Position numbers and translations under genes: made by a program. Under the pieces are notes generated by a model, which was given only the letters and a program-made list of their open reading frames with translations, was not told the DNA's origin and made no database searches. A stretch of DNA of 52,354 nt from Campylobacterota bacterium. GTDB taxonomy: Bacteria; Campylobacterota_A; Desulfurellia; JAADFJ01. How positions within the stretch are numbered: position 1 is the first letter of the stretch; every line of letters begins with the position of its first letter. The DNA lies in contig JAADFJ010000083.1 in assembly GCA_013152955.1 (NCBI GenBank), positions 1-52,354 of the forward strand. The letters are read 5' to 3'. Below, piece by piece: positions 1-52,354 of this stretch.

Positions 1-90
1 GTTAACAGACGCACTTGCTCCTTCAGCTGTTACACTCATGCCGCACACCGGATCAATTGTTGTACCTTTCATTTTTTCCATTCCTTTCAT
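1..90 (-). CDS. YHS/TRASH-domain metal-binding protein, N-terminal 30 codons only (continues past left edge)
   Basis: Minus-strand ATG at 88-90 lies 8 nt after AGGAGG (revcomp of 99-104). It translates MKGMEKMKGTTIDPVCGMSVTAEGASASVN. DPVCGM is the same signature seen in 128..466 and at the CopA N-terminus. Confidence 0.6.
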   Translation of the reverse strand, partial: MKGMEKMKGTTIDPVCGMSVTAEGASASVN

Positions 91-127
91 TTCTCTATCC
101 TCCTTAAAATTTGTTATCATTGCAGCT

Positions 128-466
128 CTAACAGCATCCGCCGCGCCGCCTTCCATGTTTTTTCATACTGCTCATGTTCATATTTTGAGAATTACCGGAT
201 TGCTTAATATATTTTTCCGGACTTCCGTTAAATTTATCAATACAGCTTTGAGAGCAGAAATAATACTTCTCTCCGTTATAATTCGTAGTTACTTTTGCGT
301 CATCGGGCGATACCCACATGCTGCAAACAGGATCTCTGTATTTAATGCTGCTCACCCCTTTCAGTTCTTTGTTCTCTGCAGAACTTTTGTTCATCATTGT
401 TTTGTTTGTCTGCATCCGCTCATCCTTCACAAACAACAATCCACTTATACTGCTCAATATTCCCAT
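128..466 (-). CDS. YHS/TRASH-domain protein (putative copper-binding), C-terminus ends ...GGCC
   Basis: The 112-aa ORF contains DPVCSMWV...GEKYYFCSQSCIDKF, the YHS pattern. GGAGG precedes the ATG. It lies in tandem with another YHS gene, and its promoter/operator resembles that of copA. Confidence 0.75.
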   Translation of the reverse strand: MGILSSISGLLFVKDERMQTNKTMMNKSSAENKELKGVSSIKYRDPVCSMWVSPDDAKVTTNYNGEKYYFCSQSCIDKFNGSPEKYIKQSGNSQNMNMSSMKKHGRRRGGCC

Positions 467-502
467 AAAAAACCTCCGAAAATAAACTATATCTTCAATT
501 TA

Positions 503-563
503 ATCCCCCCTATTGGGGGGATGTCCTATAAAGAAAAGATACTGCCTCAATATCATAAGTCAA
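503..563 (-). promoter_or_regulatory. Sigma70-like promoter (TTGACT-16-TATCTT) followed by palindrome ATCCCCCC-N4-GGGGGGAT (503-522)
   Basis: On the minus strand, -35 is the revcomp of 558-563 and -10 is the revcomp of 536-541. The 8+4+8 palindrome sits between -10 and the RBS of 128..466. The same architecture is found upstream of copA (7426-7479). Confidence 0.5.
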
Positions 564-663
564 GGAAAAATTTTTGTAATCAGTGCCTCGATCGGAAGAT
601 ATTCGGAAGGGTTACGCCAGTTATTCGGACCTATAACCTTTCTAAAAACTATGCCTCTTTTAT

Positions 664-1131
664 CTATAATATAATGTAGGTTTCAGGGACGCCGGTAGTT
701 TTGTATCTGTTTTTTACCTTTCCTTTGGTATCAAGCGGAACCGGAAATGACAAATTGAGCTTTTTCATATACTTAAACACAATGTCGGGAACAGCTGCCG
801 TATCCACATTAACAGCCCACATTACAAACTTACCCGGATATTTTTTCATAAGTCTGTCATAAAGCCATTGCATTGCCGGCATCTCCTCTTTACATGCCGG
901 ACACCATGTTGCCCAAAAGTTTATAAACACTACTTTGCCTTGTTCTTTCGCAAGATCGGCTTTTCCTCCCTCAAGCAGCGGAAGAACAAATTCCGGTGCT
1001 CTATCACCTTCTACCACCGGTTTATACTCACCATCGGTACTTCTGTTTGCGACCACATATGCAACCACAGCGGCAACAAACAAAACAGCCAGCAGCTTAC
1101 TTATAATCCCTTTAATATTTTTCTTGTTCAT
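664..1131 (-). CDS. TlpA/ResA-family thiol:disulfide oxidoreductase, copy 1; C-terminus truncated by a frameshift
   Basis: It has an N-terminal TM helix, the FWATWCPACKEEMP (CxxC) motif and the GVPETY cis-Pro loop. Its paralogue 7956..8504 continues about 33 aa further. Here those residues are encoded in another frame (560-664). Confidence 0.8.
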   Translation of the reverse strand: MNKKNIKGIISKLLAVLFVAAVVAYVVANRSTDGEYKPVVEGDRAPEFVLPLLEGGKADLAKEQGKVVFINFWATWCPACKEEMPAMQWLYDRLMKKYPGKFVMWAVNVDTAAVPDIVFKYMKKLNLSFPVPLDTKGKVKNRYKTTGVPETYIIL

Positions 1132-1144
1132 AATATGCTCCTTT

Positions 1145-1978
1145 TCATTGAGCCGTTTCCGAATACGCGTGAAGTCCCGGCAGGATAAATGCGACTCCCC
1201 AATACAAAAATGCCATCGAAAGAAATCCTACGATGGAAAGAAGCGCCGCCTTTTTGCCTTTCCACCCCCTTGCCACTCTTGCATGAAGATAAGCGGCATA
1301 AATCAACCATGTAATGAGCGACCAGGTTTCCTTTGGATCCCAGCTCCAATAGGATCCCCATGTAATATTCGCCCATACTCCGCCAGTTACTATACCAATA
1401 GTTAAAAAGGGCAATCCCCACCATGAAATAGCTTTATAGCTCAGATTATCCAGAGACGAAACATCCGGAATAGCTTCAAAAACAGCAATATTACTCCATT
1501 TTGATTTCGCAAGATATAAAAGAGCTGCTATAAAAGAGATTGCAAACGCCGCATATCCGATAAATGATGTTGAAACATGCACCTCCAGCCAATAAGACTG
1601 CAGAACAGGGTTAAGATATGCATATACTTTATATCTGAACGGCAAGAGATTTGTTACGAAAAAGCTTATAACTATCAAAAACGACACAAATACCCCTACC
1701 GATTTGGTTTTATAACGAAATTCAAGCCACAGATAGGCTGCTGCGAGCAACGCTGTAAAGAATACCATTGATTCATACAGGTTGCTGAACGGGACATGGT
1801 GTATTTCAATCGCTCTTACTATCAGTGTTGCCACATTGGATAAAAATCCTATAAAAAACAGAAGCGTTCCGGTATATCCAAACCATTCTTTCTTAAATAA
1901 AAAATAGATCAGATAAGATATCGCAGCGGCTATATAAAATCCAAATGTTATATCAAAAAATAAAAGCGATAATATCAT
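1145..1978 (-). CDS. ccsA: Cytochrome c biogenesis protein CcsA/ResC (System II), copy 1
   Basis: Polytopic membrane protein with the Trp-rich WGSYWSWDPKETW (WWD) motif. I chose the start MILSLLFFD by alignment with copy 2; it overlaps the ccsB stop as ATGA (1975-1978). The ORF track gives an upstream alternative at 1996. Confidence 0.85.
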   Translation of the reverse strand: MILSLLFFDITFGFYIAAAISYLIYFLFKKEWFGYTGTLLFFIGFLSNVATLIVRAIEIHHVPFSNLYESMVFFTALLAAAYLWLEFRYKTKSVGVFVSFLIVISFFVTNLLPFRYKVYAYLNPVLQSYWLEVHVSTSFIGYAAFAISFIAALLYLAKSKWSNIAVFEAIPDVSSLDNLSYKAISWWGLPFLTIGIVTGGVWANITWGSYWSWDPKETWSLITWLIYAAYLHARVARGWKGKKAALLSIVGFLSMAFLYWGVAFILPGLHAYSETAQ

Positions 1979-3330
1979 GTTTCCTCCCTTAGACAATCTT
2001 TGATTTCCTTGCTGATTCTTTCAAATTCTCTCGTAAACGAATCTTTATGTTTATATGAATTGCCGGATAAAATAAGTCTCTCGGCGTCACTATCGACATC
2101 TATATGGATCCTTCTATAATAAAGATAAAACGATAGCATAAAACCGATTATCATAATTATAGATCCAAACCAAATCAAATTTGCACCCGGATTATATGCA
2201 TATCGAAAATTGACAAAATAAATAGGATTAATTGAATAAGCAACAACCGCCATATCTCCTTTAAATTCATTAATCGAATCACCTGGATATTTTATAAATT
2301 CCCAATCAAAAGAGTTTGGAGCTCCTTTAACCTGTATTCTAACGGCAGGATTGTTATACTCGATTGATTTTGTGGTAATACGCCCGCTAACTTTGTCAAA
2401 ATAAAAATCAGGCACAAAATCGACAACCTTTACACTGTATGGACCTATTTTAGTCCATCTGTTCCATTCGGCCGTAATAGAATTTCCTACAACCTTCTGC
2501 GTTCTTTTGTCATAAAGCAGCAAAACAACGCTTTTAACTCTGTCGTATGATTTTTCATGATATTCATGAAAAAATCTGAAGCCTCCGTAGTCCAGCTTAT
2601 TGTCATGATTGAGCAGCTGCTTGTATACAACCTTGCCATTTTTTATAAAAGAGATCATCGTGTTATACTGTTTATAGCTGCCATCTGGCCAGTAATCTAT
2701 CCAGAAACGATCAAGCTTCATAACAGTATTGATTTCGGGTATTTTCTTGCTGTATCCGGCATCGATGGTAACAAAATTAACAAAATTTTTGTACGAATAG
2801 AGAGCTCCTATAAGTCCTCCCAACAAAATAATCAGTATAGACAGATGAACAACAACCATACCGAATCTGCTTAACACCCCTTTGTGGGCAAATAACGACC
2901 CGTCCGCAAGCTTATAAATCTTATAATGATGAGATTTCAGTATGCCAGATGATTGTATTATTGCGTCATATCGATTTCCGACAGAAACGCTCTCGCTGAA
3001 TTTCGGGTTGATATGAAATTTTTTTGGAACGGCAGTGCTTCTGACAATGGATGGTATTTTCAGTAATGTTGCATATATAAGATTTATAACCAAGAGAACG
3101 GTTGGGACAACCATCCAAAGCGATCCGTATATCTTGTTGATTGATAACTTTAAAATCCATTCGGCTGCCTCCGCTCCATACAGTTTGTCATAATACTGAG
3201 GCAGCTTGCCCTGCTCAACAACGGTGCCAACGATTGCAATCACCGCTATTATAAGCAGGAGGACAATTCCAAATCTTATTGATGAAAACAGGTCTTTCAA
3301 AAATTTTGCGATAACTCTTGCTGCATTCAT
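1975..3330 (-). CDS. ccsB: Cytochrome c biogenesis protein CcsB/ResB (System II), copy 1
   Basis: The 451-aa protein has an N-terminal TM pair, a large soluble domain and a C-terminal TM. It is collinear with its paralogue 9325..10665 and translationally coupled to ccsA. Confidence 0.8.
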   Translation of the reverse strand: MNAARVIAKFLKDLFSSIRFGIVLLLIIAVIAIVGTVVEQGKLPQYYDKLYGAEAAEWILKLSINKIYGSLWMVVPTVLLVINLIYATLLKIPSIVRSTAVPKKFHINPKFSESVSVGNRYDAIIQSSGILKSHHYKIYKLADGSLFAHKGVLSRFGMVVVHLSILIILLGGLIGALYSYKNFVNFVTIDAGYSKKIPEINTVMKLDRFWIDYWPDGSYKQYNTMISFIKNGKVVYKQLLNHDNKLDYGGFRFFHEYHEKSYDRVKSVVLLLYDKRTQKVVGNSITAEWNRWTKIGPYSVKVVDFVPDFYFDKVSGRITTKSIEYNNPAVRIQVKGAPNSFDWEFIKYPGDSINEFKGDMAVVAYSINPIYFVNFRYAYNPGANLIWFGSIIMIIGFMLSFYLYYRRIHIDVDSDAERLILSGNSYKHKDSFTREFERISKEIKDCLREET

Positions 3331-3367
3331 CGTTAATCCGTCTTCTTAATTCGTTTAAAATAATTTT

Positions 3368-3392
3368 CTGTTGTTAGTGCAATAAATAAGAC
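3368..3392 (+). repeat. Orphan terminus of the GAGACC...CAATAAAC element family
   Basis: CTGTTGTTAGTGCAATAAATAAGAC resembles the L end of copy b (GAGACTGTTGTGCAATAAACAT). No partner end is visible nearby. Confidence 0.4.
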
Positions 3393-3490
3393 TTCTTTTT
3401 TTGGCATAAAATACCCCTCAATCGTATTGAGTAACAAAGTTACTTGATAAGGTAAGCAAACTTTGTTCCCATATAATTTTATAAAATGAT

Positions 3491-3736
3491 GCGGACGCTG
3501 CATAATAGACATATCCTCAGAAACTAAAGAAAAGGGGGAGATTTAGAAATTAGAATTTGAGGCGCCAACTGGTTAGTTTGAAAATTTTAATTTCCTGAAG
3601 ATTACCCTTTATTCGGCTTCTCTGCTGGCCCTATGAGAGTTCCGGTATGTTTACGCTTAATCTGTTGGTGCCTCGGAAGTTTGCCTTGACTATACCCCAC
3701 AAAAAACTGCAAATGTGCCTATTGTACAGTGATCTC
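3491..3736 (-). mobile_element. MITE-like element, copy a (degenerate termini)
   Basis: Termini are GCGGACGCTGCATAATAGAC ... CCTATTGTACAGTGATCTC. The interior aligns with the reverse complement of copy e, for example CAGAAACTAAAGAAAAGGGGGAGATTTAGAAATTAGAATTTGAGG and GGTTAGTTTGAAAATTTTAATTTCCTGAAGATTACCC. It contains no credible ORF. Confidence 0.75.
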
Positions 3737-3759
3737 ACAATACAAAACATAAAATAGGA

Positions 3760-3786
3760 TTGTCGAAATGCCGACGCTTTTGTCGG
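3760..3786 (+). repeat. Two TTGTCGR direct repeats spaced 20 bp (third copy at 3855-3861)
   Basis: TTGTCGA is at 3760-3766 and TTGTCGG at 3780-3786. The same motif with the same 20-bp spacing recurs at 11967/11987, upstream of the paralogous ccs operon. Confidence 0.35.
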
Positions 3787-3865
3787 TCAACCGTATGCAA
3801 TCTATGTCTACAGGACCAAGTACGCGAAAATATATGTATGTATATTGTTAACGCTTGTCGGAATA

Positions 3866-4381
3866 TTACCTGGATTCATGTTTTAACACCGTTTCGATAG
3901 AAGATCTATCAGCCCCGACAACGCGATAGCCGTCAATAAATAGTGTCGGCGTTCCGCTAACATTAAATTTTCTTCCTTCGGATATATCCTTGTCTATTAT
4001 TCTTTTTACTTCTTTAGATTTTATAAGATTTCTTATTCTCTGGCTTTGCTTTTCAAGATCATTGTCCTTCAGTATTTCGTTTATTATGTTCCCATTGCTT
4101 TCATTGTTGCCAAACTTTCTGTGCTTAAACAGATAGCCGTTTAATTTCTTACCTGTTGCTATTCTGACCGCTTCATATATTTCTGCGACTATCATCCCTT
4201 TTTTGTGAACCACAAAATGCTTATCGTATACCGCAACATCATATTTTGCGGGCAGATTAACAAGATACGGCCATAAACGTTTACAATACATACACTCGTA
4301 ATCACTAAACATTATAATCTTTATTTTGGCGTCCTTTTTCCCCAGTATTCTATTATACTCTCCGTAACTGAAATTAGACAA
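3866..4381 (-). CDS. DsbA/DsbC-type thioredoxin-fold domain (CMYC active site); probable 3' part of a frameshifted gene
   Basis: IIMFSDYECMYCKRLWP and GTPTLFIDG are typical of DsbA-like domains. The ORF track start is TTG, not ATG, and there is no signal peptide. The upstream ORF 4321..4719 supplies a signal peptide and a DsbC/G-like N-domain. Confidence 0.7.
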   Translation of the reverse strand: MSNFSYGEYNRILGKKDAKIKIIMFSDYECMYCKRLWPYLVNLPAKYDVAVYDKHFVVHKKGMIVAEIYEAVRIATGKKLNGYLFKHRKFGNNESNGNIINEILKDNDLEKQSQRIRNLIKSKEVKRIIDKDISEGRKFNVSGTPTLFIDGYRVVGADRSSIETVLKHESR

Positions 4382-4719
4382 AGAGACAAAGGCACCTTAT
4401 TCCGAACAGTCTCATTTCTTTTAAGCAGGTTATGACCGTTTTTTACACTGAAAAGTGCGGGTATAATAAGTTTTCCATTTGTCAGATAAACTCTTCTCGT
4501 ATTTTTTATCGTTACAACCACTTTTCTGAATCCTAAAAGACTATAAGGCTCATCTTTTATCAGTTTGACCTTGATCGACGGATCTCTCTTATCTAAAAGC
4601 GATTGAAAATCGTTGACAAATTCTGCTGCAGCCTTGCTTGCCGCATAGCTGTTGTTACTAACTATCAAAAATAAAGCCGCAAAAACAAAGACTTTTCCGA
4701 ATCTACCGATTGTTCCCAT
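4321..4719 (-). CDS. Signal peptide plus DsbC/DsbG-like N-terminal domain; probable 5' part of the same frameshifted gene
   Basis: MGTIGRFGKVFVFAALFLIVSNNSYA is a signal peptide. The frame is lost at the tandem 8-mer TTTGTCTC/TTTGTCTA (revcomp of 4375-4390). Deleting one unit fuses it in frame to 3866..4381. Confidence 0.6.
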   Translation of the reverse strand: MGTIGRFGKVFVFAALFLIVSNNSYAASKAAAEFVNDFQSLLDKRDPSIKVKLIKDEPYSLLGFRKVVVTIKNTRRVYLTNGKLIIPALFSVKNGHNLLKRNETVRNKVPLSLCLISVTESIIEYWGKRTPK

Positions 4720-4755
4720 TTATTCCTCCAATTTTTTTATTTCGTTTCAAGAAAC

Positions 4756-4810
4756 CACCGCACAGTAAACATGTTTACAGAAGCCGTGAATATGTTTACT
4801 GTGCAGGGTG
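4756..4810. repeat. Miniature derivative of the element family: two termini about 20 bp apart
   Basis: CACCGCACAGTAAACAT ... ATGTTTACTGTGCAGGGTG has a 13-bp perfect inverted core. The spacer contains CACAGAAGCCG, as at the R end of copy c. Confidence 0.5.
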
Positions 4811-4851
4811 CCATAATGGCAAATATCATCAGAAAATTTTTCAGGAATTTT

Positions 4852-4930
4852 GTTGAAATACCCTGTCGCAAGCGGCGGGATATTTCAACTTCTTTATTCG
4901 GTACATTCCTCGCTGCAAGCGGCGAGGAAT
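4852..4930. repeat. Two tandem hairpin repeats sharing the centre CGC(T)GCAAGCGGCG
   Basis: The hairpins are GTTGAAATACCC-[TGTCGCAAGCGGC]-GGGATATTTCAAC (4852-4889) and ATTCCTCGC-[TGCAAGCG]-GCGAGGAAT (4905-4930). They lie directly downstream of the copA stop. No U-tract follows on the minus strand. Confidence 0.5.
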
Positions 4931-4946
4931 TAGACCTTAAAAGTGA

Positions 4947-7400
4947 TTAAATCTTTATCTTCCTCAATCTCAATGCATTGGTTATTACAGTAACAGAGCT
5001 AAAACTCATCGCTACAGCCGCGAAAATAGGACTCAGTAAAATTCCAAAAAACGGGTAAAGAACGCCGGCGGCAACGGGAACTCCGAGAGAATTATAAGCC
5101 AATGCCCAAAAAAGATTCTGCTTAATGTTTCTCATTGTTGCTCTGCTCAACCGACGCGCTCTCAAAATACCTCTCAAATCGCCCTTTACTAGTGTTACAC
5201 TGGCACTTTCCATTGCCACATCGGTGCCTGTTCCCATCGCAATGCCAACGTCAGCAGCCGCCAAAGCCGGAGCGTCGTTGATGCCGTCACCGGCCATCGC
5301 TACCACTCTTCCTTCTCCCTGAAGTCTTTTGACAGCATCCGCTTTTTGGTCAGGCAGAACTTCCGCTATTACCTCATCAATTGCAAGCTTATCTGCCACA
5401 GCCTTAGCTGTTATTTTGCTGTCTCCGGTAAGCATAACAATACGAAGTCCTTCTTTGCGCAATTCCTTTATTGCTTCGGCGGTTGTTTTCTTTATAGGGT
5501 CGGCAACACCAATCAACCCTGCAGGTTTATTATCCACGCTTATATAAATCACGGTCTGGCCTTCCAATTTCATTCTGTTCGCCTTATCAATCAGAGTAGA
5601 TAAATCTATTCCTTCTTTTTCAAACAATCTGATATTTCCAAAAGCAACATCGTGCCCTCCAACCTTCCCGATTACTCCTTTTCCGGTTACTGCATCAAAA
5701 TTATCAACCTTTATAATATCTATTCCTCTCTCTTCGGCTCCTTTTAATATTGCCGATGCAAGAGGATGCTCGCTTGCCTGTTCAAGGCTCGCGGCATATT
5801 TAATAACATCGTTCTCGCTGAACCCATTGACCGTATAGATACCGGCAATCTTCGGTTTTCCTTCCGTAATTGTTCCTGTTTTATCCACAACAATGGTGTC
5901 AACCTTTTTCAGCACTTCAATAGCCTCTGCATTTTTGAAAAGAACTCCCATAGAAGCCCCTCTACCCGTTGCCACCATAATAGACATAGGCGTTGCAAGT
6001 CCAAAAGCACATGGACATGCAATAATAAGAACTGCAACTGCGTTGATCATTGCATATATCAATGCAGGCGTTGGACCGAACAGTGCCCACACGACGAAAG
6101 TCACAACGGCTACAGTAAGTACCGCCTCAACAAAATGAGAAGCAACAATGTCTGCAAGCTTCTGAATAGGAGCCCTGCTTCTTTGAGCTTCCGCCACCAT
6201 CTGAACTATCTGAGACAACATAGAATCTGCGCCAACCCTTTCCGCTTTAATAATCATTGTACCGGTTCCATTGACCGTAGCACCTATAACCTTATCGTCC
6301 TTTGTCTTTTCAACAGGTATAGGTTCACCAGTCAGCATAGATTCATCAACTACACTTGAGCCGTCCATTACAACGCCGTCAACAGGAATCTTTTCACCCG
6401 GTCTGATTCTAAGCAAATATCCCGACTCAACATCTTCAATAGGAATATCCTGCTCCTTACCGTCTATTACACGTCTTGCGGTTTTGGGTGCAAGTCCCAA
6501 GAGAGCCTTGATCGCAGCACCTGTTTTGCCTCGCGCCCTCAGTTCCATAACCTGTCCCAGCAGAACAAGGGTAACTATAACCGAAGCCGTTTCGAAATAA
6601 ACTCCTACTTCTCCGGTACCGGTTCTAAATTCACCCAAAAAAATATCCGGGAAAAACATTGCAACAACGCTATAAAGATATGCAACTCCTACACCGCTTC
6701 CAATCAGTGTAAACATATTTAGATTCCAATGCCTGATTGATTGCCAGAAAAGTACAAAAAACGGCCATCCTCCCCAAATTACAACGGGTGTGGCAAGAAT
6801 AAATTCAGCCCATTTCAGCCATTCCAGAACTTCCGGAGAAGCTGAGGCAAGAATTGAGGAGATGACGGGAATAAGTCTGCCCATTGCTATAATAAGAACA
6901 GGTATCGTAAGAATAGCGCTTATTTTAAGTCTGCGGGTCATATTGATAAGCTCCGGATTCTCCTCTTCTTCGGCACTGACGGTTTTTGATTCAAGCGCCA
7001 TGCCGCATTTAGGACAACTGCCGGGCTTATCCTGAACGATTTCCGGATGCATAGGGCAGGTCCATTCGGTTTTTGCAGCAGACAGTTTAGGAACAAGAGG
7101 CTCAAGCGCCATGCCGCACTTAGGACACGAACCGGGACCTTTCTGTCTTATTTCCGGATGCATAGGGCAAGTATAGATCTCTTTAGAGAGAACTTTGGCA
7201 GCAGGAGCGGTACCAATATCACAAACCTCACAACTTTCATCCGTCGATTCGGTTTTGACAACAAACAATTCGGGGTTTTTTACAAACTTGTCATGACAGC
7301 TGGCTGCACAAAAATAGTATTTTTTACCTTTATATGTTTCACTTGCCGCCGCATCGGATTCTTCGATGCTCATGCCGCATACAGGATCTACAACTTTCAT
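4947..7400 (-). CDS. copA: Copper-translocating P1B-type ATPase with N-terminal YHS domain and two CPMHPE...CPKCGM metal-binding repeats
   Basis: Motifs present are DPVCGM...[12 protein letters not shown], two copies of [19 protein letters not shown], the CPC transmembrane motif ([12 protein letters not shown]), DKTGTIT, TGD and [17 protein letters not shown]. Confidence 0.92.
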
Positions 7401-7425
7401 ATTCTTCCTCCATTTATTAGATACT

Positions 7426-7479
7426 ATCCCCCCATAAGGGGGGTGTTGAAAAGAATAACTCTTTCTTTCAATAAATCAA
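7426..7479 (-). promoter_or_regulatory. copA promoter (TTGATT-16-TATTCT) followed by palindrome (A)CCCCCC-N4-GGGGGGAT (7426-7444)
   Basis: On the minus strand, -35 is the revcomp of 7474-7479 and -10 is the revcomp of 7452-7457. The C6/G6 palindrome sits between -10 and the RBS, mirroring the site at 503-522. Confidence 0.5.
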
Positions 7480-7524
7480 GGCTATTTTGAAAAAATTATT
7501 TCATTTTAAAAAGACTGTCCTAAT

Positions 7525-7925
7525 GAGACTGTTGTGCAATAAACATATTCACAGTTTTTTATAAGTTTTCTATAGGATGACTTTGTTAATTCCAAGTATT
7601 TCAAAAAAGTCCAAATAGGTCTTATCAAGACGTAAATTACAGGTAACGACAGAGTTATTGTTAAAATTGTACGTAGAAGAAACCTGTCTGCGTGCGAATT
7701 TGATTGAGACTCAGGATGATCGTTTACGGGTTGCGTCCTTATTCTTAATATACCAAGACAACACCGGCGGAAATATTGCCGCCCAACCGGTAGAGCAGTT
7801 GCAGAAAGTATTGTCCGAAACGTCAAAACCCTGCCGCTGAGATTTGCCCCGAATGCGCAAAGGCAAGTTACCGAATCTCGCCCTTTCTTTGACTTCTGTG
7901 TGTCTGTTTGCTGTGCAGTGGTCTC
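7525..7925 (+). mobile_element. MITE-like element, copy b (long variant, about 400 bp)
   Basis: Termini are GAGACTGTTGTGCAATAAACA ... TGTTTGCTGTGCAGTGGTCTC. About 45 bp at each end match copy e, including CCCTTTCTTTGACTTCTGTG. The central ~300 bp is unrelated to the other copies. ORFs inside it look non-coding. Confidence 0.75.
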
Positions 7926-7955
7926 GGATATAACAAAGGATTCTGTTTTGCAGCT

Positions 7956-8504
7956 CTAATTTTTTGCAATAAGGCTTTCGATGGGCTGATAATTGGTGGG
8001 GTTGTACCAATCTCTTGGTCCTATAACTTTAATGGCAACTATGCCTCTCTTGTCTACAACATAGGTCTCCGGAACCCCGGTTGTTTTATACATCTCCTTC
8101 ACTCTGCCCCTTGTATCCAAAAGAACAGGAAATGACAGGCCGTTATCTTTCATATATTTAATTACAATATCAGGTACGTCTGAAGAATCGATGGAAATAG
8201 CATACATTCTAAATTTGTTAGGGTATTTTTTCATGAGCTTGCTATACATCCATTGCATTGACGCCATCTCTTCTTTGCATGCAGTACACCAGGTTGCCCA
8301 AAAGTTCAGAAAAACAACTTTGCCTCTTTCTTTTGCCAGATCGATTTTTCCTCCACTTAACAGAGGCAAAACAAATGAGGGCGCCTTATCGCCGACCACT
8401 ATAGGCCTGTAATCACTTTTAGAACTGATCACAATATACGCAATTGCAGCTGTTGCAATCAAAGAAATTACAGCAATCTTCACGATAGAATTTCTGTCTG
8501 TCAT
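7956..8504 (-). CDS. TlpA/ResA-family thiol:disulfide oxidoreductase, copy 2 (intact)
   Basis: The start MTDRNSIVKIAV overlaps the ccsA stop (TAATG). It has a TM helix, FWATWCTACKEEM and GVPETYVVDKRGIV... with a full C-terminus. The ORF-track upstream extension overlaps ccsA and is not used. Confidence 0.8.
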   Translation of the reverse strand: MTDRNSIVKIAVISLIATAAIAYIVISSKSDYRPIVVGDKAPSFVLPLLSGGKIDLAKERGKVVFLNFWATWCTACKEEMASMQWMYSKLMKKYPNKFRMYAISIDSSDVPDIVIKYMKDNGLSFPVLLDTRGRVKEMYKTTGVPETYVVDKRGIVAIKVIGPRDWYNPTNYQPIESLIAKN

Positions 8505-9328
8505 TATGCCCTCCCGTAGGAATGAAGCCCCGGGAGAACAAATGAGACTCCCCAATACAGGAATGCCATAGAAAGAAATCCCGCAATCGCCAGAATCGCC
8601 GCCTTTTTGTCCTTCCAGCCTCTTGTTATCCTGGCATGAAGATAAGCGGCATAAATCAACCAGGTAATGAGCGACCATGTTTCTTTAGGATCCCAGCTCC
8701 AGTAGGAACCCCATGTATAATTCGCCCATACTGCACCTGTTGCTATACCCACAGTTAAAAACGGCATTCCCCATGCAATGGATTTATAGCTCAAATTATC
8801 AAGAACCGAAGCATTCGGCAAATATTTTAGCATGAGACCATTATGCCATTCCGATTTTGCAAGATATAAAACAGCCGCTATAAAAGAAATTGCAAAAGCC
8901 GAATAGCCTACAAACATAGTTGCAACATGAATTTCAAGCCAGTATGACTGTAAAGCCGGGTTAAGATTCTCATATACCTTCATTCTGAATGGCAGAAGAT
9001 TTGTTACAAAAAAACTCAGGGAAAGAAAAACGGATAAAAACACTCCAAACATTTTAGTTTTATAACGAAACTCAAGAATAAGATAAATCAAGGCAACAAT
9101 CGCAGAAAAGAATATCATAGATTCATATAAATTGCTAAACGGTGCATGATGAACCTCAACAGTTCTTGCCGTAAGCGTAGCAATATTCGACAAAAAACCT
9201 AAAAAGAATAAAAGCGTAGAATTATACCCTATCCACTCCTTTCTGAACAAAGAGTAGGCGGCATAGGATATGGCGGCAGCCACATAAAATCCGAAGGCAA
9301 CATCAAAGAACATCAGTGAAAATATCAT
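8504..9328 (-). CDS. ccsA: Cytochrome c biogenesis protein CcsA/ResC (System II), copy 2
   Basis: It has the WGSYWSWDPKETW motif and is collinear with copy 1. An ATGA overlap joins it to ccsB copy 2. Confidence 0.88.
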   Translation of the reverse strand: MIFSLMFFDVAFGFYVAAAISYAAYSLFRKEWIGYNSTLLFFLGFLSNIATLTARTVEVHHAPFSNLYESMIFFSAIVALIYLILEFRYKTKMFGVFLSVFLSLSFFVTNLLPFRMKVYENLNPALQSYWLEIHVATMFVGYSAFAISFIAAVLYLAKSEWHNGLMLKYLPNASVLDNLSYKSIAWGMPFLTVGIATGAVWANYTWGSYWSWDPKETWSLITWLIYAAYLHARITRGWKDKKAAILAIAGFLSMAFLYWGVSFVLPGLHSYGRA

Positions 9329-10665
9329 TTTTCCTCCACCTTTTTAAGCGTATTGCAAATTTTCTTAAACTCTTTGGCAAAAAGATCTTTTTGTTTATAT
9401 GAAACGCCCGCAATTAAAAGAGATTTCTCTTCATCGTCAACGGTTATATAGATTCTTCTGTAATACATAAAAAACGACATAATAAATCCTATCACCATTA
9501 TCACAGATCCAAACCAAATCCAATTTGCACCCGGATTCTTTGCATACTGCAAACCGGTGTAATAGATAGGGGTAATTGAGGACACAATAACTGCATCCTT
9601 ACCTCCAAAACTTTTCAGTGTAAAGCCTGGGTATTTAAGAAATTCCCAAATAAACGGAGGGGTTGCTTTTGGGCCTTTGACCTGAAGTCTTACCGCCGGA
9701 TTATTATATTCAAGTGATTTTGAGGTAACATACCCCTTTTTGGCGTCAAAATAAAAATCAGGCACAAAATCAACAATTTTTATATCATACGGCCCTATAG
9801 TGCGCCACTTGTTCCATTGAGCAACTACAGGTTCCCCTACGACATTTTTCTTTTGCCTGTCATAAAGAACCATAACTGCTTCTTTTATTTTATCATACGA
9901 TTTCCCGTATCCGGCCTGAAAAAATCGCATACCGGCATAATCCATAGGATGATTGACATCTATTGTTTGAGTATGCACAACCTTGTTGTTTTTTATAATA
10001 GATAGTTTGCTGTTATACTGTTTAATGCTTCCATCAGGCCAGTAATTCATCCAAAACCTGTCAACCTTTATGGAAGCATTAATTTCGGGAACCGGTTCGG
10101 TATCTCCGGAATCAATGGCTATATAATTTTTATATCCATAAATCGCCCCTAACAGCGCTCCAAGCAAAACAATCAGTATGGACAGATGCACCACAACTGC
10201 GCCAAATCTGCTTATCACGCCTTTATGCGCAAATAACGACCCATCCTCAAGAGTATAGATTTTATAGTGATAAGATTTTAATACGGTTGAGGATTTTTCT
10301 ATGGCAATATCTTTATCTTTTATTAGAACGTTATCATTGATCTTGGAATTATGATGAAACTTCTTCGGCAGAGCAACGCTCTTAATCATGACCGGAAGTT
10401 TCGATAATGTAGCATATATAAGATTTACAATAAGAAGAGACGTAGGAATAATCATCCAGAGTGATCCGAATATTTTGTCGATTGACAATTTTACAATCCA
10501 TCCAGCTGTTGCCGACCCATATAAATCATAGTAATATTGAACAGGTTTTCCCTGCTCAACAAGCGTTCCAGCTATAGCAACGAGCACTATTACAAGAAGA
10601 AGAAAAATTCCCAACTTTGTTGACGAAAACAGATTTTTTATAAACTTAACTATATTTAGCAGCAT
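9325..10665 (-). CDS. ccsB: Cytochrome c biogenesis protein CcsB/ResB (System II), copy 2
   Basis: The 446-aa protein is collinear with 1975..3330, for example in FSS.K/RLGI..LL, HKGV.SRFG and NPGAN.IWFGS. Confidence 0.82.
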   Translation of the reverse strand: MLLNIVKFIKNLFSSTKLGIFLLLVIVLVAIAGTLVEQGKPVQYYYDLYGSATAGWIVKLSIDKIFGSLWMIIPTSLLIVNLIYATLSKLPVMIKSVALPKKFHHNSKINDNVLIKDKDIAIEKSSTVLKSYHYKIYTLEDGSLFAHKGVISRFGAVVVHLSILIVLLGALLGAIYGYKNYIAIDSGDTEPVPEINASIKVDRFWMNYWPDGSIKQYNSKLSIIKNNKVVHTQTIDVNHPMDYAGMRFFQAGYGKSYDKIKEAVMVLYDRQKKNVVGEPVVAQWNKWRTIGPYDIKIVDFVPDFYFDAKKGYVTSKSLEYNNPAVRLQVKGPKATPPFIWEFLKYPGFTLKSFGGKDAVIVSSITPIYYTGLQYAKNPGANWIWFGSVIMVIGFIMSFFMYYRRIYITVDDEEKSLLIAGVSYKQKDLFAKEFKKICNTLKKVEEK

Positions 10666-10678
10666 TCTATCAGTTGTC

Positions 10679-11527
10679 CTACTTAATCTGCTCTAAATAA
10701 CGTCTTGCAGCAAGACCTACAGCCGTTTGAGGACCCAGCTTAATAGCATGCCTAAATGCTGCAGCAGCTTTATCGGTATCTGCGTCTTTTTCAATAAATC
10801 CGTAGGTAAGCCAAATCTGCTGACTTGCCGGTACTTTTTTTGCAACATCGGAAATTATTTTTGCAGCTTGATCTGTTTTTCCGGCATAAAAAAAAGCCAG
10901 AGCAAGATCATTGGCAGCTATAATGTTTTTTGGGTCTTGCATATATGCAAGTTTATAATAAACAGAAGCATCTATAAACTCATTTTTATTGAAATACCAC
11001 TCACCAAGCTTAAAATAATCACCGGGGTTAAATTCGGGCGAAAGGTATGCCGGCATGGTACCATTGGCCATTCTCATAGGTTCTCTGCCTGCTATACGAG
11101 TATGAACATACAGAATTGCTTTCCATCGGTCTTTATATGAAAGTGATTTTTTAAACGACGGCATTGCCGTTCCTGATTTTCCTCGCGTAACAAACCAAAT
11201 ATAATCGGCATTTACATGATGGAGTCCATGCATCGCAAGAGGATGATCTGTTTTATAGCCTCGCTGACCATGACACGATGCGCAATTTCTTTGAAATATT
11301 ATTTTTCCTTCATCAATAGTTTTTTCCGTAACTTTAAACGGCGGCTCAATTCCTGCAAATTCCCATGCAGCACGTTTAATTGGCACAGGATCATCTTTTG
11401 TAGGCACACTCATAGAAAGCGAGGAAACAATCTTGCTCCTTTTAAATTCTATCACCAGAATCACTATCGAAATGATTATCAAAACACCGACTATTTTAAT
11501 GAAAAAAGTCGTCCTCTTTTTTTTCAT
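10679..11527 (-). CDS. Membrane-anchored mono-haem c-type cytochrome fused to a TPR domain
   Basis: It has an N-terminal TM helix and one CXXCH motif (CASCHG). The C-terminal half is made of TPR-like repeats (LGEWYFNKNEFIDASVYYKLAYMQDP..., LALAFFYAGKTDQA...). It is the first gene of the ccs copy-2 operon. Confidence 0.75.
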   Translation of the reverse strand: MKKKRTTFFIKIVGVLIIISIVILVIEFKRSKIVSSLSMSVPTKDDPVPIKRAAWEFAGIEPPFKVTEKTIDEGKIIFQRNCASCHGQRGYKTDHPLAMHGLHHVNADYIWFVTRGKSGTAMPSFKKSLSYKDRWKAILYVHTRIAGREPMRMANGTMPAYLSPEFNPGDYFKLGEWYFNKNEFIDASVYYKLAYMQDPKNIIAANDLALAFFYAGKTDQAAKIISDVAKKVPASQQIWLTYGFIEKDADTDKAAAAFRHAIKLGPQTAVGLAARRYLEQIK

Positions 11528-11627
11528 AACACTGCTCCTTAAATAACAAAACCGCTATAGATAATATAAAAACCCCTCTTTGTTTACAAGGAGAATACTT
11601 AGCAAATTTCATTCTAAAAATGGTAAT

Positions 11628-11888
11628 GAGATCGCTGTACAATAAACGCTTCCACAGAAGCCGAATAAATAGCAAGATTCAGAAATTAAAATCTGATGGA
11701 CTAACCGGTTAGTTTGAAAACTTTTATTTCCTGAAGATTGCCGGTTATTCGGCTTTCCTGCGGGCAATATGAGCTTTCCCATATGCTTATGCTAAACTTC
11801 TTTGATTAATCGATTAATCCTGCAGAAGTTTGCCTTGCCTGTGAAAAAGCTGATATTGCTGTGAAAGTGCTTATTGTGCAGTGGTCTC
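11628..11888 (-). mobile_element. MITE-like element, copy c
   Basis: Termini are GAGATCGCTGTACAATAAAC ... CTTATTGTGCAGTGGTCTC. Its reverse complement aligns along its whole length with copy e and with partial copy f. No ORF. Confidence 0.85.
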
Positions 11889-11966
11889 ATAATTGAATAA
11901 TAACAGTATAGTTCTGTTCGTCAACAAAAACTATTTAAATAATTGCGCAAAAAATAGTCGACAGAA

Positions 11967-11993
11967 TTGTCGATATACGGGAAATTTTGTCGA
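11967..11993 (+). repeat. Two TTGTCGA direct repeats spaced 20 bp (related GTCGACA at 11958)
   Basis: TTGTCGA occurs at 11967-11973 and 11987-11993. This is the counterpart of 3760/3780 upstream of the other ccs operon. Confidence 0.35.
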
Positions 11994-12005
11994 ATAATAT
12001 ATTGA

Positions 12006-12028
12006 GGCCGCTGCGCAATAAACAGCGC
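12006..12028 (+). repeat. Orphan terminus of the element family
   Basis: GGCCGCTGCGCAATAAACAGCGC matches the L-end consensus (compare d: AAGACCGCTGCGCAGTAAAC). Confidence 0.45.
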
Positions 12029-12250
12029 ATTAATTAAATGGAGGCTCTATTTATCCATGAACAACTATCCTGAGTCTTATTGTCTTTCTTTTTTATGTGT
12101 AATCTGCTCTGCTCATGCTATTTTTTAAATCAGACCATCCTTTGTGCCAGGTTAAATTATAACTGCCAAAATCTGATCTCACTTTTGGTCATCAGGAAAA
12201 GCAGCAAAGGAAAGAATATCTAAGATTGCCGCGTCACGCTCAAGATTAAT

Positions 12251-12274
12251 GATACCGCTGTACAATAAGACAAC
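12251..12274 (+). repeat. Orphan terminus of the element family, directly after the TolC-like stop codon
   Basis: GATACCGCTGTACAATAAGACAAC; compare c: GAGATCGCTGTACAATAAAC. Confidence 0.45.
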
Positions 12275-12276
12275 TT

Positions 12277-13608
12277 TTATTTGACGCCTACCTGGCGCTT
12301 CAAAAGAGACAGGTTAATAAAATAATCATACAGCGCTTCATAATAATGAGCTTTTGCGCTGACAAGATAACCTTCTGCATCAAGAAGTTCCGTTGATGTC
12401 GTTATTCCGTTTTTATACCTTAAATTGGTAATTCTAAAATTTTCCCTTGCTTGAATCACTTCAGCCTTCGCCGATTTAAGATTGTTGTAGGACAGTTTAG
12501 TATTCAGGAATGCTTTCTCCACTCCAAGAGCTATTTTATTGCTGATATCTTTTTCTATAAATGCAACAGAAATCTGTTGACTTCTGTACATATCAATTTC
12601 ATCGGCAGTTTTTCCCCAATTAAACAGCTCCCAGTTTACCTGAATACCTATCGACGCATTGCGATAAGGGTAAAATGTTATATTCTCATTTTTCGACACA
12701 TCAAAATGGTTGCCTTCTCTGTTGTAATTTGCTTTTATACCTATTTGCGGATAGTAACTGCTTGCCGCTATCTTTTGAGCATATCTCAGTTTTGTAATCT
12801 TGTGCCTTATTTCTGATAGAACAGGCCTATACCGTCTTGCATAGGTTTCGAGTTTTTTTTCGGTAGCTAAATCGAAAGATCCTCTCAGTTTACCTATTTT
12901 AAAATTTCTGCTTAATTTATCGGCAACGTCAACTAAATCAAGCTTACTTTCAAAATTTCTGCCCAAAAGTCTGTTCAAATTGCTTTTTGCCAACAAAACG
13001 GAATTTTCCGCCGATTCCATGGCTTGAACAGCTGAAAGCTCAGCAGTTTTAGATTTAAGAAGATCGTTTTTTGGAATGACACCTGCCTTATAAAATTTTT
13101 CCGCATCTTTCAAATGGGCATTTAGCGATCTTACTCGTGCCTGCATAACGTTTTTCATTTTCTCCGCAAAAAGCACCCCGTAATAACTTTTAGATACGTT
13201 ATATATAAGATCCAGAGCGGCTTCTTTCTTTTTAAGTTTCTTTATATCAATTCCTATTTTCTCCAGTTTATATGTATAAGAAAGTTTAAATCCAGTAAAA
13301 ATCGGCATCTGCAGGTTCAGATCCCATCTAAAATTATTATGATGATTCATATAAGCAACAAACGGCTTCTGACCAACCGAACTTCTGGTTTTCATCCTCG
13401 TATAACCGTAGCTCGTAGAAAGACTTGGATAGTTGAGTTTAAATACCGATTTTGCCTTATATTGCTGGGCGGCAATGGCAGCATCCGATGATTTTAAAAC
13501 ATCACTATTTAATACAGCCATTTTAACGGCTTCGGATAGACTCATTGAGTAAGCATTTCCAACCAGTAAAATAATCGCGACAAACAAAAATCTATGTAGT
13601 ATTTTCAT
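12277..13608 (-). CDS. TolC-family outer-membrane efflux protein
   Basis: The 443-aa protein has a signal peptide and the two-repeat coiled-coil/beta-barrel pattern typical of OEP/TolC proteins. Confidence 0.7.
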   Translation of the reverse strand: MKILHRFLFVAIILLVGNAYSMSLSEAVKMAVLNSDVLKSSDAAIAAQQYKAKSVFKLNYPSLSTSYGYTRMKTRSSVGQKPFVAYMNHHNNFRWDLNLQMPIFTGFKLSYTYKLEKIGIDIKKLKKKEAALDLIYNVSKSYYGVLFAEKMKNVMQARVRSLNAHLKDAEKFYKAGVIPKNDLLKSKTAELSAVQAMESAENSVLLAKSNLNRLLGRNFESKLDLVDVADKLSRNFKIGKLRGSFDLATEKKLETYARRYRPVLSEIRHKITKLRYAQKIAASSYYPQIGIKANYNREGNHFDVSKNENITFYPYRNASIGIQVNWELFNWGKTADEIDMYRSQQISVAFIEKDISNKIALGVEKAFLNTKLSYNNLKSAKAEVIQARENFRITNLRYKNGITTSTELLDAEGYLVSAKAHYYEALYDYFINLSLLKRQVGVK

Positions 13609-14613
13609 TTATTTCTCCCTAAAAATGCTTCTATCTGCAATTTTGATAAGCAGTTCCTTTTCATAACAATCTTTTATATCTTCAAGTAGACTATCAGCTT
13701 TTTTAATATAGCTTAAACAGACCGATTTGGCAAGAGCTATTCCATCATTTTTTATAACCCAGCTTTCTATTTTTTGAATATTCTCCTTCTTGTCCCACAA
13801 TCTCTTCATATTGCTCCGTTCCTGTGGTTCTGAACGAGTCCGGGCAGCAATAAGCGGCATTGTAGCTTTGCCTTCTGCAAGATCACTGAGAACAGGTTTG
13901 CCAAGCATGGTGCTGCTGCCGATATAGTCAAGAATATCATCTGTAATTTGAAAACTGTATCCCAAATATCTTCCAAATCGAGATAAAGCTCTTAAATCAG
14001 AAACATTATTTCCCAATATTGATCCAATTTTTATCGCACACTCAAACATTACAGCTGTTTTGTTATAAATAATCCTAATATAATCGGAAAATGAGAGAGA
14101 GAAATTTCCGCTTAACCGTGTTTCCTCCATCTGACCTTCAGCCAAATGCGATGCTGCAATACTAATAATCTCAGGAATCGGCTTTTCAAATTCAAGAGCA
14201 ATTCTATATGCAAGCGAATATAGATAATCTCCGGTCAAAATTGCAATATTATTTCCATTCTCGCAACTTACTGTTTTCTTGCCGCGTCGCATATCGGCAT
14301 TATCCATAACATCATCATGCATCAATGATGCAATATGAATAAGTTCAATAACGAAACCAAGCCTCTTTATCTTTTTTTTATTATTATATCCTGTCATGGA
14401 TGCCGCAAGATAGAGAAGAATCGGACGCAGTCTTTTGCCTCCGGACAAAACTTTTAAGGCTACCTTTTTGGCATACATACCTGTTAAAAGAAACTTGTCA
14501 TCTTTTATAAGTTCGACAAAATCATTATCAAAATCCAACTTAAAAGATTTAAGAAATGCTAAATCTTTGATGCTAAGTTTCAAGCTTTGCGACTGAAACA
14601 ATATTGTCTTCAT
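13609..14613 (-). CDS. Polyprenyl diphosphate synthase (trans-IPPS family)
   Basis: It has GGKRLRP, a first Asp-rich motif [15 protein letters not shown] and a second, ITDDILD. The start is uncertain, since the annotated ATG overlaps the gyrA 3' end by 41 nt. Confidence 0.8.
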
Positions 14614-17029
14614 CCCTTAAGGTTATAATCTTTACGCCTTTAGCGGTTCTACCCATAACTCTAACGTTAGTTACATCAAATTGAAGCGAATAACCCTCCT
14701 GAGTAACGATAAGTATATGATCGCTCTCCTTAACCGCAAGCGCACCTACAAGACTGTCCTTGCCTGTCATTTTTATCCCGATAACACCCATACCGCCTCT
14801 GTTGGTTTCTCTCAGTTTGGAAATCGCAACTCTTTTGCCTATTCCCTTTTTGGTCACCAGAAGTATAGAGGTATTATCATTATCTCCTGCCGCCAAGGCT
14901 GAAATTATTTCGTCGTTCTCTCTTAAACGAATGCCTGTAACACCGGCTGTAACCCGTCCCATAGCACGGAGTTGATCTACGGAAAATTTTGATACCTGGC
15001 CTCTTTTTGTAGCAATAATTAATTTATCTTCCTGATCTGAAACAATAATATCATTCAGACTGTCTGAATTATTCATCTTAAACGCTGTAACGCCATTGAG
15101 TCGCACAGACTTATATTTTTCAATCAGGGTGCGTTTTATCTTGCCTTTTTTGCTCGCAAAGACAAAAGATCCTTTCGCTTCCTCAAGCTTTCTTGAAACC
15201 GCAGCAACAGTTTTTATGCTGTCATTACCTGTTATTCTTATGAGCGTATTTACCGGTTTGCCTCTGGCAGAAAGCCCTCCTTCGGGAACCTGATAGACCG
15301 GTATGGAAAATACTTTTCCTCCGAAACTAAAAAGATAAAGCTTATCAAGATTGTTCGCACTTATAACCTTGACTATATAGTCATTTTCTTTTAGTGAAGC
15401 GGCTTTTTTTCCTTTACCGCCGCGATACTGATCATGATAGTCTGCGTGACTGGTCCGTCTTATATAACCGTCATTGGACAAAATAATTGTCATATCCTCA
15501 GGCTTTATAAGTTTGGTTATGTCAAAATCCGACTCCTCTTCTTTAATCTCGGTTTTTCGTTTGTCTGAATATTTTGCAATAATACGTTCGGATTCTTCAA
15601 TAATAATTTGGTATATTCTTTCCGGATCCTCAAGGATATCTCTGTAATCTGCAATCTGACCCGTCAATTTATCAAGCGCTTCCGCTATATTATCTCTTTC
15701 CAGTTTCGCTAATTTAGACAACTTCATATCAAGAATGGCTTGAGATTGAATCATATCAATTTTCAGTTCATTGCAAAGCTCAATTTTGGCTTCTTTTGAG
15801 TTCTTGCTTTTTTTTATAATAGCAATCACCTGATCAATATTATCAATCGCAACCTTAAGCGCTCTCAGTATATGCGCTTCCTGCTCGGCTTTATTAAGAA
15901 GAAACATCGTTCTTCTCTTAATCACAACGATTCTCTCATCTATAAAACGATTCAGAAATTTATAAAGAGTAAAAATCTTTGGCTGAAGATGATCGGTTGC
16001 AAGAAAAATCATAGAAATCGTTACTTCCAGTGCCGTATATTTGTAAAGCTGATTTAAAATAACCTCAGGATAACCGCCCTTTTTTACCGATATTACAACC
16101 CTTATTCCTCTCCTGTCCGATTCGTCTTTTATATCGGTAATACCATCAACACGCTTCTCTCTTACAAGTCTTGCAATATCAGCCACAAGATTTGCCTTAT
16201 TTACCTGATATGGTATCTCTGTGACAACAATATGTTTTGTATTTTTTACAGATTCAACATGAGCGACAGATCTAACTCTTATTTTGCCTCGACCTGTCAG
16301 ATATGCTCTTCTTATTCCTTCTGTCCCTATTATAGATCCTCCGGTCGGAAAATCCGGCCCGCTGATAATAGAAAGAAGGTTTTCATTTATTTCATTAATA
16401 TCGGATAAATGACGATTTTTTATCAGCCATATGGCCGCTTCAAGCACCTCACCCATATTATGAGGAGGAATAGATGTAGCCATTCCAACGGCAATACCGG
16501 ACGATCCGTTAATAAGCAGATTTGGAAATGGTGCCGGTAAAAGCTCCGGTTCGCTTAAGCTTTCGTCATAATTAGGACGAAAATCAACAACATCTTTATC
16601 AAGATCGCTTAGCATTTCTCCGGCCAATACAGATAGTTTAGCTTCGGTATATCTCATTGCAGCCGGAGAATCTCCATCTACCGAACCAAAGTTTCCCTGG
16701 CCTTCAATAAGTCTGTAATGCATGGAAAACGGTTGAGCCATTCTAACCAGAGCATCATAAACGGCACTATCGCCATGTGGGTGATATTTACCTATTACAT
16801 CACCGACTATACGAGCTGATTTTTTTGAAGGTTTATTGTGAGAAAGACCTAGCTCAAGCATAGAATAGAGAATTCTTCTATGAACCGGTTTTAATCCGTC
16901 GGCAACGCTCGGCAGTGCTCTTCCGATAATAACACTCATGGCATAATCAATATAGGAAGATTTCATACGTTTCTGCAAACTTACAGCTTCTATAGCTCCG
17001 CCCATCAATGTTCTTTGTTTATCACTCAT
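14573..17029 (-). CDS. gyrA: DNA gyrase subunit A
   Basis: It has [11 protein letters not shown], the AAMRYTE active-site Tyr region and C-terminal beta-pinwheel repeats. It lies downstream of gyrB. Confidence 0.95.
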
Positions 17030-17035
17030 AATATC

Positions 17036-19393
<2,358 letters not shown>

Positions 19394-20473
19394 TTAATTA
19401 ATAGGCATTTGAATGTATTTTAATGTATATTCAATATCATTAGGAATGAATTGTACCGGATTGTCATCAGAGTCACAGAATAAATCTATCTTATGATCTG
19501 CAACAGTTGAAAGATATTCAACAAGCATTTTTCCGTTAAGCTTAAGTTTTCTATTCTCTGTACTTTTTATCTTTATCATTTCTTTTGCAAATTCTCCTTC
19601 TTCGTTTGACGATTCTATTGATAAATTTTCACCATCGAAATTAAAAATCACACTGTGATTACCTTTTTCTGTTACAAATAAAACCTTTTTAATTGCTTTT
19701 GATAATTTATCTGCTTCGATTGTTGCCAATTTTTCATTTTCGGTATTTTGTATAATATTTTTATAGTCAGGGAAATGACCATTTATCAGGCGACTGAATA
19801 ACTTTATATTTCCGCTTTCTACTATCAAATAATCGCTTGTGACTCCTATTTTTATCTGTTCTTCATCAACAGGCATTCCAAGTAATTCCAATAGAAATTG
19901 TTTTGGTATTATTATATTAATTTCTTTTTCCATTTTTGTTGTTTGATCGTTGAAATAAGATAGTCTAAAAGAGTTTGTAGCGCAAAAAGATAGTCCTTCG
20001 TTGTTGATAACAAGATTTATTCCTTCGTATTCAGGCTTAAATGATTTTTTTGCTGTAGCGAACAATACTTTTTCTAAAGCTTTATGCAATGTTTCTTTAT
20101 TCAGGATAATGTTTGCTTCAGGAATATCGTTAAACAGATCGGGGAATAAATTGTGATCGTATGTTTTTATCTGGGATATATAAGATCCGGCTGAAATTTT
20201 AATATTATTATTAACAAAATCAAGATTTATCTTCTGATCGTCTATGAGATAAAGAATGTTGTATAATCTGTTTGCCGAAGTACATATGGTTTTTTCATCA
20301 TCAGTTGTAATAGGTACCGTTATTTTTGCTCCTATTTTTGTGTCCGTAGTAAAAAGTGTAGTAGAGTTGTTTTTAATATCTATAAAAACAGATTCCAGTA
20401 CATTTGTTCGTTTGTCTGTAAACCTGATAAGATATTTTAATGCATTTTCAAATATGTATTTTTCAATTAACAT
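19394..20473 (-). CDS. dnaN: DNA polymerase III beta sliding clamp
   Basis: The 359-aa protein has a three-domain clamp-like sequence and lies between dnaA and gyrB. Only 3 nt separate it from gyrB, so there is no recF. Confidence 0.85.
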   Translation of the reverse strand: MLIEKYIFENALKYLIRFTDKRTNVLESVFIDIKNNSTTLFTTDTKIGAKITVPITTDDEKTICTSANRLYNILYLIDDQKINLDFVNNNIKISAGSYISQIKTYDHNLFPDLFNDIPEANIILNKETLHKALEKVLFATAKKSFKPEYEGINLVINNEGLSFCATNSFRLSYFNDQTTKMEKEINIIIPKQFLLELLGMPVDEEQIKIGVTSDYLIVESGNIKLFSRLINGHFPDYKNIIQNTENEKLATIEADKLSKAIKKVLFVTEKGNHSVIFNFDGENLSIESSNEEGEFAKEMIKIKSTENRKLKLNGKMLVEYLSTVADHKIDLFCDSDDNPVQFIPNDIEYTLKYIQMPIN

Positions 20474-20721
20474 CTTTTTCTCCTTTCTATAATCTTTATA
20501 TTTTAGTCGAAGTTAGTAGTGTTTGTCAAATTGTTGATAACTGTTATTGTTGATTGATCAGACTAATAATTTCTTGTTAGAATCCGGCTGTCTTTTTTGT
20601 CTTTGTGCGATATAAAATCGTTGTAAAAAATATAATGAACGAACTATGTTGAAAAGATACTGGTTACTGACAGGTTACTGACAGGTTTTCCCTGTTTAAC
20701 TTGATATTTTTTTGTGGATAA
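20474..20721. other. Candidate oriC segment (dnaA-dnaN spacer and dnaA 3' end)
   Basis: The spacer is AT-rich. A perfect DnaA box TGTGGATAA lies at 20713-20721 and a one-mismatch box TGTTGATAA at 20532-20540. An 11-nt tandem repeat GGTTACTGACA x2.4 lies at 20662-20688. The evidence is thin, with only two boxes found by eye. Confidence 0.3.
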
Positions 20722-22078
20722 TCTTTATTTCATCGGAAAAAATCTGATTTTTATCAGATTCGGATTCTATTGTTTTTACCGCATTAATAACAGATGCATG
20801 ACTTTTCATTCCAAAATGTCTGCAGATTTCCGAATATGATTTTCCTGTTAATTTTCTTACCAGATAAATGGCAATTTGTCTTGGTTTGAGAATTTCTTTT
20901 TCTCTTCTTTTTGACAACATTTTTGATACAGTAATGTTAAAATGACCTGCAACTGCTTTTTGTATATTTTCTACTGTAATCTGCCGTTTTTTTTCAAGCA
21001 GAATACCGCTTAAAATTTCTTTTGCGAAATTTAAGGTTATATTTGCGTTCATTAATGAGGAAAATGCTCCTATTCTTATTAAAGCCCCCTCGATCTCTCT
21101 AACATTTGATGTGATTTTTGATGCTAAAAAATCGGCAACATCCTCATTGATGTCCAGATTGTTTGCTTTTGCTTTTTTATTTATAATTGCAACGCGTGTT
21201 TCATAGTCGGGGGGTCCGATCTCTGCTATCAGTCCCCATTGGAATCTGGATCTTAATCGTTCTTCAATGTTGTCGATGTCCCTGGGAAGTTTATCGCTTG
21301 TTATAACAATTTGTCCTTCAACCTGATGTAAAGCGTTAAATGTATTAAAAAACTCTTCCTGTGTCCCATGTTTTCCTGCAATAAACTGTATGTCATCTAT
21401 TAAAAGCAGATCCAGATTTCTGTAATAATGTCTAAAATTTTCATTATCTCTTCTTTTTATGGCGTCTATCAATTCATTAGTAAACTGTTCTGACGAGATA
21501 TAACAGATTTTTTTCTTTTTATCTTTAGCTACTCTGTGTCCTATAGCTTGAAGAAGGTGTGTTTTTCCGAGACCGACGCCGCCGTATATATAAAACGGAT
21601 TATATGCCGTTCCGGGGTTTGTAGCTACTGCTATTGCCGCAGCAGAGGCAAAACGATTTGAGTCTCCTACAATAAAATTATCAAATCTGTATTTATTGTT
21701 TAAACTGGAATTGCCATCGTGTCTTTTTGGAATATTAACCTGATTTTTTTTATCTATATGCCGACCCGGATCTTTGACGATAAACTGAACTTCTGTAATT
21801 TCCGAATATCTTTTTTTTGCGGTCTCCATAATCTGTTTTATACAGTTGCTTTGTATCCATTCTTTGAAAAATCTGTTAGGGAGCGTTATGGTCAGTTTGT
21901 TTTGTTTTGGAACGAGCTTTATCGGTTTGATCCAGATATCGTAATCATCCTCATTTTTTATTATTTTTTTGAGAACGGCTTTAATGTGATTGTCCAAAGA
22001 ATTTATCATTACTCTTGATAATATGGGGAAAGTTGAATTTTGCAAATCTATGTACTTGTTTTGTATGCTAAGCGGCAT
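20696..22078 (-). CDS. dnaA: Chromosomal replication initiator DnaA
   Basis: It has an AAA+ domain (GGVGLGKTHL, LLIDDIQF) and a C-terminal DNA-binding domain (HASVINAVK). No SD precedes the ATG at 22078; Met24 (ATG at 22009) is an alternative start. Confidence 0.93.
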   Translation of the reverse strand: MPLSIQNKYIDLQNSTFPILSRVMINSLDNHIKAVLKKIIKNEDDYDIWIKPIKLVPKQNKLTITLPNRFFKEWIQSNCIKQIMETAKKRYSEITEVQFIVKDPGRHIDKKNQVNIPKRHDGNSSLNNKYRFDNFIVGDSNRFASAAAIAVATNPGTAYNPFYIYGGVGLGKTHLLQAIGHRVAKDKKKKICYISSEQFTNELIDAIKRRDNENFRHYYRNLDLLLIDDIQFIAGKHGTQEEFFNTFNALHQVEGQIVITSDKLPRDIDNIEERLRSRFQWGLIAEIGPPDYETRVAIINKKAKANNLDINEDVADFLASKITSNVREIEGALIRIGAFSSLMNANITLNFAKEILSGILLEKKRQITVENIQKAVAGHFNITVSKMLSKRREKEILKPRQIAIYLVRKLTGKSYSEICRHFGMKSHASVINAVKTIESESDKNQIFSDEIKIIHKKISS

Positions 22079-22081
22079 CTT

Positions 22082-22236
22082 AAGACCGCTGCGCAGTAAA
22101 CATATTCTTAGCCTTTCATTGAGTGCTTCACGCTAAGAATATCCCGAACTAACACAGATTAGTATTCCAAATTTTAATTCTTAAATCGTACCCTTTCTTT
22201 GACTTTCGCTGATCCCGTTTATTGCGCAGCGGTCTT
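22082..22236 (+). mobile_element. MITE-like element, copy d (short variant, about 155 bp)
   Basis: Termini are (T)AAGACCGCTGCGCAGTAAAC ... GTTTATTGCGCAGCGGTCTT(A). It retains the R-end block AAATTTTAATTCTTAAATCGTACCCTTTCTTTGAC. It starts 3 nt from the annotated dnaA ATG. Confidence 0.8.
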
Positions 22237-22241
22237 ATTAA

Positions 22242-22503
22242 CTGATGTTACGCACTAAACGCAGTTTCAGCAAAAAAAGAAAGCGTTAGATACAAGGAAG
22301 GTTCTTGCCGGCGTAGCCGCAGCTACGGCGGCAAGGTTTCGACGCAGTAGATGATGCTTTATCTTTTTGCCCTTCGGGTGACAATAGTAACGCATAATTG
22401 CTGTGTTAGTGTAACTTGAAGCAGCCGGCTGCTCCTGCGTTGCACTGTCTTGCACTTATACGCTACTATTGCCACTGCAGCTGTGTTTAGTGCGTAACAT
22501 CGG
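22242..22503. mobile_element. Second-type MITE-like element (g) with 7-bp target-site duplication TTATTAA
   Basis: The inverted repeat is CTGATGTTACGCACTAAACGCAG ... CTGTGTTTAGTGCGTAACATCGG, flanked by TTATTAA at 22235-22241 and 22504-22510. The interior has a GC-rich 14-bp hairpin (22304-22335) and a 14-bp long-range pairing (22379-22392 with 22461-22474). The only ORF (62 aa) looks non-coding. Confidence 0.75.
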
Positions 22504-22506
22504 TTA

Positions 22507-23271
22507 TTAATGTATCTTATTTAAAAATTGTTTTAGTTGAGGATTATTATCGTTTGCCAATATTTCTTCAGGTGTAGCAATCTCAGTAATTTTTCCTTGA
22601 TTCATAAATGCGATCCGGTCTGCGGCTGCTTTTGCAAAATCCATTTCGTGTGTTACCACAATCATAGTCATTCCCTCTTTTGCCACCTTTTCCATAACGT
22701 CAAGTACTTCACCTATCATTTCCGGGTCAAGCGCGCTTGTTGCTTCATCAAAGAGCATCAGTTGAGGTTTCATTGCAAGAGCTCTTGCAATCGCAACACG
22801 CTGCTGCTGACCTCCCGAGAGCTGTTCCGGATAAACATCTGCTTTTTCAACTATACCTACCTTTTTAAGCAGAACGGTTGCCAGATCAACAGCATCTTTT
22901 TTATTAACTTTTTTTACCTTTATTTGACCAATTGTAATATTTTCCATGACCGTAAGATGCGGAAAAAGATTGAAATGCTGAAAAACCATACCGATTTTAG
23001 TTCGCAGTTTTGTAGGCTTGGTCTTTTTGTTAAAAATATCGGTTCCTAAAACTTCTATTGATCCTGAATTTATCTCTTCAAGGCGGTTCAGCGTTCTTAA
23101 AAAAGTACTTTTTCCTGAACCTGATGCACCGATAATTACTAAGACCTCTCCATAATCCACATTTAAAGAAACACCGTTTAAAGCTTTGATTTCGTTTGGA
23201 TATACCTTATAAATATTGCGTGCCCGAACCGCATACTTTTTATCTGTCACTTTTTGCCATTTTCCTTTCAA
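22507..23271 (-). CDS. Polar amino-acid ABC transporter ATP-binding protein
   Basis: It has Walker A GASGSGKST, the signature LSGGQQQRVAIARAL and Walker B LMLFDEATSALD. Confidence 0.9.
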   Translation of the reverse strand: MKGKWQKVTDKKYAVRARNIYKVYPNEIKALNGVSLNVDYGEVLVIIGASGSGKSTFLRTLNRLEEINSGSIEVLGTDIFNKKTKPTKLRTKIGMVFQHFNLFPHLTVMENITIGQIKVKKVNKKDAVDLATVLLKKVGIVEKADVYPEQLSGGQQQRVAIARALAMKPQLMLFDEATSALDPEMIGEVLDVMEKVAKEGMTMIVVTHEMDFAKAAADRIAFMNQGKITEIATPEEILANDNNPQLKQFLNKIH

Positions 23272-24184
23272 GTAAATGTGTCAAAGATGACAGCGAATAT
23301 GTAAGCACCAGATACATTGCAGCCACTGTAAACCAGATTTCGAACGGGCTGAATGTCGAACTTACAATTTCTCTGCCGGCTTTTGTAAGATCGGTAATAG
23401 AGATAATAGATACAAGCGATGAATCCTTAATCAGAGATATAAACTGACCGGCCATGGCAGGCATGGTTCTCTTGATCGCCTGAGGCATAATTATATGTCT
23501 CATAAGCTGAAAATAATTCATTCCTATTGAAAGAGCGGCTTCAGTTTGGTCCTTGCCGATAGATTGAATTCCGGCTCTTACGATTTCTGCGATATATGCT
23601 CCCTCAAAGACCGCTAAAGCTCCAATCCCCGATACTATTCTGTCAAGATTAAAAACGGTTCCGATAAAAAAATAGAAGATAAATATTTGAACAAGAAGGG
23701 GAGTGCCTCTTATCAGTTCAATATAGGTTATTGCAAGATTTTTGAGCAACGGATTTTCTGCTATTCTCATAAGACCGGTTATAATGCCGATTATAATCGC
23801 AAAAAAGATAGCTATTATGGAAATTTTTAATGTGGTAAGAAGCCCAAGTAAAAGCGCTCCGGCCTTATGGGAAACGTTGTATCCCAATTCATCTCCCTGA
23901 TCAACAACATTTCCCTTTTTGACCGCAGATTTTTCAAGTTTAAATTTTTTTGTCACTCCATGGAGTGATTTAATTGTCAGTTCTCCGTTTTTATACCCTT
24001 CTACGAAACCGTTGAAAGGCGAACTTACAGTATCATGACTCGTGTAAATAATATAAGATGGAATAGTGTTCCATCTCCATATGTAGTTGATCTTTGAGCT
24101 TGAGATAAATGTAAAGTAGCCGATCCCTATAATTACGATTATATACGTAAAATTCCATGCCGCTTTTGCCGGCTTGCTTATCAT
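23240..24184 (-). CDS. Polar amino-acid ABC transporter permease with N-terminal extension
   Basis: The C-terminal roughly 210 aa match the His/Glu/Gln/Arg permease family (IELIRGTPLLVQIF, EAALSIGM). The N-terminal roughly 100 aa are extra. Confidence 0.85.
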   Translation of the reverse strand: MISKPAKAAWNFTYIIVIIGIGYFTFISSSKINYIWRWNTIPSYIIYTSHDTVSSPFNGFVEGYKNGELTIKSLHGVTKKFKLEKSAVKKGNVVDQGDELGYNVSHKAGALLLGLLTTLKISIIAIFFAIIIGIITGLMRIAENPLLKNLAITYIELIRGTPLLVQIFIFYFFIGTVFNLDRIVSGIGALAVFEGAYIAEIVRAGIQSIGKDQTEAALSIGMNYFQLMRHIIMPQAIKRTMPAMAGQFISLIKDSSLVSIISITDLTKAGREIVSSTFSPFEIWFTVAAMYLVLTYSLSSLTHLLERKMAKSDR

Positions 24185-24207
24185 ATTTACCGATCTCTAT
24201 AAAAGGT

Positions 24208-25020
24208 CTATTGTACCTCTTTTAACCAACTATTGCTCAAAAACCATTTTTTATATATTCTTTTGTAAGATCCGTCATGTTTGAGCTGTCTCAGAAAGTT
24301 GTCGAGCCAATTGAGAAAATCAGGGTCTCCCTTTCGCACACCCCAAGCAAGCGGTTCATAGGTAAACGGTTTGTCAAGAAATGTAAGCTTTCCGATTCCT
24401 TTTTGTGCATAAAATACCGCATCGTATGGTTGATCATAAACAAATGCATCCGCCCTTCCGTTTACAACTTCCATCGCTGCATCAGGTTCTGTTTCAAATG
24501 TTTTGAGTTTTGCGCGAGGCATATATTTTTTTACTGCAAACTCACCGGTAACACCAAGTTTGGTTACTACCGTATACTTTGGATTGTTTAAATCCTTATA
24601 GCTTTTTATTATACCGGTCAAACTCTTTCTTATCAGTATAGCTTGTCCGACAACAATATACGGATCGGCAAAGTTTATTTTCAAGTTTCTTTTTTGAGTT
24701 ATTGTCATTCCGCTCATAATAATATCAAATTTATCGGTTATTAGAGCCGGAATTATACCATCCCAAGCCGTGTTCACAAGTTTGAGTTTTACTCCCATGT
24801 TTTTTGCCATAAGCTTTGCTATATCAACATCAAAACCGATAATCTTTCCGGATTTGCTTCTCATTTCAAAGGGCATATAGCCCGCCTCAAGCCCTACTCT
24901 AAGAACGCCTCTTGTGATAATATGATTTAGTGCCGATTGTCTCCATAAGTTGATGTCAGACGCATTTGCAACCGAACTCATAAGCATTGCACCGATTAGA
25001 AAAAGAAAAATTTTTTTCAT
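24208..25020 (-). CDS. ABC transporter substrate-binding protein, family 3
   Basis: The start MKKIFLFLIGAML (signal peptide) has GGAGG upstream. GFDVDIAK and WDGIIPAL are typical SBP_bac_3 motifs. The ORF track offers an upstream ATG at 25059 with no SD. Confidence 0.85.
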   Translation of the reverse strand: MKKIFLFLIGAMLMSSVANASDINLWRQSALNHIITRGVLRVGLEAGYMPFEMRSKSGKIIGFDVDIAKLMAKNMGVKLKLVNTAWDGIIPALITDKFDIIMSGMTITQKRNLKINFADPYIVVGQAILIRKSLTGIIKSYKDLNNPKYTVVTKLGVTGEFAVKKYMPRAKLKTFETEPDAAMEVVNGRADAFVYDQPYDAVFYAQKGIGKLTFLDKPFTYEPLAWGVRKGDPDFLNWLDNFLRQLKHDGSYKRIYKKWFLSNSWLKEVQ

Positions 25021-25039
25021 GGTTCCTCCAAATAAATTA

Positions 25040-25204
25040 TTAATATGATTTGCCTTCATCTAAAAGCTCTTTAATTGCCATCTTGGTGCCGCATTTAGGG
25101 CATATCGGTAACTTTTCCTTCGGAAAATGTATGATTTTTGTGAATCTGCATTTAGGACAAACTATTTCAATAAGTTTATTTACAGCCTCACTGTGTTTTC
25201 CCAC
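25040..25204 (-). CDS. Small zinc-ribbon protein (54 aa), below the ORF-track length cutoff
   Basis: The GTG start lies 7 nt after AGGAGG. It translates VGKHSEAVNKLIEIVCPKCRFTKIIHFPKEKLPICPKCGTKMAIKELLDEGKSY, with two CPKC knuckles. It fills the gap between the EpmA-like gene and the SBP gene. Confidence 0.5.
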   Translation of the reverse strand: MGKHSEAVNKLIEIVCPKCRFTKIIHFPKEKLPICPKCGTKMAIKELLDEGKSY

Positions 25205-25344
25205 TATGCTCCCTCCTGCATTATCACCATAAATCTTACCTTAGCATAATTGAATAAAAAAGCAAACCGGCTATAAAATCGGCTACCTTTCGGAGTTCAG
25301 GATCCGAGAGTCAAGGTAATTGCTAATGGATTAATAGCCGCTCT

Positions 25345-26418
25345 TTATATTAATTTCTCTATTTTCTTTTGATCCGTTAAAAAGAGAAGCAATCTGTCAA
25401 TTCCGACTGCGATTCCGGATGCTTCAGGCATTCCCCATCCGAGCGCATCCAAAAATTCTTCATCGGTTGTTATATTTACCCCTCTTTTTTCCAGCGCCGC
25501 GTTTTCCTTTTTAAATCGTCTTTCCTGCTCCGGTTTGTCATTTAGTTCATAAAACGCACTCGCGATTTCAATTCCCTCAATAAATACTTCAAAACGTCTT
25601 GTTATACGATTTTCAACGACAGCCAAAGCAGGCTTCCATTCCGGAAAGTTTACAAGAAATGTTATATGCCCGTTACCCAGCAGCGGTTTGACGTAACGCT
25701 CAAAAACGTAATCCGTCAGCTCGTAATAATTGAATTCGCCGTACTGCTCATCATTTGAAAAAGAGGATTCAAGCGTTTCAAGATCAAACCCCGCTTTCTT
25801 AAAAGCTTCACTGTAGGTGACGCTTTTGCCTTCAAGTGCTATCTTTTTGCCTTGCCAGACAATTTCTTCCGAATCAGTTAGATATCTTAATAATTTTATA
25901 AAATCTTCCTGAATGCTGTTCAGTTTTTTGTATGTCCTGTACCATTCGGCAATAATAAACTCTTTGTTGTGAAAATTTCCATATGCATCATCGCGAAATG
26001 CATGTGTAATTTCAAAAAGCTTATTAAATCCGCCAATCAAAAGTTTTTTTAGTGACAATTCGGGGCTTGTAATTAAAAACTTACCATTTGTCAGCTTTAA
26101 CGGCTCTATATGTTCCTCCGGTGCAATTCCGTTTTTCATCATCGCTGTAACAGCCTCAATAAATCCATTTTCATGGAAAAATTGTCTGATCTTCCAAATC
26201 AGTTCGAATCGCCTTTTTGTATTTGCATAATTTTGCGGCAGGATATTCAGGTTGGCTGCATCAAGACTTCCAGAGGATTTAACCAGTATGGTGCATGTTT
26301 CTATTTTGCCGTTTTCCGACAGTTTTATTTCTACAATGTCTCCTATATCGGCGTTGATATTTTCTAACAATTTTATGAACTTTCCATCAAAAGACAGCAC
26401 AGCGGGATTTTTTTGCAT
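25345..26418 (-). CDS. Class II aminoacyl-tRNA-synthetase-like protein, EpmA/GenX (PoxA) family
   Basis: It has class II core motifs (ITSPELSLKKLL, THAFRDD, FIIAEWY, GIAVGIDRLLLFL) and no anticodon-binding domain of LysRS size. I chose the start MQKNPAV (AAGGAAG upstream); the ORF track alternative is at 26433. Confidence 0.65.
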   Translation of the reverse strand: MQKNPAVLSFDGKFIKLLENINADIGDIVEIKLSENGKIETCTILVKSSGSLDAANLNILPQNYANTKRRFELIWKIRQFFHENGFIEAVTAMMKNGIAPEEHIEPLKLTNGKFLITSPELSLKKLLIGGFNKLFEITHAFRDDAYGNFHNKEFIIAEWYRTYKKLNSIQEDFIKLLRYLTDSEEIVWQGKKIALEGKSVTYSEAFKKAGFDLETLESSFSNDEQYGEFNYYELTDYVFERYVKPLLGNGHITFLVNFPEWKPALAVVENRITRRFEVFIEGIEIASAFYELNDKPEQERRFKKENAALEKRGVNITTDEEFLDALGWGMPEASGIAVGIDRLLLFLTDQKKIEKLI

Positions 26419-26479
26419 AACTCTTCCTTTCATAAAATATGATTTTATATAATCGGATGCGAATTACAATAATTTTCTC

Positions 26480-26548
26480 TTGACATGCAATTTTTAACAG
26501 GTATAGTTGTTATCAAATAGTTTGATACGAAACTATTTGATAACAACT
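26480..26548 (+). promoter_or_regulatory. Promoter TTGACA-16-TATAGT overlapped by a 44-bp perfect palindrome (19-bp arms, 6-nt centre)
   Basis: -35 is at 26480-26485 and -10 at 26502-26507. The arms are AGTTGTTATCAAATAGTTT (26505-26523) and AAACTATTTGATAACAACT (26530-26548). The RBS AAGGGGG and the ATG at 26565 follow. Confidence 0.6.
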
Positions 26549-26564
26549 TATAAGGGGGTGCCGC

Positions 26565-27767
26565 ATGGGTGATGGATATCTTCACGGTATCAAAGAGGAT
26601 ATTGCAGGTGACGGTCTCTTTGACCAATTTTTTGAATGGTATGATGACAGAAACAGTTACGCAAAGAAGTGGAAAGAGAGAACAGGGGGAAAAGTTGTCG
26701 GCAGTTTGTGCACATATACGCCGGAGGAGGTATTGACTGCCGCAAACTGTCTTACCGTAAGACTTTTGGGGTTCCATGAGCCTCAGGATGTGACGGAGCC
26801 GTACCTTTTTGCTATGTTCTGTCCGTTTTCAAGAGATACTCTGGCTCAGGGACTCAAAGGTAAACTTGATCATCTTGACGGTGTGGTTATGGCTCATTCC
26901 TGTCTTCATCTTCGCCAAACATACAATGTTATGAAACATAAGCTGCCGGTAGAATTTGCGTGGTATCTTCCAATCCCCAATAATGTCAAAGATAAATACG
27001 CCAAGGAGTTTATGGCAAGTGAGATTGAGCGCTTTAAGGAATCGGTCGAGGAATGGAGAGAATTTAAAATAGATGAAAACAGACTTGAGGATGCGATTAC
27101 GCTTATGGATAAAAATCGTCATCTGTTGAGAACGGTTTACGAATATAGAAAAGATGACAATCCGCATCTGACCGGTATGGAGGCGCTTGCCATGGTAACT
27201 GCATCCGAGCTTGTCGATAAGCATGATGCGAACAGAGAGATAGAGAAAATATTAAAATATCTTCCTTCAAGAAAGATAAAAACCGACAGTAAGGTCGGCT
27301 CAAGATTAATTGTTATCGGTTCGGAAGATGATGACATGAGTTTTGCGCATATGGTGGAACATGAAGATGCTACGGTCGTGATAGATGAGCATTGTACCGG
27401 AACAAGATGGTTTTGGAAAGAGATCGGCCCCGAACATGATAATCTGTCTCAGGAAAGAAGAATAGGAGACAGATATTGCAGCAGGCCTGCTTGTCCCACA
27501 AAAGATTACGCAATGGACGATGGAACAAGATTAAGATTTTTGCATATTCTCAAGCTTTGCGGGGATTATAATGTTGACGGTGCTTTGCTGATTCAGCAAA
27601 AATTTTGCGATCCGCATGAAGGAGATATGGTTCCGCTGAAAGAATTTTTATCGGAACATGATATTCCTTCTCTTCAGCTTGAGTTTGATGTAACGCTTCC
27701 GCTGGGTCAATTTAAGACAAGGGTGGAGGCTTTTCTCGAAACAATAGGCGAAGAGGACCTTTTTTAA
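26565..27767 (+). CDS. Benzoyl-CoA reductase subunit, BzdN/BcrC-like (2-hydroxyacyl-CoA dehydratase family)
   Basis: The 400-aa protein has HgdB/BcrC-family features (GSLCTYTPEEVL, CPFSRD, conserved Cys). It is the first gene of an N-O-P-Q-ferredoxin array. Confidence 0.75.
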   Translation: MGDGYLHGIKEDIAGDGLFDQFFEWYDDRNSYAKKWKERTGGKVVGSLCTYTPEEVLTAANCLTVRLLGFHEPQDVTEPYLFAMFCPFSRDTLAQGLKGKLDHLDGVVMAHSCLHLRQTYNVMKHKLPVEFAWYLPIPNNVKDKYAKEFMASEIERFKESVEEWREFKIDENRLEDAITLMDKNRHLLRTVYEYRKDDNPHLTGMEALAMVTASELVDKHDANREIEKILKYLPSRKIKTDSKVGSRLIVIGSEDDDMSFAHMVEHEDATVVIDEHCTGTRWFWKEIGPEHDNLSQERRIGDRYCSRPACPTKDYAMDDGTRLRFLHILKLCGDYNVDGALLIQQKFCDPHEGDMVPLKEFLSEHDIPSLQLEFDVTLPLGQFKTRVEAFLETIGEEDLF

Positions 27768-27803
27768 CAATAGATTCAGATTATATGGAAGGGGAGGAAT
27801 TTA

Positions 27804-29117
27804 ATGAAATATAAAGTTGAGCCTTTGAAATCGTGGGGCAAGGCAAAGGAATTAAGAAAAGCGTATTTTGATAATTATGTAAATGCAAGGCAGAGCGGAG
27901 GACTGAGAGTATGCGGAAGTGCGTGGGCGTTTCATGCATTGCCGTATGGTCTCGGTGAAGACATTTACTGGCTGACCGGCGAACCTTATGGGGCTCAGGT
28001 AGCATTCGACAAAGATGCCAACAAGCAACTGCAGGATGTCGCAAGCAATAAAGGCTGGGCACATGATCTTTGTTCTTATATGAGAAGTTACTGGGGCTCT
28101 ATCTATGCCGATAAATGGGTATTCGGAGGAAAATGGCCTACCGCAGATTTTGCGTTTACGAATCAGATCTGCTGTTCACACTCGAAATGGTATCAGGAAG
28201 TGGCTCGTTCCGAGAAAATACCGTTTAAAGCAATAGATGTAAGCAGTGGAGCATATGAATGGATAAAAGGAGTCGATGATCCGAGAATCACCTACATTGC
28301 CAATCAGATGGCTGAAGCAATAGAGTGGATGGAGAAGATAACGGGAAGAAAATTTGATGATGAAAATTTTATAAAACATCTCAAATATGAGTTCAGAGCA
28401 ACTTCTACCTGGGCAAAAATCTGCGAGCTTCAAAAGACAATACCTGCTCCGCTTGACGAGAAAGCAATTTTTTCGCTCTACTCGTTAGCTACATTGAATA
28501 AGGCAGATAAGAGTACAGCTGAGTATTATGATGAACTTTACGATGAGGCTGCCGATCGGGCGAAAAGGGGAATTGCGGCAGTAGGCAGCGAGAGATGCAG
28601 ACTTATATCCGATACTCAGCCTCCATGGGGATTTTTGAAGATGTTCAGATATCTCGAAGATTTCGGTGCCATGTCGATTGGTTCGCTTTATACATTCGGT
28701 CTTCAGGGAATCTTTGAGGAAAAAAAGGATGGAACCTGGGGGTACAGGCCCACACCTATGGACAAAGGAATAGAGATTAACGACAGAGAAACCGCTTTGA
28801 AACTATACGCAGAATGGAATGCTGCAAAACCCGAATATCAGCAGTTTTATGACCCTAATATAAAAACTCGTCTTATGATGCATATAATAAAGGAATGGAA
28901 AGTCGATGGCGTTATGCTTCACCTGAATCGCGGATGCGAAGGTCTGTCGCTGGGAATAATGCAGAACAAAGATGAGCTGTCAGAGCTTGGAATTAAGGTG
29001 ATGACATACGAAGGAAATATGGGTGACGAAACAGAGTTTGACGAGGATAGGGTTTTGGCGCGTATCGATTCGTTTATGGAGCTTTTAGGACTTGAAAAAA
29101 TCAAAAAGAGTACATAG
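27804..29117 (+). CDS. Benzoyl-CoA reductase subunit, BzdO/BcrB-like (2-hydroxyacyl-CoA dehydratase family)
   Basis: The 437-aa protein belongs to the HgdA/BcrB family and is paired with the preceding subunit. Confidence 0.75.
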
Positions 29118-29126
29118 GGGGAATGC

Positions 29127-29909
29127 ATGATCAGCGCAGGGATAGATATAGGATCAAAAAATATTAAAGTTATCATACTTAATGGAAAGAAAACTATAGG
29201 AGAAGCGATTCGGACCAGCGGGGAGAATCAGGAAAAGGCAGTTGATGAGACTCTGGCATTGGCTGTTAAGAATGCGAAAATCGATCGATCCGATATCGAT
29301 AAGATCGCTGCAACTGGTATTGGAAGAAAAACTTTTAAAAATGCCGACTATGTAATAACAGATGTTACGGCCGGCGGACGCGGCATATTTGAATGCAATA
29401 ATTCCGTACGTACCGGCATTGAAATTGGAGCCGAGGAAAGCAAGGCAATCAGAGTCAGCCAGACCGGCAAAGTAACCGATTCTGCGGTGAACGAGAAATG
29501 TGCGGCAGGATCAGGTTCTTTTGTCGAATCAATGGCAAGGGCTTTAGGGATTAATGTAAAGCTGTTTGCAGAACTTGCCTTAAGCTCGGATGCAACGATA
29601 CCTATGAATGCTCAATGTGCAGTATTTGCGGAATCCGAGGTTGTTTCACTTATCGCTCAAAATACTTCACAGAAAGATATATCAAAAGCTGTACATGATT
29701 CTATTGCTTCGCGAGTCTCTTCGATGGCAAGAAGAGTAAAGCTTGAGCCTAAAATTGCAATTTTCGGCGGGTTGGCATACAACCCTGGTTTTGTGTCCGC
29801 TTTTAAGAAAAATTTGGAAATTGAGGAGATTTTTATTCCAGAAAAACCGCTTTTTGTTGATGCATTAGGCGCTGCGCTTTTGGCGCAAGAAAAAACGGTG
29901 GAGGATTGA
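29127..29909 (+). CDS. Benzoyl-CoA reductase ATP-binding subunit, BzdP/BcrD-like (BcrAD_BadFG ATPase)
   Basis: It has the ASKHA fold start GIDIGSKNIKV and the cluster-bridging motif NEKCAAGSGSF. Confidence 0.8.
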   Translation: MISAGIDIGSKNIKVIILNGKKTIGEAIRTSGENQEKAVDETLALAVKNAKIDRSDIDKIAATGIGRKTFKNADYVITDVTAGGRGIFECNNSVRTGIEIGAEESKAIRVSQTGKVTDSAVNEKCAAGSGSFVESMARALGINVKLFAELALSSDATIPMNAQCAVFAESEVVSLIAQNTSQKDISKAVHDSIASRVSSMARRVKLEPKIAIFGGLAYNPGFVSAFKKNLEIEEIFIPEKPLFVDALGAALLAQEKTVED

Positions 29910-29910
29910 T

Positions 29911-30819
29911 ATGACGCAGAAAGAGTATTGGAGATGGGATGAAAAATGCTGGAAAGATGAATCCATGGACAGTTCCGATACAAAAATCATTTCGGTTGGA
30001 ATCGATATTGGTTCAGTGAGCTCCGAGGCGGTGATCTGTCTTGACGGGAAATTTTATGCATCCAATACCGTACGCACCGGAAGCAACTCTCCCACCAGTG
30101 CAAAAGATGCGTTGAAGCCCTTGCTTGAACATGCGGAGATTTCTTATGAAGCTGTTGACTTTATTGTCGGGACTGGATACGGAAGGGTTAACATACCGTT
30201 CCAGGATAAGGCTGTAACTGAAATTGCATGTCATGGAAGAGGCGCCAACTATATGGTGGGGCCGTCCCTGAGGACAATTCTTGATATGGGAGGGCAGGAT
30301 TGTAAGGCAATTCATATTGACGAAAGAGGTAAAGTAACCAATTTCCTTATGAATGATAAGTGTGCTGCCGGAACGGGCCGGGGAATGGAAACAATAGCGG
30401 ATCTTTTAAAGGTACCGATTACCGAAATAGGGGACAGATCATTTCAGATAAATGCTCCTGCCGAGCCGATAAGCAATGTATGCGTTGTTTTTGCCAAATC
30501 CGAGGCTATGGCGATGGTAAAATCGGGAAAGACGCTAAACGAAGTGCTTGCCAGTTACTGCAAAGCTATGGCTGATCGTGTCACTCAGCTTTTGGACAGA
30601 ATAGGAATGGAGAAGGAATTTTTTATAACAGGCGGTATTTCAAAAAACAGGGGCGTAACAGAGCGCATTGAAGAAAATCTGGGCATAAAGGCGGTAAAAC
30701 CAAAAGATGAAAGACTTGATGCCCAGACGGCGGGTGCGTTGGGAGCTGCACTGTTTGGATTTGTTCTGGCAAGTAAAAAAGGAAGCAAAAAGGATACACG
30801 AAAAGGACAGATATTATGA
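29911..30819 (+). CDS. Benzoyl-CoA reductase ATP-binding subunit, BzdQ/BcrA-like (BcrAD_BadFG ATPase)
   Basis: It has GIDIGSVSSEAV and NDKCAAGTGRG. An ATGA overlap joins it to the ferredoxin gene. Confidence 0.8.
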   Translation: MTQKEYWRWDEKCWKDESMDSSDTKIISVGIDIGSVSSEAVICLDGKFYASNTVRTGSNSPTSAKDALKPLLEHAEISYEAVDFIVGTGYGRVNIPFQDKAVTEIACHGRGANYMVGPSLRTILDMGGQDCKAIHIDERGKVTNFLMNDKCAAGTGRGMETIADLLKVPITEIGDRSFQINAPAEPISNVCVVFAKSEAMAMVKSGKTLNEVLASYCKAMADRVTQLLDRIGMEKEFFITGGISKNRGVTERIEENLGIKAVKPKDERLDAQTAGALGAALFGFVLASKKGSKKDTRKGQIL

Positions 30820-31094
30820 TTGCCAACTATGGTTATATGGACGGCTCCGGCGAGTATTATATAACCATCGACACTGATAAATGCGCAGAATGCCGAGGTA
30901 AAATGTGTGTGACTGCGTGCCCCAAAGCTCTTTTTGAGCGTGTTACCGATGATTATGACGATGATGTAGTAAAGATTGCAGACGGTAAGGTAAAAGATAT
31001 CAGATACCAATGCATGGAATGCAAACCTCCCGGACATCCTGTGCTTCCATGTATTGCTGCCTGCACGCCTATGGCTTTGAAGCACAGCTGGTAA
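30816..31094 (+). CDS. 2x[4Fe-4S] ferredoxin (BzdM-like electron donor)
   Basis: The 92-aa protein has two Cys clusters (CAECRGKMCVTACP and CMECKP...CIAACTP). It lies immediately after the reductase genes. Confidence 0.75.
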   Translation: MIANYGYMDGSGEYYITIDTDKCAECRGKMCVTACPKALFERVTDDYDDDVVKIADGKVKDIRYQCMECKPPGHPVLPCIAACTPMALKHSW

Positions 31095-31100
31095 ATACAG

Positions 31101-32117
31101 ATGAAAATCGAGGTAAATGGAAAACAGTTGGATTTTACTGAGAAGCAGACGGTTTTGGAGCTGCTTGATCAAAAAAAGATCTATTTGCCGCGATTGTGCA
31201 CGTTTCCGGGATTGCAGAGCGCCGGAAATTGCAATATGTGCGTTGTTGAGATCAACGGTAAACTGGAATTAGCCTGCAAAATCGAAATATTGGAAGGCAT
31301 GAATATTGATACGGAAACCGAAGCGGCCGTCAGGGCAAGAAAGCAGGCGTTTTCCAAAATTATGTCATATCATCCGCATATTTGTCTTGTATGCGATCAA
31401 AAAGAGGGATGCGACAGGTTGACCTGCACATACGGAATACCGGTGGAGGAACGCTGCTGCAATCTTTTTGAAACATGCGAGATAAGAAAATTGACAGATC
31501 ATATTGGGCTGGATAAATCGACCGCAAATTTTTCTAATCCCGGACATACAATAATCAGGAACAAACTTTTTTTTTATAATCCTAATCTTTGTGTGGGGTG
31601 CGAAAGGTGTGTTAGAATATGCGAGACTGTTCCAAAGGCGGATGTGTGGCTCATGAAAGATTCCGATGGCAAGAAGATAGCATCAATAAGAGCGGAGGAT
31701 TTTAAGAGTTCGGGGTGCATATTTTGCGGTGCATGCGTCTTGGTCTGTCCGGCTGGAGCAATTAATATCAATGAAAGCAAGCCGTCTCTCGCGTGGATAA
31801 GGCGATCGGAAGAGAAGCTAAAGCTTCCAAAGCAAATTTTGCCGCCGATAAACAGCTTAAAGCTTGTTCAAAGCAATGTAAATACTGTTCCGGCTGGAAG
31901 CGGCGTCTATATCTTGTATGATAATTCAGGAGAGATTATAAAAATTAAAGGTGAAATGAATCTAAAAGATTCACTTGCCGGAGAGATTGGAAATGCAGAC
32001 CGATTTTCTTACGAACGGGCAGAGTTATATAGTACAAGAGAAAATGAACTGTTGTCCGGCTATATGAAACGCTACGGCAAAATGCCCGGATCGGACGAGA
32101 TGGATGATCTGTTCTGA
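31101..32117 (+). CDS. NuoG/HndD-N-terminal-like Fe-S protein ([2Fe-2S], His-ligated [4Fe-4S], 2x[4Fe-4S]) with a GIY-YIG/UvrC-N-like C-terminal domain
   Basis: The Fe-S motifs are C33-x10-C-x2-C-x11-C, HPHICLVCDQKEGC, CVGCERCVRIC and CIFCGACVLVCP. The C-terminal PAGSGVYILYDNSGEIIKIKGEMNLKDSL...TRENELLSGYMKRYGKMPG resembles the UvrC N-domain. Confidence 0.7.
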   Translation: MKIEVNGKQLDFTEKQTVLELLDQKKIYLPRLCTFPGLQSAGNCNMCVVEINGKLELACKIEILEGMNIDTETEAAVRARKQAFSKIMSYHPHICLVCDQKEGCDRLTCTYGIPVEERCCNLFETCEIRKLTDHIGLDKSTANFSNPGHTIIRNKLFFYNPNLCVGCERCVRICETVPKADVWLMKDSDGKKIASIRAEDFKSSGCIFCGACVLVCPAGAININESKPSLAWIRRSEEKLKLPKQILPPINSLKLVQSNVNTVPAGSGVYILYDNSGEIIKIKGEMNLKDSLAGEIGNADRFSYERAELYSTRENELLSGYMKRYGKMPGSDEMDDLF

Positions 32118-32182
32118 AAGTAGTAGAATCAATAGATACATCGTCAAATGCAGAGAGCGTGATAAGAATTTGAGAAACGAAT

Positions 32183-32455
32183 ATGAATGAAAGAATAAGA
32201 TATCCCAAAACGATGATGCACAGAAAAGGGAAATCAGCATTTGAGAAAAAAATGGAAAATGAAGGCTGGGAAAAACGAGCTGTTGTTGATGGTCAGAGAG
32301 TAGACGAGCTGAGAGAGCTGTATGAGGAAATGGGATTTGAGGTTTTGCTTGTGCCGGTTAGCGTTAATGGAGGAGGGCTTGCGTGCGATTCCTGTTTCAG
32401 CGATGTCAAAAAAGTTCCTGATAGCTTTCAGGTAATCTATACTAAAAAATTGTAA
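32183..32455 (+). CDS. Hypothetical small protein (up to 90 aa)
   Basis: It is an ORF in operon context, but the RBS is weak and several in-frame ATGs exist. I do not recognise the family. Confidence 0.4.
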   Translation: MNERIRYPKTMMHRKGKSAFEKKMENEGWEKRAVVDGQRVDELRELYEEMGFEVLLVPVSVNGGGLACDSCFSDVKKVPDSFQVIYTKKL

Positions 32456-32521
32456 GCGGTGAAAAAAAGGAGTAAATTTACTGCTCAAGACTTATACTGA
32501 AAATGAATAAGGGGGACAACA

Positions 32522-32962
32522 ATGAACGATGTTGAAGTAAGATTGTTGAAAAAAGAAGATTTTGATGCGATTGTAAAAATAGATAGCGAAATAACAGGAG
32601 AAAATCGCATCGATTATTATAAAAGAAAATTTTCTCACAGAGATGCCGAATCAAGAATCGGTACATCGCTTGTAGCACTTATTGATGGAGAACCGGTTGG
32701 ATTTCTTTTGGCCGATCTGTTTTATGGCGAGTACGGAATACCTGATGCCAATGTATTTATAGATACCATCGGGGTCATTCCCGCTTTTAGAGGCAGAAGT
32801 GTTGGGTTTGCGCTTATGGATCAATTAAAAATGAATCTTAAGGCAGTTAATGCGGATAAAATCTATACGCTTGTTGACTGGAGCGATTTTACACTTATCT
32901 CATTTTTTCAACGATCCGGCTTTGCTCCTTCAAGCAGAATTTCTTTAGAATGCAAAATATAG
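32522..32962 (+). CDS. GNAT-family N-acetyltransferase
   Basis: The 146-aa protein has the acetyl-CoA-binding region IGVIPAFRGRSVGFALM (Q/RxxGxG/A). Strong RBS AAGGGGGA. Confidence 0.75.
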   Translation: MNDVEVRLLKKEDFDAIVKIDSEITGENRIDYYKRKFSHRDAESRIGTSLVALIDGEPVGFLLADLFYGEYGIPDANVFIDTIGVIPAFRGRSVGFALMDQLKMNLKAVNADKIYTLVDWSDFTLISFFQRSGFAPSSRISLECKI

Positions 32963-33086
32963 GGCGTCTCTAATAATTCATGAACGACTACTTTGAGCTC
33001 CGAGCCGGCTTCATCTGTGTTGAACGCGCAGGCAGACGGATTCGGACTTTCAATCCGGACGCTCAGAATTAATAGAGGCGCCCTAT
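32959..33086. repeat. 128-bp imperfect palindromic element with 21-bp terminal inverted repeats
   Basis: ATAGGGCGTCTCTAATAATTC (32959-32979) pairs with GAATTAATAGAGGCGCCCTAT (33066-33086) at 19/21 positions. The interior also partly self-pairs (GAGCTCCG / CGGACGCTC). The left arm overlaps the GNAT stop codon. Single copy in this window. Confidence 0.6.
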
Positions 33087-33115
33087 AGATTTATAACTAC
33101 AAAGAGGGGAAGAGC

Positions 33116-34309
33116 ATGAAAAATATAAACGATGTTGTTTTTGTTGCGGCGGTAAGATCACCGATGGGAAGATTCGGCGGCACAATGAAAAATTTAAAAT
33201 GTTACGAAATTGCTCAGTTTCCGATAAGAGAGGCGCTGAAAAGAGCGGCTGTTTCCGGAGGAGAACTGGGTGAAGCGGTTATAGGAACCTGCAGGCAGGC
33301 TGGAAATTATGTGAATCCTGCTCACACTGCGGCTTATCTTGGAGGTATACCCTATACAGTTCCGTCAGTATCTATAAATGAAGCGTGTCCTTCCGGTATG
33401 AAAGCGGTTCAGATGGCGATGCAGACTATTCAAGTTGGTGCCGCTGATATTGTTTTGGCCGGCGGCATGGAAAGCATGTCAACGATACCGTATCTGATAA
33501 GAGGCTACAGGTTTCGTCCATTCAGATTCGGGGATATAAAGCTTGAGGACGGCTGGACTGATTCAGCTGATCCGGTTGTGAATCTTTCTATGGGTCAAAC
33601 CGCAGAGCTTCTCGTGGATAAGTATTCGATCACCAGAAAGGAGATGGACGAATTTGCGCTCTCAAGCCACAAAAAAGCGGCCGAAGCTCAGGACAACGGC
33701 TGGTTTGACGAAGAGATTGCGCCGGTAACTATACCTGCGACAAAAAAGACAGAAGAAAGAATCTTTGATAAAGATGAATCGATAAGGCGTGATACCAATA
33801 TGCAGAAACTTGCTAAACTTTCCGGAGCATTCAGGCAAAACGGTAATGTGACTGCCGGAAACTCCTCGGGTTTGACAGATGGAGCCGCTGCTCTTGTTGC
33901 GATGGACAGAGAGGTTGCAAAATCAAAAGGAGCCGCGCCGTTGTTTTCGCTGGTCGGTTATGCTCATGTCGCTGTTGATGGGAAATATATGGGAGAAGGG
34001 CCCGCGGTATCTATAAAAAAGGCGCTTAGAGGGGCAAAAATGGAACTGTCTGATATGGATTTGATAGAGGTAAATGAAGCGTTTAGTGCTCAAATTATTG
34101 CGAACGAACGTGTTTTGGACTGGAATAGAGACAGACTTAATATTAACGGCGGTGCAATAGCTTTGGGTCATCCCACCGGCTGCTCAGGTGCGAGAATAGT
34201 GGTGACGCTCTATTATGCCCTGAAGCGGCTTGATAAGGAATACGGCATTGCCGCTATATGCGGCGGGGGCGGAACGACTGCTGCCGTTATACTAAAGAGA
34301 GAAAGTTGA
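33116..34309 (+). CDS. Acetyl-CoA C-acyltransferase (thiolase)
   Basis: It has the active-site Cys region INEACPSGMKAV, C-terminal NINGGAIALGHPTGCSG and CGGGG. Confidence 0.9.
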   Translation: MKNINDVVFVAAVRSPMGRFGGTMKNLKCYEIAQFPIREALKRAAVSGGELGEAVIGTCRQAGNYVNPAHTAAYLGGIPYTVPSVSINEACPSGMKAVQMAMQTIQVGAADIVLAGGMESMSTIPYLIRGYRFRPFRFGDIKLEDGWTDSADPVVNLSMGQTAELLVDKYSITRKEMDEFALSSHKKAAEAQDNGWFDEEIAPVTIPATKKTEERIFDKDESIRRDTNMQKLAKLSGAFRQNGNVTAGNSSGLTDGAAALVAMDREVAKSKGAAPLFSLVGYAHVAVDGKYMGEGPAVSIKKALRGAKMELSDMDLIEVNEAFSAQIIANERVLDWNRDRLNINGGAIALGHPTGCSGARIVVTLYYALKRLDKEYGIAAICGGGGTTAAVILKRES

Positions 34310-35034
34310 TTAAGATTGATCTGGCAGGTCAGATTGCGATAGTGACAGGAGGCAACCGAGGTATTGGAGATACAATTGCATCAACGCTTCTTAAAGCCGG
34401 AGCTTCAGTTGCGGCGATAGATCTTAATATGGAAAATCATGAGTATGATAAAGCGAGATATCTGCCTATACAATCGGATGTTTCTGACTTTGACGCTGCC
34501 AAAACGGTTGTAAAACAGGTTTTTGATCGGTTTGGAAGAATCGATATTGTAGTTGCAAACGCCGGAATCAACAGAGACCAGGTTCTTTGGAAGATGACAA
34601 AAGAGAATTGGGAAGATGTAATAAAAATTGATCTTGGAGGCGCATTTAACTATTTTGCTGCAGCCAGTTCGATTATGAAAGAACAGAGATCGGGAAAACT
34701 TATCGCGATCTCATCAATAAACGGATTGAGAGGCAAATTCGGACAAACAAATTATTCGGCGGCCAAGGCGGGGGTTGTGGGACTTGTTAAAGCCGCAGCG
34801 AAGGAACTTGGAAAATATTCAGTCAGAGCAAACGTAGTAGCTCCCGGTTTTATAATAACCGAAATGACAAACAAGATGCCTCAGAAGTTTAAAGATGCCG
34901 CGATTGATGAAACCGCGTTGAAGAAAGCCGGCAGAACTGATGATATTGCAAACGCGGTCGTCTTCCTCGCGTCCGATCTTTCAAGCCATATTACCGGGGA
35001 GATAATTAAAGTTGACGGTGGACAATATATTTAA
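34306..35034 (+). CDS. Short-chain dehydrogenase/reductase (FabG-like 3-oxoacyl/3-hydroxyacyl reductase)
   Basis: It has TGGNRGIG, NAG and YSAAK. I chose the TTG start at 34306, which overlaps the thiolase TGA and gives a typical ~242 aa. The ORF-track start at 34258 lies inside the thiolase gene. Confidence 0.8.
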   Translation: MIKIDLAGQIAIVTGGNRGIGDTIASTLLKAGASVAAIDLNMENHEYDKARYLPIQSDVSDFDAAKTVVKQVFDRFGRIDIVVANAGINRDQVLWKMTKENWEDVIKIDLGGAFNYFAAASSIMKEQRSGKLIAISSINGLRGKFGQTNYSAAKAGVVGLVKAAAKELGKYSVRANVVAPGFIITEMTNKMPQKFKDAAIDETALKKAGRTDDIANAVVFLASDLSSHITGEIIKVDGGQYI

Positions 35035-35048
35035 ATTGCGGCAGGAAT

Positions 35049-35100
35049 AGGTTATAGGTTTTTTTGACCCGAAACCTGTAACCTAAAACCCGAAACCTAT
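35049..35100 (+). repeat. Intercistronic hairpin with a duplicated 3' arm
   Basis: AGGTTATAGGTTT (35049-35061) pairs with AAACCTGTAACCT (35072-35084), 13 bp including one G-U. A second ACCCGAAACCTATAC copy follows and could pair alternatively. No U-tract. Confidence 0.4.
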
Positions 35101-35120
35101 ACTTACTATATGGAGGCGGA

Positions 35121-35879
35121 ATGGATAAGATTTTATACAAAAAGGAACTGTCGGTTGCTAAAATAATAATCAACGATCCTCCTTACAATGTGATTAATAT
35201 TGCAATGATGGAGAATATTGCCGATGCTGTCAGAAAAGCCGGAAGCGATGAGGAAATATCAATTATTGTGATTAGTGCAGCTGGTGATAAATCGTTTTGC
35301 AGCGGTGTTGATGTGGCTGATCACACAAAAGAAAACACGCCGCGTATGCTGAAGGCGTTTTCGGACATTTTTGTTGAACTTTCTAAAACGGACAAGCTGA
35401 CAGTGGCTGCGGCAAGAGGTTTTGCCTTTGGCGGGGGATGCGAACTGCTTCTTGGTACAGATCTTGTTGTTGCAGACGATACTTTGAAAGTGGGACAGCC
35501 GGAGATAAAACTTGGCGTATTTCCACCTGTTGCGATGATTTTGATGCCTGAAATAATAGGCCAAAGAAACGCTAAAGAGCTTATTTTTTCCGGCAAAACT
35601 ATCGACGCGGAAACTGCCAAACAGATGGGACTGGTAAATGAGATATTCGCAAAAGAGGAATTTGATAAATCTTTAAAAAAATATATCTCCCGCTTTGCAG
35701 GCTTGTCTCGATCCGTATTAAGGCTGACAAAACGCACCTTGACAAAAAAGGAACATTTGGAAGAGAGTTTTAAAGAGATGAATGATGTTTATATAGAAAA
35801 ATTGATGAATCTTTGTGATGCAAATGAAGGGATATCAGCTTTTATTGAAAAGCGAAAACCTGCATGGAAACATTCTTAG
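35121..35879 (+). CDS. Enoyl-CoA hydratase (crotonase family), positionally the dienoyl-CoA hydratase (Dch/BzdW-like)
   Basis: It has the crotonase oxyanion-hole region FCSGVDV...GGGCELLL. The specific role is assigned from gene order (hydratase, dehydrogenase, hydrolase). Confidence 0.65.
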   Translation: MDKILYKKELSVAKIIINDPPYNVINIAMMENIADAVRKAGSDEEISIIVISAAGDKSFCSGVDVADHTKENTPRMLKAFSDIFVELSKTDKLTVAAARGFAFGGGCELLLGTDLVVADDTLKVGQPEIKLGVFPPVAMILMPEIIGQRNAKELIFSGKTIDAETAKQMGLVNEIFAKEEFDKSLKKYISRFAGLSRSVLRLTKRTLTKKEHLEESFKEMNDVYIEKLMNLCDANEGISAFIEKRKPAWKHS

Positions 35880-35891
35880 GAGGAATTGCAG

Positions 35892-36956
35892 ATGAATGAC
35901 AAGATAAAAACATGGCAGATGTCTAAACCCGGAAATCTGGCAATGACGCTGATTGATATGCCGAGACCTAAAGAAGGTGAGGTGATTGTAGAGATAGCCG
36001 GATGCGGTGTATGCCATACCGATATCGGATATTTTTATGATGGTGTTCCTACTGTTACGCCGCCGCCTTTAACCTTAGGACATGAAATATCGGGAACAGT
36101 GGTGCGCGGTGATTCCGGACTAGTAGGCAAAGAGGTGATAATTCCAGCCGTAATGCCGTGCGGAGAATGTGAAATCTGCAGGCAGGGAAGAGAAAACAGA
36201 TGTCTTAAACAGAAAATGCCGGGTAACTCGCTCGGAATATATGGAGGATTTTCGTCGCATATCCCTGTTCCGTCAAAAGATCTTTGCGTTGTTGATGAGC
36301 GAGCCGGGATAGATCTGGCAGATATGGCGGTTATTGCCGATGCGGTTACAACACCCTATCAAGCAGCAAAAAGAGTTGACCTCAAGCAGGGCGATGTTGT
36401 GATAATTACAGGTGCTGCAGGCGGAGTCGGTTCATATATGACTCAAATAGCGAGAGCGTTTGGTGCGAAATTTATTATCGGTATTGAGTATGGAAACAGC
36501 AAGGCAAAAAAAGCCGAAGCGCTTGGCATTGATCTCGTTGTTGACAGTCAGAAAAATGACCCTAAAGAAATTAAAAAAATTATTAAAGAAAGATTGAAAA
36601 TAGAAGGCATAGGCAACTTCGGTCTAAAAATTTTTGAGGTAACGGGAAATGCTCAGGCGCAGCTTATAGCGCTGTCGCTTCTTACCTTTATAAGTAAACT
36701 TGCGGTAATAGGGTACGGTATGGCAAAAAATAGTTTTATGTTCTCAAAACTAATGGCTTATGACGCTGAAATTATCGGGACATGGGGCTGCAAACCGAAA
36801 TATTATCCTGACGTACTGAAGCTTGTTGCAGAAAAAAAAATCTTAATAGAACCTTATGTTGAAAAGCGTCCGATGAGTCAAATTGAGAAAACATTCAAAG
36901 AAGCAAAAGAGGGCAAACTTGAAAAACGAGTTGTGCTCATTCCAGATTTTGATTAG
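35892..36956 (+). CDS. Zn-dependent alcohol dehydrogenase family, positionally 6-hydroxycyclohex-1-ene-1-carbonyl-CoA dehydrogenase (Had/BzdX-like)
   Basis: It has GCGVCHTD, the structural-Zn Cys cluster CGECEICRQGRENRC and the Rossmann motif GAAGGVG. The ATG at 35892 lies 9 nt after GGAGG; the ORF-track start at 35886 is TTG. Confidence 0.7.
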   Translation: MNDKIKTWQMSKPGNLAMTLIDMPRPKEGEVIVEIAGCGVCHTDIGYFYDGVPTVTPPPLTLGHEISGTVVRGDSGLVGKEVIIPAVMPCGECEICRQGRENRCLKQKMPGNSLGIYGGFSSHIPVPSKDLCVVDERAGIDLADMAVIADAVTTPYQAAKRVDLKQGDVVIITGAAGGVGSYMTQIARAFGAKFIIGIEYGNSKAKKAEALGIDLVVDSQKNDPKEIKKIIKERLKIEGIGNFGLKIFEVTGNAQAQLIALSLLTFISKLAVIGYGMAKNSFMFSKLMAYDAEIIGTWGCKPKYYPDVLKLVAEKKILIEPYVEKRPMSQIEKTFKEAKEGKLEKRVVLIPDFD

Positions 36957-36965
36957 GAGGGAATT

Positions 36966-38096
36966 ATGTCATTAAAATGGTTGCCGAGAGATAACAGTTT
37001 AAAGGATCATTCGCTTTTTAAATCGGACTATTGGGGCGCAGATGCGCCGTCGGTGATCTATGAGAAGCGTCCTATTGTTCAGAAAGACGGAACCGTATCA
37101 AGAAAATTATACAGTGCATGGATAATTTTGAACAATCCGGCGCAATACAATTCTTATACCACAAAAATGGTAAAGGGTGTAATTGCTGGTTTTCAAGCTG
37201 CATCAAGTGATCGATCGGTTACTGCAGTGGTGTTTACGGGTACCGGAGAAAAGGCGTTCTGTACCGGAGGAAATACAAAAGAGTATTCGGAATATTACGG
37301 GAAAAGGCCGTCTGAATACGGTGAGTATATGGATCTGTTTAACGGAATGGTGGATTCTATTCTCAATTGCAAAAAACCGGTTATATGCAGAGTGAACGGC
37401 ATGAGAATTGCGGGAGGTCAGGAGATAGGGATGGCGTGCGATCTCTCTGTATCATCGGATCTCGCTCTATTTGGACAGGCGGGCCCCGCCCATGGATCTG
37501 CGCCGGTAGGAGGGTCAACCGATTTTCTTCCGTGGCTTATGACCAGTGAAGATGCGATGTATAATGCCGTATCATGTGAGTTTTGGTCAGCGTACAAAAT
37601 GAAAGCGAAAAATGCGTTGACAGAAGTTGTTCCTGTGCTTACCGACGGGAATAAATATTATAGAAATCCTCTGGTTATAACGGAATATTTTTTAAATGAC
37701 GGTGTAATTGTTTACGGTGAGTCAAAAACAGGCGAGGCGCTTGATCGCGCAAAAAGACGGATCAAAGAGCTCGAAGTTGATTTTTCAAAGCTTGATGCGT
37801 CTATAAACAGGCTTATCTGGAAATTTACAAATCTTTTCCCGGGATGTCTTGCGATGAGTATAGATGCGATTCGTGCAAAGAAAAAGTTTTTCTGGGATCA
37901 GTCAAAACTTTCAAGCAGACATTGGCTTGCGGCTAATATGAACTATGAAGCATTTTTAGGATTTACAGCTTTTAACAATAAAAAGGCGACAGGGGCTGAC
38001 AAAATTAACTTTATCAAATTCAGAGAGGCAATAGCAGACGGCAAAGAGCTGAATGATAAACTTTTTGATGAGATTCTACCAAAACCAAAAGTATAG
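36966..38096 (+). CDS. Crotonase-family ring-cleaving hydrolase, 6-oxocyclohex-1-ene-1-carbonyl-CoA hydrolase (Oah/BamA/BzdY-like)
   Basis: The 376-aa protein is a long crotonase (VVFTGTGEKAFCTGGN, GGQEIGMACDL). Its size and position after Had match the BamA/Oah family. Confidence 0.7.
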   Translation: MSLKWLPRDNSLKDHSLFKSDYWGADAPSVIYEKRPIVQKDGTVSRKLYSAWIILNNPAQYNSYTTKMVKGVIAGFQAASSDRSVTAVVFTGTGEKAFCTGGNTKEYSEYYGKRPSEYGEYMDLFNGMVDSILNCKKPVICRVNGMRIAGGQEIGMACDLSVSSDLALFGQAGPAHGSAPVGGSTDFLPWLMTSEDAMYNAVSCEFWSAYKMKAKNALTEVVPVLTDGNKYYRNPLVITEYFLNDGVIVYGESKTGEALDRAKRRIKELEVDFSKLDASINRLIWKFTNLFPGCLAMSIDAIRAKKKFFWDQSKLSSRHWLAANMNYEAFLGFTAFNNKKATGADKINFIKFREAIADGKELNDKLFDEILPKPKV

Positions 38097-38097
38097 C

Positions 38098-38125
38098 TTG
38101 ACATCGAATAGCTTGAATTTACAAT
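38098..38125 (+). promoter_or_regulatory. Sigma70-like promoter TTGACA-16-TACAAT
   Basis: -35 is at 38098-38103, 2 nt after the hydrolase stop, and -10 at 38120-38125. It is followed by about 150 nt of leader, then element copy e, then the ligase gene. Confidence 0.45.
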
Positions 38126-38279
38126 GGTATTAAGGATAACTTAGTTAATACTCACTTTGCGCGCTAAATAGTAATTATATAAGGGGGACTATTGATGCAT
38201 GGGTAAGCAGCAGTGCATACTCTAATTTTTCTCAAAGAACTGTTTAACGCGCAGGGTGAACTTATATTGTTATATTATG

Positions 38280-38543
38280 AGACCACTGCACAATAAACAA
38301 ATCCACAACTTTTTATGAGGTTTTCTATAGACAAGGCAAACTTCTGAAGGACTAACGGGTTAATTCAAAGAAGTTTAACGAAAAGTATATGGGAAACCAC
38401 ATAAAGCCCGCAGGGAAGTCAAATAAAGGGTAATCTTCAGGAAATTAAAATTCTCAAACTAACCGGTTAGTACCTCAAATTTTAATTTCTAAATCTCACC
38501 CTTTCTTTGACTTCTGTGAATCCGCTTATTGTGCAGTGGTCTC
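38280..38543 (+). mobile_element. MITE-like element, copy e (best-preserved reference copy)
   Basis: It has near-perfect 20-bp terminal inverted repeats, GAGACCACTGCACAATAAAC ... CTTATTGTGCAGTGGTCTC. An internal long palindrome lies at 38441-38489. No ORF. It sits between a promoter and the benzoate-CoA ligase gene. Confidence 0.88.
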
Positions 38544-38602
38544 ATGAATGAAGAGTGCGAAGATATTCATGCCCTTCGCATGGATAAAATAGGGGGAGTA
38601 AT

Positions 38603-40138
38603 ATGGAAGAAGTGCCGGAAAGGTTTAATGTTGCCGACTACATTCTGAAAAGAGCTGACGAGCTTGCCGAAAAGACGGCGTATATTTGCGGTGATCAAAA
38701 AATTACCTATGAGGATTTAAAACAAAAAGTCAGCCAGGCAGGATGGGCATTTAAAGAGAGCGGAATTGAAATGGAAAACAGAGTACTGCTTCTTATGAAA
38801 GATACACCGAATCTGCCGATCGCTTTTCTCGGGGCTATAAAAATTGGAGCAGTTCCGGTTATTCTCAACAACTGGCTTAAAAGTGAAGATTACAGATATA
38901 TGTTTAACGATTCGAGAGGAAAAGTTCTTATTGTAGACGAATCATTGGTTCATTTTTACGAAGAGATTAAAGCCGATCTGCCGTTTCTCAAAAAGGTGAT
39001 CACGGTAGGGCCGATCGACGATTATGACGATTTTGACAGCTGGATTAACTCGAAGCCAAGCGAGCTAGAATCTGCGCCGACAAATCGCGACGATTCGGCG
39101 TTCTGGCTTTATTCTTCCGGCTCAACAGGTAAACCGAAGGGAGTGGTTCACCTGCAGAAAGATATTCCGTTTTCGGTTGAAACATATGCCGAAACAATAC
39201 TTAATATAAAAGAAAGCGATATTTTATTCTCAGCAGCAAAGCTATTTTTTGCCTATGGACTTGGTAACGGACTTTATTTTCCACTTGTCAGCGGAGCTAC
39301 CGCAGTTCTTTGTCCGGATCTGCCAACTCCGGAAGCAATGTATGAAAATATTAATAAATTTAGTGTTACACTCTTTTTTGCCGTTCCGACATTGTATGGA
39401 AGAATGCTTCAAATCAAAGACAATTTGGGTAAAGTAGAAAAATGTGTATCTGCGGGTGAGCCGCTGCCTAAACCGATATACGATCAGTGGCTGAACTATT
39501 TTAATGTTGAGATTAATGACGGTATAGGTTCAACTGAGCTGCTTCATATCTACATTTCAAATCGATTTGGAAACATAAAACCGGGATCGAGCGGAAAACC
39601 GGTAGAAGAATATGAGACTAAAATTGTGGATGAATCGGGAAAAGATGTTCCGACAGGTCAGCTCGGAACTCTGATGGTCAAAGGAGGAAGCAGAGCGGCA
39701 CGTTACTGGAACATGGAAGAAAGAACAAGAACAGCTATGATCGGCAAATGGTTTAACACGGGCGATAAATATTATCAGGACAAAGCCGGTTATTTTTATT
39801 ATGCCGGACGAGACGATGATATGCTTAAGGTTGGAGGCATTTGGGTGTCTCCTGCCGAAGTTGAGAGTTGTCTTATGTCGCATTCATCTGTTCTTGAAGC
39901 CGCGGTTGTAGGCAGAGAAGATGAGCAGGGCATGATTAAACCTATGGCCTTTATTGTTCTTAATGAAGGTGTAGACGGTTCTGGCGCGCTTGCGAAAGAG
40001 ATAAAGGAGTTCTGCAAAAGTAAAATTGCTCATTATAAATATCCGAGATGGATAAAATTTGTGGATGATTTGCCGAAAACCGCTACAGGAAAGATTCAGC
40101 GATTTAAGCTCAGGGAGATACAGGGAGATAATAGATGA
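38603..40138 (+). CDS. Benzoate-CoA ligase family (AMP-forming aromatic acid-CoA ligase)
   Basis: It has the AMP-binding motif YSSGSTGKPKGVVH, GWFNTGD and the C-terminal PKTATGKIQRFKLR. Its context is the benzoyl-CoA pathway cluster. Confidence 0.8.
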   Translation: MEEVPERFNVADYILKRADELAEKTAYICGDQKITYEDLKQKVSQAGWAFKESGIEMENRVLLLMKDTPNLPIAFLGAIKIGAVPVILNNWLKSEDYRYMFNDSRGKVLIVDESLVHFYEEIKADLPFLKKVITVGPIDDYDDFDSWINSKPSELESAPTNRDDSAFWLYSSGSTGKPKGVVHLQKDIPFSVETYAETILNIKESDILFSAAKLFFAYGLGNGLYFPLVSGATAVLCPDLPTPEAMYENINKFSVTLFFAVPTLYGRMLQIKDNLGKVEKCVSAGEPLPKPIYDQWLNYFNVEINDGIGSTELLHIYISNRFGNIKPGSSGKPVEEYETKIVDESGKDVPTGQLGTLMVKGGSRAARYWNMEERTRTAMIGKWFNTGDKYYQDKAGYFYYAGRDDDMLKVGGIWVSPAEVESCLMSHSSVLEAAVVGREDEQGMIKPMAFIVLNEGVDGSGALAKEIKEFCKSKIAHYKYPRWIKFVDDLPKTATGKIQRFKLREIQGDNR

Positions 40139-40953
40139 AAATATTTGATGTCCATGTTCACGTAGGTGATAAATTTGCCTGGAAAAAAGAAGCATTCAGC
40201 TATCTTATGTCGCTTGGAAAACGATACGAAAAAAGACTTTATGATAATGCCGGCAATCAGATTGATAGCGGACTTCACAATATTATGGTTGAAGAGGAGA
40301 TTAGTCATGCAATAATTTTGCCCGAATACGCGCCGAAAATCGCTTGTCTGCATCCGGTTGAACGGATTTTAAAAGTATCTGAAAAGTATGATGAATTTAT
40401 ACCGTTCGGAGCATTGAATCCGCACTTCCACAATCCTGTCAAAGAGTTTGAACGTCAGCTCGCACTGGGAATAAAAGGTTTGAAGCTTCATCCTGTTCAT
40501 TGCGAGCATTATGTAAATGACAGTGTGCTGTATCCTATTTATGACAGATGCAGCAATCTGAATATTCCGGTTATGATGCACGCCGGCACCTCTATATTTA
40601 CCGGTTCAAGAATGAGGTATGCCGATCCTTATACATATGATGATGTTGCAACCGATTTCCCTGATTTGACAATTATACTCTCTCATGGAGGAAGAAGTTT
40701 TTGGCATCAGCAAGCTGAATTTATGGTAAGAAGGCATAAGAATGTTTATATCGATGTTTGTGGTCTGCCCCCGAAAAATCTTCTCAAACTGTTTCCATCA
40801 ATGGGACGATTTCCGGAAAAATTTCTTTTTGGAACCGACTTCCCCGGTGTGCCGGGCATAAGAGCGAACGCAGAGGCAATCTATCGACTGGATATCTCCT
40901 CTGAGGCAAAGTCACTTATCTGCTATGAAAATGCGGCAAGGCTGTTTTTATAG
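40135..40953 (+). CDS. Amidohydrolase_2-type TIM-barrel metal-dependent hydrolase/decarboxylase
   Basis: It has the N-terminal FDVHVHVG (HxH) motif, ILSHGG and FGTDFP. An ATGA overlap joins it to the ligase gene. Confidence 0.7.
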   Translation: MKIFDVHVHVGDKFAWKKEAFSYLMSLGKRYEKRLYDNAGNQIDSGLHNIMVEEEISHAIILPEYAPKIACLHPVERILKVSEKYDEFIPFGALNPHFHNPVKEFERQLALGIKGLKLHPVHCEHYVNDSVLYPIYDRCSNLNIPVMMHAGTSIFTGSRMRYADPYTYDDVATDFPDLTIILSHGGRSFWHQQAEFMVRRHKNVYIDVCGLPPKNLLKLFPSMGRFPEKFLFGTDFPGVPGIRANAEAIYRLDISSEAKSLICYENAARLFL

Positions 40954-40969
40954 TTTTTTGCGTGTCCAG

Positions 40970-40992
40970 GATCTGTTTATTGTGCAATAGCT
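40970..40992. repeat. Fragment resembling an element terminus
   Basis: GGATCTGTTTATTGTGCAATAGC contains GTTTATTGTGCA but lacks GTGGTCTC. Confidence 0.3.
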
Positions 40993-41009
40993 TCACTGAA
41001 GAATGAAAA

Positions 41010-41414
41010 TCAGTGTTTTTTGGAATGCTCTATTTTCATGCATCTGTCTGATACTACCAGAAGTCCGGCAGATTCAGCTTTTTTTTCAGCTTCAGGATTT
41101 TTGATTCCCAATTGAAGCCATACGGATTTTGCACCTATCTTGATTGCTTCGTCTATAATAGGCATTACTGTTTCAGATTTTCGGAATATATCAACAACGT
41201 CTATCGGAAACGGAATTTCCGATAGACTGCTGTAACATTTTTCACCTAATATCTCATTCATTCCGGGTCTTACGGGGACAATTTTGTATCCATGCTTTTG
41301 CAGGTATTGAGCAACCTGCCTGCTGGGACGTTCTTCTTTTGGTGATAAGCCTACAATGGCGACTACCTTATGGTTTTTTAATATTTTTTCAATTCTTTCT
41401 TTCATCTCATCCAT
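41010..41414 (-). CDS. CoA-binding domain protein (YccU/YneT-like)
   Basis: The 134-aa protein has VAIVGLSPKEERPSRQVAQYL..GYKIVPVRP, typical of the CoA_binding_2 family. Confidence 0.75.
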   Translation of the reverse strand: MDEMKERIEKILKNHKVVAIVGLSPKEERPSRQVAQYLQKHGYKIVPVRPGMNEILGEKCYSSLSEIPFPIDVVDIFRKSETVMPIIDEAIKIGAKSVWLQLGIKNPEAEKKAESAGLLVVSDRCMKIEHSKKH

Positions 41415-41458
41415 TTTTATCTTTTTTGTATCAGAGGCAGGATATTCTAAAATAGTTT

Positions 41459-42526
41459 TTATGCATTAAGTGTTCCTTTAAAAAAAGTCTTTATTTTTTC
41501 GATAATATCTTTGTCATTTTTGGTATTATCATAAAGTTCTGCAAATTCTTTAAATCGTTTTTTAGCCTCGATTGTCAGATTTTTTGGAGTCTCAACGAAT
41601 ATTCTGACGATCTGATTTCCTCCTCTTATGCCTTTGCCTCTCAAGATAAATTCTTCTCCTGAGTCTGTGCCGGCCGGTATTTTGATCTGTTCATGGCCGT
41701 ATACGGTTTCCACATTGATTGTATCACCCAACACGGCGCTGACAAGCGATATAGGTTGATGCAATATTATGCTGTTTCCGTCTCTGATGAATTTTGTGTC
41801 GTTGGCAACGCTAAACTTAAGATAGAGGTCTCCGTTGGGTCCGCCGTTGCTGCCGGCATGGCCGTAGCCGTTTAATCTATAGTAGTGTCCGTTGTCGATA
41901 CCCGCAGGAATTTTAATAGTTATCTTTTTTGGTTCTTTGACGGTTCCGCTGCCTTTGCAGACTGAACATCTTTTGGATATTATTTGTCCGGTACCGCCGC
42001 ATTTTGAGCATGTGGTGGAAAGAGAGATGAATCCATGCGATATTTGAGTGCTGCCTCGTCCTGCGCATCTGGTACAAGTAACAGTGTCTCCGCCGGCTCC
42101 GCCGCACGAATGACAGTTTTTTTCATAGTTTATATTTATGGTTTTATTTGCTCCCAATACTGCCTCTCTGAAACTGATCTTCAGTATCTGCTCAATATCA
42201 TCTCCTGCCGCAGCCCTTGATGTTTCCGTAGAAGCTCCAAAAAAATCACCAAATAGATCACCTAAGCCGCCGAAACCAAAGTTTTTAAATATATCGTTGA
42301 GGTTGATATTAGATCTGTCCACTGTTCCAAACTGGTCAAACTGGGCTCTCTTCTTTGGATCAGATAAAACCGCATATGCCTCGCTTATCTGTTTGAATTG
42401 TTCCTCCGCCTGCTTATCACCCGGATTTTTGTCCGGGTGATATTTCATCGCAAGCCTTCTATATACAGCTTTTATTTGATCTGTTGATGCAGATCTTTCC
42501 ACTCCAAGTATTTGATAATAATCCAT
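41459..42526 (-). CDS. dnaJ: Chaperone DnaJ
   Basis: It has a J domain (YYQILGV...KYHPDKN), a G/F region and four CxxCxGxG zinc-finger repeats. Confidence 0.93.
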
Positions 42527-42536
42527 CTATACAGAC

Positions 42537-44441
42537 CTATTTATCCTCTTCTTCAACTTCAGCATCTATGACCTCTTCCTCGTTTGCCTCATCGTTATGC
42601 CCGGTACTTTCTGAGTCTGATTCGGCAGATTTATCGCCTCCGGCTTTGTATGCCTGTTCTGCAATCTTGCCGGATGCGCTAACGACACTTTTTATGGCCG
42701 ATTCTATTGCTTCTTTGTCGTCCCCGTCTTTAACCTTTTTTAGATTTTCCAACATGCTTTTAATGTTGTTCTTATCATCTTGTGAGACTTTATCGCCAAG
42801 CTCATTAAGCGATTTTTCCGTTGCATATATAAGATTGTCCGCTTTGTTTCTGGTGTCAATAAGTTCTTTCTTTTTTTTATCTTCATCTGCATGTGCTTCG
42901 GCTTCTGCCTGCATCTTCTTGATTTCCTCATCGCTCAGACCGGAGGATGCCGTAATTTTGATAGCTTGTTCCTTGCCGGTTGCTTTATCTTTAGCGCTCA
43001 CATTTAATATACCGTTTGCGTCAATGTCGAAGGTGACTTCTATTTGAGGTACACCTCTTGGTGCGGCAGGAATACCTATAAGCTCAAATCGCCCCAAAGT
43101 TTTGTTATCCTGAGCCATAGGTCGTTCACCTTGAAGAACGTGGATGGTGACTGCCGATTGACTGTCCTCAGCAGTTGTAAATATCTGACTTTTTCTGGTA
43201 GGAATAGTAGTATTTTTCTCAATTATTTTTGTCATTACTCCACCCAGAGTTTCAATTCCAAGTGATAAAGGTGTTACATCCAGAAGGAGAACATCTTTGA
43301 CATCGCCCTTTAAAACTCCGCCCTGAATTGCTGCTCCTATGGCGACCGCTTCATCAGGATTTACATCCTGCCGCGGTTCTTTTCCGAAAAACTCTTTTAC
43401 CTTTTGCTGAACCAAAGGAGTTCTCGTCATTCCTCCCACAAGTATAACATAATTTATATCGGATGGTTTGAGGTTTGCATCTTCCAACGCTTTTTTGCAT
43501 GGTTTTATCGTGCTTTCAATCAGCGGCAAAACCAGCTGTTCAAGGTGAGCTCTGGTGAGTTTCAAATTAAGATGTTTGGGGCCGGTAGCATCTGCCGTTA
43601 TGAAAGGAAGATTTATTTCGGTCTCAAGGCTTGAAGAAAGTTCAATCTTTGCTTTTTCTGCCGCATCCTTAAGACGCTGCAGAGCTATTGAATCGGTTCT
43701 CAGATCGATACCGTTTTCTTTTTTGAATGCGTCTATTGTCCAATCTAATATTTTGCGGTCAAAATCGTCTCCGCCCAAATATGTGTCGCCGTTGGTTGAT
43801 TTGACTTCAAATACCCCGTCTGCAATTTCAAGAATTGATATATCAAAGGTTCCTCCGCCAAGATCATATACAGCGATATTGCCTTTTTTATTTTTATCCA
43901 ATCCAAAGGCGAGTGCCGCTGCAGTTGGTTCGTTGATTATTCTGAGAACATTTAAGCCGGCAATAGCGCCTGAATCTTTGGTGGCCTTTCTTTGGCTGTC
44001 ATTAAAGTATGCAGGAACCGTTATCACCGCATCCTTAATTTTTTCTCCCAGCTGACTTTCTGCATCTGCTTTGAGTTTTTGAAGAATGGCTGCAGATATT
44101 TCCTGTGTTGAGAGCGATTTTCCGTCTATTTTTATTCTGCAGTCGTTGCCCGGCCCCTGAATCAATTTGTAAGGAAGTCTTTTTTTTGCGTCTTTTACTT
44201 CTTCTGAATCGTAATGTCTGCCTATAAGTCTCTTGATCGAAAATATGGTTTTTGAAGGATTTGTGATAGCTTGTCTTTTCGCAGCTTGCCCCACAAGACG
44301 TTCTCCTTTATCGGTAAAGGCCACTATTGACGGCGTTGTGCGGGTTCCTTCGCTATTGGTTATTACTTTTGGTTCTCCGGATTGCATTATTGCCATGCAT
44401 GAGTTTGTTGTTCCTAAATCAATTCCTAATACCTTACTCAT
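42537..44441 (-). CDS. dnaK: Chaperone DnaK (Hsp70)
   Basis: It has [26 protein letters not shown] and an acidic C-terminus. Confidence 0.97.
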
Positions 44442-44997
44442 TTTCTTCCTCCATTTCAGTGTTTATTGATCTGCTATTATCTTCTTCATCTTCTTTTTCT
44501 CTGCCGCTTACAATAACTTTTGCGGGTTTTAAACATAACCCTTTTGTTATGTAACCTCTTTCAAGTTGAGCTATAATTTTGTTTTTAGGCAGCTTGCTCT
44601 GTTTATCTATCATCATAGCTTCATGAATATTTGGGTCAAACTGTTTATTTTCAGTGTCAATTACCTCTATGCCCTTGTTTTGCAGTATTGAATCGATCTT
44701 TTTTAATATCAACTTGACGCCCTCAATAAACGCCAGCATGTTTTCATCAAGTTTGTCTGCAAATTTATCCGACATTTTAAGCGTATTCTCAAGTTCGTCG
44801 GCAATAGGCAGAAAATCCTTTATATTTTCTCTGATACTGTTTTCCGCAATACTTAGTTTGTCTTTTGAAGCGTTTTTTTTATAATTCTCAAAATCGGCAT
44901 AGAGTCTTATATATTTGTCATTGAGTGCATTAAATTTATTCAGCAATTCATTGTACTCCTCTGTTTTATTCTTATTGGTATTCTTTTTGTTCGGCAT
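44434..44997 (-). CDS. grpE: Nucleotide exchange factor GrpE
   Basis: The 187-aa protein has a coiled-coil N-terminus, FDPNIHEAM and RGY...VIVS. It lies between hrcA and dnaK. Confidence 0.9.
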
Positions 44998-46032
44998 TTA
45001 TTTATGTTCCTCCTCCTCTTCGTATCTTTTTATGAACCATTTGAGTTGTATGGCTGCCTGATCGACCAAAAGCAGGTTCCTTTTGTAGTTCATTCTGAAC
45101 GGACCGATCATGCCGATAAATCCTCTGTTATTTTTTATGTTATAATCAGACGCTATTAGCGATGTTTCATCCGACAGATGAAGAGGATTATCTTTTCCTA
45201 TAAATACCTTTGATCCTGAACTATCTATTGCTTTGTTTAATATATTTGCAATTATATCTTTTTTTTCAAGCAGCGATACGAGCGATTTTAGAAAACCGAT
45301 ATTCGCGTTGAGTTTCCTCATTCCCAGGAGATTGTCAATTCCGCTAATAGCAACTCTTCTCTTTTTATCATATAATTTTTCGTATAAATCTATTATCGAA
45401 TTGTAGAGCTGATCACATTTTGCTCTTTTCTCTTTTATATCACTGATTATACTGTCTTTTATATCCTTTATGGGAAAGTTTTTGTATCTTTTGTTCAGGT
45501 CAGAGATAACCTTTTTTAGATATAGAAATCCGTCTTCATCCGTATTGATAATTTCGCTTATCATCCATCCGTATTCCAGTACAATAATTAAATACCCTTT
45601 AGTTTTATCAAGATTTATGAGATCTATTTTTTTAAGCTTTAATTCCGTTAGTTCCGGTGCCGTGATTGCCACGAGATAGCTGCTTTGACGAGACAGCCAT
45701 GAGGAGGCAGCCGTCAAGGCGGTTTTTAACGTATCGCTATTTTTAATAAAAACAGGAACAATAGCGTTTGGCGTCCTATCCCGCTTCAGTATATTATCTA
45801 CGTAATATCTGTAGCCCATTTCAGTGGGTACTTTACCGCTTGATGTATATATGCTTTTTAGATAGCCCATATCCTGAAGATCGTAAAGAGCATTTCTAAG
45901 CGTGGCAGGGGACATCAAAAGACCGTATTTTTTTACAATTTTGAGCGATCCTTCGGATTTGCCATGCTCGATATAGTTTTCTACAATAATTCCCAATATT
46001 TTGTGAAGCCTTTCGGTCTCTATAGTTTTCAT
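44998..46032 (-). CDS. hrcA: Heat-inducible transcription repressor HrcA
   Basis: The 344-aa protein has an N-terminal winged helix (SPATLRNALYDLQDMGYL). It is the first gene of the hrcA-grpE-dnaK-dnaJ operon and has CIRCE upstream. Confidence 0.9.
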   Translation of the reverse strand: MKTIETERLHKILGIIVENYIEHGKSEGSLKIVKKYGLLMSPATLRNALYDLQDMGYLKSIYTSSGKVPTEMGYRYYVDNILKRDRTPNAIVPVFIKNSDTLKTALTAASSWLSRQSSYLVAITAPELTELKLKKIDLINLDKTKGYLIIVLEYGWMISEIINTDEDGFLYLKKVISDLNKRYKNFPIKDIKDSIISDIKEKRAKCDQLYNSIIDLYEKLYDKKRRVAISGIDNLLGMRKLNANIGFLKSLVSLLEKKDIIANILNKAIDSSGSKVFIGKDNPLHLSDETSLIASDYNIKNNRGFIGMIGPFRMNYKRNLLLVDQAAIQLKWFIKRYEEEEEHK

Positions 46033-46035
46033 AAA

Positions 46036-46091
46036 TTAGCACTCTCTACCATGATCTGCTAACAAGATAGCCTGTTGTTCTACGATGTCAA
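46036..46091 (-). promoter_or_regulatory. hrcA promoter (TTGACA-16-TATCTT) plus CIRCE-like inverted repeat TTAGCACTC-N9-ATCTGCTAA (46036-46062)
   Basis: One arm is a perfect CIRCE half-site; the other matches GAGTGCTAA at 7/9 positions. -35 is the revcomp of 46086-46091 and -10 the revcomp of 46064-46069. CIRCE ends 3 nt from the ATG. Confidence 0.65.
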
Positions 46092-46186
46092 GGGCAACTC
46101 TATTAATTCTAAGCGTTTCGGATTGAAAGTCCAAATCAATCTCATAAACTTATTTTACGCATTAGATGATGCCCTGCAAAATTTAA

Positions 46187-47935
46187 TTATTGCGCCTTGT
46201 ACATAAGAAGATCGCCCTTTGTTATAATACCTAACAGCTTTTTAGGATTATCTTCATCTACAACAGGGAGATGCGAGATTCCGTTTTCCCGCATTTTTTC
46301 AAGCGCCTGATCAAGTGTTTCATCGGGGTGCGTCAAGATCAGATTTTTGCTGCAGGCGTCAAATGCAGATAATGCCATATTGCTGTTCTTTTCTCTGCAT
46401 TGTAATATGTCTCTGCCGCTTATTATGCCCACCAGTTCATTTTTATCATTTATAACGGGAAATCCTTCATGGCCTGTTTTCATAATCTTATTGCTTACGT
46501 CTTGAATTGATTCATATATATTTGCGGTTACTACATCTTTTATCATTACGCTTTCAACTTTTTTATTCTTTAAAATATTTATTTCAAGGCCATGAGGTAT
46601 AAAAACTCCGCGCCTGGCAAGTTTTTCGGTATAGATTGTTCGATCGTAAAAGATATCACTGGTGATATCTGCCAGGACGCATGCGAAAATTAGAGGTATT
46701 ATGATATCATAGTTTCTGGTCATTTCAAAAAGTATGATTATTGAGGTTAATGTAGCTCTTCCGGTTGCAGCGAATAGTGCGGCCATCCCAACCAGACCGT
46801 ATGCCGGATATGGGGCACTTATGCCTGGAAACAGAATATTGATAAGTATGCCGTAGAGAGAACCAAATACAGCTCCAATAAATAGTGAAGGAGCAAATAC
46901 ACCTCCGGAGCTCCCCGATCCAAGAGTTACCGAAAGGGCTATAATTTTTGCTATCAAAAGAAGCAGCAGCATCATCATTAGTGAAGATGTAGGATTTCCG
47001 TAATGAAGGCTCAGAATTGAACTGACTGCTGAATATCCAACACCGAATATTTGAGGAAATTTCAGTCCTATAATTCCTAAAATCAATCCGCCGATTGCAG
47101 GTTTTATCAGCGGATGAATTTTCATTTTATCGAACAGATCCTCTATGCCGTAAAGTGATTTGATTACGATAATTCCTAAAAAGCCCGATAAAATACCCAT
47201 TATAAGATAGAAAATAAGTTCATACGGCGATCGAAAATGATATAGGGGGATAAGAAATATTGGAGCAGCGCCGAGAAAAGTTCTGGATATAATGGTTGCA
47301 AATACGGAGGAGAGCACTAACGGTACGAATGATTCGGTTTTAAATTCAAGCAGTATAAGCTCTATTGAAAAAAGAATTCCTGCCAGCGGAGCATTGAATG
47401 TTGCAGCAATTCCTGCGGTTGCTCCGCAGCCTACAAGTGTTTTTCGGTCATTAACCGTAAGCTTTAGCAGCTGGCTTACTGCAGATCCAAATGCGCTTCC
47501 AATCTGCACGATCGGCCCTTCTCTTCCTGCCGAACCCCCTGTTCCAAGACATATTCCGGAGGCAATTGTTTTTGCAAGCACCACTCTTGGCCGTATGATA
47601 CCTTCTTTGTTGTACATTGCTTCCATGACTTCAGGCACTCCGTGCCCCTTTGTTTCGGAGGCAATGTAATAGGTTATAAACCCGACAAGTAATCCTCCTA
47701 TCGCAGGTATGATCACTACTACAAGTCCCAAACTATTATGCATAGGGGCAGTAAAATTAATAGAAAATTTATGAAAGAATGAAAAATCGCTAATTACGTA
47801 TATGAGCCATCTGAATAGAACCGCTCCAAAACCACCTACAATGCCGACCGAAACCGCCATAAGATTTAATCTTAAGTTAGTATATAGACTTTTTTTTGGA
47901 AACCCCTTGCTGATAGATGCTATACTGTATCTCAT
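46187..47935 (-). CDS. ClC-family chloride channel/transporter with C-terminal CBS pair
   Basis: It has GSAGREGP, GIAATFNAPLAG and GVFAPSLFIGA selectivity-filter motifs, with two CBS domains at the C-terminus. Confidence 0.9.
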   Translation of the reverse strand: MRYSIASISKGFPKKSLYTNLRLNLMAVSVGIVGGFGAVLFRWLIYVISDFSFFHKFSINFTAPMHNSLGLVVVIIPAIGGLLVGFITYYIASETKGHGVPEVMEAMYNKEGIIRPRVVLAKTIASGICLGTGGSAGREGPIVQIGSAFGSAVSQLLKLTVNDRKTLVGCGATAGIAATFNAPLAGILFSIELILLEFKTESFVPLVLSSVFATIISRTFLGAAPIFLIPLYHFRSPYELIFYLIMGILSGFLGIIVIKSLYGIEDLFDKMKIHPLIKPAIGGLILGIIGLKFPQIFGVGYSAVSSILSLHYGNPTSSLMMMLLLLLIAKIIALSVTLGSGSSGGVFAPSLFIGAVFGSLYGILINILFPGISAPYPAYGLVGMAALFAATGRATLTSIIILFEMTRNYDIIIPLIFACVLADITSDIFYDRTIYTEKLARRGVFIPHGLEINILKNKKVESVMIKDVVTANIYESIQDVSNKIMKTGHEGFPVINDKNELVGIISGRDILQCREKNSNMALSAFDACSKNLILTHPDETLDQALEKMRENGISHLPVVDEDNPKKLLGIITKGDLLMYKAQ

Positions 47936-48179
47936 AAAACCCCTTTATATTTTTTACACAGCCCAACCTTTTTCTGTGTAACATTACTCTAAAACGCCTG
48001 TATTATACTTTACTTAAACCAAAAAACAACAGGCATCAGAACCGTTTTATCTTAAGATAACCCGCCACTTGAAAAATTTTTTTTATGTGGTAAAAGATAT
48101 AAAAAATCACACATAAAGTTTTGTGAGTGAGCGCCGAAACTATTAAAACTTTATGGAGGAACAACTCACAGGAGGAAAA

Positions 48180-48938
48180 ATGGAGCAGCAGATTACCGTT
48201 AAAATGAAAGAATTATTAGAGTCAGGTGTACATTTCGGACATCAAACGAGACGATGGAATCCCAAAATGAGTCCATATATATTTGGCGACAGGAAAGGAA
48301 TTCATATAATTGATCTCCAGAAAACCTTAAAGCTTTTTAATAAAGCTGCTGAATTTGTGTATAATTTATCTTCTCAGAATAAGAAGATTTTGATGGTCTG
48401 CACAAAAAAACAGGGTCAGGAAATAGTTGCATCTGAAGCACAGAGATCAGGTATGCCTTATATAATTCAGAAGTGGCCTCCCGGTCTCTTTACAAACAGA
48501 AATACATTTAAAAAAAGTATCGCAACTCTGAAACAGCTTGAGACTTTCGATGAGACCGGAGAGTTTGATAAGCTGCCTAAAAAAGAAGCAAAGAAGATGC
48601 GCAAAAGAATCGGCAGACTTGAAAGATATCTTGGGGGTGTCAAAGAGTTTGACGGACTGCCTGATGCACTTTTTGTTGTAGATGTCGTGCGTGAATATCT
48701 TGCAGTAAAGGAAGCTAAGTCACTTTCAATACCGATTATAGCAATTGTGGACACAAATTGTGATCCCGATCCCATAGACTATATTATTCCCGGTAACGAT
48801 GACGCTATAAAATCTATAAAATTGTTTGCCGGAAAGATTGCCGACATTATAGTCGCCGGACAGGGAAGATTTCAGAAAGATCAGGTTGATGAATCGTCGG
48901 ATAACAATAATGCCGAAGAGAAAGGGGAGACTGAATAA
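48180..48938 (+). CDS. rpsB: 30S ribosomal protein S2
   Basis: The start [30 protein letters not shown] follows AGGAGGA. The ORF-track start at 48153 lacks an SD. Confidence 0.93.
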
Positions 48939-49550
48939 ATGAGTACGATAAATGCCAGAGATGTGATGAATTTAAGAAAAGCTACAGGTGCCGGTATGAT
49001 GGCATGCAAAAAAGTACTGGTTGAAGCGGATGGAGATTTTGATAAAGCGATAGATCTGCTCAGAAAGAAAGGCATTGCGTCGGCGGCAAAAAAGGCAGGA
49101 AGAGAAACCGAAAACGGAAGAATAGGTTCATATATACATATGGGCGGCAAGATAGGTGTTTTGGTCGAGCTTGCGTGCGAGACCGATTTTGTTGCCGATA
49201 CGGATGATTTTGCGCAGCTCCTTAAAGATATAGCAATGCATATCGCTGCTGCAAACCCGGCCTATCTGGACAGGGATTCCGTTCCAAAAGATATTCTTGA
49301 AAAAGAGATGGAACTGCAAAAGGAGGCGCTGATTTCAGAGGGGAAGCCCGCAGCAATTATTGATAAAATTGTAGAAGGTAAATTAAATAAATTCTATGAA
49401 AAAAACTGTCTTATAGAGCAGCCGTTTATAAAGGATGACAAGGAGAGCGTCGGCGATTTGGTTAAACACGCTGTTGTAAAACTTGGTGAGAATATCAAGA
49501 TTATCAAATTCGCACGTTTTGAGATAAATGCCCAAAGCTGTTCGGTATAA
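48939..49550 (+). CDS. tsf: Elongation factor Ts (short form)
   Basis: It has [19 protein letters not shown] (UBA-like N-domain) and the LACETDFVA core. It follows rpsB. Confidence 0.9.
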
Positions 49551-50244
49551 ACGCATACTGCTTAAACTAAGCGGAGAAGCTTTAAAGGGAAAGTCGGATT
49601 ACGGTATTGATCCTAAAGTTTTATCTGACCTTGCATCTCAGATAGTCCGCATAGTTGAGTTAAAAGTTTCTGTTGCAATTGTTGTCGGAGGCGGAAATAT
49701 CTTTCGGGGCATCAAAGGAGTATCTATCGGTATGGACAGGGCGACATCCGACTATATGGGAATGCTTGCTACCGTTATAAACGGACTGGCGCTTGCCGAT
49801 GCAATAGAGAAAAAAGGTGTTGATACGCGTGTAATAAGTGCTATCGAGATGCGTCAGATCGCCGAGCCTTATATAAGAAGACGAGCCATAAGGCATCTGG
49901 AGAAAGGACGTATAGTGATTTTTGTAGCCGGAACGGGAAGTCCCTATTTTACGACTGATACGGCGGCCGGTTTGAGAGCAGCTGAAATTGGAGCCGATGC
50001 GGTATTTAAAGCTACAAAAGTGGGCGGCGTGTATGATAAAGATCCTAAGACTAACAGTGATGCCAAGCGGTTTTCTACAATAAGTTACATAGATCTCATT
50101 CAGAAACAGCTTCATGTTATGGATTATACCGCTGTTTCACTTTGTATGGAAAGAAAGGTGCCGATTGTGGTTTTGGATATTACGAGAGCGGAAAGTCTGT
50201 TTAATGTTGTATCCGGAAAGGAAGAAGGAACCGTTGTGCAGTAA
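49528..50244 (+). CDS. pyrH: UMP kinase
   Basis: It has [23 protein letters not shown] and TTDTAA. Confidence 0.93.
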
Positions 50245-50256
50245 AGGAGGCTGTTT

Positions 50257-50802
50257 ATGATAGAAGATACTTCAAAAAGAATGGAAAATGTTATGAATTG
50301 GCTAAACGGTCAACTTGGTGGTTTGAGAACGGGGATGGCAAGCGGTTCTATGGTTGAGAACATAAAGATTGCAGCTTATGGTAATAAAATGACGCTTAAA
50401 TCGGTTGCCAGCATATCTGTTCCGGACAGATCAACAATCCTGATAGAGCCGTGGGATCATTCTTTGACAAAAGTGATCGAAAAAGCTATAGGAAGTTCAA
50501 CTCTTGGTATCATGCCGATAGTCGACGGTAACCTTCTGAAAATCAGAATCCCTGAATTGACAGGCTGCAGAAGAGATGAACTTGCCAAGGTTGCCAAAGA
50601 TATGGCGGAAAAAGCAAAGGTTAGAATTCGTCAAATTAGACGCGAGATAAACGCCGGAATCAAAAAAGCTCAGGACGAAAGCTTAATAACTGAGGACGAG
50701 AGCGAAAAAAATCTTGATACCGTGCAAAAAACGACAGATCTGTATATAAAGAAAATTGATACTCTGCTTGCCCGGAAAGAAAAGGAAATCAAAACGATAT
50801 AG
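50257..50802 (+). CDS. frr: Ribosome recycling factor
   Basis: The 181-aa protein has GLRTGMAS, ...IEPWD... and RRD...K motifs. Confidence 0.9.
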   Translation: MIEDTSKRMENVMNWLNGQLGGLRTGMASGSMVENIKIAAYGNKMTLKSVASISVPDRSTILIEPWDHSLTKVIEKAIGSSTLGIMPIVDGNLLKIRIPELTGCRRDELAKVAKDMAEKAKVRIRQIRREINAGIKKAQDESLITEDESEKNLDTVQKTTDLYIKKIDTLLARKEKEIKTI

Positions 50803-51485
50803 TGAATCATGCAGATAATTTTCCGAACCATGTTGCCATTATTATGGACGGAAACGGGAGATGGGCAAAAAAGAGAAACAGACAGAGAACTGATGGCCAT
50901 GCCAAAGGAGCGGCTGTTGCTATCGATACTGTTTTGTGTGCGAAAAAGGTAAACATAAAATATTTAACTCTATTTGCCTTTAGTGCTGAAAATTGGAATA
51001 GACCCAAACGAGAAATAGCTCTTATTTTCTCTCTTGTTGAAAATTATCTGAAAAATAAAGCGACAGAACTTAAAGAAAACGGTATTCGTTTTAAAACAAT
51101 CGGTAATCTTGGCGATCTGCCGAAGTCTACTGCAGATCTCATAAATATGGTCAGCGATATGACGAGCGGATGCGCTGATATGGTTTTTACACTTGCTATT
51201 TCTTATGGTGGAAGGCAGGAGATACAGGCGGCAGCTGAAAGATATAAAAATTCCGGGAATCCTATAAAATTTGATAGTTATATTCAAAGCGCGTTTCTTC
51301 CCGACCCCGACCTTCTAATTAGAACAGGCGGTGAGAAGCGCATAAGTAATTTTATGCTTTACGGTCTTGCATATACCGAGCTCTACTTTTTAGATAAATA
51401 TTGGCCTGATTTTTCCTGCGAAGATCTTAAAGCTGCAATAAAAGAGTATAAACTCAGAAAACGAAGATTTGGCGATCTGATATGA
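50802..51485 (+). CDS. uppS: Undecaprenyl diphosphate synthase (cis-IPPS)
   Basis: It has HVAIIMDGNGRWA, FAFSAENWNRP and LLIRTGGEKRISNF. The GTG start overlaps the frr stop by 1 nt. Confidence 0.9.
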   Translation: MNHADNFPNHVAIIMDGNGRWAKKRNRQRTDGHAKGAAVAIDTVLCAKKVNIKYLTLFAFSAENWNRPKREIALIFSLVENYLKNKATELKENGIRFKTIGNLGDLPKSTADLINMVSDMTSGCADMVFTLAISYGGRQEIQAAAERYKNSGNPIKFDSYIQSAFLPDPDLLIRTGGEKRISNFMLYGLAYTELYFLDKYWPDFSCEDLKAAIKEYKLRKRRFGDLI

Positions 51486-52264
51486 AAAAACGTATAATCA
51501 CTGCGCTGCTGATTGTCCCTCCTGTTCTGATAACTGTTGCATATGCTCCTATATTGGTAATTAAGATTGTTTCATTCGCTGCCGGTTTGATAGCCATAGA
51601 TGAGTTCCATGGTTTAATTAAAAAAACCGACAAAATTTATTGGATTTATTCGCTTTTTGCCTTTTCTATGGTGTTTTGGCTTGCTGCCGAGAGGGCAGAC
51701 CTTTTTGGGCCCGCAATCCTTGTGACATTTATTATGCTTCTTTTGATTCCTCTGCTTACAAAAAACGATATCAACTATGACTTTACGCATGTTGCGGGAA
51801 GCTGGCTTGCAATAACATATGTCAGCCTATATAGCTTTTTTTATATTATGATACGTTTAGCAAAGGGTAGAGAAATGCTCATTACCATCTTTTTTATGGT
51901 ATGGATAACCGACAGTACAGCAATGTTGTTCGGCAAATTTTTTGGAAAAAGAAAGTTGTCTCCGGTTATAAGTCCTCATAAAACGGTTGAGGGGTTCGCT
52001 GCAGGAACGGTTGCTTCCATTGTTACATCGCTGGGCATTGGACAATTTTTTAATCTATTCAGCATTACAGATGCCGTTGCCATTGGTTTGATAGTTGGTA
52101 TAGCAGGTCAGGCCGGTGATCTTATAGAATCCACGTTTAAACGATATGCCGGCAAAAAGGATTCCGGAAAGCTGTTCCCCGGACATGGCGGAGTGCTGGA
52201 CAGGCTGGACAGTCTGGCGATTTCGGTTGCTTTAAGCTATCTTTACATTACACTGGTTTCATAA
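51482..52264 (+). CDS. cdsA: Phosphatidate cytidylyltransferase
   Basis: It is a polytopic membrane protein with the signature SxFKRxxGxKDSGxLxPGHGGxLDRxDS. Confidence 0.9.
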   Translation: MKKRIITALLIVPPVLITVAYAPILVIKIVSFAAGLIAIDEFHGLIKKTDKIYWIYSLFAFSMVFWLAAERADLFGPAILVTFIMLLLIPLLTKNDINYDFTHVAGSWLAITYVSLYSFFYIMIRLAKGREMLITIFFMVWITDSTAMLFGKFFGKRKLSPVISPHKTVEGFAAGTVASIVTSLGIGQFFNLFSITDAVAIGLIVGIAGQAGDLIESTFKRYAGKKDSGKLFPGHGGVLDRLDSLAISVALSYLYITLVS

Positions 52265-52265
52265 T

Positions 52266-52354
52266 GAGACCACTGCGCAGTAAGCGTCTTTACAGCGATA
52301 TCTGCTTTTTCACAGGCGAGGCAAACTTCTGCAGGATTAACCGGTTAATTCAAG
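52266..52354 (+). mobile_element. MITE-like element, copy f (L half only; cut by the window edge)
   Basis: GAGACCACTGCGCAGTAAGCG...GGCAAACTTCTGCAGGATTAACCGGTTAATTCAAG aligns with the L half of e and of the reverse complement of c. It begins 1 nt after the cdsA stop. Confidence 0.8.

Follow-up and report, generated by a model that had tools for sequence, protein, structure and literature searches.

Introduction

Bacterial MITEs include the Correia elements of Neisseria, ERIC/IRU, RUP, MITEAba12 and the cyanobacterial Nezha, and Correia elements duplicate TA. The tips and the target duplication of MITEAba12 are particular to it (PMC6382973). Among insertion sequences, the target duplication of classical IS701 is 4 bp (PMC2266710), and that of ISAba11 is 5 bp (PMC7885321).

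The stretch of DNA that we analysed, hereafter the window, is a 52,354-nt contig from a Campylobacterota bacterium. Its spacer between an ABC-transporter ATPase gene and dnaA contains two repeats, d and g (Table 1). We propose, with a probability of about 0.85, that two non-autonomous elements inserted into this spacer, that g is of the ISAba11 type, and that dnaA starts at 22009 with a promoter-like site of its own. We demonstrate the anatomy of the elements, the target duplication of g with its sequence logo, an empty orthologous site in a relative, the family to which the parent of g belongs, and a corrected start codon for dnaA.

Table 1. Features of the spacer between the ABC ATPase gene and dnaA, in window coordinates.
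Feature	Position	Strand	Description
dnaA coding sequence	20696..22009	-	437 aa; corrected (predicted) start at Met24 of a 460-aa ORF
Native dnaA leader	22010..22081	-	Non-element DNA, from the in-silico excision alignment; holds a spurious ATG (22076-22078)
Candidate sigma-70-like promoter	22018..22045	-	-35 TTGCAA (22045-22040), 16-nt spacer, -10 TATTAT (22023-22018)
Element d	22082..22236	.	155-bp MITE-like repeat; inverted repeats 22082-22101 and 22217-22236
Left target-duplication copy	22235..22241	.	TTATTAA; first 2-3 nt shared with the outer end of d
Element g	22242..22503	.	262-bp MITE; inverted repeats 22242-22260 and 22485-22503 around a three-hairpin core
Right target-duplication copy	22504..22510	.	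TTATTAA; covers the ABC ATPase stop and a second TAA; fits the TTAWTAA logo
ABC-transporter ATPase gene	22507..23271	-	Closes a substrate-binding protein / permease / ATPase operon; ends CAT TAA TAA

Results

Two inverted-repeat elements lie upstream of dnaA

The original prediction had placed a repeat copy, d, at 22082-22236 and a second element with terminal inverted repeats, g, at 22242-22503, and both assignments held. The arms of d, AAGACCGCTGCGCAGTAAAC and the reverse complement of GTTTATTGCGCAGCGGTCTT, matched at 19/20 positions; when the shared TAAGACC tips are included, d measures 157 bp (22081-22237). The arms of g, CTGATGTTACGCACTAAAC and CCGATGTTACGCACTAAAC, matched at 18/19 positions, and their 17-mer core occurred in the window at the two g ends only (chance expectation 0.14). 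The window held a single copy of g. This element carries no transposase; its ORFs span just 40-66 codons and lack conservation among copies.

The direct TTATTAA repeat around g, with its right copy on the double stop of the ABC ATPase gene, had also been predicted, and its positions and bases agreed. Read on the minus strand, the right copy is T-TAA-TAA: its first T closes the His codon, the stop codon follows (22507-22509), and another TAA comes after it. TTATTAA is nearly palindromic (reverse complement TTAATAA), and in the window copy alone it might instead be taken as part of a longer inverted repeat. This ambiguity was settled because other copies of g show duplications. The left duplication overlaps the tip of d by 2-3 nt, a hint, dependent on where exactly the d tip ends, that g inserted second.

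Copies of g elsewhere reveal a 7-bp target, TTAWTAA

The exact g tip was found at 49 loci in genomes and 42 in metagenomes; these span several phyla, and the tip frequently lies at a contig end. Homologues of g that were 73-95% identical occupied unrelated sites (L013, L088, L092, L093, L004, L077 and others). Exact 7-bp TTATTAA repeats flanked the element at five independent sites (the window, L025/L090, L042, L088 and L092), and further exact 7-bp duplications were ATTATAA (L093), TTAATAA (L096) and TAACTTA (L016). Four different 7-mers were thus exactly duplicated across copies with the g tip. The claim of mobility had been staked on flanking repeats at other g copies, and the 7-bp duplication did recur there. 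A logo built from 86 distinct independent flanks gave TTAWTAA; the signal was confined to seven positions, with background composition outside them.

MITEs with the same tip differed in their cores. A 201-bp form in Saprospiraceae carried an unrelated core and a 52-bp form carried none, so the g core is not needed for mobility.

The junction of target and tip in g reads TAACTGA, which, together with overlapping host ranges, raised the idea of a relationship to the TAACTGA heptamer repeats of Beggiatoaceae and cyanobacterial hosts (PMC4679880, PMC4853749). We rejected it: no fetched locus contained tandem TAACTGA, and single copies in the window were at chance level (5 versus about 6.4).

The parent of g belongs to the ISAba11 subgroup of the IS701 family

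No transposase of the g or d family was found in the 52-kb window, and we assume that transposase is supplied in trans within this genome. At the genome loci, ORFs beside g-type tips were unrelated host genes only, and all-against-all ORF clustering returned no recurrent gene. The parent element surfaced through plasmids and one metagenome contig. That contig (L069) carries a 1165-bp autonomous element whose left tip is identical to the g 19-mer. Its 361-aa transposase scored 325 bits against NF049921 (cutoff 250); ISAba11 scored 396, an Acinetobacter schindleri element 342 and a Stanieria element 339. The parent-family transposase also matched Pfam DDE_5. The A. schindleri element carries the tip CTGATGTTACGCAG and duplicates 7 bp, TTATTTA; the Stanieria element, which is on a plasmid, has the same 13-nt tip, and the two share 13-14 nt of the g tip. 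These results placed g, as a MITE, in the ISAba11 subgroup of the IS701 family.

The closest relative has an empty site

The closest relative (L050/L051/L052) has a DnaA 78% identical to that of the window, the same gene order, and DNA that is colinear over about 22 kb at 72-80% identity. The operon order, with Pfam ABC_tran, is repeated there. In this relative, 62 bp separate the ABC ATPase stop from the dnaA ATG, and neither d nor g is present. The corresponding interval of the window, 22010 to 22506, measures 497 bp, composed of 155 bp (d), 262 + 7 bp (g and one copy of the duplication) and 73 bp. A global MAFFT alignment of the unedited spacer with that of the relative was misaligned; we therefore used an alignment after in-silico excision of d and g, in which the two spacers aligned end to end. 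The predicted insertion of both elements was thus borne out by a site that is empty at the orthologous position. In more distant relatives (72% identical), dnaA follows the upstream gene at a distance of 0-23 bp.

dnaA is predicted to start at ATG 22009 behind a native leader

The closest DnaA homologues (72-78% identity) are 435-436 aa long; their alignments span 94-95% of the ORF, and every one begins at Met24. This points to ATG 22009, 69 nt inside ATG 22078, as the start codon of dnaA. Met24 had been offered as an alternative start in the original prediction, and the homologues make it the better one. The 72 nt between d and ATG 22009 (22010-22081) are colinear with the 62-bp spacer of the relative. 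The prediction that elements fill the whole dnaA spacer thus stands only if translation starts at 22078; with the start at 22009, these 72 nt are native.

The native leader contains a sigma-70-like candidate, TTGCAA-16-TATTAT, whose -10 hexamer ends 8 nt before ATG 22009. Its counterpart in the relative, TTTACA-16-TATTAT, ends 7 nt before the ATG there, so the position of the -10 hexamer is conserved. The candidate matches the consensus at 9/12 positions in AT-rich DNA, where the scanned region held three such sites versus 1.6 expected. Scanning d and g on the dnaA strand found no promoter-like site inside either element. This consensus match suggests that dnaA most likely keeps its own promoter directly before the start codon, and its mRNA is possibly leaderless or near-leaderless.

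The original prediction had instead started dnaA at ATG 22078, leaving a spacer made entirely of elements, and had concluded that dnaA either uses a promoter located within d or g or depends on read-through of the ABC operon. ATG 22078 does open the longest ORF, and the 0-23-bp spacers of the 72%-identical relatives make co-transcription with the upstream gene plausible in this lineage. Against this, the 23-residue extension occurs in no homologue, the 69-nt stretch separating the ATGs aligns to the non-coding spacer of the relative, and the minus strand of d and g offers no promoter-like site. Inspection of the sequence also agreed with the earlier remark that no Shine-Dalgarno sequence precedes ATG 22078. 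We consider a start at 22078 very improbable, and the native leader with its TTGCAA-16-TATTAT site contradicts the conclusion about transcription.

The absence of DnaA boxes from the spacer, also predicted, was reproduced by a scan of 22010-22506 allowing up to one mismatch. The entire window held 21 boxes resembling TTATCCACA, not above chance (14.1 ± 4.1), and relaxed patterns revealed no DnaA-box cluster. We found no tRNA or tmRNA genes. At gathering thresholds, Rfam gave no match in the whole window, and matches in 21900-22700 were at chance level only (E 0.7-9).

Element d belongs to an abundant intergenic repeat family

Twelve termini of the d family (matches to GACCRCTGCRCARTAAAC with up to three mismatches) were found in the window, versus 0.14 expected by chance. 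They correspond to at least seven copies in the 52 kb, all intergenic, and paired termini enclose elements 59 to about 400 bp long with varied cores. Element d itself is predicted to form a closed hairpin domain (z = -6.1). Around the five paired copies, flanking repeats were AT-rich and at most 2-3 nt long (TAA/TAA at 11626-11890), with nothing consistent. No autonomous parent of d was found in the window, 108 fetched loci, plasmids or viral contigs, which gave chance matches only, and no d-type terminus occurs across the syntenic 21 kb of L050. We also considered d as an integron attC site and rejected this, since its termini do not fit RYYYAAC/GTTRRRY.

REP elements are much shorter than d and lack long terminal inverted repeats. 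A host-maintained palindromic repeat of the REP/BIME type, spread by other means and acting in mRNA stabilisation, termination or nucleoid organisation, would account for the very dense, wholly intergenic copies of d, for their modular build with long internal hairpins, for the lack of a clear target duplication and for the failure to find a parent with ATGAGACCACTGCACAATAAAC tips. This explanation appears unlikely, given that terminal inverted repeats of about 20-22 bp are conserved around cores of 59 to about 400 bp, a hallmark of ends recognised by a transposase, and that the relative with the 78%-identical DnaA lacks d in its orthologous spacers. We regard d as belonging to a MITE-like family that is specific to the lineage, is present in very many copies in this genome and is presumably mobile.

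A kinship between d and g had been suggested from their subterminal sequences. The resemblance is weak: this d copy matches g at 9/11 positions, but the d consensus CTGCACAATAAAC aligns with g ACGCACTAAAC only with a gap, and no parent of d was found.

The g core is strongly structured

The predicted fold of g has a minimum free energy of -115 kcal/mol (z about -10), and both strands fold equally well. In the g alignment, 95.5% of cells pair. Two-sided changes occurred in 32/78 pairs, versus 18.4 ± 2.4 in shuffled alignments (0/500 reached the observed value) and 2-10 in slid controls. Window-type and Francisella-type copies of g are about 73% identical and keep all helices. These compensatory changes in the g hairpins hint at constraint beyond the decay of a dead element. 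G-U pairs had raised the idea of a strand-specific RNA in g, which we rejected since both strands fold equally well.

The stability of the fold, the extent of pairing, the compensated pairs and the survival of every helix at this divergence would all fit a core that is a functional structured module, RNA or single-stranded DNA, riding on ISAba11-type ends and selected across phyla, namely in the window lineage, Francisella and a Chlorobiota genome bin. It could benefit the host or the element itself, serving as a transcript insulator or a processing site, for example on read-through transcripts at gene ends, or as a structure required for transposition. Such selection seems distinctly unlikely to us. 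The covariation is essentially one deep split, set by three Francisella-type sequences, to which a further two or three divergent copies add; the equal folding of both strands gives no strand signal for RNA; Rfam has no match; and the core is dispensable for mobility, given the other cores of MITEs with the same tip. Templated repair could keep the arms of a palindrome complementary, with no function needed. If selection were nevertheless at work, g would amount to a mobile structural cassette carried by a MITE, with tandem stop codons (TTAWTAA) as its preferred landing sites.

Discussion

We propose that the original spacer between the ABC ATPase stop and dnaA was about 60-75 bp long and that d and g both landed there. 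The enzyme acting on g would be a DDE transposase from the ISAba11 subgroup (IS701 family), supplied in trans and recognising the tip CTGATGTTACGCA(CTAAAC). The transposase of the g clade would cut a preferred palindromic, AT-rich TTAWTAA target with a 7-bp stagger. The target of g was probably the T-TAA-TAA that ends the ABC ATPase gene; insertion there would therefore have duplicated the stop codons and left the coding sequence undamaged. Both elements lie upstream of the native dnaA leader, which retains the promoter-like site, so that their insertion was probably near-neutral for dnaA. The likeliest side effect may be that any transcript reading through from the ABC operon gains 424 bp of highly stable sequence that forms hairpins.

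These results correct the annotated start of dnaA from 22078 to 22009 and suggest that mobile DNA did not take over this replication-initiator gene, its own promoter seemingly having been kept. They also describe a previously undescribed MITE family tied to an ISAba11-like clade of the IS701 family with a 7-bp palindromic target, TTAWTAA. Tandem stop codons naturally create TTAWTAA, a simple reason for the harmless build-up of such elements just after genes. The tip CTGATGTTACGCAC can be used as a marker of contig breaks in metagenome-assembled genomes from several phyla. The insertion event itself is of an ordinary, well-documented type, and the understanding of transposition and replication control is unchanged.

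The locus resembles dnaA-proximal oriC regions and autoregulated dnaA leaders in its position directly upstream of dnaA and in its dnaA-dnaN-gyrB cluster. It differs from them in having no DnaA-box cluster in or near the spacer and in a spacer sequence that is missing from the closest relative.

Within the ISAba11 subgroup (NF049921), autonomous elements with the g tip are about 1.1 kb long and encode a single DDE transposase scoring above the cutoff. The ISAba11 tip, TAGGACTTACGCAT, has a TTACGCA core in common with them. Short AT-rich target duplications and a transposase stop codon inside the right inverted repeat (GCG TAA) are further likenesses; g differs in lacking a transposase. The transposases of the g clade are just 24-26% identical to that of ISAba11, and the clade duplicates 7 bp at TTAWTAA, compared with 5 bp in ISAba11, which in pAC1530 is flanked by the repeat TATAG. 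Because the duplication is 7 bp and not 4 or 5 bp, we file g under a distinct clade of the subgroup and not under ISAba11 itself.

In comparison with the bacterial MITEs named at the outset, no promoter was found in d or g on the dnaA strand. Those MITEs share with d and g a length of 50-400 bp, terminal inverted repeats, the lack of coding sequence and many intergenic copies, as well as strong hairpin potential, insertion at gene ends and possible effects on neighbouring transcripts. What sets them apart is that they have other tips, another parent family and another target, that of g being the 7-bp TTAWTAA.

Two elements lie between the ABC ATPase gene and dnaA

The dnaA region is a minus-strand cluster in which 428 nt separate the longest dnaA ORF from the ABC ATPase gene. 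The original prediction placed two non-autonomous elements, d and g, in this gap, and our reading of the sequence agreed with it on the element ends, the coordinates and the TTATTAA on both sides of g. Within the window, the 17-mer core of the g ends occurred at the two g ends only (0.14 expected by chance), and the d terminus pattern had 12 matches (0.14 expected). On the coding strand, the right TTATTAA reads T-TAA-TAA and closes the ATPase gene. Because TTATTAA nearly equals its reverse complement, the window copy alone can also be read as an extension of the inverted repeat; other g copies were therefore needed to decide between a duplication and a longer inverted repeat.

Features of the dnaA region and members of the d family (window positions)
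Feature	Position	Strand	Ends	Basis
gyrB	17036-19390	minus		ORF listing
dnaN	19394-20473	minus		ORF listing
dnaA, longest ORF	20696-22078	minus		ORF listing
ABC-transporter ATPase, last gene of operon	22507-23271	minus		ORF listing
Element d	22082-22236		20 nt, 19/20 complementary	sequence reading
Element g	22242-22503		19 nt, 18/19 complementary	sequence reading
TTATTAA direct repeats flanking g	22235-22241 and 22504-22510			sequence reading
d family members	~3497-3738, 4750-4813, 7524-7926, 11626-11890, 12003-12270, 22082-22236, 38277-38545, 52264 to window end (52354)			

A close relative shows the site without either element

A DnaA search returned three close relatives. The closest DnaA (P0002, 78% identical) is encoded on three contigs, L050-L052, with the gene order of the window: a tRNA-synthetase-like gene, a small ORF, substrate-binding protein, permease, ATPase, dnaA, dnaN, gyrB and gyrA. 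Window positions 10354-32618 are colinear with L050 at 72-80% nucleotide identity. On L050-L052, the dnaA ATG follows the stop codon of the ATPase gene after 62 bp; the corresponding distance in the window, to ATG 22009, is 497 bp, made up of 155 bp (d), 269 bp (g and one duplication copy) and 73 bp. In silico removal of d, g and one TTATTAA left a window sequence that aligned with L050 across the ATPase 3' end, the spacer and the beginning of dnaA; the relative thus has an empty site for both elements. This comparison, which had been proposed as a check, favours mobility. The 72%-identical relatives have another gene upstream of dnaA (nucleoside phosphorylase family) and a spacer of 0-23 bp (L053 2807-2829, L055 2198-2199), so the upstream neighbourhood of dnaA is not conserved in the lineage.

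The dnaA start codon and its leader

The closest DnaA homologues (72-78% identity) are 435-436 aa long and cover 94-95% of the 460-aa window ORF. In a multiple alignment, Met24 of the window protein fell at the first residue position of every homologue, and the 69 nt from ATG 22078 to ATG 22009 aligned with the non-coding spacer of the relative. These results place the true dnaA start at ATG 22009, which makes 22010-22081 native leader DNA outside d and g. The only promoter-like site on the dnaA strand within 21900-22650 is located in this leader (TTGCAA-16 nt-TATTAT, 22045-22018), its -10 hexamer ending 8 nt upstream of ATG 22009; the relative has TTTACA-16 nt-TATTAT, ending 7 nt before its dnaA ATG. 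The -10 hexamer keeps its place in both sequences and a Shine-Dalgarno sequence is lacking, which suggests from consensus matches that the dnaA mRNA is leaderless or near-leaderless.

The original prediction held that any dnaA promoter must lie inside an element, or that dnaA is read through from the ABC operon. It was right about anatomy and mobility, but this functional consequence relied on the over-long dnaA ORF and was wrong; the promoter-like site in the native leader removes its basis. We read the spacer as a probable ordinary double MITE (non-autonomous element) insertion just past a stop codon, upstream of an intact candidate dnaA promoter region.

No DnaA-box cluster was found in the spacer or nearby, and the GC skew switches sign near 26 kb, at a point from which the genes also diverge; the spacer is thus not an oriC. 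A divergent promoter spacer near the skew change (26434-26564) holds a perfect, operator-like 18-bp inverted repeat, GTTGTTATCAAATAGTTT-6-AAACTATTTGATAACAAC. The dnaA-dnaN spacer (20474-20695) has tandem AACCTGTCAGT repeats directly after the dnaA stop, two exact and one degenerate, and the only perfect DnaA box near it is within the dnaA 3' end (20713-20721).

Element d belongs to an abundant intergenic family

Members of the d family have (AT)GAGACCRCTGCRCAATAAAC tips, are all intergenic and measure 59 to about 400 bp, with long hairpins in their cores; some are decayed. For the copy next to dnaA, folding gives a closed domain (z = -6.1). About 8 copies are present in the 52 kb, so the genome as a whole may contain hundreds. 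No d-type termini were found in the syntenic 21 kb of the relative, and no consistent target duplication in the flanks of five paired window copies. Plasmids, viral contigs and the fetched loci yielded no parent element. The d elements are best described as a MITE-like family. The proposed kinship of d and g has a 9/11 subterminal match in the dnaA-proximal copy on its side, but the d consensus aligns only with a gap, and CACTGCA in d is only a loose counterpart of TTACGCA, the core shared by the ISAba11 group; a related transposition machinery is possible but unsupported. Elsewhere in the window, a paralogous gene block of ~1.8 kb is duplicated (1170-2964 and 8523-10305, 7.35 kb apart, 72-84% nucleotide identity).

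Copies of g and their target duplication

Scans with a 17-mer tip (one genome per species) and an 18-mer tip (metagenomes) gave 49 and 42 loci, respectively. All genuine matches had the full tip, YTGATGTTACGCACTAAAC, and came from Saprospiraceae, Francisella, Thiotrichales, Thiomargarita, a Chlorobiota genome bin, a Hippea bin and the 'Campylobacterales' bin CAZAPZ01, which also encodes a 72%-identical DnaA (P0004). Many lay at contig ends, as expected of multi-copy repeats. Full g homologues were present at unrelated sites with 95% (L088, L092, L093), 87% (L013) and, for the Francisella type, ~73% identity (L004, L077, L057, L058).

Other elements share the tips only. Saprospiraceae bins (L002, L016, L023, L042 and many JAYTUR01 contig ends) carry a 201-221-bp MITE that has the left tip of g but differs from it in its unrelated core and shorter right repeat; this MITE is often at contig ends and thus probably breaks assemblies. 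A 52-bp minimal element (L025 2949-3000, L090 1423-1474) consists of two 19-nt tips and a short linker, with TTATTAA on each side. In a Francisella bin (L028 6143-6835), the final codons and the stop of a nucleosidase-like gene come from a solo g-type tip, indicating that the built-in TAA of the tip can terminate host genes.

Exact 7-bp duplications flanked independent tip-bearing copies: TTATTAA (five sites), ATTATAA, TTAATAA and TAACTTA. Across 86 distinct flanks, base composition differed from background at seven positions and no others, giving T T A W T A A. As the original prediction had proposed for g, the target duplication is thus real and 7 bp long, with a preferred AT-rich palindromic target. 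Tandem stop codons are a natural source of this motif.

Element g folds very stably, at ~ -115 kcal/mol (z ~ -10), and equally so on both strands. In the consensus fold of ten copies, the inverted repeats form a closing stem with three internal hairpins, and 95.5% of cells pair. Both sides changed in 32 of 78 pairs (18.4 +/- 2.4 in shuffles, 2-10 in slid controls); pairing is thus kept beyond what simple decay would give. This conservation depends largely on a single deep split (window type vs Francisella type), strand asymmetry is absent and same-tip elements do without the core; a function for the core is a minority possibility.

The parent elements of g form a clade within the ISAba11 subgroup

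In the genome loci, no transposase adjoined the tips. Three autonomous elements emerged from searching plasmids with the tip: one of 1095 bp on a Stanieria plasmid (tips CTGATGTTACGCA, 361-aa transposase), an Acinetobacter schindleri element (tip CTGATGTTACGCAG, 7-bp duplication TTATTTA) and metagenome contig L069, which is essentially a single 1165-bp element that has the g 19-mer as its left tip and encodes a complete transposase. Their transposases scored 339, 342 and 325 bits, respectively, on NF049921 (NCBIfam model of the ISAba11 subgroup, IS701 family; cutoff 250 bits), and ISAba11 scored 396. TTACGCA, the core of the g-clade tips, is also part of the ISAba11 tip, TAGGACTTACGCAT, and in ISAba11 and all three autonomous elements this core holds the transposase stop codon (GCG TAA). 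The g-clade transposases share only 24-26% identity with the ISAba11 transposase, and the clade duplicates 7 bp, whereas ISAba11 duplicates 5 bp (PMC7885321; TATAG observed here) and classical IS701 4 bp (PMC2266710). By these features, g belongs, as a MITE, to a separate clade of the ISAba11 subgroup. The analysis thereby gave two useful by-products: a corrected dnaA start codon and a newly defined clade of MITEs and insertion sequences whose target is the 7-bp TTAWTAA.

Follow-up and report, generated by a model that had tools for sequence, protein, structure and literature searches.

Family-1, small non-coding repeat-bounded elements with IS5-type termini in a hydrothermal Hippea lineage

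Several bacterial and cyanobacterial MITEs are known together with the IS whose ends they share: Chunjie of Geobacter uraniireducens is paired with the IS5-family ISGur4, RUP of Streptococcus pneumoniae with IS630-Spn1, and the cyanobacterial Nezha with a transposase-encoding IS. The elements described here, which we call family-1, resemble Chunjie, Nezha and RUP in being small, non-coding, high-copy, intergenic and hairpin-forming, with target duplications and IS-shared termini, but they differ in the termini themselves, in the host lineage and in the target, which for family-1 is the 5-bp motif ATWAT. Unlike these three, family-1 spans forms as large as 265 bp, with three helices, and as small as bare hairpins of 49 bp, and to date only other genera have yielded its presumed partner. 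The Correia elements (NEMIS) of Neisseria are likewise dense intergenic MITEs (~100-160 bp) with long inverted repeats and hairpins in transcripts, and we know of no autonomous partner for them in their host genome. In contrast to family-1, with its 5-bp duplication and candidate transposase lineage, they duplicate TA and carry unrelated 26-bp repeats. REP/REPIN sequences share with family-1 the short palindromic intergenic repeats, the high copy number and a hairpin kept by paired changes. However, a REP unit is a palindrome tied to an HUH enzyme, and movement of the REP/RAYT or IS200/IS605 type leaves no target duplication, whereas family-1 shows a 5-bp duplication and ends of the DDE-IS type. 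Finally, the IS66 family carries GTAAGCG at its very terminus and makes an 8-bp duplication. An earlier note, made from the sequence of this DNA, had been reminded of IS66 by such a motif, but in family-1 GTAAGC stands at repeat positions 15-20, 14 nt inside the repeat, where it simply represents the frequent A/G version of AATAARC, and 5 bp rather than 8 are duplicated; an IS66-derived element was thus rejected.

The window, that is, the whole 52-kb stretch of DNA that was analysed (39% G+C), contains six family-1 copies together with solo ends, bounded by inverted repeats of ~20-29 bp (GAGACCACTGCACAATAARC; Table 1). Copies were recovered by BLAST and nhmmer with the focal copy and with a profile built from full copies, and all six copies listed in the earlier note were found again, the focal one on the strand given there, although it begins one nucleotide further upstream than had been thought. 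The 20-nt terminus GAGACCACTGCACAATAAAC has nine matches in the window at three mismatches or fewer, compared with 0 expected from shuffles, and 12 termini are present at up to four mismatches. The inverted repeat reaches ~29 bp (GAGACCACTGCACAATAAGCnnnTTCACAG), as seen in the self inverse match between positions 1-29 and 237-265 of the focal copy. Among the terminus-only fragments reported before, two proved to be solo termini and two are only weak matches, while the one placed near 4756-4810 does carry family termini but is slightly longer and consists of two termini in a degenerate hairpin. The L and R blocks are common to the copies, as had been claimed. No plausible ORF of at least 80 aa was found inside the window copies and no transposase in the window, as the note had also stated. 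All copies are intergenic and lie amid housekeeping genes, including those for ResB, a DsbA-like protein, Cu-ATPase, AhpC, cytochrome c, a TolC-like protein, enoyl-CoA hydratase, acyl-CoA synthetase and CdsA. These properties, with those described below, identify a dense, ORF-less, mobile family bounded by terminal inverted repeats, in other words a MITE. At the locus of the older, degenerate full-length copy (3491..3736), an element is present in the related MAG too.

Table 1. Coordinates of family-1 and second-family features (window positions unless another locus is named)
Feature	Coordinates	Strand	Evidence or remark
Focal full-length MITE copy, 265 bp	38279..38543	+	nhmmer 279 bits
Left terminal inverted repeat, core 20 nt, ~29 nt extended	38279..38307	+	Self inverse match; first 14-20 nt the same as the IRL of IS5-family ISs
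Right terminal inverted repeat	38515..38543	+	Self inverse match
Internal hairpin A, includes L block	38312..38405	+	Folds; helices 2-5; compensatory changes at 11 pairs
Internal hairpin B, 3' arm is the R block	38413..38518	+	Self inverse match 137-236; helices 6-9, both sides changed at 8 pairs
Left flank ATTAT, one copy of the 5-bp target duplication	38274..38278		
Right flank of focal copy, ATGAA	38544-38548		Diverged
Older degenerate full-length copy, 246 bp	3491..3736	-	BLAST/nhmmer 3491/3496-3736; R end degenerate
Degenerate 60-bp mini-hairpin	4751..4810		Both termini and nothing else
Composite copy	7525..7925	+	Family-1 ends alone match; foreign interior
Full-length copy, 261 bp	11628..11888	-	Clean empty site in L024
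Solo terminus (remnant)	12004..12024	+	
Internally deleted copy, 155 bp	22082..22236	+	Part of hairpin B kept
Solo terminus (remnant)	40969..40994	-	
Left part of a copy	52266..52354	+	Cut by window edge; abuts cdsA stop codon
Weak terminus matches	12251-12271 and 3368-3392		At least 5 mismatches
Second-family copy	32961-33083	-	TATAG at both flanks
Second-family copy, truncated	46092 onward	+	
Second-family copies at other loci, many	e.g. L009 6179-6339, L055 4507-4666		

Complete copies of family-1 fall into size classes of 49-55, 93, 136-159, 211, 261-265, 401-427 and 581 bp. The 49-55-bp forms combine a 30-nt end with an end of 19-22 nt; several types of this junction recur at unrelated loci, and an unusual 52-bp variant is identical at two different loci, which indicates that the bare hairpins spread after the deletion that produced them. 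Many solo termini are truncated remnants. The long forms hold an element of a second family, with inverted repeats of its own (GGGCACTTCTGTTAAT...), inserted at two different positions, and the interior of the composite copy in the window corresponds to a decayed nested element of this kind plus extra sequence. The nesting also occurs the other way round, as a 50-bp family-1 mini copy sits within a second-family MITE. We propose that the 261-265-bp form would be the main full-length variant, from which internal deletions would have produced the forms of 211, 147-159, 93 and 49-55 bp, the smallest of these being bare terminal hairpins that continued to spread, while insertions of the second-family MITE would account for the 400-580-bp forms.

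Other small repeats were noticed in the same regions. The second MITE family is ~120-190 bp long, has inverted repeats GGGCACTTCTGTTAAT(T/C)C(T/G)TAARCG and occurs alone as well as nested in family-1 copies. A third ORF-less, repeat-bounded element of ~270 bp (window 22237-22510) directly abuts the 155-bp family-1 copy; its ends are ACTGATGTTACGCACTAAACGCAG ... CTGTGTTTAGTGCGTAACATCGGT, and its terminus recurs at four other loci. A short G+C-rich palindrome, ACCTGTCTGCGTGC...GCACGCAGACAGGT, was found at 18 loci (window 7682-7695, L075 ~1580-1545 and L100 ~9830-9860 among them), in one case inserted within a family-1 copy, and possibly represents a fourth mobile hairpin of small size. The window also contains two versions, ~70-84% identical, of a block encoding AhpC-like, CcsA, ResB and cytochrome c proteins (506-3291 and 7958-11551); MITE copies border both of them, and the block is single in L098.

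Family-1 is not restricted to this window. A scan of species-representative genomes for the terminus yielded more than 97 loci, mainly in two MAGs labelled 'uncultured Hippea sp.' (CAJVZA01 and CAZPBP01), with other matches in a 'Campylobacterales' MAG (CAZAPZ01) and in a few short contigs binned elsewhere. At up to four mismatches, at least 93 termini are present in 317 kb of CAJVZA01 and at least 54 in 152 kb of CAZPBP01. The scan of metagenomes added 120 loci, mostly from one assembly set (VAOW to VAPG), and the family is found on many vent-metagenome contigs. Therefore, as the earlier note had supposed, the repeat is dispersed genome-wide and across related genomes and is not a local one. 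The window is syntenic with contigs of both Hippea MAGs at 88-92% identity and thus derives from a sister population; Hippea is a member of the class Desulfurellia of the Campylobacterota, the phylum that also includes Sulfurimonas and Aliarcobacter. Numerous MAG contigs terminate exactly at a family-1 terminus, as expected of a high-copy repeat, which breaks short-read assemblies. Eleven lone terminus matches, which lie in unrelated genomes mostly of high GC content (Rheinheimera, Actinomycetota and others), lack a partner terminus and were for this reason counted as chance, for a pattern of 16+4 bases in 596 Gb. A BLAST search of the element against the PLSDB plasmids gave no match. In the literature, searches combining Hippea with MITE or inverted repeat returned nothing relevant, and the terminus string matched primers only; in this literature we found no previous description of the family for this lineage.

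The flanks of the copies reveal the target. Repeats of 20-29 bp stand at both ends of 72 complete copies. The flanking positions follow the logo A-T-W-A-T on both sides, with 80-87% agreement per position. The TAAT that the earlier note had seen ahead of the L end is real and is a portion of this 5-bp consensus. Flank pairs were compared in 67 non-redundant complete copies having ATWAT at both sides, of which 25 show identical pentamers and 12 complementary centres; where the centre is G or C, the pentamers are direct in three of four. The central base differs in about one-third of the ATWAT flank pairs, which fresh duplication does not predict. Copies with complementary centres have more mismatches between their terminal repeats, and judging from this divergence they are probably the older class.

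The comparison of orthologous alleles indicates how much sequence is duplicated. At least six filled/empty pairs are clean, with the pentamer present exactly once in the empty allele. At the window copy 11628-11888, the filled allele reads AAAATG GTAAT (261 bp) ATAAT TGAATAA and the empty allele in L024 AAAATG ATAAT TGAATAA; the other pairs are L185 (filled) and L076 (empty), L203 and L028, L034 and L125, L048 and L069, and L058 and L048. A duplication of 2 bp (AT or TA) or of 4 bp is incompatible with these empty alleles, which, taken alone, fit either 5 bp or 3 bp, the latter if the flanking T and A belong to the element. The 3-bp option amounts to an IS3-type reading (TG...CA ends with a TWA duplication), which was prompted by a decayed IS3 on L100. 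It was rejected, as position -1, at 87% agreement, is no better conserved than the other flank positions at 80-84%, and the bases just outside two reliable ISs with the same ends (see below) are T/T in L223 and A/A in L245, forming direct 5-bp repeats and not complementary ones. Since these bases outside GAGACC / GGTCTC are identical on both sides in each IS, GAGACC is the outer limit of the element and 5 bp are duplicated, and the same ambiguity is thereby settled for the MITE.

Insertions also differ between close relatives. L133, with 90.5% identity across the adjoining 5.6 kb, lacks the focal copy, and the joined flanks of the window at this site are 6 nt longer than the L133 empty allele. 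The sites in L024 orthologous to copies 7525-7925 and 11628-11888 are both without an element. In L098, at ~77% identity and with the same gene order, the intergenic regions are compact and 22 kb of syntenic DNA hold zero copies. Such insertion polymorphism between ~90%-identical genomes indicates fairly recent movement. Other sites show unusual configurations. Compared with L046 (7309-7455) and L217 (1476-1622), L129 has an element-free allele that holds both pentamers (ATCGT ATTA..), a state that would suit a footprint left by excision better than a site that had never been occupied. At L100 (VAPK010290349.1, ~7030-7060, minus strand), each terminus is cut to its outer 10 nt, ATTAT GAGACTACTG CAGTGGCCTC ATAAT; going by its sequence, this short site could have arisen by extreme deletion or be what an excision left behind. 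The end of the same contig (9800-10242) is the decayed IS3-family element mentioned above, with an orfA remnant and an integrase C-terminus.

The earlier note could not place the termini and regarded the elements as a new family. In our searches, the ends and the 5-bp duplication matched a widespread lineage of IS5-family ISs, and such a match, as the note itself had allowed, makes family-1 an ordinary element. The ISs of this lineage are ~1.5 kb long, with the ends GAGACCACTGCRCAGTAAC, A/T-rich 5-bp duplications and a 417-418-aa DUF772 + DDE_Tnp_1 transposase, whereas the family-1 size classes of 49-265 bp have no transposase gene. In a marine contig (L115), the IS measures 1508 bp, has the ends GAGACCACTGCACAGTAAAC / GAGACCACTGCATAAT and contains a single 417-aa ORF, whose product matches NCBIfam transpos_IS5_4 (NF033581) with 198 bits against a cut-off of 140, as well as Pfam DUF772 and DDE_Tnp_1. 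At E <= 1e-10, 393 homologues of this protein were retrieved, most of them 418 aa long, located on 1.5-2-kb contigs and labelled at the source as IS5 family transposase. Ahead of the L115 element lies a piece of the element's own transposase gene (1-76 vs 524-600), and on the right flank this target is not resumed; either an insertion into another copy of itself or a chimeric assembly would explain this arrangement.

All eight IS types inspected have the same ends on both sides, GAGACCAC(T/A)GC(A/G)CA.., and the outermost 12-20 nt of the MITE are identical to them. Besides L115, examples are found on contigs tied to an 'Epsilonproteobacteria' protein name, on a 710-kb long-read contig (L223, direct TTAAT duplication), as two multi-copy elements in other metagenomes, in a Sulfurimonas single-cell genome (a truncated copy, with the flank AAATAAT next to GAGACC) and on plasmid pACIB of Aliarcobacter cibarius H743 (L245; NZ_CP043858.1, 212590-214118). 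The pACIB element is complete, has a direct ATATA duplication, is annotated as 'IS5 family transposase' and interrupts another transposase gene; with family-1 it shares the outer repeat (GAGACCACTGCA...), the A/T-rich 5-bp duplication and the phylum. The duplications of the ISs, known from two reliable insertions only, are TTAAT (L223) and ATATA (L245), compared with ATWAT for the MITE.

From these observations, we estimate a probability of about 0.75 that family-1 consists of MITEs of an uncultivated Hippea-lineage vent bacterium that are moved in trans by a transposase of this IS5-family lineage. In such a scheme, each non-coding copy would be bounded by 20-29-bp inverted repeats beginning with GAGACCACTGCA, the DDE transposase of the ~1.5-kb ISs (417-418 aa, DUF772 + DDE_Tnp_1) would recognise these termini in trans, and it would insert the copies at A/T-rich ATWAT pentamers, duplicating those 5 bp. 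The mobilisation in this particular host is what we infer from shared ends and duplications at the sequence level.

The search for a partner within the host lineage itself bears on this reading. In 1.3 Mb of Hippea-lineage sequence, which consists of MAG fragments, we found neither a transposase of this lineage nor any element with these ends exceeding 600 bp; short-read MAGs often lose ISs. A tblastn search of all loci with the IS transposase retrieved two sequences only, the truncated copy from Sulfurimonas and, at the end of a Hippea contig, an IS that is unrelated. The latter was rejected as a partner, being IS5/IS1182-like with different ends (GAGGCTGTTGAAAAA). It comprises the start of a transposase gene at L062 5335-5658 (end of CAJVZA010000010.1), with the left end GAGGCTGTTGAAAAACTCC, and is cut by the contig end; its presence in a Hippea MAG means that this lineage also hosts other elements of the IS5 superfamily. 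Apart from synteny, no segment of more than 330 bp is multi-copy among the loci. Pairs of termini 0.6-3.5 kb apart, L115 excepted, all enclose host genes (ThiH-like, response regulator, GGDEF-EAL, BioB, SecA-like and acyl-CoA dehydrogenase-like) and no transposase, and no transposase adjoins any terminus in the Hippea-lineage loci. Two further transposase candidates were discarded, as they came from unrelated metagenomes.

Within the elements, BLAST detected no similarity between the MITE and seven IS types past the outer 12-20 nt; hence a simple deletion from any of the ISs examined does not account for the MITE. On sequence grounds, it could derive from an unseen, Hippea-specific relative, or it could have arisen around fortuitous ends. 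The short extent of this similarity, the lack of a partner in the same lineage and the many degenerate copies and solo ends would also suit the idea that the match to the IS5 termini is convergent or irrelevant, and that another transposase moves the family or that the family is immobile and decaying. However, we consider this unlikely, because the outermost 14-20 nucleotides are identical in all eight IS types, the same unusual 5-bp A/T-rich duplication occurs in the two reliable ISs (L223 and L245), these ISs share the phylum and the kind of habitat with the MITE host, and the insertion polymorphism at ~90% genome identity points to fairly recent movement. Movement in trans by an IS5-lineage transposase thus remains the preferred explanation.

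The fold of the full-length form deserves separate consideration. The 265-bp copy folds as a Y, in which the terminal repeats make the outer stem and two long internal hairpins make the arms, and its stability relative to shuffles is high (z between -9 and -10) for either strand, as RNA or as DNA. In an alignment of ten full copies, 92% of the cells are paired, and 24 of the 91 pairs have changed at both sides, vs 13.5 +/- 2 in column shuffles and 3-5 with slid partners; in hairpin B, for instance, AAAGGG/CCCTTT in one copy corresponds to AGCCTG/CAGGCT in another. G-T mismatches (84) and A-C mismatches (62) at paired, symmetric positions show no clear strand preference. Changes on both sides without strand bias indicate that the palindrome is actively maintained, but there is no obvious sign that a transcript of one strand is what is being kept. 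For a transposase to recognise the ends, compensatory changes in the internal hairpins are not required.

This stable and covarying fold, together with the co-orientation of four of the six window copies with their flanking genes, could also be expected of structured-RNA genes or modules (a small RNA, an mRNA-stabilising or processing hairpin, or a riboregulator) whose fold is selected on the transcript and whose spread is secondary. Nevertheless, we regard this as very improbable. Both strands fold equally well, the two kinds of mismatch reveal no strand asymmetry, and the most numerous derivatives have spread without both internal hairpins. Copies are also present or absent between close relatives and lie beside unrelated genes. 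Rfam, in which the family has no named counterpart either, gave 0 matches in the window at the gathering threshold, and permissive searches of the focal region returned chance hairpin matches of 19 bits at most. A consensus scan of the focal copy found neither a sigma-70-like promoter nor an intrinsic-terminator-like site, so the outward promoter that the earlier note had imagined in the R block gained no support. Still less credible, despite the many bare 49-55-bp hairpins and a strand-neutral upkeep of the palindrome that would suit an ssDNA substrate, is the spread of REP/REPIN-like palindromes by a RAYT (HUH tyrosine transposase) via single-stranded hairpins, given the 5-bp target duplication with clean empty sites, a terminal unit that is not itself palindromic, termini equal to those of DDE-type IS5 elements, and no HUH gene adjoining termini in the loci inspected.

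For MITEs moved by an IS5-type transposase, the conserved Y-shaped fold would then reflect a constraint at the DNA level, or a correction between the arms, rather than an RNA function. Selection on the three-helix fold of the 261-265-bp form itself seems unlikely to us. Were it to operate, folding (as ssDNA or RNA) could be needed for efficient copying, which would be an unrecognised requirement in the movement of IS5-type MITEs; alternatively, the host could have recruited the transcribed hairpins, e.g. for mRNA processing or stability in operons. Candidate causes of the maintenance are a better transposition of foldable copies and transcription in both orientations. Template switching between the arms of a palindrome is a known mutational process by which one arm is corrected against the other, and it offers an equally simple alternative that is purely mutational; it would also push the flanking ATWAT copies towards complementarity.

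Family-1 is thus an element of a known kind, a MITE with IS5-type ends, of which we found no description for this lineage, and it does not challenge current understanding. Its sole mildly unusual feature, which is well supported, is the strand-neutral compensatory upkeep of its internal hairpins. For the hydrothermal Hippea lineage the family is nonetheless of practical weight, since it fills a few percent of the intergenic space and breaks short-read assemblies at nearly every copy; cataloguing it together with the nested second and third families would improve annotation and assembly and provide strain-level markers. A MITE whose likely transposase is known from neighbouring genera only bears on the persistence or the cross-mobilisation of such elements, and the strand-neutral evolution of its palindromes makes the family a small natural test bed for selection versus arm correction.
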